Assembly (NCBI GenBank): GCA_038150265.1
Contig: JAYOTF010000026.1
Location: 1 to 46,207, forward strand
Length of the DNA stretch: 46,207 bases
Source: Deltaproteobacteria bacterium
Lineage (GTDB): Bacteria > SAR324 > NAC60-12
Direction: 5' to 3'
The notes beneath the pieces were generated by a model. That model was not told the origin of the DNA. It did not search any database and saw only the letters and a list, made by a program, of their open reading frames with translations. Of this stretch, positions 1 to 46,207 are shown piece by piece (positions within the stretch are counted from its first letter, which is position 1; each line of letters opens with the position of its first letter). A program made the position numbers and the translations under genes.

Positions 1-654
1 GAAGTAGTCGTTCCAGATGAAGGTAAACTCCAGCACAGCCAGTGCGGCCAGTGCCGGACGCACCAGCGGCAGAATGACGCTCCAGTAGACCCGCCACTCG
101 GAGGCGCCATCGATGCGGGCACTTTCCACTAGCTCATGAGGCAGTTCCCGGATGAAGCCTCTCAGGAAGAAGGTGCAGAACCCCGTTTGAAACGCCGTGT
201 GAAAGAGAATCAGGCCCAGCTTGGTGTCATAGAGCCCCAGCTCCAGGGTCAGGTTCCGGACTGGAATCATCAGGATCTGGGCGGGGACAAAATTGCCGGC
301 AATGAACATCGCAAAGACCAGGAAATTCCCTGGGAAGCGGTGCTTCGCCAGCGAGTACCCCGCGAGGGAGCTCAGGGCCAGGGTGGCCAGAACCGTCGGC
401 AGCGTGATGACGAGGCTGTTGATGAAGTACTTCAGCATCGGAGTGGTGGCAAACACCTGGGTGTAGTTTTCCACCAGCGCCCACTGTTCCGGAACGCCCC
501 AGTAGTTGCCGGCATTGATGTCGGCAAGCGAGCGGGCAGACGTCAGCAGCACCCCCACCAGCGGAAGCAGCCACAGCGCCAGCATCACATAGAGCAGCAG
601 CCGGTAGCCCACTCGCGTGGTGGGGGCCGTCTGTTCAAGAGGAGTGGGGAACAT
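1..654 (-). CDS. Carbohydrate ABC transporter permease (MalG-like), runs off the window start
   Basis: Not in the ORF track. Manual translation from ATG at 654 gives MFPTPLEQ...LPHELVESARIDGASEWRVYWSVILPLVRPALAALAVLEFTFIWNDYF, with an EAA loop and the WNDY motif. ATGA overlap with the upstream permease. Confidence 0.93.
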   Translation of the reverse strand, partial: MFPTPLEQTAPTTRVGYRLLLYVMLALWLLPLVGVLLTSARSLADINAGNYWGVPEQWALVENYTQVFATTPMLKYFINSLVITLPTVLATLALSSLAGYSLAKHRFPGNFLVFAMFIAGNFVPAQILMIPVRNLTLELGLYDTKLGLILFHTAFQTGFCTFFLRGFIRELPHELVESARIDGASEWRVYWSVILPLVRPALAALAVLEFTFIWNDYF

Positions 655-1541
655 CAGAGCCTCCCTTTTTCGTTTTTCCAGAGCCGGATCAGGAACCAGG
701 CAATGTAGACATCAAGCAGCAGAAACAGAATGGTTGCCAGCGCTGCGCCGTACCCCATCCGGTAGTTGAAGATCGCCTGCTCCACCATCTCATACGCCAG
801 CACCGTGGAGCTTCCCCAGGGGCCGCCCTGCGTCATGATGGCAATGAGGTCGAAGCTCCGGAGGGCACCCAGCACCGAGACCACAATGGCAATGAAGGTC
901 GCGGGTCGTAGTTGCGGCAGCACCACGTTCCAGAACATCGCCCATCCCTTTGCTCCATCAATGCGTCCCGCTTCAATGACCTCCTTGTTGAGGCTGGCCA
1001 AACCCGTGATGTAGAGGATGAGGCAGTAGGCAATCTGGGGCCACATGGCGGCAGCAATGATTCCGTAACTGACGAGGTCCTCATTCGACAGCAGCGCCAG
1101 GGGTGAGGCGCCAATGGCCTTCAGGAAGAGATCGAGCAGGCCATACTTCGGGTTGTAAAACCAGGAAAAGACCAGCCCCACCACAACGGCGCTGACCACA
1201 AACGGGAAGAAGAACAGCGACTTGATGACCCGAAGTTCCAGCAGGTTCTGGTTCAGGAACAGCGCCAGCCCCAGGCTCAGAGGCGGAGCCAGCAAAAAGA
1301 AGACGAGCCAGAGGATGTTGTTCTGGACGGCGGTGATCACCCGCTCGTCTTCATACATTTCAAAGTAATTCGACAGCCCCACCCAGGTCATCTCTCCAAA
1401 GCCGTCCCACTCGTGCAGGCTGATCCAGAGGCTGGAGAGGATGGGGTGGATGACGTAAACGACAAACAGCAAGAAGGCGGGAGCCAGAAAGAAGACGGGA
1501 GCCAGACGCAATTGGTTGCGTTCCCAGAAGCTGAGTTGCAT
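654..1541 (-). CDS. Carbohydrate ABC transporter permease (MalF-like)
   Basis: Multiple TM segments, EAA motif EAGRIDGA, TQGGP, and GYGAALA C-terminal signature. Confidence 0.95.
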   Translation of the reverse strand: MQLSFWERNQLRLAPVFFLAPAFLLFVVYVIHPILSSLWISLHEWDGFGEMTWVGLSNYFEMYEDERVITAVQNNILWLVFFLLAPPLSLGLALFLNQNLLELRVIKSLFFFPFVVSAVVVGLVFSWFYNPKYGLLDLFLKAIGASPLALLSNEDLVSYGIIAAAMWPQIAYCLILYITGLASLNKEVIEAGRIDGAKGWAMFWNVVLPQLRPATFIAIVVSVLGALRSFDLIAIMTQGGPWGSSTVLAYEMVEQAIFNYRMGYGAALATILFLLLDVYIAWFLIRLWKNEKGRL

Positions 1542-1573
1542 GAAGCGCGTTTTCGGAAAGTCAGGGAGGAAGG

Positions 1574-1630
1574 AGGGGCTCCGCAGAGCCCCTTTCGGCC
1601 CCTCGCTTCAGGGAGTGCCTGGGCGAGGGA
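1574..1630 (-). terminator. Two tandem GC-rich hairpins after the substrate-binding protein gene (mRNA stabiliser or partial terminator)
   Basis: AGGGGCTC-cgca-GAGCCCCT (1574-1593) and CCCCTCGC...GCGAGGGG (1599-1630). No strong U-tract. Confidence 0.55.
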
Positions 1631-1638
1631 AGCGTGAC

Positions 1639-2859
1639 TTACTTGAAGATGCGCTGGCGCGCCTTGTCGATGCGGGCACGGATCTGCTTCTCGCGCTCAG
1701 GCTTCACCATGAACTCCTGGAAGCCCTTCATGCCTTCCTTGGCCATTTCCGGAGTGGTGTCGCGGTCATAGAACTGAGCCAGCCCTGCTGATTCGCTCAG
1801 GACCTTGAAGCCGATCTTGAGGAAGCGGTCGGAGGGCTCCGGGGCCTGCGAGTTCGGAGGCAGGTTGCCGATGGAGGTGGCCACCTCGTTGTTGATGTCG
1901 GCCCGAGCCACAAAGGCCAGGAAGCGCTTGGCATCCGCCTTGTTCTTTGCCTTGGCAGGAATGTGCAGGGTATCGGTCGGCGCCTCTTCGTAGGTCCGGA
2001 CATCGGCATTGATCACCGGGAACTGGAAGTACCCGGTTTGGTCGGCCACGCCGGCATCTTCCAGGCTGGGCACAATGAAGTTGCCGATCAGGTACATGGC
2101 GGCTTCTCCATTGATCATCGGAGCCTGAGCTTCCTGCCAGGAGAAGGTGGCATGGTTCTCCAGGAAGTACCCCTTGCGGGCCATGTCTCCCCAGATCTCG
2201 AAGACCCGATCCAGCCGTGGGTCCTCATAGGAGGCCTTGCCATCCATCAGGTCCATGTGGAAGTCCATGCCGTTCACACGCAGGTTGAGGAAGTCGAACC
2301 AGCCGGCAGCCGTCCACAGGTACTTGGTGCCAATCGTGACCGGGGTCACCCCGTTCTGCTTGAGGGTCTCGCAGATGTTCATGAAGTCCGCCCAGGTCCG
2401 GGGCTCGCCCAGTCCGTACTTGGCAAAGATGTCCTTGCGGTAGTACACGCCCCACTGGTAGTACGCGTAAGGCACACCGTACTGCTTGCCGCTCACATTC
2501 AGAGCCGAGGCGGTGGAGGCCATGTTGTTGTAGAGGTTGTTGTCCTTCCAGACGTCACTGACGTCCTCAAACAGCCCCTGATCGACAAAGAACTTCATGC
2601 GGTTTCCGGCAAACCAGGTCACGACATCTGGCGGATCGGCCTGCAGGAAGTTCCGGATGGCCGTCTTGTAGGCCTCATGGTCGAAGATGTTCAGTTCCAC
2701 ATCCACATCCGGATTTTCCTTCTCAAAGTCGGCAACCAGCTTCTCAAAGGCCTGCTTGGGTGCCGGGTCGGAGGTGTTTGCGTTGATGACGAGTTTCCCG
2801 GCCAAAGCGGGGGACGCAGCCAGCACAGCTGACGCGAAGAGGGTCATGAAGCGTTTCAT
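1639..2859 (-). CDS. Sugar ABC transporter substrate-binding protein (family 1)
   Basis: Start moved to MKRFMTLFASAVLAASPALA (signal peptide, GGAG Shine-Dalgarno upstream). Motifs PPDVVTW, GKQYGVPY, GVYYRKDIF, GEAAMYLIG. Confidence 0.93.
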   Translation of the reverse strand: MKRFMTLFASAVLAASPALAGKLVINANTSDPAPKQAFEKLVADFEKENPDVDVELNIFDHEAYKTAIRNFLQADPPDVVTWFAGNRMKFFVDQGLFEDVSDVWKDNNLYNNMASTASALNVSGKQYGVPYAYYQWGVYYRKDIFAKYGLGEPRTWADFMNICETLKQNGVTPVTIGTKYLWTAAGWFDFLNLRVNGMDFHMDLMDGKASYEDPRLDRVFEIWGDMARKGYFLENHATFSWQEAQAPMINGEAAMYLIGNFIVPSLEDAGVADQTGYFQFPVINADVRTYEEAPTDTLHIPAKAKNKADAKRFLAFVARADINNEVATSIGNLPPNSQAPEPSDRFLKIGFKVLSESAGLAQFYDRDTTPEMAKEGMKGFQEFMVKPEREKQIRARIDKARQRIFK

Positions 2860-3015
2860 GCTATTTCTCCCTTTGGTTACAAAAAACGAGGCCAAGCCTC
2901 AGGAAATTCTCGATGCGAGAATAAAAATGTTCCTGCAAACCAGCGATGCTGTCAAATAAAGATTCCGATTTCTCAGTCTCCGCAGCAGCAGATGCAGCGG
3001 TTTGCTCCTCCAGCA

Positions 3016-4023
3016 TCATGAGCGTTCCCGGAATTCCGGAGTGTGGAGGATCTGCAGCGCCTCGGCAGATTCGCCCTCCAGACGCCTCAACAGCAGGCGG
3101 CAGAGTTGCTCACCCGCCAACTCGAGCGAGGAGTGATAGGCGTTGATGCGGGGGTTGTTGAACTCCAGGTAGTTGGTCCCCTCAAACGCAATCAGGTCGA
3201 GGTCCCGGGCCAGGGTCATTCCGGACACACGCATCTCTTCCAGGATGCCAAGGGTCGTGGAAACGCCAGGGGATAGGATCGCAGAGGGAGGGTCCGGAAG
3301 GCTCCGGAACTGCCGGAAGATCGTCCGGCCGGCTTCAAACGACAGCTCGGATGAGATCACCAGCGACTCGTCAAACGCCTGCCCGCTCTCTGCCAGGGCC
3401 TGCCGGTACCCCATCAGGCGGTGCCCGGTGTAGTTCAGACTCTCTGGCGGGTTGATCAAGGCAATGCGCTGGTGCCCCTGCTTTTGCAGGCGCAGGCAGG
3501 ATTCGTGGGTGATGTGCTCGTGGCGGACATCGAAGTACGGGTGCGGCGTAAACAACTCGGTTCGACCGAAGCTGACGAAGGGGAAGTCGTGTTCCAGCAG
3601 GTACTTGGCGCGCAGGTCCTGCCCCCGGGTTTGCCCAATGATGACCCCGTCAGCCAACTGCCCTTCCACAATGCGCTGGATGGGCTTGAGGAAGTCTTCA
3701 TGCGTCAGGCGAGGCTGAATGCTCAGTGTGTACGGCGTCTCTTCCAGTGCCCGGATGATGCCCTGGCAGTAGAACATGAACCCCATTGCCGGGAAGGCGC
3801 TTTGAGGCTCCGGAGAGAGAATCAGCGAAATGGTGTGCGTCCGCCCTGTTCGCAACGACAGCCCACTCTGGTGCGGAATGTACCCCACCGAGTTGGCCAC
3901 CTCCTTCACACGCGCAATGGTCTCTGGGCGAACCTCCGGGCCGTTCTTGAGCGCTCGGGAGACCGTCGTCACCGACAGCCCCAGCTCCTGGGCAACGGTT
4001 TTCAGAGTCGCTCGCTTCATCAT
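3016..4023 (-). CDS. LacI-family transcriptional regulator
   Basis: N-terminal HTH ATLKTVAQELGLSVTTVSRAL, hinge SLRTGRTHTI and a periplasmic-binding-like core. Start taken at MMKRATLK; the longer track ORF overlaps the halogenase. Confidence 0.95.
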   Translation of the reverse strand: MMKRATLKTVAQELGLSVTTVSRALKNGPEVRPETIARVKEVANSVGYIPHQSGLSLRTGRTHTISLILSPEPQSAFPAMGFMFYCQGIIRALEETPYTLSIQPRLTHEDFLKPIQRIVEGQLADGVIIGQTRGQDLRAKYLLEHDFPFVSFGRTELFTPHPYFDVRHEHITHESCLRLQKQGHQRIALINPPESLNYTGHRLMGYRQALAESGQAFDESLVISSELSFEAGRTIFRQFRSLPDPPSAILSPGVSTTLGILEEMRVSGMTLARDLDLIAFEGTNYLEFNNPRINAYHSSLELAGEQLCRLLLRRLEGESAEALQILHTPEFRERS

Positions 4024-4072
4024 CGGAAAACGCAGGGATCGGATTCTCTGGAAAAGGGGCGCAGAAGAAGCA

Positions 4073-5599
4073 TCAGGAGGAGGGAGTGAGGGAATTGAGC
4101 CACTGTCGATGCGGAAGCGCCTGGGCCGCCACCGCCTGGGCCTGCTGATGCAGGTAGGCCACCGTGTCTCGTGCAAAGGCCCGAAGCCGGGGTTGCTGAT
4201 CCATCTGGGCCTGGGCGACCTGCCGGTTCAGCAGTCCGAGGCCGTCCAGCACCGGGTAGTGGAGCAGTTCTTCCACATGCGGCAGCCCGTTCAGGTCGTT
4301 CCGGAAGTCTTCGGCACCAGGCATTTTGGTTTGCCAGAGCGCCAACCGTTCTCGGGTGCTGGGCTGAATGTACTGCTCAGCCACATCCTTCCAAAAGGGG
4401 CTGTCTCTTCGTTCTGAAACGTAGTGCAGGTTGATGAAGTCTCGGAAGTCATCGACCTGCTGCGCAATGGCGGCGTTGTAACGAGCCTGGCCTGACGCAT
4501 CCGGATGCTGAAGGGCATCCAGGTGCTGCTGCACAAACAGCAACAGGGCCACCACCGTGCCATGAATGGAGGTCGCCTCCAGGGGTTCCAGAAAGCTCGA
4601 GGCCAGCCCCAGTGCCAGCACGTTCCCCGCCCACGTCTGCTGCAAGCGTCCGGCATCAATCGGGATGTCCTTGCGGGGCTCGATCTTCTGTCCCAGTACC
4701 GACTCGATCTCCGCCTGAGCCTGGTCAGGAGAAAGGTGGCGGTCGGAGTAAACGTACCCGCAGCCGAGGCGTTCCTGGGTCGGGATCTGCCACATCCACC
4801 CGGCCTTCTGAGCCCAGGCATGGGTGTAGGTCGGCAGTTCCTGATCTGGAGCCAGCTCCAGCCAGAACGGCATCGCCCGGTTAACGGGCAACACGTCTCC
4901 ATAGCGCACCCACTCCACGCCCATGATCTGCTGAATCAAGGTCCGCGCAAACCCGGTGCAGTCCAGGAAGAAGTCTCCGTTCAGGGTCCGTCCATCCTGC
5001 AGGTGCAGGGTCCGGAGGTGCCCGGTCTCGGGATCCCGATCGCCTCCTTGCACCAAACCGTCAATGACCGTCACCCCACTGGCACGGGACCGCAAGTAGG
5101 CGCCGACCTTGGCCTGATCAAAGTGATAGGCGTGGTGAAACTGACTCACCGGAACCTGCCGCTGCTGCACCTGGGCAACCGGGGCCTTGTTTCCGGACAT
5201 GAGGGCGCTGAAGACGTGGGACCGGGTGACCGAGCGCCCTGCAGCCACACAGAAGGTATCAATCCAGGAGCCCGCCTCCGGAATCCGATCGGTCAGGGCG
5301 TACGGGTCATCGATGGGACCATCATAGAAGTGCCCCAGCCTCCGCCAGTCCCGGTGCCGGATGCCATACTTGATGGTCGCATCCGTCTGGGCCAGGAAGT
5401 CGGCCTCCTCCAGGCCGAGCCCCTGCAGCACCCCGCCAAAGATGGAGGTGGTTCCTTCTCCCACCCCAATGGTGGGGACCGCAGAGCTTTCCACCAGGGT
5501 GATGGCAAGGGGCAGATGCTGCTGCTCGGCGGTGCTTTGCAGCATCAGGGCCGCCAGCCAGCCAGCTGTTCCGCCCCCGACAATGACGAGTTGACTCAT
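4073..5599 (-). CDS. Flavin-dependent halogenase (tryptophan halogenase family)
   Basis: FAD-binding GGGTAGW, IGVGEGT, catalytic-Lys region ATIKYGI, DCTGF, WxWxIP motif (WMWQIP) and FLEPLEATSI. Confidence 0.93.
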   Translation of the reverse strand: MSQLVIVGGGTAGWLAALMLQSTAEQQHLPLAITLVESSAVPTIGVGEGTTSIFGGVLQGLGLEEADFLAQTDATIKYGIRHRDWRRLGHFYDGPIDDPYALTDRIPEAGSWIDTFCVAAGRSVTRSHVFSALMSGNKAPVAQVQQRQVPVSQFHHAYHFDQAKVGAYLRSRASGVTVIDGLVQGGDRDPETGHLRTLHLQDGRTLNGDFFLDCTGFARTLIQQIMGVEWVRYGDVLPVNRAMPFWLELAPDQELPTYTHAWAQKAGWMWQIPTQERLGCGYVYSDRHLSPDQAQAEIESVLGQKIEPRKDIPIDAGRLQQTWAGNVLALGLASSFLEPLEATSIHGTVVALLLFVQQHLDALQHPDASGQARYNAAIAQQVDDFRDFINLHYVSERRDSPFWKDVAEQYIQPSTRERLALWQTKMPGAEDFRNDLNGLPHVEELLHYPVLDGLGLLNRQVAQAQMDQQPRLRAFARDTVAYLHQQAQAVAAQALPHRQWLNSLTPSS

Positions 5600-5635
5600 G
5601 AGGTCAGGGGGTTCCGTTTGACAAAAAGCTCCGGC

Positions 5636-6991
5636 TTATGCCTGAGTCCAGGCGGGCAGCCAGTCCTTGTGGGCGACAATCAGTTCGTCCATCAACTCCC
5701 AGATCTGGTCCAGGTCCAGCTCCGCTCCGGTGTGGGGATCCATCATGGCCGCATGATAGATGTGCTCCCGGTTTTCCGTCAGCAGCGCCTGAACCGTCAG
5801 CTCCTGGACGTTCACATTGGAGCGGATGATCGCCGTCAGCTGAGGAGGCAGCGACGCAATGCGGGTCGGCTGAATGCCATTGCGGTCCACCAGGCAGGGG
5901 ACCTCCACCGCGCAGCCTTCCGGAAGCGCCGTGATGTAGCCACGATTGGCCACATTACCATAGATCACACTGGGGGTTCCGGTCCAGACCGAGTTGACGA
6001 TTTCAGACGCATACTCGACGGAATTCGGAATGTCGATCTTGTCTGCATTCTTGTACTCCTCCAGTTCATCCTCCCAGCGGGCGATCTGCTCCACGCAGCG
6101 CTTGGGGTACTCGTCCAGCGGAATGCCAAAGCGTTCAATGAGGTCCTCGCGTCCGGACTTGATGAACCAGGGAACGTACTCGGCAAAGTGCTCGGAGCTT
6201 TCGGTGGCAAAGTAGCCCAGGCGCTTCATCATTTCATACCGGACCTTGTTGGGGCAACGCGGGTTCCAGCTGCTTTCCGGACGCGGGTAGGTCCCGTCTC
6301 GGTAGCCCTTCTGCAGATCCGGATACAGGTCGCGGTAGGTGCCGTCTTCCATGACCTCCTCAAAGCGGAGGAAGTAGGAGACGTGGTTGATGCCCGCGGA
6401 GAGGTAGCGGATCTTGCTGATCGGAAGCTGCAGGTCACTGGCCAGCTCCTGAGCCGTGTGCTGCACGGAGTGGCAGAGCCCCACCTGCTTGATCTGAGGG
6501 AACTTGGCCGTGATGGCCCAGGTGTTGATCGCCATCGGGTTGACGTACTGGAGCATCAGCGCATTCGGGCAGACCTCCAGCATGTCCTCACACACCGACC
6601 ACAGGTGCGGAACCGTTCGCAGGCCCCGCATGATGCCGCCCACGCCCAGGGTGTCGGCAATGGTCTGACGCAGGCCATACTTCTTCGGGACCTCAAAGTC
6701 CGTCACCGTCGCAGGCTCATACCCTCCAATCTGGAAGGCCATGACCACAAAGTCTGCGCCCTGCAGGGCTTCCTTCTGGTTCGTATGCAGGGAGTGCGTG
6801 GCGCCCACGCCCAGTGACGAAACGAGTTTGTTGAGCACAATCTCGCTTTCGCTCAGGCGCTTTTCATCAATGTCCATCAGAGCGATGTGGCTCTCCTTCA
6901 GAGCGTCTCGCTGCAGGATGTCCCCAACGATGTTTTTCATGAACACCGTCGAGCCGGCTCCAATGAATGTGATTTTCGGTTGATTCCGCAT
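5636..6991 (-). CDS. melA: NAD+/Mn2+-dependent alpha-galactosidase, glycoside hydrolase family 4
   Basis: KITFIGAGSTVF, QTIADTLGVGGIMRGLRT, YVNPMA, GLCHSVQ, AGINH and TESSEHFAEYVPWF are MelA/GH4 signatures. Confidence 0.95.
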   Translation of the reverse strand: MRNQPKITFIGAGSTVFMKNIVGDILQRDALKESHIALMDIDEKRLSESEIVLNKLVSSLGVGATHSLHTNQKEALQGADFVVMAFQIGGYEPATVTDFEVPKKYGLRQTIADTLGVGGIMRGLRTVPHLWSVCEDMLEVCPNALMLQYVNPMAINTWAITAKFPQIKQVGLCHSVQHTAQELASDLQLPISKIRYLSAGINHVSYFLRFEEVMEDGTYRDLYPDLQKGYRDGTYPRPESSWNPRCPNKVRYEMMKRLGYFATESSEHFAEYVPWFIKSGREDLIERFGIPLDEYPKRCVEQIARWEDELEEYKNADKIDIPNSVEYASEIVNSVWTGTPSVIYGNVANRGYITALPEGCAVEVPCLVDRNGIQPTRIASLPPQLTAIIRSNVNVQELTVQALLTENREHIYHAAMMDPHTGAELDLDQIWELMDELIVAHKDWLPAWTQA

Positions 6992-7016
6992 AGCTTCCGT
7001 ACTTCAAGAAAAGGGG

Positions 7017-8630
7017 TTAAGTGCTCACCACTTCAAAAGCGGCCTTCACCAATCGTTTGGTGTACTCCGTTTGGGGATTTTCCAGGATCGCTCCTGTTGG
7101 ACCTGCCTCCACCACGTTGCCCTGTTGCATCACAATCACATTGTGACACAGGGCCCGGACGACTTTCAGGTCATGACTGATGAACATGTAGCTCAGGTTG
7201 TGCTTGGCTCGCAGCTCCCGGAGCAGGTCAATGATCTGTGCCTGAATGGAAAGGTCGAGGGCTGACGTCGGCTCATCGAGCAAGATCAGGTCGGGCTTCA
7301 TCACCAGGGCCCGCGCGATCGCCAGCCGCTGCCGCTGCCCTCCGGAAAACTCATGAGGAAAGCGCTGCATGACGTCGCGTGGCATCTGAACATCATCCAG
7401 GGCCTGCGCCACCATCTCTTCTCGCTCCCTGGCCGAGGCTCCGATGTTGTTCACAATCAGCCCCTCCTCAATGATCTGCTGAATGATCATCCGCGGGTTG
7501 AGGGAAGAGAAGGGGTCCTGAAACACCACCTGAATGCGGGGACGCAGCGGACGCATCTGCTTGCGAGACAGGCCATCCAGGCGCTGCCCATCAAACGTGA
7601 TCGTGCCCTCGCCCTCTTCTCCCAGGCGAATCATTGCCATGCCCAGCGTCGTTTTGCCCGATCCGGACTCGCCGACAATCCCCAGGGTTTCTCCGCGGCG
7701 GATGGTGCAGGAGATGTTGTTGACCGCCACCAGGTCCGCATACTTGCGATTGAAGAAGCCTCCGAAGGCAATGCGGAAGGCAATGCGGATGTCCTTCGCC
7801 GTCATCAGCGGCGCCGCCTGCTCGTCCAAGGGGTCCGGACGTCCCTTCGGCTCGCTGGCGAGCAGGTGCCGGGTGTACGGATGCTGCGGGTTCGTGAACA
7901 CCTCCTTGGTGTGGCCACGCTCCACGATCTCTCCGTAACGCATCACCACAACGGTATCCGATGTCTTTTCCACCACCGTCAGGTCATGCGTGATCAGGAT
8001 GACCGCCATGTTGTGGCTCTTCTGCAGCGCCTTCAGCAGCGACAGGATCTCCGCCTGCACCGTCACATCCAGCGCCGTGGTGGGCTCATCGGCAATCAGC
8101 AGGTCTGGCTTGTTGGCCAGTGCCATCGCAATCATCACCCGCTGCCGCTGGCCACCGGACATCTCATGCGGGTACTGGCTCAACCGGGCTTCCGGATCAG
8201 GCAGCTGCACCTCCTCAAACAGGCGAAGCACCTCCTCCATGGCCTGCTGACGCGGCATTGGCCGGTGCGTCAGGATCACCTCGGCCACCTGATCGCCCAC
8301 CCGGTACACCGGATTCAGCGAGGTCAGGGGCTCCTGAAAGATCATGGCAATGCGGTTCCCCCGGATCTTCTGCATCTGCAGTTCCGAGAAGGTCGAAATG
8401 TCTTCTCCATCAAACCAGATCTTGCAGTCCTTTCCCACCCGAGCATTCTCTGCCAGCATCGACATGATGGCACGAGCCGTCACGGATTTCCCAGACCCCG
8501 ACTCTCCCACCACGGCCAGCGTCTCTCCGCGTGCCACCTGGTACGACAGCCCCCGGACCGCGTTCACCGTTCCGCTCACCGTCTTGAAGTCGACGACGAC
8601 GTTTTCAATTTTCAGCAGAGGTTCAGTCAT
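7017..8630 (-). CDS. ABC transporter ATP-binding protein with two fused NBDs (AgpD/OppDF-like)
   Basis: Two Walker A motifs ([16 protein letters not shown]), two SGGQRQR signatures and DEPT motifs. Start taken at MTEPLLKIE. Confidence 0.95.
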
Positions 8631-9738
8631 TGGAATAAGGGTCCATAGCGTCGCGTAATCCGTCTCCGAGCGCGTTGAAGGCCAGCACCGACACCACAAT
8701 CATGCCCACGGGTGCCATCAGCCACGGTGCTGCGGCAAAGGATTGAAAGTCCCGGACCTGATTCAGCATGGTCCCCCAGCTCACCATTGGCGCCTGGACG
8801 CCCACGCCGAGGAACGACAGGAAGCTCTCCAGCAGGATCACTTCCGGAAGCTGATACGTGGCCCAGACGATGATGTGAGACGACGTGTTGGGGATGATGT
8901 GCCGGCTGATGATGCGCTGATCCGACGCTCCCACGGCCACAGCGGCCCGGACGTATTCCATGGAGCGGATCGAAATCACCTTCCCCCTCAGCTCCCGAGA
9001 CAGATCCGCCCAGCGCAGCAGCACCAGAATCGCGGCAAACATGATGAAGATGCTGACGGGCTCCGCTCGCCGGGGCAAAATGGCCACCAACGCCAGGTAA
9101 AGCGGGAGGTCCGGAAATGATTTCACAAACTCGACCAGCCGCTGCACCACCATGTCAAAGGCCCCGCCAAAGTAACCGGAAGAGACCCCCACCACCGTGC
9201 CGATGATGCAGGAGATCAGCATCACCAACACGCCCATCAGGAGCGTGATCCGGGTGCCTTCGATCATCCGAGACGCCACGTCGCGTCCGAGGGAATCGGT
9301 TCCCAGGAAGTGCACAAACCCACCGTCTTTTGTGCCCAGCAGGCGGGTTCGGAACTCCAGGCCAAACAGCGTCCAGGGGTCGCCCTCCACCAGGAAGTAC
9401 AACTCGTTCCGGATCGACTCATCAGGCACAAAGGTGATCTCATACGTGATGGGGTCCATGTCTTCACGGAATCCCAGCACGTACGGGCGGGTCAAGCTGC
9501 CATCGGTGTCAAAAATCCGGATGCTCTGTGGCGGAGAGTAAATGGCTGCGCGGTCCTTGGTTTCCGCGGCATACGGAGAGATGAACCCGGAAAAGACCGC
9601 CGAGGCCAGAATGAAGAGGCACCCGATCAGCCCGATGACTCCGTAGCGGTTGTGAAAGAACCGGCGACGGACCAGCTGCCAGTACGAAAGGTGGTTCGCG
9701 GCCGTGACCGCTTCGGCGTTTTGATTCAGATCGCTCAT
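8623..9738 (-). CDS. Peptide-family ABC permease (OppC/AgpC-like)
   Basis: SYWQLVRRRF N-terminus, LGTDSLGRD, EAA-like loop, LAFNALGDGLRDAMDP. Confidence 0.94.
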   Translation of the reverse strand: MSDLNQNAEAVTAANHLSYWQLVRRRFFHNRYGVIGLIGCLFILASAVFSGFISPYAAETKDRAAIYSPPQSIRIFDTDGSLTRPYVLGFREDMDPITYEITFVPDESIRNELYFLVEGDPWTLFGLEFRTRLLGTKDGGFVHFLGTDSLGRDVASRMIEGTRITLLMGVLVMLISCIIGTVVGVSSGYFGGAFDMVVQRLVEFVKSFPDLPLYLALVAILPRRAEPVSIFIMFAAILVLLRWADLSRELRGKVISIRSMEYVRAAVAVGASDQRIISRHIIPNTSSHIIVWATYQLPEVILLESFLSFLGVGVQAPMVSWGTMLNQVRDFQSFAAAPWLMAPVGMIVVSVLAFNALGDGLRDAMDPYSND

Positions 9739-9748
9739 GCTGCCGTCC

Positions 9749-10771
9749 TCAGGAGTTGGTCAGGGTCGCGCGACGCACTCGCGGATCCAGCAAGGCCAGC
9801 GCCAGGTCGGCAAACAGGTTCCCGACGACCAGCAGCACCGAAACCATCATGAAGATGGCTGCGACCACGTACATGTCCCGATCTCCAACCGAGCTCAGGA
9901 TCAGCGGCCCCAGGGTCGGAATGCCCAACACAATGGCAATCTCGATCTCTCCCTTGATCATGTAGTCAAAGCGGGTCCCCAGGTTCATGATGACGGGGTG
10001 CAGGGCGTTGGGCACCGCATGCTTGAACAGCACCTTCCCGCGGGAGAGCCCCTTTGCCCGGGCCGTCTCGATGTACTGCATGTTCATCACATCCAGCAGG
10101 TTCCCGCGCATCATCCGGGTGGTGTAGGCCTGCCCCGCCCAAATGGAGACGGCCAGCACCGGCCAAACGTGCTTCAGGAAATCCCAGAACTTGTCCAGCG
10201 TCCAGCCCTCCTGAAGGATGTACTGGGGCGAATTGATGGCCCCGATGTAGGGGGAGTGCCAGACAATGGCCAGGAAGTAGAGGATGACCAGAGAAATGAC
10301 GAATTTTGGAATGACGATGCCCATGAAGGCAATGAGGGTGGCGAGGTTGTCGCCAAGTTTGTACTGATTGGTCGCCGCGTAGATTCCCAGCAGCACGCCG
10401 GTGAGCTGACCAAACACCAGGGTGATCACCGCGAGCAGCAACGTCCGCGGCAATCGGGTTCCAATCACATCGGTGACCGGGCGATTCTGTTCAAACGACA
10501 TCCCGAAATCACCCGACAGCACAATGTTCTTCAACCACTCGAGGTACTGAATCGCCACCGGCTGATCCAGTCCCAACCGCTCCCGCATCAACTGCGCCTG
10601 AGGCAGCAGCTCCTCATAAGACTTCCCGGTTTGCGCCGAGGTGTTGGCAATCCACGTGTCGACAAAATCTCCGGGCACCGCCTGAATGATGGCAAAGGAT
10701 ACCATGGAGATCCCGATCAGCAACGGGATGGCCACCACAATTCTCTTGATGAAGTAGATCAGAAAACTCAC
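9749..10771 (-). CDS. Peptide-family ABC permease (OppB/AgpB-like)
   Basis: PGD, LGLDQP, GDFGMSF, YIETARAKGL, LLDPRVR. Confidence 0.94.
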   Translation of the reverse strand: MSFLIYFIKRIVVAIPLLIGISMVSFAIIQAVPGDFVDTWIANTSAQTGKSYEELLPQAQLMRERLGLDQPVAIQYLEWLKNIVLSGDFGMSFEQNRPVTDVIGTRLPRTLLLAVITLVFGQLTGVLLGIYAATNQYKLGDNLATLIAFMGIVIPKFVISLVILYFLAIVWHSPYIGAINSPQYILQEGWTLDKFWDFLKHVWPVLAVSIWAGQAYTTRMMRGNLLDVMNMQYIETARAKGLSRGKVLFKHAVPNALHPVIMNLGTRFDYMIKGEIEIAIVLGIPTLGPLILSSVGDRDMYVVAAIFMMVSVLLVVGNLFADLALALLDPRVRRATLTNS

Positions 10772-10819
10772 CTGCTTGTCCTCACTGGGCCAGAGGGTTC
10801 AATACGGAAGCGGGACGGT

Positions 10820-10850
10820 GGACGCCTGGCCCTGAGCAGGCCAGACGCCC
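10820..10850 (-). terminator. Stem-loop between the substrate-binding protein and permease genes
   Basis: Minus-strand RNA GGGCGUCUGGCC-ugcucag-GGCCAGGCGUCC forms a 12-bp stem with two G-U pairs, so full pairing exists only in the mRNA sense. Confidence 0.6.
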
Positions 10851-10857
10851 ATGAGGG

Positions 10858-12861
10858 TCAATACTCCGCGACCGTGCCGGGGAGCAGCTCAGCGATCTGC
10901 TGATCCTTGGGCACCCAGAGGCGCTCACGAACCACACCATCTTCCGCCCACTCGTACATGAACACCGGGGTTCCCGGGTGCGCATTGCGGACACGCTTGT
11001 TGACGAGCAGCGCGGCCGGGACCTGCACCAGGCCGATGTTGTAGAGGTTGTCGGTCAGCAACAGCTGCATCCGACGGGCAACCTCTGCCTTCTTGGCGGC
11101 ATCGTCTGTGGAGTTGAACTGCTGCACCAGGTCCGCCAGCTCCCCTTCAAAGGGCAGCAGGTTGCGACCATCGGTCCCCGTCAGGTGGAACGCTGGGCAG
11201 ATGTCGGAGATGGGCAGGTTCCCGCAGGCTTCCCGAGTCGGCAGGACAAAGTTCGCCCGTTGCAAAATCGCGGTGAAGTCTCCGGAGTTCCGCATCGGAT
11301 CAAAGCTGGTCTCGTCAACCGACTTCGGCAGCACGCGAATGCCCACCTCAGCCAGCTGCGACGTCACCGCATCGATCTGCTTGCGGTCATCATTGCGCTG
11401 CGCCTTGTAGGTCATGTCGATGACCAGATCCTCGCCGGTGCCCGGGAGGTTGAGGATGCCATTGCCGTCGGTGTCCTTGAGGCCCAGTCCGGCCAGCAGC
11501 TTCTTGGCTCCAGCCTGATCAAAGGGGGTGAACACGGAGCTTCCTGCATCATAGTACGGCGAGCCCGTGGGGTAGCCTCCCATGTACGCATAGGCAAACG
11601 GTCCTCGGGCCAGGGCCTGCCCAATCGCGTTGCGGTCGAGCGCATGGCTGACGGCTTTGCGGAAGTTCAGATCCCGGAACAGCTCACGCAGCTCCTTGTC
11701 GTAGGCACTCTTGGCCATGTTGGCGGAGTAGTTCAGCTCAATGCGCCAGGCCAGCGTCCGGGGGCCAAACTTGGCGGAAACCGGAGCCTGTGGATCCTGA
11801 CTCTGCTTGAGGGCCTCCACGAAGTTTCCGGGGTTTTCCATGTTGGAGAAGTCCCCGGTTCCGGCCACAGCCTGCGTGGTTCGGTCGTCCCAGGTGGTCA
11901 GCTTGAAGTGCATCTCGTTGATGTACGGCAGCTGGTTGCCCTGCTCGTCGACCTTCCAGTAATACGGGTTGCGCCGCATGATGATGATCTCATCCGGCTT
12001 GTGCTCCACCGGCACCCAGGCGCCCAGCACCGGAATCGGCAACTGGTCTCCCGGCATGCTGTTGAGGTAGCTGTCGTAAGTGGCACTCGAGTTGTACTTC
12101 GGGTGCATGCCCTTCAGCACATGGCTGGGTCCGGGGCAGCCCTGAATGTAAGCGAGCCCCTCCACCACGGTGTTGGACTGCTTGCTCGGAAACTTGAACT
12201 TGAAGGTGTAGTCATCCAGCACCTCCAGCTTCGCGCCTCCTCCGAAGGAGCCCGCCTGAATGCGGGAGGCAACGTTCTCGTCTTCAACGTTGTCGTTCCA
12301 CCAGAACGCGATGTCCTCGGTGTCAAACGCGTCTCCGTCCGACCACTTGGCGCCTTCCACCAGGTGCATGGTCAGCTCCGTCATGCCGGCATTCCACTCC
12401 CAGCTCTTTGCCAGGTTCGGCAGCGGACCCGTCTGGTCGTCAGCCTTGATCTGCCAGCGGGGGCCCTGACGCACCAGGCACTCCTGGACCGCCATGTTGA
12501 TGCCGCCCCAGCCCTGATGCTGCCCAGCCAACCAGTTGAAGCCCTCCGGGCGTCCCCCAATGACGTGCCGGAAGACCCCGCCATACTGTCCAATGCCATC
12601 AGACATCGCGTCTGTCTTGAAGATCAGGGGCTCTTTGGGCAAACGGTCCTTCACCGGAGGCAACTTGCCTGCGGAAACCAGCTTGTCAAGGAAGGGAGCC
12701 TGATGGTACTCCGGCAAGGTGCCATACGAGTACAGGTCGTTCCGACCAATCAGGTCATACTTCAACCCGGAAAGACTCCGCTCCGGAGGCATCGGGTCTG
12801 CCTGAGCCGGTGCAACAACGGCCAGCAAAGCCGCAGTGAACAGGGGCGCCAGTTTTTTCAT
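10858..12861 (-). CDS. Family 5 ABC substrate-binding protein, alpha-galactoside-binding AgpA-like
   Basis: Signal peptide, GKLPPVKDRLPKEP, GQYGG, PNLAKSWEW, AKWSDG, RNPYYWKVD..GNQLPYI. First gene of the melA operon; resembles rhizobial AgpA from recall. Confidence 0.88.
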   Translation of the reverse strand: MKKLAPLFTAALLAVVAPAQADPMPPERSLSGLKYDLIGRNDLYSYGTLPEYHQAPFLDKLVSAGKLPPVKDRLPKEPLIFKTDAMSDGIGQYGGVFRHVIGGRPEGFNWLAGQHQGWGGINMAVQECLVRQGPRWQIKADDQTGPLPNLAKSWEWNAGMTELTMHLVEGAKWSDGDAFDTEDIAFWWNDNVEDENVASRIQAGSFGGGAKLEVLDDYTFKFKFPSKQSNTVVEGLAYIQGCPGPSHVLKGMHPKYNSSATYDSYLNSMPGDQLPIPVLGAWVPVEHKPDEIIIMRRNPYYWKVDEQGNQLPYINEMHFKLTTWDDRTTQAVAGTGDFSNMENPGNFVEALKQSQDPQAPVSAKFGPRTLAWRIELNYSANMAKSAYDKELRELFRDLNFRKAVSHALDRNAIGQALARGPFAYAYMGGYPTGSPYYDAGSSVFTPFDQAGAKKLLAGLGLKDTDGNGILNLPGTGEDLVIDMTYKAQRNDDRKQIDAVTSQLAEVGIRVLPKSVDETSFDPMRNSGDFTAILQRANFVLPTREACGNLPISDICPAFHLTGTDGRNLLPFEGELADLVQQFNSTDDAAKKAEVARRMQLLLTDNLYNIGLVQVPAALLVNKRVRNAHPGTPVFMYEWAEDGVVRERLWVPKDQQIAELLPGTVAEY

Positions 12862-12952
12862 TGTTCCTCTCGAAAGAGATGGTTGGAAAAATCCCTACAG
12901 GGGCCTGCTGAGGGGCGATGGTCCCAATGGCAATCCTTCACCATTGGTAAAA

Positions 12953-13088
12953 TCGTAACGATGACAAAGCTGCTGAAACTCAGCTATCTGTAACTTTAAT
13001 GGCAATAAGTGGCCCGGATTTACCGAAAAATCGTAACGTTACGAATTTAGCTTTGAAAGGTTGTACCGATTCCACAGGGGGCTGTCAA
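12953..13088 (-). promoter_or_regulatory. Sigma70-type promoter with LacI-type operators upstream of the Agp/melA operon
   Basis: Minus-strand TTGACA (13088-13083), 17 bp spacer, TACAAC (13065-13060). Perfect palindrome TCGTAACGTTACGA at 13031-13044, with related sites TTGTACCGATTCCA (13061-13074) and TCGTAACGATGACA (12953-12966). Confidence 0.72.
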
Positions 13089-13121
13089 ACCTTTTTCTCA
13101 AAAAGTGGGAAGAGGAGGAAT

Positions 13122-14213
13122 TCAGGGAAGGAGGCGGTGCCGGGTCAGGAAGGCCTCAAAGAACGCAGCCCAGGCGGGTTCCGGAACGGCTTCCATCTCC
13201 AGCACCTCGACCCCCTCCTGAAGCGCCGGAAAGGCAGCAAGCTTCACGGCGTCCTTTTCGGTGACCACCCAGCGAGCGGCTCCGGACTTCCGGAAGCGGC
13301 GTTGTAACGTTTCGACCGTTGAGGCGTCATACGCCTGGTGGTCCCGGAGGCTCGCCAGTTCCACCACCGTTGCGCCCAGTTGCTCCAGAGCCTTCCGGAA
13401 CCCCTCGGGCTGCGCAATGCCACAGGAGGCAAAGACCCTCTCTCCGGCCAGGGGGCGTTCCCCCTCCAGCGGCACCCGCTCCGTGCCATCCAGCCGCACC
13501 AACGCGGTGGGGAGGTACTGAAACCGGAAGATCGGGCAGGTCGGCTTCAGTTCCTGACGAAGCCGGAGCAGCAGCGCGTCAACGAAGCCCAGGTTCGCCT
13601 TGGTGATCAGGATGGCATCGGCACGCTTCCACTGCGCCTCAGGCTCCCGAAGCGGACCTGCAGGCAGCAGGTGCCGGTTGCCCAGGCCCCGCTCCGCGTC
13701 AATGAGGAGCAGGTTCAGGTCGCGTTCCATCGCAAGGTGCTGGTAGGCATCATCGAGCACCAGGCACTCCGGAGCATCCCACACGTGGGCCAACCGTCCG
13801 GCCAGTGACCGCGAGGCGCAGGCATACACCGCCACATCCGGATGCCGCTGGGCCAGCAGGTAGGGCTCATCGCCCACCGCTTCCGGAGGCAGGCGGCTCG
13901 ACTCTGCTGCCCGGTAGCGCTGCAGGGTCGACCGTCCCCCGCGTCCGTATCCACGACTGAGGACCGTCACCGAACGAGGCGCCAGGGAGCGGAGCAGAAA
14001 CTCCACCACCGGCGTCTTTCCGGAACCGCCCACCGTCAGGTTTCCCACTGAAATCACTGGAACCGGAGCCCGCTCCGTTCGCAGCAGCCGAAGCCGGTAG
14101 AGGGCGAGACGCAAGAGGACGAGGCTTTCGTAGCCAGCAGCCACCAGCAGGCGTCCCCAGGTCGCAGGACGCAGCAGGGGCCACTCCCGGGGGGAGTCAG
14201 CAAGGAAGGGCAT
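13122..14213 (-). CDS. lpxK: Tetraacyldisaccharide 4'-kinase
   Basis: VISVGNLTVGGSGKTP, LSRGYG, GDEP, LDDAYQH, LLPAGPLREP, VTEKDAVK. Confidence 0.96.
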   Translation of the reverse strand: MPFLADSPREWPLLRPATWGRLLVAAGYESLVLLRLALYRLRLLRTERAPVPVISVGNLTVGGSGKTPVVEFLLRSLAPRSVTVLSRGYGRGGRSTLQRYRAAESSRLPPEAVGDEPYLLAQRHPDVAVYACASRSLAGRLAHVWDAPECLVLDDAYQHLAMERDLNLLLIDAERGLGNRHLLPAGPLREPEAQWKRADAILITKANLGFVDALLLRLRQELKPTCPIFRFQYLPTALVRLDGTERVPLEGERPLAGERVFASCGIAQPEGFRKALEQLGATVVELASLRDHQAYDASTVETLQRRFRKSGAARWVVTEKDAVKLAAFPALQEGVEVLEMEAVPEPAWAAFFEAFLTRHRLLP

Positions 14214-14215
14214 GT

Positions 14216-14617
14216 TCAGGACAGCAAACGGTAACGGATTTCATGTTCGGCAGGAAGCCCTTCGGTTTCAGGCTCCAGGAAGCCTTCGGCCACAAGTTGC
14301 TCCAGGATGGCGTCGACCTGCTCGGCTTCCAGTCCAAGCTTGAGGAAGAGGTCGGTTCGGGTCAACTGCCCTCCCAGCGAGCGTCCCAGCAGCAGGGCTT
14401 CCCGGAGCGGCGGGCGAGCGTAGGCCCGGAGCTGCTGCAGCCCGAACGCCAGCACGCCACCGCCGACCACCAGCGAGGAAAGCCCCACCAGCGGAAACGG
14501 AACCGGCGCACCACTGTCGAGCAAAATGAGCCCCCCCAGCAGGCTAAAGCCCCAGCCGTAAAGGCGCTCACGTCGCTTGCGACGGGTAAACTCCGCTGCA
14601 TCAAACTCATTGGCCAC
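14216..14617 (-). CDS. Hypothetical membrane protein (two TM helices plus a helix-turn-helix-like C-terminus)
   Basis: Fits tightly between the secretin and lpxK. Two hydrophobic stretches followed by LTRTDLFLKLGLEAEQVDAILEQLVAEGFL. Confidence 0.72.
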   Translation of the reverse strand: MANEFDAAEFTRRKRRERLYGWGFSLLGGLILLDSGAPVPFPLVGLSSLVVGGGVLAFGLQQLRAYARPPLREALLLGRSLGGQLTRTDLFLKLGLEAEQVDAILEQLVAEGFLEPETEGLPAEHEIRYRLLS

Positions 14618-14635
14618 GTCTCAACCCCTCAGAAG

Positions 14636-16654
14636 TCACGGCTGCTGGATCGGCTGCTGGGCGCCCGGAAAGTTCGGGATCGCCAGCGGCTCCGGATCAG
14701 ACAGCACCCGTGGAGTGACAATCACCACCACATGATCAAAGCGTTGCTCCTGCCCCTGAGATTGAAACAGAACCCCCAGCAGGGGCAAGTCGCGAAGCAG
14801 CGGCACACCAGCCACGCTGCGTTGAGAGCTGCTCTTGATCAAACCACTCAGCAAAAACGGACGTCCGCTCGGAACCGTCACCTCACTTTCGGCCCGTTGG
14901 GTGTTGATGACCGGAATGCCATCAATGACCTGCGTGTTGCTGGGCGTACTCGTCTCCGCCCGAACCGTCAGGGCCACCAGAGGCACGTCTTCCGGACCGG
15001 CGCTCACCACCCGGGGCGTGACTCGGAGCGTGACCCCGGTCTGCAGCTCCTGAAGGCTCCGGTTTTCATAGAGCTTGACGTTGATGCGCGAGCCGCTGTT
15101 GACCTCGGCCTCCACGTTGTTGGTGGTCACAATCACGGGTCGAGACAGCACACGGCCTCGGCCTTCTTCCTCCAGCACCCGCAGCAGCGCGTCCACCCGC
15201 GACCCAACCAGCCCCTGCCCCTCCAGGGTGGCACCCAGGGCAAACAGCTCTCCGGAAGAAGCACCTGCCTGCAGAGACGCAAACTCCACACCGAGCCGTT
15301 GTGAGTCCTGCTTGGTCGTCTCAAAGATGTGGGCCTCAATCTGAATCTGCGCGTGTGGCTGGTCCCACGCCTGCAGCAGCGCGTCCACCTCCTGGAGCGT
15401 CTCCGGAGCGCCCTGCACAATCAGCGCATTGCCCACCGGATCGGCCAGCACCTCGGGCTCGGGCGCCACCGGGTTCTGCTGAAACCGATGCTGAAGGAAC
15501 TGCTCCAGCAGCGACTGTGCGCCCGGAACCGAGAGCGCCTCACCGCTGCTCTGGACCTGGTGATCGTGCACCTGCAGAAACTTCAGCTCAAAGCGCCGGA
15601 CCTGCAGGCGGTCCTCGGGAGGAGCATCAAGCACCCGCTCGTTTTCCAGGCGCATCAGGCTTGCAGAGGCGGCTTCCACCTCATCCGGAGGACCGGTCAG
15701 GGTCACACTCCAGCCGCCTTGTGGGAGCGGCTGCGGCTGCCACTCCAGCTGAGCCTCCGGTTGCTGGGTCCAGCTTTCCAGGTGCTGCCGAAAAACCGCC
15801 TCCGGAAGCGCCTCCAGCACCAGGGTCTGGGCCTGCGGCCGAGCGATGCCGGTTCCGGACACCAGCGGGGTCGAGTTCGACACCGCCTCCTCAGCTTCAA
15901 TCACAGCCTGCACCGTCTCCAGTTCCGGAGCGGGCCCCTGCAGCAGCAGCAGCTCCGGACGCAGAAACGACACCTGGAGCGCGTTCACCGCCGCCTGCAA
16001 CTCTGGAGCCTGCAGCAGGGCCTGCACCTGTGCCCCCACCTCCGGAGAGCCGAGGGGCATCACCGCCGTGTGCCACTTGCTCCGAGGCGTCCAGATCAGG
16101 TGATGCGTCTGCGGGTGATAGGTCAGCTCGGCGCCATACTGCTCGGCCAGCACCTGAAAGGCATTCTCCACCGACGGAAAATCCAGGCTTGCCTCCACCA
16201 TCGCCCCCTCCGGAAGCCCCTGGATCGTCAGCGGAATCCATCCCTTCCGGGCCAGGTTCTGCAGAACCTCCCGAAGCGGTGTGGGCTGCTCCAGCACCTG
16301 CCGTACGGGCAAAACCTTCCACACCTGCCTGCGGGGAAGGAGGTGGTCCAGATCCTGTTGGTGAAGCAGCAGCAGGTCGTTGCGGGCCAGCAGCAACCGG
16401 AATGCGGCGGCTGGCGAGGTGCCCTTGATTTCGGTGAGAGCCGAGCGACGAGGGAGGTTGGGGTGCAGCACCACGTGGGTCGGGTGCACCGCGTACTGGT
16501 TCAGAAACCGCCGGAGCGCCTTCCTCAGCGGCTCCGTTTCCTTTTGCTGAAAGGTGACCGGTGCCTCAGAAGCCTGCCACTCCAGTGCCGGACGTCCCCA
16601 GCTCGGTGGGGTCAGGCTTCCCAGGAACACCAGCAGCAGACACAGACAACGCAT
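14636..16654 (-). CDS. Outer-membrane secretin, SctC (YscC/HrcC)-like
   Basis: Signal peptide, N3 segment ADPVGNALIVQG, QIQIEAHIFE, VLSRPVIVTTNNVEA, TGVTLRVTPRV, VPLLRDLPLLGVLF, VVIVTPRV. Confidence 0.88.
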   Translation of the reverse strand: MRCLCLLLVFLGSLTPPSWGRPALEWQASEAPVTFQQKETEPLRKALRRFLNQYAVHPTHVVLHPNLPRRSALTEIKGTSPAAAFRLLLARNDLLLLHQQDLDHLLPRRQVWKVLPVRQVLEQPTPLREVLQNLARKGWIPLTIQGLPEGAMVEASLDFPSVENAFQVLAEQYGAELTYHPQTHHLIWTPRSKWHTAVMPLGSPEVGAQVQALLQAPELQAAVNALQVSFLRPELLLLQGPAPELETVQAVIEAEEAVSNSTPLVSGTGIARPQAQTLVLEALPEAVFRQHLESWTQQPEAQLEWQPQPLPQGGWSVTLTGPPDEVEAASASLMRLENERVLDAPPEDRLQVRRFELKFLQVHDHQVQSSGEALSVPGAQSLLEQFLQHRFQQNPVAPEPEVLADPVGNALIVQGAPETLQEVDALLQAWDQPHAQIQIEAHIFETTKQDSQRLGVEFASLQAGASSGELFALGATLEGQGLVGSRVDALLRVLEEEGRGRVLSRPVIVTTNNVEAEVNSGSRINVKLYENRSLQELQTGVTLRVTPRVVSAGPEDVPLVALTVRAETSTPSNTQVIDGIPVINTQRAESEVTVPSGRPFLLSGLIKSSSQRSVAGVPLLRDLPLLGVLFQSQGQEQRFDHVVVIVTPRVLSDPEPLAIPNFPGAQQPIQQP

Positions 16655-16696
16655 CAGGCCAGTTCCTTTCTGAGCGCTTGCGCACGCAGGCCGCGG

Positions 16697-17647
16697 TTAC
16701 GCGTCCTCCCGCTGCATCCAGACTTCAATCCCCTGGGCATTGAGGTCATAGTCAAAGGCAAGCAACTCGTCGAGTTGTTCATCAGGCAACCCCCCTCCAT
16801 GCTTGCGGTACTCCTCGTGGAGCACCCCACGCAGCTTCTCCCGGAGCAGCGCCTCTCGCTCGGCTCCGGCATCCCAGACCGCCTCCGCCGCCTCCAGGTA
16901 CTGGTCGAGGCGCCAGTGGAGGTCGGCCGCAAGCTGATCGAGATCCGTGACACGCCCGAAGTGAGTCAGGTACGCCGAAGTCGGTGTGTAGAGCATCAGG
17001 CGCTCAAGCGTCGCATGCAGCTTCGCCGGCTCAAACTGAACCGGAGTCGTTGAGGGAAAGATGAAGGGGCCGTTCGGGGTATCGAGTTCCCGGTAGGAGA
17101 TCCCGAAGTTGTCTCCGGGAAACAGGCTGTGGCTTCGCTGATCCAGGAGGGTGTAATGGTGCCGGGCGTGTCCGGGTGTGTCCAGAAACAGCAGCGGGCG
17201 TCCATGGAAGTCGAGGAAGAATTCATCCTCGGCAATCACAACCCGGTCTTCCGGAACCGGGACGATCTCTCCATACAGCTCGGCAAAGCGCTGCTCGCCA
17301 TAAACGGCTTTTGTCCCGGCGATCAGTTTTTCCGGATCCATCAGGTGCCGGGCGCCTCGAGGATGCACCACGAGGACCGCTTCCGGAAGCTCGTGAAGCA
17401 GGGCGCCTGCTCCGCCAGCATGGTCGAGGTGGACGTGGGTCACCATCACATGAGTCACCTTCTCCCGGGCAATCTGCTTCTCCTCGAGCACCTTCAGCAG
17501 CCACGGGACGCTCAGGCTGGTCCCCACGTCCACAAAGGCGGCATGCCCCTGCTCCACAATCAGGTGGCTGGCATCAAAGCCGGGACGGAGGTAGCCGGTG
17601 TCAATGGTGGTGACGCCATCGGGGTGATCAATCCACAGGTGCTGCAT
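16697..17647 (-). CDS. MBL-fold metallo-hydrolase
   Basis: THVHLDHAGG (HxHxDH), TPGHARHH, FPGD, THFG. Start taken at MQHLWIDH. Confidence 0.93.
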   Translation of the reverse strand: MQHLWIDHPDGVTTIDTGYLRPGFDASHLIVEQGHAAFVDVGTSLSVPWLLKVLEEKQIAREKVTHVMVTHVHLDHAGGAGALLHELPEAVLVVHPRGARHLMDPEKLIAGTKAVYGEQRFAELYGEIVPVPEDRVVIAEDEFFLDFHGRPLLFLDTPGHARHHYTLLDQRSHSLFPGDNFGISYRELDTPNGPFIFPSTTPVQFEPAKLHATLERLMLYTPTSAYLTHFGRVTDLDQLAADLHWRLDQYLEAAEAVWDAGAEREALLREKLRGVLHEEYRKHGGGLPDEQLDELLAFDYDLNAQGIEVWMQREDA

Positions 17648-17734
17648 CGTCAGCCTCTTCAGCAAGCAGGTTGGGGCAAATCTCCCCGAGGGAAGAAGAA
17701 GGGGGCGGGTAGGGGCGAAGGTAAGGGGACTGCT

Positions 17735-18454
17735 TCAGACAGGCAAGCTATTTTCAGACGTCAGCCAGCGACGGAGCGCCGCATTGACGGCTTCAGGCTG
17801 CTCCAGAGTCGAGAGGTGCCCGCAGTGTTCCACAACAACCAACTCGGCCTCTGGAAGGTGAGCAACCATCTCTTCATGCAACGCCAGCGGGGTGAGGCGG
17901 TCTTCCCGTCCACACAACACAAGCGTCGGAACCGTGATGGCCGGAAGCGTCGGCAGGCTGCTGGGCCGGGACATCAGCGCCTCAATCTGACGCCGGAAGC
18001 CTTCAGGCCCCACGTTCAGAGCCATGTCGAGGATGAGGTCGGTGAGGTCCGTCTGAGAGAGGCGATCCGGATGCAGCAGGCGGGGCAGGAGGACTTCAGT
18101 GGTCACCTCCGCAAAGCGACCCTGGTCGGCCATTTCCAGCTGCTGGTGCCGGTCGGCTTTGCGCTCCGGAGTGTCGGCATGGGGGTTGGCATCAAGCAGT
18201 GCCAGGTGGCTGATGCGGTCGGGCGCCTGCCGCCAGACCTCAAAGGCCAGCGCGCCTCCCATGGAGAGGCCAGCCAGCGCAAAGCGATCGGGCGCGGTTT
18301 CCAGCACCTGCTGCGCCAGCTCCGGAAAGGAGTTGGCCTGCGTGAGGTCGGGCACCTGAAAGGTGGCCACGTCTGCCAATCCTTTCACCTGAGGCTGCCA
18401 CATGCGCTCATCCAGTAACAAACCGGAAAGCAGCACCACCGGGACTGAATTCAC
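17735..18454 (-). CDS. Alpha/beta fold hydrolase
   Basis: Nucleophile elbow GLSMGG, GREDRLTP, CGHLSTLE. Confidence 0.92.
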   Translation of the reverse strand: MNSVPVVLLSGLLLDERMWQPQVKGLADVATFQVPDLTQANSFPELAQQVLETAPDRFALAGLSMGGALAFEVWRQAPDRISHLALLDANPHADTPERKADRHQQLEMADQGRFAEVTTEVLLPRLLHPDRLSQTDLTDLILDMALNVGPEGFRRQIEALMSRPSSLPTLPAITVPTLVLCGREDRLTPLALHEEMVAHLPEAELVVVEHCGHLSTLEQPEAVNAALRRWLTSENSLPV

Positions 18455-18490
18455 ACGGACCTCATTTTTCCAAAAAACCCTGCTTTCATG

Positions 18491-18757
18491 TTACTTGAGC
18501 TGGCTGTCCTTGCTGCCGCTGCGGTTGTAAAGGGAGATCGTCTTCTGCGACTTTTCCAGAGCCGACTGGCACTGAACGCACAGACGAACCCCCGGAATGG
18601 CCTGGCGCCGCTTTTCCGGAATGGGGGCCTCACACTCTTCGCAACACTCCAGGCCTTCTCCTTCCGGAAGCCGGCTTCGGGCCAGCTCCACCGCTCCGGC
18701 AACCGTGGCGTCAATCTGTTCCTGAACCGCTCCTTCCTTTGCCCACCCTACGGCCAT
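18491..18757 (-). CDS. DksA/TraR-family C4 zinc-finger protein (YbiI-like)
   Basis: MAVGWA..GAVQEQIDATV N-terminus, CEEC...RR.AIPGVRLCVQCQ, and YNRSGSKDSQL C-terminus. Confidence 0.9.
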   Translation of the reverse strand: MAVGWAKEGAVQEQIDATVAGAVELARSRLPEGEGLECCEECEAPIPEKRRQAIPGVRLCVQCQSALEKSQKTISLYNRSGSKDSQLK

Positions 18758-18838
18758 GCTCCTCCTTGCTGAAATTCGTGTTCCCGGGCCGTCTTCAGTC
18801 TAGCAGATTTTGCGCCGAGACTCGCTGATGCGGATCGC

Positions 18839-21070
18839 TCACTTCAAACCGAAGTAGCCCCGGACCTGCTCATCGTCCGCATTTGCCTTCAGCAGCGCCT
18901 CCCGGAAGTTCCGGAATTGATCCTCGTATTGGGCCTCAATGACAAACACGTCAAGCAGGTAGCTTCCGGTATTGTCCTTGTAATAGCGCGCAGGAGGCGG
19001 ATAGTCCTTCCAGTCCCGGACCAGGTAGGCCAACTCGCCCACTTCCGTGATGGTGGTCCGGGTCAGGAACACCTGTTTGTGGTCTCGCCAGAACGCCTGA
19101 CGCTGCCGTGGTTCATCTCCCACCCGGAAGGTCAGGGTCCAGTTCCGTCCCAGCGGCTGCGGTCCACGGTCCTTGACCTTGGAGCAGTTGTCGCAGATCT
19201 TCACCTCTCCGGAACCGACCATCATGAGGACGTCGCCATACTCCACCTGAATGCCCGTATCCGTCCAGGAGGAGCGGTTGCCGCTCACCCGTACCCGGCG
19301 GTAGTCCTTGACGTGGAACTCCGGCTGGTAAGGCGGAAACACCAGCGGATCCGGACACCCGATGCCAAACAGGCCACAACCGACGGTTTCTCGGCTGGTG
19401 GACTCGGCCCGTTGGTAGAGGGCCCGGAGGCGTTTGGACTCGGCAAACCGGGAAAGCTGCCCCGACTGCCGTTCCTGCATATCGGACAGCAGCTGGCGGA
19501 CAGCGGCCACCTCTTTGGCCGCCTCCGGATACGCTTCATACTTGCTGATGAAGTCCTTGTACTTGCCGGCGGTGGGTTGGTAGTTCAGGCGGCTGTACAG
19601 GCTCATCATGGCCCGGCGGTCGAACTCCGAGGCATCAGCCTCCGGAGCCTCTTGCTCGTTCCGGGCGTTGAGCATGCCGTTGACCTTTTGCACCTCCGAA
19701 GCGGCCCAGGCGTGAGAGCCGTAAGTCGCAATGAAGCGCTTCAGGCGTCCCTTGGTGGCCCCAAACTGGATCTGCTGGAACTCGTCCCGCATCTCCCGGA
19801 TCTGGTTCTCATTGGAAGCGACCACCGACTGAGTATCCTGCTTCTGCAAATCGGCACGAATCGCAGCCACCTCTTCAGCGGCCCACGGAAAGGCGCTGTA
19901 GGTGTCAATGAACTTTTGCTTGCGTCCCTTGGTGGAGCCAAGCCTCAGCTCCTGAAACTCGTCTCGCATTGCCTGCTGCTTCCCGTCGTTGCGTTCCAGA
20001 GTGGCAACAGCCGTGACTTCCTGCGGGGCCGGTTGTTCCACCGGAGGCGTGGCTTTCTGCTGACGCTCCCGCCGCCGTTCCAGCATGCGCTTCTTCAGCT
20101 CCGCAACCTTGACGAGCGTGCTCTGCGGAAAGGATTCGATGAAGAACTCCAGGTCCTCCGGATTGGGGGAATCCTTGACCAACTCCCACGCCTCTTCGTC
20201 TGGAAGGAACTGACGCGACGGCGCCACCACTTCCGGAGCCGCGGGCTCCACTCGTGCGACCTGTGGCGCGACCGACACGCGCTCCTGCTCCACAAAGAAG
20301 AAGTCTCCGGTCAGCGAAGACGCGTCCCACGGCACCTGTGCCCCGTTGCTCTTCTCCTGCACCGAGGCCCGGACCTGCTTGAAGACCTCTTCCAGCTTGA
20401 GCCCGGGAGCCCTCATGTGCTTGATCAGCTCTCCGGTGTAAAGGCCGTTGCTGCCCACGCCATCGGAGGCCACACTCCCGGGAGCCGTGGCGTAGGCAAT
20501 GAAGGTTCCGGAAGGGGCATTCAGTGTGGCCAGGCCCTGGGCGGCGCTCCGGAAGCTCCGGGCGTAGGGGTTGTTGCGGCAGGCATCCAGGATGACGAGG
20601 TTCATGTTGTTCCGGGCAGCATCCATCTTTGCCAGAACCCGCCCCACATTCACCGCCTCATACTCCACATCCTCCTCAGCGCCAATCTGGGCATTGACCG
20701 GAATCAGGTAGTTTTGTCCCCCCACCTGCATGCCGTGTCCGGAGTAGTAGAAGAGGCCGAGGCCACCGTCCTGGAGCTTTTTCCCAAAGCGATCAATCGC
20801 TCGCTTCATCTCACGCTGCGAGGCGTCCCGAAGCAGTTCCACCTCAAAGCCGAGGCCCGTCAGCGTCTCTGACATCGACTGCGCATCGTTGACGGGGTTC
20901 TTCAGGGGAGCGCTCTCGTACTCGGCATTGCCAATGATGAGGGCAACTCGAGCCGTGGAGCCCGCAGGCTCTGGTTCTTCCTGAACGCGGGCGATGCCTT
21001 TGGTCGCCTGAGCGTAAGTCCCGCTGAATGCCACACTCAGCAGAAGGAGAAAAGGCAGGATCGTTTTCAT
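18839..21070 (-). CDS. Exported caspase-family (peptidase C14) protein with internal repeats and a C-terminal lectin-like domain
   Basis: Signal peptide, RVALIIGNAEY, LKNPVNDA, catalytic YSGHG (His112) and LDACRNNP (Cys164), AYATAPG, QVPW. Confidence 0.92.
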   Translation of the reverse strand: MKTILPFLLLLSVAFSGTYAQATKGIARVQEEPEPAGSTARVALIIGNAEYESAPLKNPVNDAQSMSETLTGLGFEVELLRDASQREMKRAIDRFGKKLQDGGLGLFYYSGHGMQVGGQNYLIPVNAQIGAEEDVEYEAVNVGRVLAKMDAARNNMNLVILDACRNNPYARSFRSAAQGLATLNAPSGTFIAYATAPGSVASDGVGSNGLYTGELIKHMRAPGLKLEEVFKQVRASVQEKSNGAQVPWDASSLTGDFFFVEQERVSVAPQVARVEPAAPEVVAPSRQFLPDEEAWELVKDSPNPEDLEFFIESFPQSTLVKVAELKKRMLERRRERQQKATPPVEQPAPQEVTAVATLERNDGKQQAMRDEFQELRLGSTKGRKQKFIDTYSAFPWAAEEVAAIRADLQKQDTQSVVASNENQIREMRDEFQQIQFGATKGRLKRFIATYGSHAWAASEVQKVNGMLNARNEQEAPEADASEFDRRAMMSLYSRLNYQPTAGKYKDFISKYEAYPEAAKEVAAVRQLLSDMQERQSGQLSRFAESKRLRALYQRAESTSRETVGCGLFGIGCPDPLVFPPYQPEFHVKDYRRVRVSGNRSSWTDTGIQVEYGDVLMMVGSGEVKICDNCSKVKDRGPQPLGRNWTLTFRVGDEPRQRQAFWRDHKQVFLTRTTITEVGELAYLVRDWKDYPPPARYYKDNTGSYLLDVFVIEAQYEDQFRNFREALLKANADDEQVRGYFGLK

Positions 21071-21168
21071 GGGGCCTCTTGACGAAATTCAACATCCTTT
21101 AGCAGACTACCGCATGCGTCTGGGAAGGCAACCCCGTCTGGGTAAAATTGTGGGGGAAGATTAGCCGC

Positions 21169-22116
21169 TTAGCGACGGGTACGCAGGCGGGGGTCAACCC
21201 AGGCGTAGGCGAGGTCGATGAGGAAGGTCACCACCGTCACGGCAAACACCAGCAGAATGGAGACGCTCTTGACGACAATCAGGTCCCGCTGCGTGATGCC
21301 CTGAAACACCAGCCGACCGAGTCCGGGGAGGTAGAAGACGTTTTCAATGATCACGGCACCGGCAATGAGAAAGGAAAACTGCATCCCCAAAATCGTCAGC
21401 ACCGGAATCAGGGCGTTGCGGAGGGCATGCTTCCAGAGCGCCTGACGCTCACTCAGCCCCTTGGCCCGGGCGGTCCGGATGTAGTCCTCGCTCAGGGTTT
21501 CCAGCAATGAAGAGCGCAGCACCCGCGTCAGGATCGACGCCTGCGGCAACGCAAGGGCCACCGCCGGAAGCGTCAGGGCCTTGAGGGCCCCCCAGAAACC
21601 GGCGTCCCAGCCGGGAAAGCCTCCGGCTGAAAACCAGCGGAGGGTGATGGAAAACAGGAGGACGAGCAGCATCGCAAACCAGAAATTCGGAATGGCAATG
21701 CCGAGCTGCGTGACGCCCATGACGGAGAAGTCGAGGGGTGAGTGGCGACGCGAGGCCGCCCAGACTCCGGCAGGAACCGCAATGATGGTGGAAAGCAGCA
21801 GGGCGTACACCGCCAGCGGCAACGAGACCCCCATTCGGTCTCCCACCAGCTCCGCCACCGGAACCCGGTAGGTGTAGCTGGTGCCGAACTCCCCCTGAAG
21901 CAAGCCCATCATCCAGTGGACGTACCGCTCCGGAGCCGAGGCGTTCAGGCCCAGTTGCTCCCGGAGTGCCGCAACGGTGTCGGGCTGCGCATTCAGGCCC
22001 AGCATGAAGGACGCAGGGTCGCCCGGAACCACCTCCAGCACCGTAAAGATGACCACACTGGCCAGCCCAAGTCCCAGGCTCAGGGAAAGCAGGCGCTGCA
22101 GGGCGTAGCGGAGCAT
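21169..22116 (-). CDS. Dipeptide/oligopeptide ABC permease (DppB-like)
   Basis: PGDPA, GEFGTSY, IPNFW, EDYIRTARAKGL, PGLGRL, VDPRLR. Confidence 0.94.
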   Translation of the reverse strand: MLRYALQRLLSLSLGLGLASVVIFTVLEVVPGDPASFMLGLNAQPDTVAALREQLGLNASAPERYVHWMMGLLQGEFGTSYTYRVPVAELVGDRMGVSLPLAVYALLLSTIIAVPAGVWAASRRHSPLDFSVMGVTQLGIAIPNFWFAMLLVLLFSITLRWFSAGGFPGWDAGFWGALKALTLPAVALALPQASILTRVLRSSLLETLSEDYIRTARAKGLSERQALWKHALRNALIPVLTILGMQFSFLIAGAVIIENVFYLPGLGRLVFQGITQRDLIVVKSVSILLVFAVTVVTFLIDLAYAWVDPRLRTRR

Positions 22117-22129
22117 GAAACGCGACCGG

Positions 22130-23611
22130 TCAGTCGACCCAGGACACGCCGGTCATGTCATTGGCCTGAGTCGGAGCATTCTTCCAGAGCCCCCGGAGCT
22201 TCGCGTTCGCCACCCCGGTCTTGGCCAGCTGGAAGAGGAAGCCATTGACCGCGTCATCCGTGATCTGACGCTGAGCCTGCTGCAACAGAGCCGTCCGCTG
22301 CTGAGGATCGCTCTCCCCGGTCAGCTGCTCCATGAGCGCCTGGAAATCCGGATTTTGGTACTGGAAGTAGTAATCGTCCCGAGCATAGATGCCAATGTCC
22401 ATGGGTTCGGTGTGCGACACAATGGTGAGGTCGTAGTCCTTGTTCTTGAAGACCTGCTCAATCCACTGGGCCCACTCCACGTTGGAGATCTCCAGCTCAA
22501 TCCCGATCTCGCGCAGTTGAGCGGCCACGATTTCCCCGCCACGACGCGCATACGAAGGCGGCGGCAGTTTCAGAGAGGCCTTGAATCCGTTCGGGTAACC
22601 CGCCTCTGCCAGCAGCTGCTTGGCCCGGCTGACGTCATGGGGGTACTGTCCGGTCAGGTCCACATACGCCGGATGGTGCGGGGCAAAGTGTGTCCCGATC
22701 GGAGTTCCGTATCCAAACATGGCGCCGTCAATGATGGCCTGACGGTTCAGGGCATGGGCAATGGCCTGACGGACCTTCAGCTTGTCGAAGGGCGCGCGGC
22801 CGTTGTTGGTGGACAGAATCGTCTCCCCTTCGGTGGAGCCGACGATCACCTGAAACCGGGGGTCCATCTCGAACTGAGGCAGGTTTTCCGGGGCCGGAAA
22901 AACCGGGAAGGCGTCCACGTCTTCAGCCATCATGGCAGCAAAGGCGGCCGTCGGATCGGAAATGAACTTGAAGGTCACCTGCTCCAGCGCCACAGCCTTC
23001 CCCCAGTAGCTCGGGTTGCGTTCCACCGTCACATGATCTCCCTTGACCCACTCCTTGAACCGGAAGGGCCCTGTGCCCACAGGCTGCGTGGCATTGGTCG
23101 CAGCCGACTCCGGGGCCACCATCACGGCGTCTCCCCACGCGAGGTTGAACAAAAACCCGCCGTTGGGCTGACTCAGCTGCACCTCAACGGTGTCTGCATC
23201 GACCACCCGGACGTCCTCAATTCCGGCAAAGAGCGCCTTCTGGGCGTTGGTGGAATCAGCTGCTCGGGCGCGATCCAGCGAAAACTTCACGTCCTCGGCG
23301 TCAAAGCTCGTGCCGTCGTGAAAGGTCACGTTCGGCTGCAGCTCAAAGGTGTAGGTCCGGCCATCTGCCGAAATCGTCCACGACTGAGCGAGGGCTGGCT
23401 GCACGGCGCCATTGGCATCAAAGCGGGTCAGGCCTTCCAAAACATTGGCGTACACAACTTCGTCAATGGCCGCCGCGGCGCCTGCCGTCGGGTCCAGATT
23501 CGGAGGCTCCAGCTGCATGCCCAGCGTGACGTCACGCTTGGCGGCGGTTGCGACACCGGAGGCCAGCAGCAGTCCGGCCACAGCCGTGGTCCATTTCATG
23601 GGGGTGTTCAT
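22130..23611 (-). CDS. Family 5 ABC substrate-binding protein (DppA-like)
   Basis: Start taken at MNTPMKW with an AGGAG Shine-Dalgarno. Signal peptide, EPPNLDP, PALAQSW, FHDG..FDAEDVKFS, PVGTGPF, VRQAIAHALNR. Confidence 0.93.
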   Translation of the reverse strand: MNTPMKWTTAVAGLLLASGVATAAKRDVTLGMQLEPPNLDPTAGAAAAIDEVVYANVLEGLTRFDANGAVQPALAQSWTISADGRTYTFELQPNVTFHDGTSFDAEDVKFSLDRARAADSTNAQKALFAGIEDVRVVDADTVEVQLSQPNGGFLFNLAWGDAVMVAPESAATNATQPVGTGPFRFKEWVKGDHVTVERNPSYWGKAVALEQVTFKFISDPTAAFAAMMAEDVDAFPVFPAPENLPQFEMDPRFQVIVGSTEGETILSTNNGRAPFDKLKVRQAIAHALNRQAIIDGAMFGYGTPIGTHFAPHHPAYVDLTGQYPHDVSRAKQLLAEAGYPNGFKASLKLPPPSYARRGGEIVAAQLREIGIELEISNVEWAQWIEQVFKNKDYDLTIVSHTEPMDIGIYARDDYYFQYQNPDFQALMEQLTGESDPQQRTALLQQAQRQITDDAVNGFLFQLAKTGVANAKLRGLWKNAPTQANDMTGVSWVD

Positions 23612-23722
23612 GCGTTCTCTCCTGTGGGTGGGTCTCAACGGCAAGAGTCGGCTTCCGACGTTTCCGGAAGGCCGAAGGTGCTCTACGATATCGCGGTCTG
23701 AGTGAAGTGCAAGTGGAGAGAT

Positions 23723-23740
23723 CGGGGGCAACCGCCCCCG
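23723..23740 (-). terminator. GC-rich hairpin downstream of the selenoprotein gene
   Basis: CGGGGGC-aacc-GCCCCCG about 20 nt after the stop at 23760. No clear U-tract. Confidence 0.4.
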
Positions 23741-23759
23741 TTGGTCAGAAAACGCGGCG

Positions 23760-24242
23760 TCAGCGTCCCATCAGCATGTCAATCTGTTCCTTGGGCACCA
23801 GCCGGGTCTTGTGAAACACCACGCCTTGCTTGTCGATCAGGACATTGATCGGCGGGCGCAGGGGGGTGTAGTGGTAGTCGAGGCTGGCAATGTCATCTTC
23901 ATCCAGGAGGACATCAAAGGGCAGCTCAAACTTGTCCCGAACCGCCCGGACCTTCTCCACCTCGTCCTGAGAGGTGATGTTGATGGCAACGATCTTCAGC
24001 CCCTGCTCGCTGTACTGCTGGTGCATCTGCTTGAGTACGGGCAACTCCCGTAGACAGATGCTTCACCAGCTGGCCCAGAACATCAGCAGCGTGGGCTGCT
24101 TGCCAATGAAGGCTTCAGTTTCCACGAAGTTTCCGTCCAGGTGCTTGAGGGTGAAGTGCGGTGCCTCTTCGCCTGGAGACACTTCTGCAACCGCCACGGT
24201 CGCAAGCATCAGCAGGGCCAGGGCCATCCCAAGGGCTTTCAT
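23760..24242 (-). CDS. TlpA/ResA-like (AhpC/TSA-redoxin fold) thiol-disulfide oxidoreductase, predicted selenoprotein, 160 aa, Sec at codon 60
   Basis: ATG at 24242 with an AGGAG Shine-Dalgarno: MKALGMALALLMLATVAVAEVSPGEEAPHFTLKHLDGNFVETEAFIGKQPTLLMFWASW-TGA(24065-24063)-SICLRELPVLKQM... This continues in frame into the track ORF 23760..24044. The TGA sits exactly at the first Cys of the WASWCxxC motif. Confidence 0.88.
24023..24061 (-). promoter_or_regulatory. Bacterial SECIS element
   Basis: Right after the UGA: GCAUCUG-uc-UACGGG-AGUUG-CCCGUA-cucaag-CAGAUGC. It has 7-bp and 6-bp stems and a 5-nt apical loop with G at position 2, starting 16 nt after the UGA. Confidence 0.82.
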
Positions 24243-24297
24243 GCCGTTCTCTCCTGTGCAAACGTTAAGGGTTCAGGGACAAAAAACGAAGGCGGCG

Positions 24298-25059
24298 TCA
24301 GCCTTCCAGCTCCTCATAGAGGCTCTGGAACTCACGACTCACCTTGTGTCCAGGGTCCATCAGCACCAGCGGCTGAGCCTCTCCATGGGACTCCCGGATC
24401 TTGACGGAGGAGGAAAGATAGGTCTTGAGGACCGGAAGCTGGTCCGTGAGCAATTCCTCGACAATCTGGGCCGGAAACTTGGCCCGTGGTTGGAACTGAT
24501 TGACGATGATGCCTTCCACCGCGAGGTCTCGGTTGTGGTCGACCCGGATCTCGTTCACGTTTTCCAGCAGCGCGTAGAGGGCGTTTTTGGAAAAGCTGTC
24601 GCAGTCAAACGGAATCAGGCACCGCGAGCAGGCAATGAGCGCCGAGCGGGTGTAAAACCCCAGAGCGGGTGGGGTGTCGATGTAAATGCGGTCGTAGCTC
24701 AGGTCGTCCAGCGCCTCTCGGAGCTTGAACATCTTGTACCGCGATTCCAGCTTGCCCTGAAGCTCTTCCATTTCCGGATGGGCCGGCATCAGCTCCAGGT
24801 TCGCAAACGGCGTAAAGTGCGTAAACTCACCCGGCTCCGGACTCCGGAAGGAGAAGCTGAGCATGCTGTCAAAGAAGTGATAGACCGTCTGCTGGTCTGG
24901 AATGCCCACCGAGCCCATCAGGTACTGGGTGGTGTTGCCTTGAGGGTCCAGGTCGATCACCAGCGTCCGCAGGCCCTTGGCCGCACTGAGTGCCGCCAGG
25001 TTGCAGGTGATGGTGGACTTGCCCACTCCGCCTTTTTTGTTGAAGACGACCCGCCGCAT
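24298..25059 (-). CDS. ParA/Soj-family ATPase (no adjacent parB)
   Basis: Deviant Walker [23 protein letters not shown]. Confidence 0.93.
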
Positions 25060-25150
25060 CGTGTTCCTCGGTTCGGGTTGAAGCCATGTGACGTCACACC
25101 GGCAATGATACGCGACTTCCTCTCAGTTTCCAGAGGAAATCCGTGGGGGA

Positions 25151-26710
25151 TCAGGGGCGTTGCGGCCTCGGTGGGCTGCCCGAGGCCGACTTCCGAGGCT
25201 TGCGCGGCGCCACCCGGCGCTCCTTCAGTTTCAGGTATTCGGGGTCGCGGGTGAGGTTCCGGGACAGGTACACGTGCTCATTCGGATTCCCGAAGCCTTC
25301 ATTGACAAAGAACCGCAGTGCAGGCTTGTTGTCAGCTTCCGTGTCAATGAGCAGCATCCGGGCGCCTTCGGCAATGAAACGCTCCGTGATCTTGTCCAGC
25401 AGGCGCTTGCCCACCCCCTTGCCCTGCCACTGGGGGCTCACCCCCAGCCAGTCGAGCCACCCATACACCCAGGCGCTCCGGCGTTTTTCCATCAGGGAGC
25501 CCAGGGCAAACCCGACGACTTCGCCGTTTCCGGCGTCCGCCACCCAGCAGAACTCTCCATCGGTGTTGAACATGTTGATGATGTCAGTTTCGTCCCAGGT
25601 CCGGTAGAGGTTCGGCCAGTCTTCAGCGGTGTAGAGTTGCTCTCCCAGCGCATAGACCTTGTGCAGGTCATCCAGTTCCATTTCCCGGATTTCCAGCGCC
25701 CCGGTGGTCCTGGCCCCTCTTGGCGCGGCCACCGGTTCCGGAGCGGGCTCCGTTGAGGCGTTTCGCTGGAGCAGGACATTGAGCTCGCGTGCAATCCAGT
25801 TCGAGGCCTCCCGGGCCTGTGGCAGCACGCCTCGCGAGTTGACAAACCCATGCAGCATGCCCTCCCAGTTGCGCTCAATCACGGGCACCTGGGCTTCCCG
25901 GAGCCGCTTGGCATAAGCGAGCCCCTCGTCTCGGAGCACGTCACAGCCGGCCAGCAGCATCAGGGTGGGGGGAAGGTCCTTGACCTGTTCGGCAAAGAGC
26001 ACCGAGGCTTCCGGATGCCGGCGGTCCAACTCCGGAGGAAGGTAGTGGTCAATGAACCAGCCCATTGCGGCTCGGGTCAGCCCAAAATTTTCGGCAAATT
26101 GCTCATACGAGGGAAAGCCCCGGGTGAGGTCTGTGACCGGATAGATGAGCACCTGCGCCGCAAGTTCCGGACCGTGCTGGTCGCGGGCGCGCAACGCCAC
26201 AGCCGCGGCCAGGTTCCCACCGGCGCTGTCACCACCAACGGCGAGCTGACGCGGATCTCCACCCAGATCGCGGGCGTGCCGGGCCACCCACTGCGTGGCC
26301 GCCCAGCAGTCTTCCAGGGGCCCGGGGAAGCGGCACTCGGGCGCCAACCGATAATCCACCGAAACCACCAGCCACCGTCCTTCGTGGCACAGTGCCCGGC
26401 AGAAGCCGTCGACCGAATCCAGGTTGCCCACCACCCAGCCGCCGCCATGGAAGAAGACCAGGATCGGCCAGCCTCGGCCAGCCTCTCCTTCTGGAGCATA
26501 AAGCCGCACAGGCAACTCCCCCTGCGGTCCGGGAAGGGTTCGGTGCTCCACCGAGCCCACTGGGGCGGGGGTTCCGGTCTGCCACGCCGGAGTCTGCAGG
26601 TGCTGCACGCGGGCCTGCTCGGGCGAAAGGGTGGTGAGGTCCGCCAGCCCAGCCTCCTGACGGAGGTGCAGCAGCATTTGGGCTTCCGGGGCAAGGAACG
26701 ATGACGGCAT
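25151..26710 (-). CDS. Fusion of an HSL-family (family IV) esterase and a GNAT acetyltransferase
   Basis: N-terminal part has HGGGW, VDYRLAPE, GDSAGGNL, DVLRDE and HGF. After a Pro/Ala linker (from about aa 339) come LEIREMELDDL and the acetyl-CoA motif A VSPQWQGKGVGKRLL, then NKPALRFF..EGF. Confidence 0.9.
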   Translation of the reverse strand: MPSSFLAPEAQMLLHLRQEAGLADLTTLSPEQARVQHLQTPAWQTGTPAPVGSVEHRTLPGPQGELPVRLYAPEGEAGRGWPILVFFHGGGWVVGNLDSVDGFCRALCHEGRWLVVSVDYRLAPECRFPGPLEDCWAATQWVARHARDLGGDPRQLAVGGDSAGGNLAAAVALRARDQHGPELAAQVLIYPVTDLTRGFPSYEQFAENFGLTRAAMGWFIDHYLPPELDRRHPEASVLFAEQVKDLPPTLMLLAGCDVLRDEGLAYAKRLREAQVPVIERNWEGMLHGFVNSRGVLPQAREASNWIARELNVLLQRNASTEPAPEPVAAPRGARTTGALEIREMELDDLHKVYALGEQLYTAEDWPNLYRTWDETDIINMFNTDGEFCWVADAGNGEVVGFALGSLMEKRRSAWVYGWLDWLGVSPQWQGKGVGKRLLDKITERFIAEGARMLLIDTEADNKPALRFFVNEGFGNPNEHVYLSRNLTRDPEYLKLKERRVAPRKPRKSASGSPPRPQRP

Positions 26711-26809
26711 CGTTGATCCAGCAAGGGGTCACGCCGGAGCATTCTGACGGAGAAGCTACCGGACAATCAGGCCTCCGCGGGGAGGCGGTTCAAGGGGTCA
26801 GTCAAGATC

Positions 26810-27802
26810 TCAGTCAAAATCAAGGGGCGTCCCCAGCCCCAGGGCTTCTGCCTGCTCCAGCACCAGCCGAGCCGCCACCGCATCCTGCGCCGCCAGTCCA
26901 CACGACTTGAAGAAGGTCACCTGCTCCGGAGTCGTCCGGCCCGGACGGGTGCCATTGAGCACCTCGCCCAGCTCAGCGTGGACGTGAGAGGGGTCCAGCT
27001 GTCCCTGCTGAATGGGGATCACCAGGTCTCCGGCTTCGGCCAGCACCGACTCCCGGGAGTCAGCCACCACGAGGGCGTTCCGGACCGTCTCCAGATCCAC
27101 TTCCTGCATGCTGGCCTGAAAGGACCCCACGCCATTGAGGTGAACCCCGGGCCGGAGGTCTGCGTAGCTCAGCACCGGCGTGAGGGAAGTGGTCGCGGCA
27201 CAGACAATGTCTGCCTCCTGAACGGCTTCTCGAGACGACGCCACGACCCGCAGGGTGTTGGGAATGGGGCCCTTCCCTGCAAGGTCCTGCGCCAGTGCTT
27301 CGGCATGAGCCGTGTTGGGGCTGTACACCCGTACCTCTTCAATGGTCCGGACGGTACAGACGGCTTCCAGCTGCGCCCGGGCCTGAATGCCACTGCCCAG
27401 CACCCCCACCACCGCAGACTCCGGACGGGCCAACACGTCGGTTGCAGCGCCTCCTCCGGCGCCGGTCCGGATGCCCGTCAGCGACTCGCCATCAATGAGG
27501 GCCAGCGGGACTCCGGTTTCCGGATGGAAGGCCAGCACCAGCGCATGAATGAGGGGCAGTCCTCGACCCGGGTTGTTGCCAAACACGGAGACCAGCTTCA
27601 CCATCAGGCTCTGCTCCTCCGGAACCGAGGCCGGCATGGTCAGGAGCACCCCGCCTTGTTCCGGAACGGGCACCCGCGACCGCAAGGGCGCCTCCACCTT
27701 TCCGGAAGACCAGGCCTGAAACGCGCGCTTCATGCCCTCAATGGCGCGGTCCATCGGCAGGGCCTGGCGCACATCGGTTCCTCTCAAAATCCGTATCTGC
27801 AT
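26810..27802 (-). CDS. Ornithine cyclodeaminase/mu-crystallin family protein
   Basis: VKLVSVF..N, LTGIRTGA, GSGIQA, ADIVCAAT, FKSCGLAAQD. Confidence 0.93.
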   Translation of the reverse strand: MQIRILRGTDVRQALPMDRAIEGMKRAFQAWSSGKVEAPLRSRVPVPEQGGVLLTMPASVPEEQSLMVKLVSVFGNNPGRGLPLIHALVLAFHPETGVPLALIDGESLTGIRTGAGGGAATDVLARPESAVVGVLGSGIQARAQLEAVCTVRTIEEVRVYSPNTAHAEALAQDLAGKGPIPNTLRVVASSREAVQEADIVCAATTSLTPVLSYADLRPGVHLNGVGSFQASMQEVDLETVRNALVVADSRESVLAEAGDLVIPIQQGQLDPSHVHAELGEVLNGTRPGRTTPEQVTFFKSCGLAAQDAVAARLVLEQAEALGLGTPLDFD

Positions 27803-28015
27803 GCATCTCCTTCTTGCTCAAAAAGGTCCTGAGCGTAGCAGGCTTGCGGGTGGGAGTCGATCAGGAAATTTCCTCATCCGGGCTCCTGCGTCCAGCGTCT
27901 TTTGGCCAGGAAAGGGGGCCGCTCTTTCAGAGGCCAACGGTGGTTTCAGGCGTGAGCTTTTGGGAGACATCTGGTAAAGCTATCTGCTTTCCACAACCCT
28001 ATCCTGAAAGCTGGC

Positions 28016-28270
28016 ATGACCCTGGAGGAACTCAGAACCGAAATTGATCAGATTGATGAACACCTGTTGACCCTGCTCAATGCACGGGCTCAGTGCGTGA
28101 CTCAGATTGGTGAGATCAAGCGCCGAGAGCAAACGGCGGTGCTGGTTCCAGATCGGGAGCGTCGGCTCCTGGAGAAGCTGACGGCCCTCAATGCCGGCCC
28201 GCTGCCTGATGAGATGGTGGTCCGTCTGTTTCAGCACATCATTGACACCCTCAAGGAGTTGCAGCGCTGA
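28016..28270 (+). CDS. Stand-alone chorismate mutase (AroQ type)
   Basis: LEELRTEIDQID..LL.LLNARA....IGEIK......PDRE is the AroQ catalytic pattern. Confidence 0.9.
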   Translation: MTLEELRTEIDQIDEHLLTLLNARAQCVTQIGEIKRREQTAVLVPDRERRLLEKLTALNAGPLPDEMVVRLFQHIIDTLKELQR

Positions 28271-28274
28271 GTGG

Positions 28275-29225
28275 TCAGTCCTTCAGCCGCGGGTCAAAGG
28301 CGTCCCGGAGGCCATCTCCAAGGAAGTTGAAGGCCAGCACCGTCAGCGTCATGGCCAACGAGGGGTAGAGGATGAGGTGCGGGTACGACCGCATGCCCTC
28401 AATGCCTTCCGAAATCATGGCCCCCCAGCTCGGCATGGGCGGGTTGACCCCCAAGCCGATGAAGCTCAGAAAGGCTTCATAGAGGATGTAGGTCGGAATC
28501 TCGATCGACTCTGCCACAATGCACGTTCCGATGATGTTCGGCAGCACCCGCCGGAAGACGATGGTCCCGGTCCGGAAGCCCTGAGAGAGGTCGGCCTCAA
28601 TGAACTCGCGTTGCCGGATCGAAAGCGTCTCTGCCCGGGCAATCCGGGCCATCCGGAGCCAGGACGTCAGCCCGATGCCAATGAAGATGGAAAGCATGCC
28701 TCCCATGGAGGCGTCCCACTGATAGAACCACGCCTTCACCCCCGTAAAGTCCTCGGGCTGTCCGGCCCGGAAGTACACCATGATGAGAATGACAAACAGC
28801 ACCGTCGGGACGGCATAGAGGATGTCCACCAGGCGCATCATCCACTCGTCCAGGCGCCCTCCGGCGTATCCGGCGATGAGGCCATACACCACACCGACCA
28901 CAAAGCTGGTGGTGGCGCCCACCAGCGCAACGGTGAGGGAAATGCGAGTACCGTAGAGGATCCGGCTCAGGACATCCCGGCCGAGGAAGTCGGTTCCCAG
29001 GAGGAAGCCCTCTTGCCCGGGTTTGAGGTAGGTGCTGAGGAAGTCCTCTTCGGCAAAATGCGCCGGAGCGACCCACGGGGCCAGAAAGGCAATGGCGACC
29101 AGCACCCCAATGAAGAGGGCACTGCCCATCGCCAGCTTGTTCTTCCGGAAACGACGGAAGGCCAGCAGCGTGAGGCTTTCTCCACGCTCCAGGTGGAGGG
29201 ATTCAGAAGCGGCCGAGGTAGACAT
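28275..29225 (-). CDS. Oligopeptide ABC permease (OppC-like), no partner genes adjacent
   Basis: FRRFRKNKLAM, LGTDFLGRD, GTRISL, EAFLSFIGLG, AFNFLGDGLRDAFDP. Confidence 0.93.
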   Translation of the reverse strand: MSTSAASESLHLERGESLTLLAFRRFRKNKLAMGSALFIGVLVAIAFLAPWVAPAHFAEEDFLSTYLKPGQEGFLLGTDFLGRDVLSRILYGTRISLTVALVGATTSFVVGVVYGLIAGYAGGRLDEWMMRLVDILYAVPTVLFVILIMVYFRAGQPEDFTGVKAWFYQWDASMGGMLSIFIGIGLTSWLRMARIARAETLSIRQREFIEADLSQGFRTGTIVFRRVLPNIIGTCIVAESIEIPTYILYEAFLSFIGLGVNPPMPSWGAMISEGIEGMRSYPHLILYPSLAMTLTVLAFNFLGDGLRDAFDPRLKD

Positions 29226-29239
29226 GCAGGCAGAGGAGG

Positions 29240-29878
29240 TCAGTCAAACGAGTCACGGGCCTCCAGGCGGCGGAGGTGCTCGGTGTCACACATGCGCTGC
29301 ACCATCCAGAAATCGCCCTTGCGCAGGAGCTGGTGCACGCTGGTGTTGTTGATCATGAAGCGGGTGGGGCTGTCGAGGGAGAGGCCCAGGGTGTGCTTGA
29401 GGATCGCCCGGATGGTGCCCCCATGGGTGACGCAGACCACGCGTTCGCCGGGATGCCGCTGGTGCACCTCCTCCATGAAGGCCATGGCGCGGTCCTGCAG
29501 CTGCTGGGTGCTCTCTCCGTTCGGGACCACAAACCGAGCCCCCTGGGTCTTGAAGTCAATGTAGGGGTCGAGGTGCTGTTCCTTGATCTCCACCACCGTC
29601 ATGCCTTCAAAGATGCCCAGGTGCTTCTCGCGGATCCGGGGATCCGTCTGAAAGGCACGTCCGGTGGTCCGGACAATCGCCTGCGCGGTGTCCTGCGTTC
29701 GCTTGAGGTCGCTGCAGTAGAACTGGTCAAACGCCTCGTGGCGCATGCGTTCGGCCACGGCTTCGGCCTGAAGCACTCCGGTGGGCGTGAGGGGGCTGTC
29801 GGAGTGTCCCTGAAAGCGCTGTTGGACATTCCACTCCGTTTCACCATGGCGGATGAGCCAGATTTCCGTTTCGGGCAT
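29240..29878 (-). CDS. Histidine phosphatase / phosphoglycerate mutase family protein
   Basis: LIRHGETEWN, SDLKRT, GES, VTHGG. Confidence 0.94.
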   Translation of the reverse strand: MPETEIWLIRHGETEWNVQQRFQGHSDSPLTPTGVLQAEAVAERMRHEAFDQFYCSDLKRTQDTAQAIVRTTGRAFQTDPRIREKHLGIFEGMTVVEIKEQHLDPYIDFKTQGARFVVPNGESTQQLQDRAMAFMEEVHQRHPGERVVCVTHGGTIRAILKHTLGLSLDSPTRFMINNTSVHQLLRKGDFWMVQRMCDTEHLRRLEARDSFD

Positions 29879-29994
29879 TGCGTCTCGTCAGTAGGGGAAT
29901 AAGCGCCGCCAAAACTGGTTCGGCGAACTTCTGGACTTCGTTCGGGCACCTATGTTATCACTGGAAAGTTACTCAACTCCAGTTCCAAATTCTT

Positions 29995-31137
29995 ATGCAC
30001 TTTGACACCAGCCACCTTGACGCCATCAAATCCTTCATCGCCATGGATGTCTTCACCCGGGCCCAGGAGCTGGAAGCTCAGGGCCGAGACGTCATCCACC
30101 TGGAGTTTGGGGAACCGGACTTCAATGCTCCGGACGCGGCCCTGCAGGGCCTGCAGGACAGCCTGGCCAGCCACCCGGCCCGCTACACGCACACGCAGGG
30201 CACCCTTGCGTTGCGCGAGGCGATCTGCCGCAAGTACGCTCAGGATTACCGGGTGACGATCCAGCCCGAGCAGGTGCTGGTTTCCACGGGCTCGTCGCTG
30301 CTGCTGTTTCTGGCCATCCGGACCCTTGCCCCGCCGGGAAGCGAGCTCATCGTCACCGCCCCGTGTTACGCCTGTTACGAAAACCTCATGCATGCTGCCG
30401 GGGTCACCCCCGTCCGGGTTCCGCTGCACCTCGAAAATGGCTTTCAGCTCGACCCCGCCGACCTGCGCCGAGCCATGGGTCCGAAAACCCGGGGGCTGAT
30501 TCTCAACTCGCCGATGAACCCCACCGGCGTCACCCTGCGGCCAGACGTCCTCCGCGAGGTTGCCGCGCTGGGCCTTCCGGTCATTTCCGATGAGATCTAT
30601 GCCGACCTGAGCTACTCCGGACCCGCCCAGAGCTTCCTGGAATTTGATCCGGAGGCCATTGCCCTCAACGGCTTTTCCAAGTACTACGCCATGACGGGGT
30701 GGCGCCTTGGGTACGTGATCATGCCTCCGGCGCTGATGCGCACCGCGGCTCGGGTTCACCAGAGCCTGATGATTTCAGCCACTCACTTTGTGCAAGACGC
30801 GGGGGTTCGGGTGCTGGAGGAAGCCGGAGCGCAGTGCGAGCGCATGAAGACGGAATTCAACCAGCGGCGGCAGTTTCTCCTGCAGCGGCTCCGTGAAATC
30901 GGGCGCGACCCCGGCTACGAGCCTGATGGAGCCTTCTACTTGCTCCTGAAGATTCCGGACGCCACGCAGTCCTCCTTCGACTACGCCATGGCCGCACTCG
31001 AACAAGCTGGAGTCGCCATGACACCGGGGATTGATTTTGGTCCGGGGGGAGAGGGCTTTGTGCGCTTCAGCTACGCCAACTCGCAGGAAAAGCTGGGACA
31101 GGCGATTGAGCGCCTGGTGCAGGCAGGGTTGCTGTAA
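29995..31137 (+). CDS. PLP-dependent class I/II aminotransferase (aspartate aminotransferase-like)
   Basis: GEPDF, NSPMNPTG, SDEIY, PLP-lysine motif GFSKYYAMTGWRLG, RFSYA. Start taken at MHFDTSH. Confidence 0.94.
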   Translation: MHFDTSHLDAIKSFIAMDVFTRAQELEAQGRDVIHLEFGEPDFNAPDAALQGLQDSLASHPARYTHTQGTLALREAICRKYAQDYRVTIQPEQVLVSTGSSLLLFLAIRTLAPPGSELIVTAPCYACYENLMHAAGVTPVRVPLHLENGFQLDPADLRRAMGPKTRGLILNSPMNPTGVTLRPDVLREVAALGLPVISDEIYADLSYSGPAQSFLEFDPEAIALNGFSKYYAMTGWRLGYVIMPPALMRTAARVHQSLMISATHFVQDAGVRVLEEAGAQCERMKTEFNQRRQFLLQRLREIGRDPGYEPDGAFYLLLKIPDATQSSFDYAMAALEQAGVAMTPGIDFGPGGEGFVRFSYANSQEKLGQAIERLVQAGLL

Positions 31138-31337
31138 TGCCTGGGGTCGTGGTTGCCGTCATCTGCTTCACCCTCGTCGGAGCCTCGTTTTACGCGTTCT
31201 TCCGCTACTTTCAGGTGGGCCCCAGCTACTTCCTCAACAACCTGCGCAACATCCGGAGCTCGCTTTCTGAGCCGCCCCATCCGGTCACTGGGTCGCATAC
31301 GGATGCTGAAACTCGCACGGAGTTCCATCGGGATTGA
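31137..31337 (+). CDS. Small hypothetical membrane protein
   Basis: TAATG coupling to the aminotransferase stop and an N-terminal hydrophobic helix. The 3' end overlaps the opposite-strand lipoprotein gene. Confidence 0.45.
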   Translation: MPGVVVAVICFTLVGASFYAFFRYFQVGPSYFLNNLRNIRSSLSEPPHPVTGSHTDAETRTEFHRD

Positions 31338-31617
31338 TGCGCTTCCCCGGGGAGCAGTCGGCAGACTGAGGCAGGAAGGGGCGGCAGGCGTAAACGGCAT
31401 TTTGCAGGGTCGTGGTGACTTCCGGAATCACCGGGCCACGGCGGGTGTCATAAAACGGAAACACGCGTCCCTCCACCACAAGGAAGCTGGTGGCCTCGCG
31501 CTGCAGGACGCTGGGGCAGAGGCGCCGAACTTCCCGGGCCTGAGTCCCCGGGTAGGTGTATTCCCGGGCGCTGCACCCGGCCAGCAGCAGCACGCTCAGG
31601 GCCAACCCCCACCTCAT
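31285..31617 (-). CDS. Hypothetical lipoprotein
   Basis: Lipobox LLLAGC, four further Cys in the mature part, and an ATGA overlap with the trkA stop. Confidence 0.72.
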   Translation of the reverse strand: MRWGLALSVLLLAGCSAREYTYPGTQAREVRRLCPSVLQREATSFLVVEGRVFPFYDTRRGPVIPEVTTTLQNAVYACRPFLPQSADCSPGKRINPDGTPCEFQHPYATQ

Positions 31618-33014
31618 TCGGCGCCGGCAAAGAGCTTCCGGACCGCACTCAGGTAACGAGACACACAGACCGCAATCACCCGGTCTCCTACCTGCACTTC
31701 GGTGCTGCCCACGGCCACACTCCAGATGCCCGCATGCTTGACTCCTCCAATGAGGATCTGGTGTTCCTGAAAGTAGCTGGCCAGCTTCCGGAGGGGTTTC
31801 TTGGTGATCAACGACCCCTCACGCGCCACAAGCTCCACCACTTCGGCATCGACGCCATGAAGGTGGGCGACCGCCAGCAGCTCGTTCCGGCGGATGAACT
31901 TGAGGATCTCGTTGGCCGCGGAAATCTTCACATTGAGCGCCACATCCAGCCCAATCGTTGAGGCGAGCACCAGCAGGTCTTCCTTGTTGACCAGCGCAAT
32001 GGTCTTGCCCTTCTCTCCGGAGTGGTCCCGGTTGTCCCGGTTCATCAGGTGCTTGGCCAGCAGGCAGCTGATGATGTTGGTCTCGTTGTCGCCCGTTGTG
32101 GCAATGAAGGTGGAGCTTTCGGCCACCCCGGCTCCGACGAGGGTGTTCAGGTCGGTTCCGTCTCCATGCAGCACCTGCGTGTAGGGCAACTGCACCGCCA
32201 GCTCTTCCGCCACCTTGGGGTCTCGCTCAATCAGCCGAACCTCAACAGAGCGCTGCAGCAGCTCGGCCACCCGTTGCCCGATCAGCCCGCCCCCGAGGAT
32301 CATCAGGCGGCTGATGGTTCCGCCCTTGAGGTCCATCATCTTCATCAGCTCGGGCATGTCCTCGGTTCGAGCCAGGATGAAGACCTGGTCGCCTGCAGCG
32401 ATGATTGTTTCGGCCTGCGGAATGGTGGTCGAGATGCCCCGGGCGAGGGCCACCACCCGGAAGTCGAGGGAGCCGTACTCACCCGCCAGCTCCCGTGGAG
32501 TCTTGCCTGCCAGCAGCGAGTCTTCCCGGACGCGCATGGCGAGGACCTGCATGTTGTTGTCCCCCACGTCAATGAGGTCGTGTCCGGAGGCTCGCTTGGT
32601 GAGCTGCTCAATCTCCTTGGCGACCAGCTCTTCCGGGTGGACCATGAGGTCGATCTTGAGGAGTTCCGGAGGAAGGACGCTGCCGACATCAAAGTCGAGG
32701 GACCGGACCCGCGCAATCTTGCGCTGGATGTTGAAGCGGTCGGCAATCAGGGCCGACATCATGTTGGTCGCGTCATCGTTGGTTGCGGCAATGACGTAGT
32801 CCATTTCCTCTGCCCGGACCGCCTTCCAGCTGGAAAGCCGGAGGGCATTTCCGAGTTTGACATCCGCCTCCATCTCAGTTTCAGCGCGGGCCACGAGTTC
32901 CGGATCCGACTCAATGATGCCGACATCCGCTCCTTCTGAGAGCAGGCGCTTGGCCAGGTGAGTGCCCACGCCGCCCAAGCCGATGATGAGGACGCGATCT
33001 CGTCTCTTTCCCAT
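31614..33014 (-). CDS. trkA: Trk system potassium transporter regulatory subunit
   Basis: Two RCK/NAD-binding domains (IIGLGGVG, ILGGGLIG), DATNMMSAL, VLHGDGTD, DNETNI; about 460 aa. Confidence 0.92.
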   Translation of the reverse strand: MGKRRDRVLIIGLGGVGTHLAKRLLSEGADVGIIESDPELVARAETEMEADVKLGNALRLSSWKAVRAEEMDYVIAATNDDATNMMSALIADRFNIQRKIARVRSLDFDVGSVLPPELLKIDLMVHPEELVAKEIEQLTKRASGHDLIDVGDNNMQVLAMRVREDSLLAGKTPRELAGEYGSLDFRVVALARGISTTIPQAETIIAAGDQVFILARTEDMPELMKMMDLKGGTISRLMILGGGLIGQRVAELLQRSVEVRLIERDPKVAEELAVQLPYTQVLHGDGTDLNTLVGAGVAESSTFIATTGDNETNIISCLLAKHLMNRDNRDHSGEKGKTIALVNKEDLLVLASTIGLDVALNVKISAANEILKFIRRNELLAVAHLHGVDAEVVELVAREGSLITKKPLRKLASYFQEHQILIGGVKHAGIWSVAVGSTEVQVGDRVIAVCVSRYLSAVRKLFAGAE

Positions 33015-33020
33015 AATTCC

Positions 33021-34256
33021 TCAGATGGTGAGTTCGTACTGTGTCAGACGGGAGTGCTGATGCAGCGGATTTTTCGAGGAGAGGTCGACTTCATAGAAGT
33101 TTTCCGCCTGCCCCACGGAGGTGGCATTGTAGATGTCCTCCGGACGGTGCCCGTTGAGCAGGCACTGAAGCACCGCATTTCCGATCCAGCGCTCAATCTT
33201 GAGGACCACCGTCTTCTTGCGCAGCCGCCCCTGATCGTCTCGGTTGAGCACACTGGGGATGGTGTTGGTGGTGATGAACTGGCTGAGGTAGGGCGAGTTG
33301 AGGTTTTCCCGGGCTTCCGGAGTGATGGAGGTGTGGGTGCAGTAGAAGAAGATGTTGGCAGGACGACACCGCTCGCTTTCGGCGAGTGCCAGAATGTTCG
33401 CCGCCAGGGTGCCGCCGGTCCGGACCATGTCATCCAGAATGAAGACGTCCCGGTTTTTGAGCAGCTCCACATCCTCGCTCAGGTCGAGGGTGACATCGCG
33501 CTGCCCCAGACGCGTCTTCTTGAAGGTCACCAGCACCGAGTTGTGGAGGCCGGTGAACTCGCGGACTCGGCTGACAAACTCGGCGGCGCCGTCATCCGGA
33601 GCGACAAACCCGACATTCTCGCCATAATTCCAGAGGCGCACCAGGCCGGAACGGAGGATGTAGTTGGCAATGATCGGGGAGATGTCGAGGTTGATGAAGG
33701 GGGGGAGGTTGTGGCTGTTGGTTTCGCCGAGGGTGTTTTCGTAAATGCGCTGCATCACCCCCGGTTTGTGGTTGTGCACGGTCATCACCATGTCCACCCC
33801 TGCCGTTTTGAGCATGCGGGCATAGAGCTCCGCGGAACAGGGCTGGCCCACAAACTTTTCGCGAGACTTGAAGTCCTTGGCCTGCGGGTGGTCCTTGGTC
33901 CGGGGCCCTCGGTCTTGCGCCGAATAGAACAGGTCGGGCTCCACCAGCGAAACGAAATCCGCCCCGTTTTCCTTGGCCGCGGAGGCGATCAGGCAGTTCC
34001 GCATCGCCAGCTCGTTGCGCGAGTAGTGCTGCGAGTGCGTGGAGATGATCGTCACCGACTTGCCCGCCAACCCGTACCCCAGGTTTTCTTCGGTGACGTT
34101 GTCAACGAGGAAGCGGGGGCAGAACTCGCTGTTGACAAAGCTCTTGAGGGAGATCAGGTCCGAGATGTCAATGTCCTGAGAGCGCGCATGGGCCACTCCC
34201 AGCGCAAAGGAGGCATCGCTGACGTTGGAGACGAGGATTGAATTGCTGTGCATCAC
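33021..34256 (-). CDS. Ribose-phosphate pyrophosphokinase-like protein (divergent)
   Basis: FYSAQDR, VAPDDGA, K.R loop, PRPP-binding VFILDDMVRTGGTL, CTH, TTNTIP. Confidence 0.85.
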   Translation of the reverse strand: MMHSNSILVSNVSDASFALGVAHARSQDIDISDLISLKSFVNSEFCPRFLVDNVTEENLGYGLAGKSVTIISTHSQHYSRNELAMRNCLIASAAKENGADFVSLVEPDLFYSAQDRGPRTKDHPQAKDFKSREKFVGQPCSAELYARMLKTAGVDMVMTVHNHKPGVMQRIYENTLGETNSHNLPPFINLDISPIIANYILRSGLVRLWNYGENVGFVAPDDGAAEFVSRVREFTGLHNSVLVTFKKTRLGQRDVTLDLSEDVELLKNRDVFILDDMVRTGGTLAANILALAESERCRPANIFFYCTHTSITPEARENLNSPYLSQFITTNTIPSVLNRDDQGRLRKKTVVLKIERWIGNAVLQCLLNGHRPEDIYNATSVGQAENFYEVDLSSKNPLHQHSRLTQYELTI

Positions 34257-34301
34257 AGAGCCAGAGCGGCGATCCGGACCAGGCCGGACCGGATTAGCAG
34301 A

Positions 34302-35741
34302 TCAGTAGGCGATGGCGAAGATCACCTTTTGGGACGAGGGGGCTCCTGTCACCATGCAGCGGCCGGGTTCAGGGTCTTCCTCAAATGGGATGCAACGGAT
34401 GGTCGCCTTGGTGTCTTGCTTGATCTGCTGTTCCACCTCAGCTGAGCCATTCCAGTGTGCACGGATGAAGCCGCCCTCTTGCTGGAGGACTTCTTTGAAT
34501 TCGTCGTAGCTGGACACCTCTCGGGTGTTCTCCTCCCGGAATTTCAGCGCCCGGGCCAGCAGGTCGTTCTGAATCGTCTCCAGGAGCTGCACCACGTGTT
34601 CGCGAATGCCCTCCAGTGGCACCGACTGCTTGTCCCGGATGTCGCGCCGCGCCACCATTGCGGCGCCCTTCTGAACGTCACGGGGGCCGACTTCAATGCG
34701 CACCGGCACCCCCTGCTGAATCCAGTGGAAGAACTTCTCGGCTGGACGCAGGTTGTCGCGGTCGTCCACCTTCACCTGCAGGGAGTCCAACGACTCGCAG
34801 AGGCGGGTCCGGATGGCGTCCGCAAACTCGAGGGTCTGCCGGCGCTCCTCGTCATTGGTGAAGATTGGGGCAATGACCACCTGAATCGGAGCAATTTTCG
34901 GCGGAACGACGAGGCCGTCGTCATCGCTGTGCGTCATGATGAGGCCACCGATCATCCGGGTGGACGTGCCCCAACTGGTGGTCCACACCGGAACACGCTC
35001 GTTGTTGCGGTCGAGGTAATTGATGTCAAAGGCCTTGGCAAAGTTCTGGCCGAGGTTGTGACTGGTGCCCGCCTGCAGGGCCCGGCCGTCTTGCATCATC
35101 GCCTCAATGCTGTAGGTCGCCAGCGCGCCCGGGAATTTTTCAGAGGCCGACTTCTGTCCCGGAATGACGGGCATGGCCAGGTACTCCTCCTGGAAGCTCC
35201 GGTAGACCTCCAGCATCCGCAGGGTCTCCTCCTGGGCCTCTTCATAGGTCTCGTGAGCGGTGTGCCCTTCCTGCCAGAGGAACTCGGAGGTCCGCAAGAA
35301 GAGGCGGGTCCGCATCTCCCAGCGCATCACGTTGCACCACTGGTTGATCATCACCGGCAGGTCCCGGTAGCTGTTGATCCACTTGGCATACATGTGCCCG
35401 ATCACCGTCTCGGAGGTGGGGCGGATCACCAGTGGCTCTTCCAGCTCCTTGCCCCCTCCGTGGGTCACCACCGCACACTCCGGACTGAACCCTTCAACGT
35501 GCTCCGCTTCCTTCTCCATGAAGCTCTGGGGAATCAGCAGCGGAAAGTAGGCATTGACGTGTCCGGTTTCCTTGAACATGCGGTCCATCCGCGCCTGCAT
35601 GGCCTCCCAGAGCGCAAACCCCGTTGGGCGGATCACCATGCACCCCTTGACGGGGGCGTAGTCTGCCAGCTGCCCAGCCGCAATCACATCCAGGTACCAT
35701 TGAGAGTAGTTTTCGCTACGAGGGGTGATGTTCTTTGCCAT
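34302..35741 (-). CDS. proS: Proline--tRNA ligase, archaeal/eukaryote-like type
   Basis: [52 protein letters not shown] and C-terminal ATIRCIP...FAIAY. No INS editing domain. Start taken at MAKNITPR. Confidence 0.97.
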
Positions 35742-35937
35742 ATTCCGTTTTGCGATGAGGGCGCGAAGACTGAGGTGGAAAATTTTCAAAGATACTGACT
35801 TACGCCATGAGTGACAAGCTTTTCAGGAGGATTCGGTTTGCCTCCGGTCACCGCTTTTATCTTGCTCATCCCTTCGATTGGCCTAGGCTTACTAGTTTGG
35901 TTTCCTGAGGGGGGAGCCTTATGACTGAGGAGGAAGT

Positions 35938-36387
35938 TTGTTCGGTAGAAAGAGCGAAGCAAAGACAGGCAGCGCGCCAACCTACATTGGCAGTTCCATG
36001 CGCATTGAGGGCAATGTGTGGGGAACCAAGCCCATTTGGGTAGACGGAGAAGTCCGGGGCACCATCACCTGCGACAGCGAAGTCGTTGTGGGGGCCACCG
36101 CCAAGGTTTATGCCACCATCTATGCCGCCACGGTCCGCATCAACGGGTACCTCGAGGGCGAGGTGTATGCTTCCGAGCGCATGGAAGTGATGGCGCAGGG
36201 GCACATCAACGGAGACATCACCAGCCGCCCGGGCTGCCTCATCGTTCAGGAAGGGGGCGTCATTGAAGGCCAGTGTGTGACCACCCAGGTGATTGAGATC
36301 CCCAAGCGCCTGAGCCAAACGCCCACGGCCCTTCCAGACGCTCCGGCTGAACCGGAGGCAGAAGAAGCCGTCCCCGAAAAGAGCTGA
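35938..36387 (+). CDS. Bactofilin (polymer-forming cytoskeletal protein)
   Basis: MFGRK N-terminus and beta-helix repeats TYIGSSMRIEGNV...VDGEVRGTI...INGYLEGEV...INGDI...VQEGGVIEG. GAGGAGG Shine-Dalgarno. Confidence 0.92.
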   Translation: MFGRKSEAKTGSAPTYIGSSMRIEGNVWGTKPIWVDGEVRGTITCDSEVVVGATAKVYATIYAATVRINGYLEGEVYASERMEVMAQGHINGDITSRPGCLIVQEGGVIEGQCVTTQVIEIPKRLSQTPTALPDAPAEPEAEEAVPEKS

Positions 36388-36633
36388 CTACTTCTGGTAG
36401 TTGGCCTTCCACTCCGCATACGTCATTCCATACACCCGCTCCTTGGCCTCATCCAGGCTCAGTTCCTCTCCCTGCTCCTCTGCCCCCGCCCGGTACCACT
36501 TGGCCAGGCAGTTTCGGCAGAACCCGGCCAGTTCCATCAGATCAATGTTCTGAACATCCTTTCGGGAGTCCAGGTGGGCCAACAGGGTGCGAAAGGCGGC
36601 GGCTTCGGCTTGGATTTGCTGCTCAGGGGACAT
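36388..36633 (-). CDS. DUF1244 family protein
   Basis: EAAAFR.L..HL..R.DVQNIDLM.LAGFCRNCLAKWY...VYGM.Y.EWK. Upstream TTGACA-18-TATCCT at 36737-36708. Confidence 0.88.
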   Translation of the reverse strand: MSPEQQIQAEAAAFRTLLAHLDSRKDVQNIDLMELAGFCRNCLAKWYRAGAEEQGEELSLDEAKERVYGMTYAEWKANYQK

Positions 36634-36774
36634 CGTCAACGGCTCCACAATCTCAGGTCAACAAGAAGGCCATCAGCAGATGGCAGGAATCAGTTATGTG
36701 CGTGAGTAGGATAGGCGACCGGGCCGCCACCTGTCAAAACCAATGTCCCGTTCAGCTGCTGAAAGGAGCCTCCG

Positions 36775-38058
36775 GTGCCTGAAGCGTCTCCCTCAACTCG
36801 ACCCGCGCGCCTCGCCATCTTCTCCACGGCCTGCCTCGGAGGCATCGGCGTCCTGGCCTTCAGCAACGGCCTCCTGCTGGCGTACTTTTCGCGGCTGGGC
36901 CTCTCCAGCGGAGAGGTGCTGGCCCTGCTGGCCCTTCCGGCCCTCGTCCAGTTCCTCCTCGTGGTGCCGTTCGGATTCCTCTCAGACTGGTTTGGCAAGA
37001 AACGCCTGGGCCTGGCCGGCCTGGCCTGTACGGCGCTGGGGCTGATGCTGATGACCAGCCTCGGAACACTTCCGGAACCGCACCTGATGGCCTGGCTCGC
37101 CACCGGACTCTTCAGCCTCGGCTCGGCGTTGCTCAACTCGAACTGGTTTGCCCTCGTGGATCCGCTGATTCCCAGTCAGGAGCGCGGCCGGTTTTTCGGG
37201 AACCTCCGCCTGACGTGGCAAACGGTCGGGTTCTTGTTTGCCTTTGGCGCCTCGCACTTTCTCGGTGAAGACTCCGGACTGCAGGTGTATCAGGTGCTCT
37301 TTGCCCTGATTGCGCTCTTTGGGATCGCCCGCATGGTCACCTACTGGAAGATTCCGGAGGTGGAACGCAGTCACCCGCCGAGCGCGTCGTTCCGCCAGGT
37401 CTTCACCGAAGTCCTCGCGCTTCCGGGCTACCTGCCCTTTTGTGCCTACTGCTTTTTGCTGATGCTCTTCACCGGGGCCTGCCCCCAGCTGTTTGGCCTG
37501 CTGGAGCGCAACATCCTCGGGTTCAATGACGACCAGCTGGTGTGGGTGGGCAGCCTGCTGACGGTGGGATCGCTCGCCGGCTTTGTCCTCGGAGGACGGG
37601 CGGTGGATCGCTTTGGCACCCGCTACGTGTTTCTGCTCTGCCACCTGGCCTTCGGGACCATTCTGGTGCTCTTCCTGGGACGGGGAGTGGTTCCGGGGCC
37701 TCCGATCGTTTTTGTGGGCCTCCTCACGCTGCTGTTCGGGGTGGCGCTTGCGGCTTCCGGAATCGCCATGACGTCGGAGATCCTGTCCCTGATCCCCAAG
37801 GAGAACAAGTCACTGGCCACCGGAGTCTGGCTGACGCTTCACAGCGGTGGGGCGGGGCTGTCGGGAATCCTCAGCGGACAGATGCTGGAGTTGGGGATGC
37901 TGAATCCGGAGTGGCACTGGATGGGGTTGCCGTTGAGCGCCTACGACACGCTGCTGCTGCTCTGTGGAGGAATGGTGCTGCTGCTGACGGTCACGCTGGG
38001 GCTGATCCCGTCCATGATCCGGCCCAGCCAGGCCCAGTGGATTCCGCAGGGCGCTTAA
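36775..38058 (+). CDS. MFS transporter
   Basis: About 12 hydrophobic segments; motif A GFLSDWFGKKR and its repeat GRAVDRFGTR. Confidence 0.88.
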   Translation: MPEASPSTRPARLAIFSTACLGGIGVLAFSNGLLLAYFSRLGLSSGEVLALLALPALVQFLLVVPFGFLSDWFGKKRLGLAGLACTALGLMLMTSLGTLPEPHLMAWLATGLFSLGSALLNSNWFALVDPLIPSQERGRFFGNLRLTWQTVGFLFAFGASHFLGEDSGLQVYQVLFALIALFGIARMVTYWKIPEVERSHPPSASFRQVFTEVLALPGYLPFCAYCFLLMLFTGACPQLFGLLERNILGFNDDQLVWVGSLLTVGSLAGFVLGGRAVDRFGTRYVFLLCHLAFGTILVLFLGRGVVPGPPIVFVGLLTLLFGVALAASGIAMTSEILSLIPKENKSLATGVWLTLHSGGAGLSGILSGQMLELGMLNPEWHWMGLPLSAYDTLLLLCGGMVLLLTVTLGLIPSMIRPSQAQWIPQGA

Positions 38059-38528
38059 GCGTCTTCCCACGTCGAGAAGGGGTGGTCGATCAGGTGAATG
38101 TTGAGGTAGCGTGGATCGTGGCTGACCTCGACGCCCAGCCACTCCGGAGGCACAAAGGCCTCTTCTTCATGGCTCAGCTCAATTTCAGCAACCACCAGCC
38201 CGGCGTTGGCGCCCAAGAACTCGTCGACCTCCCAGACCTTTCCGGACACCTCGACCCGAGTCCGCTCCTTAATCAGGCGAGGCTGCTCACACACCTGCTC
38301 CAGCAGCTCCCGGGCTTCGTCCAGCGGCAGGTCGTATTCGTACTCCAGACGCGTCAAGGCGCTGCGTCCAGACTTGATGTTGAGGCGTCCGCGGGTGCCT
38401 TCGATGCGGACCCGGACGGAGCGTTCCGGATGCCGGCTCAGGTAGCCTTGCTCAAAGCGCACGGCGGCGCCCGGACGGCGCCAGCCATCACCCGTCACCA
38501 GGAATTTGCGTTCGATCTCAAGGGGCAT
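38055..38528 (-). CDS. CYTH domain protein (triphosphate tunnel metalloenzyme)
   Basis: EIERKFLV, QGYL, VRVRI, EYEY, WEVDEF.G.NAGLVVAEIEL, PEWLG.EV. Confidence 0.93.
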   Translation of the reverse strand: MPLEIERKFLVTGDGWRRPGAAVRFEQGYLSRHPERSVRVRIEGTRGRLNIKSGRSALTRLEYEYDLPLDEARELLEQVCEQPRLIKERTRVEVSGKVWEVDEFLGANAGLVVAEIELSHEEEAFVPPEWLGVEVSHDPRYLNIHLIDHPFSTWEDA

Positions 38529-38617
38529 CAGGAACAGGGGGACACGGAGAGGGAATCAGTCCTTGATTTTGCAGCACCCGTGCAGGATGCTGAAGCCAAC
38601 GACAACCAGGAGAGGCC

Positions 38618-38854
38618 ATGTTCACGATTGTGATTCAAGTAACAGAGCTCAGGGGGGAGTGGGATCTGCTCGAGCAGATGCTCGTCCGGACGGATTTTGG
38701 TCCCTTCGTCAAGATTCATTCCCGGGACCAGAAGATCATGTACGAGGGGCCCGATCTCGAAAACTTCGTCACCTACCTCGTCATGCACCGGATTCGTTTC
38801 GAGGTGCAGGACTACGTGTGGAAGGAGCACCCGGAGGATCCTCCTTCCGAGTAG
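38618..38854 (+). CDS. Small hypothetical protein
   Basis: GGAGAGG Shine-Dalgarno, GC3-rich codons, fills the gap between the CYTH gene and bioY; no motif recognised. Confidence 0.65.
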   Translation: MFTIVIQVTELRGEWDLLEQMLVRTDFGPFVKIHSRDQKIMYEGPDLENFVTYLVMHRIRFEVQDYVWKEHPEDPPSE

Positions 38855-38857
38855 GCA

Positions 38858-39430
38858 TCAGCCCAGGCGTTTCCAGAGGTACGGCAGCGCCAGGGCGCCC
38901 ACCGCAATCTTCACCGCGTCTCCTGCCAGGAAGGGCAGCACTCCGACTTCCAGCACCCGGCCCCAGCCAATGAACTGACTCAGCCACGTGGTCCCCAACG
39001 CGTAAATGAGGCCGTTCCCAACCAGCATCAGCACCAGCGCCTTTGGCACCGAGCGGACGTTGAACTGGTTCATGATTTCCCCCAGCACCCAGGCGGCCAC
39101 AAAGAAGCCGGCCAGGTACCCTCCGGTCGGGCCCACCACATACAGCAGCCCCGCCTGAGCCCCGGCAAAGACCGGCAGCCCGGCGATTCCTTCCAGCAGG
39201 TAGGCGCTCACGGCAGCCACTCCCAGGTTCCGGCCCAGCACCAGCGGCAACGCCAGCACCACCAGGGTCTGCAGGGTCAACGGCACCGGCCAGAAGGGGA
39301 TCTGCACCTTGGCAGACACCACCAGGGCGAGGTTTCCCAAAAGGGCAAGCAGCACCGCACGCTGCACTTGAGACACCGGCCAGTTCCGGCTGATGGTCGC
39401 GCCAATGGTTTGGGGAGGAACCCAATTCAT
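38858..39430 (-). CDS. bioY: Biotin transporter BioY
   Basis: PVPLTLQTL, AYLLEG.AGLPVFAG, GPTGGYLAGF, GVLPFLAGDAVK. Confidence 0.94.
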   Translation of the reverse strand: MNWVPPQTIGATISRNWPVSQVQRAVLLALLGNLALVVSAKVQIPFWPVPLTLQTLVVLALPLVLGRNLGVAAVSAYLLEGIAGLPVFAGAQAGLLYVVGPTGGYLAGFFVAAWVLGEIMNQFNVRSVPKALVLMLVGNGLIYALGTTWLSQFIGWGRVLEVGVLPFLAGDAVKIAVGALALPYLWKRLG

Positions 39431-39593
39431 GACATGCTCCTGCAAAATAAGTTAGGGGGTTCAGACACACGTGTGGCCACAAGCAATCCGGCCAAAACGT
39501 TGATTATCCGGAGTCTTCCGGAATCTTGAAAGCTTTTTTGCACGTTTTTGCCGCTGCCGCCGGCTCTCGTCGGGGCCTTGGCCCTCCCATGAA

Positions 39594-39893
39594 TCAACGG
39601 GGGAACCGGGACTCGCGGACCACTTCACAGATCTGCAAGGAGTACTCCTGATAAAACGAAGCCCGTCCTTCTTGCTGAGCCGCCCGGTGATCTGCGTGCT
39701 GGGCCCAGTTTTGCTGGGCCGCCTCGTCTTCAAACTCCACCAGCGTCACGCGCTCGCCGTCTTCGGCAACAAAGACCTTGTGCGACCGGTACCCGGGCAT
39801 GGTCCGGGCGAGTGCCGAAATTTCCGTGGCACGCTCGAAGTAGTCGGCTTCGGCCTCGGGATGGAGGCGGGATCGAAACACGGTGAGGATCAT
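39594..39893 (-). CDS. Antibiotic biosynthesis monooxygenase (ABM) family protein
   Basis: MPGY, DGERVT.VEF, W..H..HR.AQ..GR..FY..Y...ICEV. Confidence 0.88.
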   Translation of the reverse strand: MILTVFRSRLHPEAEADYFERATEISALARTMPGYRSHKVFVAEDGERVTLVEFEDEAAQQNWAQHADHRAAQQEGRASFYQEYSLQICEVVRESRFPR

Positions 39894-39911
39894 GGCAGTT
39901 CCTGGAAAGGG

Positions 39912-41366
39912 TTAGTCGTGCTTGACAGCAACCGTTTTGAGCGCAGAAAACCCATAAAGGGCCTCAAAGCCCTTTTCGCGTCCGTGCCCGGAGTTGCCCA
40001 CGCCTCCGAATGGCAGCTCCACTCCGCCTCCGGCGCCGTAGTTATTGATGAAGACCTGTCCGGACCTGATGCGCTTGGCCAACCGGAATTGCCGGCTTCC
40101 TTGCTCCGTCCAGATGCCGGCGACCAGGCCATAGCCCGTTCCGTTGGCAATGGCCACCGCCTCGTCTTCGGTGTCAAAGGGAATCACCACCTGCACCGGC
40201 CCAAAGATTTCCTGCTGCGCCAACGGATGCGCCGGAGGGCAGTCCGCAATCAGGGTTGGACGCAGGTAAAAGCCCGACTCCGGAGCTTCGGTCGCCAGGG
40301 TTCCCTGAGCCGCCACGGCGAGGTTCCCCTGCTTTGAGAGGTCAAGGAACTGCTGAACCAGTTGCTGCTGACGTGCGGAAATCAAGGGGCCCACGTCTCG
40401 GTCTTCCAGTGCCGGCCCAACGGTCAAGGCCGCATACTGCTCAGCCATCCGGTCCCGGACTTCGGCATACCGGGCGCGTTCCACAAGGATCCGGGAAGAC
40501 GCCGAGCAGGTTTGCCCCGCATTCTGAATCCCTGCCCGGATCAAGAACGGCAGGGCCTGGTCCAGGTCGGCATCGGCAAAGACCAACTGCGGCGACTTCC
40601 CTCCGAGTTCCAGCGTGACCGGTGCCACGTGCTCCGCTGCTGCTTGCTGAACCAGCCGGCCCACTTCCAGGGATCCGGTGAAGGACACATGCCGCACCCC
40701 CGGATGACGTGCCAGCGCCGCTCCTGCTTCCTCTCCCAATCCCGGAACCACGTTTAGGGCACCTGCCGGAAATCCGACTTCAGCCGCCAGGGCGGCAAAC
40801 GCCAGAGCCGTCAGGCACGCTTCTTCTGCAGGCTTGAGCACCACGGCGTTCCCCATCGTCAACGCAGCACCCACGGAGCGTCCGATGATCTGCATGGGGT
40901 AATTCCACGGAATGATGTGCCCCGTGACCCCATGTGGCTCCCGGAGCGTGTAAACGGTGTAGCCGTTGAGGTAGGGGATGGTTTCCCCCATGATCTTGTC
41001 GGCAGCGCCCCCGTAAAACTCCAGGTACCGCGCCAGCGCCAGCGCATCAGCGCGCGCCTGCTGGAGCGGCTTCCCCACGTCCAGGGCCTCCAGCCGGGCC
41101 AGGTCCTCAACCCGCTCAGAAACAAGCTGTCCCAGTTGCGTCAGCAGACGTCCGCGCTCCACTGCCGAGGTCTGTCCCCAGGCGCCTTCGAGCGCCTGTT
41201 CCGCAGCGTCCACCGCCCGCTGAATTTCGGCAGCCCCGCCGCGGGCAATGGTTCCGAGCGTGGCCCCGGTGGAGGGGTTGAGCAGCTCCAGTTGTGCCTC
41301 TGGGCGCTCCCACTTCCCGTTGAGGAAGCACTGGTCCATGGGAAACCAAACTTCAGGCTCTGTCAT
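39912..41366 (-). CDS. Aldehyde dehydrogenase
   Basis: IIPWNYP, KPAE, SFTGS, LELGGKSP, catalytic NAGQTCS, EIFGPV, PFGG...SGHGREKG. Confidence 0.96.
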   Translation of the reverse strand: MTEPEVWFPMDQCFLNGKWERPEAQLELLNPSTGATLGTIARGGAAEIQRAVDAAEQALEGAWGQTSAVERGRLLTQLGQLVSERVEDLARLEALDVGKPLQQARADALALARYLEFYGGAADKIMGETIPYLNGYTVYTLREPHGVTGHIIPWNYPMQIIGRSVGAALTMGNAVVLKPAEEACLTALAFAALAAEVGFPAGALNVVPGLGEEAGAALARHPGVRHVSFTGSLEVGRLVQQAAAEHVAPVTLELGGKSPQLVFADADLDQALPFLIRAGIQNAGQTCSASSRILVERARYAEVRDRMAEQYAALTVGPALEDRDVGPLISARQQQLVQQFLDLSKQGNLAVAAQGTLATEAPESGFYLRPTLIADCPPAHPLAQQEIFGPVQVVIPFDTEDEAVAIANGTGYGLVAGIWTEQGSRQFRLAKRIRSGQVFINNYGAGGGVELPFGGVGNSGHGREKGFEALYGFSALKTVAVKHD

Positions 41367-43000
41367 TGTGTTTCTCCGGCTAAACGTTGGTGAAGCGCAC
41401 GCTCCAGGTCGGGCGCCGACGCGATCAGGGTTTGCGTGTAGGGGTGTTGGGGGTTCCGGAAGACGACCTCCGTCGGACCCTGCTCCACAATCTGTCCCGC
41501 CTTCATGATGAGCACCCGATCCGTGATGGCCCGGACCACCGAGAGGTCATGCGAGATGAAGAGGTACGACAGCTGAAACTCCTCTGAAAGTGCCGCCAGC
41601 AGGTCCAGGATCTGCGCCCGGACTGAGACATCCAGGGCCGACACGGCTTCATCCAGCAGAATCAGCTCCGGACGCGTCACCAGGGCTCGAGCAATCGCAA
41701 TGCGCTGCCGCTGTCCTCCGGAAAACTCGTGGATGTACTTGCGGGCGTCCTGTGCCTGGAGCCCCACGTGCTCCAGGGCCTCTGCCACCCGGCGCCTGAC
41801 CTCCGGAGGCTCGGGGCGGTGGACCAGGGCGCCGAACGGTTCACTGACCAGGCGTTCCACCCGGTGCCTCGGATTGAAAGAGCCGTAAGGGTCCTGAAAC
41901 ACCACCTGCATCCGGGCTCGTCCGCTCGGTGGCTGGCGGCCGACCTCATGAACCACGGTTCCAGCCAAACGCACCCGCCCCTGCTGAAGGGGCTCCAGCC
42001 CCAGGAGGGCCCGTGTGAGTGTGGACTTGCCACAGCCGCTTTCGCCAACCAGCCCCACGTTTTCGCCAGGGTGAATGCGGAAGCTGACTTCATCCACAGC
42101 GCGCGGAAGGGGCGGCGCTTCCGAAGACCGGCGCTTCCACCAGGCAAACCCGGATGCTGCAGGCGGGTACACCCGCACCACGCCTTCGACCTCCAGCAAG
42201 GGCGGTGTTGACGCCGAAACCACCACCGGGTTCCGAGCCGGCTGATGGGCCGACGCTTCAAACAGCATCCGCGTGTACGGATCCTGTTGGTGCTGCAGCA
42301 CCTCGGTTGCCGGTCCGGACTCCACCAGGCGCCCCTGATTCAGAATGGCCAGCGAATCGGCCAGCTCCGCCACCACGCCCAGGTCATGGGTGATGAACCA
42401 GAGGCTCATGCCGTCCTCGCGGACCAGCCGCTTCAGTAACTCCAGGATCTGCGCCTGCGTGGTCACGTCCAGGGCCGTGGTCGGCTCATCGGCAATCAGG
42501 AGCCTGGGCTGGAGCGCGATGGCAATGGCAATGCCGACCCGCTGCCGTTGCCCTCCGGAAAGCTCATGCGGAAAGCGAGAAAGCGCAAACTGCCGAGGCG
42601 GAAGGCCCACGCGCTCGAGCAACGCAGCCGCCTGCTCCTGCGCCTGGTGCTTCCGGACCCGCTGGTGCACCTGAATCGTCTCGGCCACCTGATCGCCAAT
42701 GGACTTCAGGGGGTTGAGCGCCGTGAGGGGTTCCTGAAAGATCATCGCCACCTGCTGCCCCCGGACGCGGCACATCTGTGCTTCCGAAAGCGTGTGCAGG
42801 GGTTCCTGCTCCAGCCAGACCTCTCCAGACACCTGGGCGCCACGTGGCAAGAGCCGCAGGGCCGCCAGAGCCGTCATGGACTTGCCCGATCCGGACTCGC
42901 CAATCATCCCGAGGATCTCACCAGGAGCAATCTTCAGGCTCAGGCCCTTCAGCACTGCGGTGCCGCCCAGCGACACCCGGAGGTCACGCAGTTCCAGCAT
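41363..43000 (-). CDS. Dipeptide ABC transporter ATP-binding protein with two fused NBDs
   Basis: GESGSGKS and GESGCGKS, two SGGQRQR signatures, DEPTTALD and DEAVSALD. Confidence 0.95.
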   Translation of the reverse strand: MLELRDLRVSLGGTAVLKGLSLKIAPGEILGMIGESGSGKSMTALAALRLLPRGAQVSGEVWLEQEPLHTLSEAQMCRVRGQQVAMIFQEPLTALNPLKSIGDQVAETIQVHQRVRKHQAQEQAAALLERVGLPPRQFALSRFPHELSGGQRQRVGIAIAIALQPRLLIADEPTTALDVTTQAQILELLKRLVREDGMSLWFITHDLGVVAELADSLAILNQGRLVESGPATEVLQHQQDPYTRMLFEASAHQPARNPVVVSASTPPLLEVEGVVRVYPPAASGFAWWKRRSSEAPPLPRAVDEVSFRIHPGENVGLVGESGCGKSTLTRALLGLEPLQQGRVRLAGTVVHEVGRQPPSGRARMQVVFQDPYGSFNPRHRVERLVSEPFGALVHRPEPPEVRRRVAEALEHVGLQAQDARKYIHEFSGGQRQRIAIARALVTRPELILLDEAVSALDVSVRAQILDLLAALSEEFQLSYLFISHDLSVVRAITDRVLIMKAGQIVEQGPTEVVFRNPQHPYTQTLIASAPDLERALHQRLAGETQ

Positions 43001-43832
43001 ACGGTCCCTGACGTGAGGTCTTGGGGTCCAGCCAGTCCCGCAGCCCGTCTCCGAGCAGGTTCAGGCCAAGGACGTTGAGGACAATGGCGAGCCCGGGAAA
43101 GAGCGCAAGGTGCGGCCCGAGGACGATCAGGGTCTGGGCTTCGCTGAGCATCCGGCCCCAGCTCGGAGTGGGGGGCTGGGTGCCGAGGCCCACGTACGAG
43201 AGCCCTGCTTCAGCAAGAATGCCCAGGGAAAACTGGATGGAGCTTTGGACAATGAGCACGTTGAGGACATTGGGGAGGATGTGCTCCCAGGAGATGCGAA
43301 CGGTCCCCTTTCCGGCAACCCGTGCCGCCAGGATGAAGTCCCGCCGCCAGAGGGACAGCGCAGAACCGCGGGTGAGGCGGGCAAACACGGGGATGTTGAA
43401 GATGCCAATGGCAATGATGGCATTGAAGATCCCCGGCCCAAAAACCGCGGTAATCAAGATGGCGACCAGCAGCGACGGAAAGGCAAAGACCACGTCGTTG
43501 AGCCGCATGATGGCTTCATCCAGAAGTCCTCCGTGACGCGCAGCCGCAGCCAGCCCCAAAGGCACTCCGACGAGGACCCCGACTCCAACGGCAACCAGGG
43601 CCACCGCCATGGAAACCCGGGCGCCCACCATGATCATGGAGAAAATATCCCGTCCGAAGTGGTCGGTGCCAAACCAGTGTGCTGCAGAAGGCCCCTGTAG
43701 CTTCTGGGCGATGTTCAGGGCTTCCACGTCATACGGCGTCCACCCCCAGGAGACCAGCGCCAGCAGCAAAAACCCAAGGCTCAGTCCGGAACCCACCCAG
43801 AGGTGGAGTGATCGCGAAGGGGGCGGTGTCAT
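42984..43832 (-). CDS. Dipeptide ABC permease (DppC-like)
   Basis: HWFGTDHFGRD, AFPSLL, HILPN, EAGLSYVGLG, NLLGDGLRDWLDP. Confidence 0.94.
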   Translation of the reverse strand: MTPPPSRSLHLWVGSGLSLGFLLLALVSWGWTPYDVEALNIAQKLQGPSAAHWFGTDHFGRDIFSMIMVGARVSMAVALVAVGVGVLVGVPLGLAAAARHGGLLDEAIMRLNDVVFAFPSLLVAILITAVFGPGIFNAIIAIGIFNIPVFARLTRGSALSLWRRDFILAARVAGKGTVRISWEHILPNVLNVLIVQSSIQFSLGILAEAGLSYVGLGTQPPTPSWGRMLSEAQTLIVLGPHLALFPGLAIVLNVLGLNLLGDGLRDWLDPKTSRQGPYAGTA

Positions 43833-43989
43833 GAACGTTTTCCGGAAGCCAGGAGGTTCAGCGGGGGTGGGATGCGTCCATCCCGTTGTGGGGCACCAGC
43901 TTAGTCTCCCGGACGAGCAGAGCCAGTCAAAAGCGCCAACCCGTGCTGCTTGCCGAAGGGTGGTGAGGTTTTGCGGGAAAAAGGAGGGC

Positions 43990-44015
43990 GGGGCTCCTCA
44001 GAGGGGAGGGGCCCC
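43990..44015 (-). terminator. Probable intrinsic terminator after the octaheme cytochrome gene
   Basis: Minus-strand GGGGCCCCTC...GAGGAGCCCC stem with one mismatch, followed after a few bases by CCTTTTT. Confidence 0.4.
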
Positions 44016-44026
44016 GGAAGGGGAGG

Positions 44027-45346
44027 TTACTCGATCGTGCCCGTCTCCAGACGTTGCTTGTGGATCTTCTCGAGCTTGTACAGGTCCTGCTGAAGCTCAA
44101 AGAAGCCGTGCCAGTGGGCGTAGTCCGGAGCGCCCATCATGGCGCCATGCCGGGCACGGCGGCCTTCGTGGTGCCAGAGGTGGTAATAAGTGATCTGAAA
44201 CTCATCATTCCACGGGTTGTCGAGCAGCAGGCCCTTTTCGTCCAGCTCGTTCAGCATGGCGGTGGCCGGCTTGTAGTAGCCCTCGTTGTAGAGCTTGACC
44301 GCCTTGTCGCCCTGCGCAAAGAAGTTGTCGGTGTGCCGCTTCATGTGACACGACTGGCAGACCTGCTTCATCTTGGCCCGGCCTTCCGGACCATTCCCCA
44401 GCAGGGGACTGAGGACGTCATTGGAGTTCCGGACCTTGGACTCCTTCGCCCAGAGGTTCCAGTAGAGCCGTTCGGTGACATTGTGGGTCGTCTTGAGTTC
44501 GCCAATGCCACTCATGTGACACGTGGTGCACGTCGGTCCTCGGTAGTCTCCGGGTTCCCAGGCATCCGGAGCCGAGTCCCACTTCCAGTTGTTCCCATCA
44601 GCAGCAAAGACGTGCCCGTGCTTGCTGTTTTCAAAGACCTCAATGTCCGGATGGTCGGGTCCCAGGTGACACGAGGCACAGGCCGCGGGCTTGCGGGCTT
44701 CCTCCAGGCTGAAGGCGTGGCGGGTGTGACAGGTGGAGCAGTTGCCCGTGCTGCCATCAGGGTAGATGTTGCCCATCCCGGCATTGGGCCACGTGGAGGC
44801 CAGTGGGCGTCCGGAGTCGTCAAGCTCGATCTTGGTGCCGTGGCACTGAATGCAGCCCGTTTCATTGGGCGCATTGCTCAGCTCCGGATGGTTGCGTCCT
44901 TCATGACGCTGCACCAGGGCATGGAGGCTGTCCTTGGGAATGATCTGTCGGTAGGCCCGGATGTGGCCACTTGCCTCAAACTGCTCCGTTTCCTGGGCAT
45001 GGCAGCGGGCGCAGGTGGAGGGCGGAACCAGCGCCGAGACGAAGACGTTGGTGCCGATGAGGGTCTCATGCTGAGTCGCCATCGGGGAGCTTTTCGGAAC
45101 CGAGTGGCAGTCGATGCACGACACTCCGACGTGGGCGTGCCGGCTGTTCTTCCAGTCGTTGATGATGCCGGGGTTGTGCTGCTGGTGGCAGGAAACACAT
45201 TCCTTTCCCACTTCCGTCAATCCTCGGTCAATGACAATGGAGCGCACATGGCTGAGGTCTCCGACGGACTCGGTTTGGGGTTCATTGGCCCAGAGCAGGG
45301 GTGCCCCCAGCAAGCAGCAACCGATGAGAAGCAAACGCGTGAGCAT
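44027..45346 (-). CDS. Octaheme cytochrome c, hydroxylamine oxidoreductase family (epsilon-Hao-like, reductive type)
   Basis: Start taken at MLTRLLLIG (signal peptide). Eight CxxCH motifs: CVSCH, CIDCH, CARCH, CIQCH, CSTCH, CASCH, CTTCH, CQSCH. Also CHLGPDHP, SKHG, HHEGRRAR and MGAPDYAHWHG. Confidence 0.92.
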   Translation of the reverse strand: MLTRLLLIGCCLLGAPLLWANEPQTESVGDLSHVRSIVIDRGLTEVGKECVSCHQQHNPGIINDWKNSRHAHVGVSCIDCHSVPKSSPMATQHETLIGTNVFVSALVPPSTCARCHAQETEQFEASGHIRAYRQIIPKDSLHALVQRHEGRNHPELSNAPNETGCIQCHGTKIELDDSGRPLASTWPNAGMGNIYPDGSTGNCSTCHTRHAFSLEEARKPAACASCHLGPDHPDIEVFENSKHGHVFAADGNNWKWDSAPDAWEPGDYRGPTCTTCHMSGIGELKTTHNVTERLYWNLWAKESKVRNSNDVLSPLLGNGPEGRAKMKQVCQSCHMKRHTDNFFAQGDKAVKLYNEGYYKPATAMLNELDEKGLLLDNPWNDEFQITYYHLWHHEGRRARHGAMMGAPDYAHWHGFFELQQDLYKLEKIHKQRLETGTIE

Positions 45347-45362
45347 GAGGTCCTTCTGACAG

Positions 45363-45926
45363 TTAAAATTGAGCGAATTCCCTGGGCGCCAACTGCTCAG
45401 ACAGCTCGTGGTGGCCGACATGCGGGTGACAGGAAACGCAGGTTTGGCGGGTCGTTTTTTGGAAGTACGGGCGATGGGCAACAAACGCCTTGTTGCTGGC
45501 CATCGTTGCGCGCTCCAGGTTTTGGTGACAGTTGAGGCATCCGGAGTCGTAGGTGAACTCTTCACGGCGCTCACGCTTGGCTTCCCAGTCAATGGCCTCA
45601 AGGTCATACGTCCACTGGGCCCAGACATCGTGGGTGCCCGTCTGCGCCTTGGCCCAGGCATAGCCCCAGGCGCTCTCATGGGGCAGGTGGCAATCCAGGC
45701 AGGTCGCCTGAATTCCGTTGGCATTGACGCCCCCATGGGGATCCTGCTCGTAGGCCGCAATCATTGGAGCCATGACGTGACACGTTCCACAAAACCCGGC
45801 GCCATCGGTGGCATGAAAGACCTCTTCGGTGGCCACCCATCCCATCAGGGCCCAGGCGACCAGCGCACCTCCGGCGCCACAGGCGATCAGCCAGCGCATC
45901 AAGTTGAAGTTCCGAGTCGAGTTCAT
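45363..45926 (-). CDS. NapC/NirT (NrfH-like) membrane-anchored tetraheme cytochrome c
   Basis: N-terminal TM helix and four CxxCH motifs (CGTCHVM, CLDCHLPH, CLNCH, CVSCH..VGH). Confidence 0.94.
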   Translation of the reverse strand: MNSTRNFNLMRWLIACGAGGALVAWALMGWVATEEVFHATDGAGFCGTCHVMAPMIAAYEQDPHGGVNANGIQATCLDCHLPHESAWGYAWAKAQTGTHDVWAQWTYDLEAIDWEAKRERREEFTYDSGCLNCHQNLERATMASNKAFVAHRPYFQKTTRQTCVSCHPHVGHHELSEQLAPREFAQF

Positions 45927-45994
45927 GAATAGGTCCTCATGCCGTTTCCAAAAAAGAGCGGCGATTCTCTCGGAATCCTCCCTGACTCGGTATC

Positions 45995-46006
45995 CGTAAA
46001 TTTACG
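45995..46006. promoter_or_regulatory. Palindromic candidate regulator-binding site upstream of napC-hao
   Basis: Perfect 12-bp palindrome CGTAAATTTACG about 70 bp upstream of the napC-like start. Confidence 0.35.
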
Positions 46007-46207
46007 TTAATCGGAGAGAAAACTGGGGGGCGTGTGGACGTGGGTGGGGAACCCTCCGGGGAGCGCATCAGGCAGAGTCCTCTTCGTGTGGGTCCGGCCT
46101 CTTGTTGTCACTTCCAGACGGTGGGAGTCGGGGTGCTTGAAGGAGGGGTCGCTTGGCATGAGGCTTCCCCGAGGTGCGGCAAAAAGTGCGACAACATTGC
46201 CCTGCTC

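Follow-up and report, generated by a model that had tools for sequence, protein, structure and literature searches.

The window, by which we mean the whole stretch of 46,207 nucleotides analysed here (contig JAYOTF010000026.1 of a SAR324 bacterium), carries on the minus strand, at 23760..24242, a candidate selenoprotein gene. Its frame starts with the ATG at 24242, has a putative ribosome-binding site (AGGAG, 24251..24255, recognised from the sequence) 8 nt upstream, and contains only one in-frame TGA (codon 60, 24063..24065) before the terminal TGA at 23762-23760. When this TGA is read as selenocysteine (Sec), the product is a 160-aa protein with a TlpA/ResA-like thioredoxin fold. Around codon 60 the frame reads LLMFWASW-TGA-SICLRELP, where Sec substitutes for the leading Cys of the WxxWCxxC motif, so that W-A-S-W-U-S-I-C corresponds to residues 56-63 (U60-S-I-C63) and Cys63 is the sole Cys. 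The preliminary description had proposed a single frame from this ATG, running from a signal peptide through W-TGA-SIC, and our translation confirms it. It had also stated that the ORF list contains nothing of the gene but a 94-aa C-terminal half, which is true (23760..24044, minus strand, TTG start), and that pipelines would call the gene a pseudogene. This fragment stands in for the whole gene, and the protein-database entries for the gene and its relatives are fragments only, of 76-99 aa, one of them labelled ‘TlpA disulfide reductase family protein’.

Residues 1-19 (24186..24242, minus strand) are predicted to form a cleavable signal peptide, with a basic start, a hydrophobic core and A-V-A before E20, and cleavage would presumably occur after residue 19. 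Inspection of the sequence showed no lipobox Cys in this peptide. A short hydrophobic stretch starts each of the nine orthologues described below, with N-terminal hydropathy peaks between 2.35 and 3.53 in 9/9. Upstream of the gene, at the end of a parA-like gene (24298-25059), a consensus scan alone detected a terminator-like hairpin with a T-run (24288..24306, minus strand); the scan returned 4 sites, compared with 1.7 +/- 1.2 in shuffles. This hairpin suggests that the candidate selenoprotein gene may not be simply co-transcribed with the parA-like gene. An identical run of 14 letters, ribosome-binding site included, is found at 24258-24245 and at 23626-23613 (minus strand), in front of the ATG of the selenoprotein gene and that of the ABC peptide-binding gene downstream of it, respectively. 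The closest relative (G002) has another stretch 5′ of its selenoprotein gene.

Regarding the selenocysteine insertion element (SECIS), the preliminary description had drawn a two-stem hairpin behind the UGA. The sequence does fold as drawn, with a free energy of -19.5 kcal/mol (z -2.85; 0/200 shuffles were equally stable), but only the inner part is conserved. This inner element (24036..24052, minus strand) has a 6-bp stem and a 5-nt loop, AGUUG, which begins 16 nt after the UGA; the element overlaps the codons of L64-R65-E66-L67-P68-V69 and has an energy of -7.6 kcal/mol on its own. Its six pairs are formed in 54/54 cells of an alignment of nine orthologues, with compensatory changes at the two outer pairs. 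The outer 8-bp stem (24023..24061, minus strand, pairing 24061-24054 with 24030-24023) forms in the window sequence and is poorly conserved: its GCAUCUG/CAGAUGC helix is paired in 54% of cells in the nine orthologues, and the third pair outward occurs about as often as chance predicts in a wider set of pattern matches presented below (82/126 vs 73.8 expected). We rejected it as a part of the SECIS, and it is probably accessory. Only the inner stem-loop of 6 bp is predicted to function as the SECIS. The accessible part of PMC13188914 gives as bacterial consensus a loop of 3-9 nt, a stem of 4-16 bp, a minimum free energy of -7.5 or lower, a G in the first two loop positions and a distance of 16-37 nt from the UGA. 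The window element agrees with all these constraints (5-nt loop, 6 bp, G at loop position 2, 16 nt, -7.6 kcal/mol), with both its spacing and its inner-stem energy at the edge of the range allowed in that text.

We then asked how the TGA behaves among relatives. In 61 related genomes, the ten best places (query included) each had one TGA and the next places had none; a search of 88 genomes of the phylum gave the same ten places, in nine genomes. The TGA is thus kept at all nine other orthologous places (eight genomes), and it falls on the same codon in 9/9 aligned orthologues with protein identities of 36-89%, although these counts are of related sequences and overstate the number of independent events. 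Two of the places belong to one genome, G023 (L334 = C135, L335 = C49), where they lie in near-identical 7-kb stretches with groEL and other neighbours; they are probably one locus assembled twice. By contrast, the same column holds a Cys codon (TGC/TGT) in 21/21 of the more distant homologues examined, in agreement with the proposal that the UGA replaces the attacking Cys. Neither the 88 genomes of the phylum nor a set of 49 database proteins (E <= 1e-20) yielded a Cys orthologue inside the clade; of these proteins, the closer ones are fragments only and the full-length ones are 28-39% identical. With the orthologue profile, two records named as SAR324 reach 235 and 221 bits.

In a quick tree of 132 rows (244 pattern matches thinned to 79, with Cys rows then added), the window gene falls inside an 11-row clade made up of Sec rows only (SH-aLRT 99), which is separate from the ccmG clade as well as from the other Sec groups, with an unresolved backbone. 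The Sec rows require seven changes on this tree, and one or several origins of the SECIS core are both possible. According to these results, the locus adds a well-supported, unannotated clade of predicted selenoproteins to SAR324, of which the databases keep fragments that lack the active site.

The fragmentary database entries, and the fact that the Sec reading is predicted from sequence, are what one would expect if the TGA were a true stop in a pseudogene or an assembly error. However, the TGA is kept down to 36% identity, and Nei-Gojobori dN/dS values on either side of it lie between 0.03 and 0.18 in four pairs; judged by these ratios, purifying selection is acting on both halves of the gene. 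Codons 61-70, over which the hairpin lies, showed 0-2 synonymous changes in about 8 sites, compared with roughly half of the sites elsewhere. R65, E66 and P68 are each written with a single codon in 9/9 genes, while the other 18 degenerate invariant positions (the Sec codon excepted) use two or more, from two to four. In addition, no other letter appears at 24063-24065 in the contigs (not raw reads) of four runs from four studies, one of which may be the source of the window. Given the conserved TGA, the selection on both halves and the matching contigs, together with the covarying hairpin and the Sec machinery encoded in the genome, a pseudogene or an error is very unlikely, to the point of being negligible. 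A 201-nt contig from an RNA library (X16, depth 3.25, five differing letters, from a relative) also spans the TGA; we set it aside as evidence of expression, since DNA carry-over is possible (word share 0.10).

The preliminary description implied that selA, selB, selC and selD would be present in the genome, and all of them were found. Genome searches gave 513 bits for selA, 387 for selB, 362 for selD and 65.5 for tRNA-Sec, each above its own cut-off, and ARAGORN reported a tRNA-Sec with anticodon TCA. The selD gene has an in-frame TGA of its own. By its predicted gene content, the window's genome can insert Sec. All nine genomes that carry the Sec gene have selA; selA is present in 57/61 relatives although only 9/88 genomes of the phylum have the Sec gene, which is therefore dispensable. 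Taken together, the frame, the hairpin, the conservation and this machinery indicate that the TGA at codon 60 is almost certainly decoded as Sec, and the core of the preliminary description, a UxxC selenoprotein with a SECIS, an export signal and a host equipped with Sec machinery, holds at the level of sequence.

A genome-wide screen for TGA codons, a crude filter that yields mostly false positives, returned 188 candidates out of 118,762 TGA triplets and ranked the window gene second, behind a stop between adjacent genes. selD is missing from the best 90 of the 188, so the screen is incomplete. Five further genes have an in-frame TGA followed by a downstream hairpin (G000:C3:66956 (-), C30:29470 (-), C29:1691 (-), C45:8590 (+) and C4:116309 (-)). 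We take these to be PrdB-like (U-G-L-C), thioredoxin-like (U-S-L-C), a peroxiredoxin (T-P-G-U), MoeB-like and SelD, respectively, names which, SelD excepted, are assigned from motifs. The hairpins of the SelD and PrdB-like genes have G-containing loops 17 nt 3′ of the UGA and resemble that of the window gene.

To place the protein among known families, we compared it with profiles and structures. Three Pfam models scored above cut-off: AhpC-TSA (PF00578, 76.7 bits), Redoxin (PF08534, 64.5) and Thioredoxin_8 (PF13905, 46.6). No NCBIfam model reached its cut-off, the best being ResA with 81.8 of 170 bits, and TIGR00385 remained at 50.6 of 123. A predicted model, folded with Cys in place of Sec, had a pLDDT of 88 and matched ResA and related extracytoplasmic thioredoxins; the closest solved folds are ResA and CcmG/DsbE, with a TM-score of about 0.72-0.74 to Bacillus subtilis ResA. 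With the Cys-containing TlpA/ResA/CcmG (DsbE) proteins, the window's protein has in common the fold, the WxxWCxxC-x-x-E-x-P helix and export, at 27-29% identity, but the attacking residue is Cys in those proteins and would be Sec here. Besides, ResA and CcmG have a membrane anchor and sit in a ccm/res operon, whereas the window's protein has a predicted cleavable signal and no such operon. The ResA-like WAxxUGC family of UGC-containing TlpA proteins (NF041054) likewise combines the TlpA fold with Sec after WAxW, and its model matches 9/9 orthologues. Nevertheless, its motif is U-G-C instead of U-S-I-C, the match reaches 44.4 bits against a cut-off of 300, and the model covers 354 positions while our protein has 160 aa.

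One could argue that the protein is a periplasmic peroxidase, with Sec attacking peroxide directly, since AhpC-TSA is its best Pfam match and Bcp peroxiredoxins are among its fold matches. Sec peroxiredoxins, however, have the motif PxxxTxxU in place of the WxxW-U-x-x-C found here, ResA outscores Bcp in both profile and fold searches, and another gene of the genome (C29:1691) is a candidate for a Sec peroxiredoxin, all of which makes this reading highly improbable. We conclude that the window's protein is not CcmG, not a member of the WAxxUGC family and not a peroxiredoxin.

Predicted selenoproteins of this kind have been catalogued before. Table 1 of PMC13188914 and Table 1 of PMC9312934 include UxxC ‘thiol-disulfide isomerase-like’ selenoproteins (cd02966), as well as ‘Redoxin family’ (PF08534) and ‘Prx-like thiol:disulfide oxidoreductase’ (PF00578) selenoproteins, and the first of these classes dates, in the accessible text, from the 2005 Sargasso Sea survey (PMC1088965). 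As far as these tables describe them, the TlpA/Redoxin UxxC selenoproteins belong to the same fold families as the window's protein, have Sec first in UxxC and a downstream bSECIS, and their function is predicted only. These classes are broad labels, in which we placed the protein by Pfam and motif; on every feature testable, it is a predicted member of the broad TlpA/Redoxin UxxC class. For the Global Ocean Sampling (GOS) data, the portion of PMC2398784 available to us reports 321 predicted selenoprotein sequences of ‘Trx-like 1’ (COG0526, UxxC). Its Dataset S1 holds 70 occurrences of CRRELP; those examined in context are proteins of the form WADY-U-x-x-CRRELP that have N-terminal export signals, a likeness by text motif only. 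They have Tyr before Sec where the window's protein has Trp, and a text search of that dataset for WUSIC and IGKQP gave no match (PMC2398784).

In the openly accessible literature searched, we found no description of a SAR324 clade with a cleavable signal or of the shared 13-nt core; subscription papers and supplements may contain them. Searches combining SAR324 with selenoproteins found no mention of SAR324 except in a table that does not concern this gene, and the main text of the deep-Sep paper contains no TlpA, Redoxin or UxxC. A TlpA selenoprotein is described from an alga in the portion of the literature available to us, and exported Sec thioredoxins are, in the passages of reviews at hand, largely uncharacterised in function. 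Since the class has been predicted since 2005, the protein should be no surprise to specialists.

The preliminary description had suggested that the protein might serve cytochrome c maturation, for example of the octaheme protein of the window, and hence act as a reductant of apocytochromes c of the CcmG/ResA type. This would agree with ResA and CcmG/DsbE being the closest solved folds, and the invariant E66 aligns with Glu80 of ResA, a residue that we presume to have a functional role there. A Sec TlpA gene from Chloroflexi (L105) adjoins a cytochrome c assembly gene, the only such case in 51 upstream frames scanned. Nonetheless, ccmF in this genome has its stop overlapped by a distinct Cys ccmG with a membrane anchor (C2:65902-68453), and a ccmG of this type is also present in 8/8 other genomes that bear an orthologue, so the heme-attachment job is already filled. 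In the quick tree this ccmG belongs to a different clade, the window's protein has a predicted cleavable signal and not an anchor, and none of the nine related loci examined has a ccm gene nearby. We consequently discarded the CcmG role as the main reading, on account of the Cys ccmG in an operon with ccmF, its separate clade and its presence in 8/8 other genomes, and consider it quite unlikely. The genome also has a second Cys TlpA behind ccmG, with ccmC and ccmE elsewhere. The octaheme gene is 20 kb from the selenoprotein gene and has no conserved link with it. It belongs to a stretch at 44027-45926 (minus strand) encoding a NapC/NirT-type cytochrome followed by the multiheme cytochrome with its eight CXXCH motifs, which is of the hydroxylamine/hydrazine oxidoreductase-like group and scores far under the hydrazine dehydrogenase cut-off.

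Gene neighbourhoods differ among eight related genomes and indicate no partner except in one genus (g7). In the window's genome, parA is upstream of the selenoprotein gene and a gene for an ABC peptide-binding protein is downstream; parA is upstream in the window's genus, and unrelated genes take its place in four other genera. Further upstream, at 25151-26710 (minus strand), a gene combines an alpha/beta-hydrolase (esterase) with a GNAT acetyltransferase domain; this fusion is also found upstream of parA in G001 and G002. In both g7 genomes, the orthologue closes a run of same-strand genes, a cluster encoding a PhsA/PsrA-like molybdoenzyme, the NrfD membrane subunit and several rhodaneses (L331:967-8400 and L333:4000-11191), with a 4Fe-4S subunit seen in G017 and a YeeE-type sulphur transporter in G008. 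A gene of about 223 aa just 5′ of the g7 orthologue had no Pfam or NCBIfam match. The g7 arrangement would fit a selenoprotein specialised for periplasmic sulfane sulfur, stripping persulfide or polysulfide from rhodaneses or from a thiosulfate/polysulfide reductase system. Yet this context is limited to 2/9 genomes of a single genus, the window's own genome has parA and the ABC peptide-binding gene as neighbours instead, and none of the best literature matches listed pairs TlpA with persulfide, rhodanese or polysulfide reductase. We thus regard such a specialisation as conceivable, though unlikely.

The reading that we favour, with moderate confidence, is that of a functional selenoprotein acting as a soluble periplasmic dithiol reductase of the TlpA/ResA type, recharged by DsbD and with a broad range of envelope-thiol substrates. 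It draws on the heme-attachment job being filled, on the unconserved neighbourhood, and on what the accessible part of PMC4460558 says of related proteins: that CcmG-type proteins are reduced by DsbD/CcdA, and that TlpA of B. japonicum and of N. gonorrhoeae is multifunctional. In the first step of this model, which is strongly supported, SelB with Sec-tRNA would bind the 6-bp/AGUUG hairpin that lies 16 nt downstream of the UGA, and Sec would be inserted at codon 60. The precursor would then be exported and cleaved after residue 19, so that, as predicted from the sequence, 141 aa would remain, a thioredoxin-fold domain lacking a membrane anchor. In UxxC and CxxC thioredoxin folds, the first residue attacks and the second resolves. 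Hence, the selenolate of Sec60 would attack the oxidised sulfur of a periplasmic target and Cys63 would resolve the intermediate, giving a selenenylsulfide. DsbD, presumably encoded elsewhere in the genome, could afterwards re-reduce the protein with cytoplasmic electrons; a DsbD homologue at C3 scores 146.5 bits, below its cut-off of 330.

The likeliest job would be the upkeep of envelope thiols, such as wrong disulfides, oxidised or persulfidated Cys, or the metal-site Cys of Sco/CoxB-type proteins, and Sco and CoxB motifs were found in the genome. The selenoprotein would then be an accessory enzyme and not a dedicated CcmG. Export, the link to DsbD and the substrate are all inferred, the last by exclusion. 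Envelope redox repair, the other role mentioned in the preliminary description, is a better guess than cytochrome c maturation. Being small and single-domain, with a SECIS of the consensus type, the protein offers a convenient test case for the role of exported Sec thioredoxins.

Finally, we looked for the same SECIS core in other phyla. When W-U-x-x-C-x and the 13-nt core were fixed in a search pattern and two stem pairs left free, at least 124 stretches of a genome collection matched (at least 126 distinct matches), mostly from Acidimicrobiia and Dehalococcoidia among the matches listed. In the 126 matches listed, the free stem pairs were paired in 125 and 124, compared with 102.8 and 90.0 expected from column composition, and the next pair outward in 82 (73.8 expected); the counts are of related sequences, not of independent events. 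As a control, we searched metagenomes with a pattern that allowed TGA, TGC or TGT at the site and obtained 118 distinct matches, 107 with TGA and 11 with Cys. Both free pairs were paired in 100/107 TGA matches and in 1/10 Cys matches with a thioredoxin fold. The core is therefore a sharp marker (107/118 metagenome matches with TGA), usable for rescuing many mis-called genes. The lone paired Cys match (L254:359-389) is a member of the Acidimicrobiia-type group with a complete SECIS stem, which suggests a recent change from Sec to Cys.

When we searched for Acidimicrobiia-type active sites with a pattern that left out the SECIS, most matches were ordinary Cys thioredoxins. Of the 15 TGA sites among the matches listed, a set chosen independently of the core, ten had the exact core, twelve the full 6-bp stem and three no full stem. 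Four of the five tested genomes bearing such sites have selA. A broader proposal would be that exported W-U-x-x-C-x-R-E-[L/F]-P reductases from several phyla (SAR324, Acidimicrobiia, Dehalococcoidia, Rokubacteria/NC10 and others) share this near-invariant core, embedded in the active-site helix, and that the SAR324 branch is dedicated to periplasmic sulfane sulfur (persulfide/polysulfide), as the g7 cluster would hint. On the sequence data presented here we consider it speculative and rather unlikely; if true, exported Sec thioredoxins would have a first known function, and selenium supply would be tied to SAR324 sulfur cycling.

With regard to the surroundings of these genes, the 51 upstream frames scanned for the 79 matches picked comprised 26 of the anthranilate phosphoribosyltransferase type, five of Fur and one of cytochrome c assembly. 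The Fur-family regulator is upstream of Acidimicrobiia-type Sec TlpA genes at L074, L092, L095, L133 and L140, and a CbiM-type cobalt/nickel uptake gene is found 3′ of several genes of this type (L079 downstream). In some cases (L082, L099/L100, L102/L103, L114/L115, L119 and L143/L144), two Sec TlpA genes stand in tandem at a distance of about 1.1-1.3 kb; each copy has this SECIS core, and its export signal is followed by a long linker rich in Thr and Pro.
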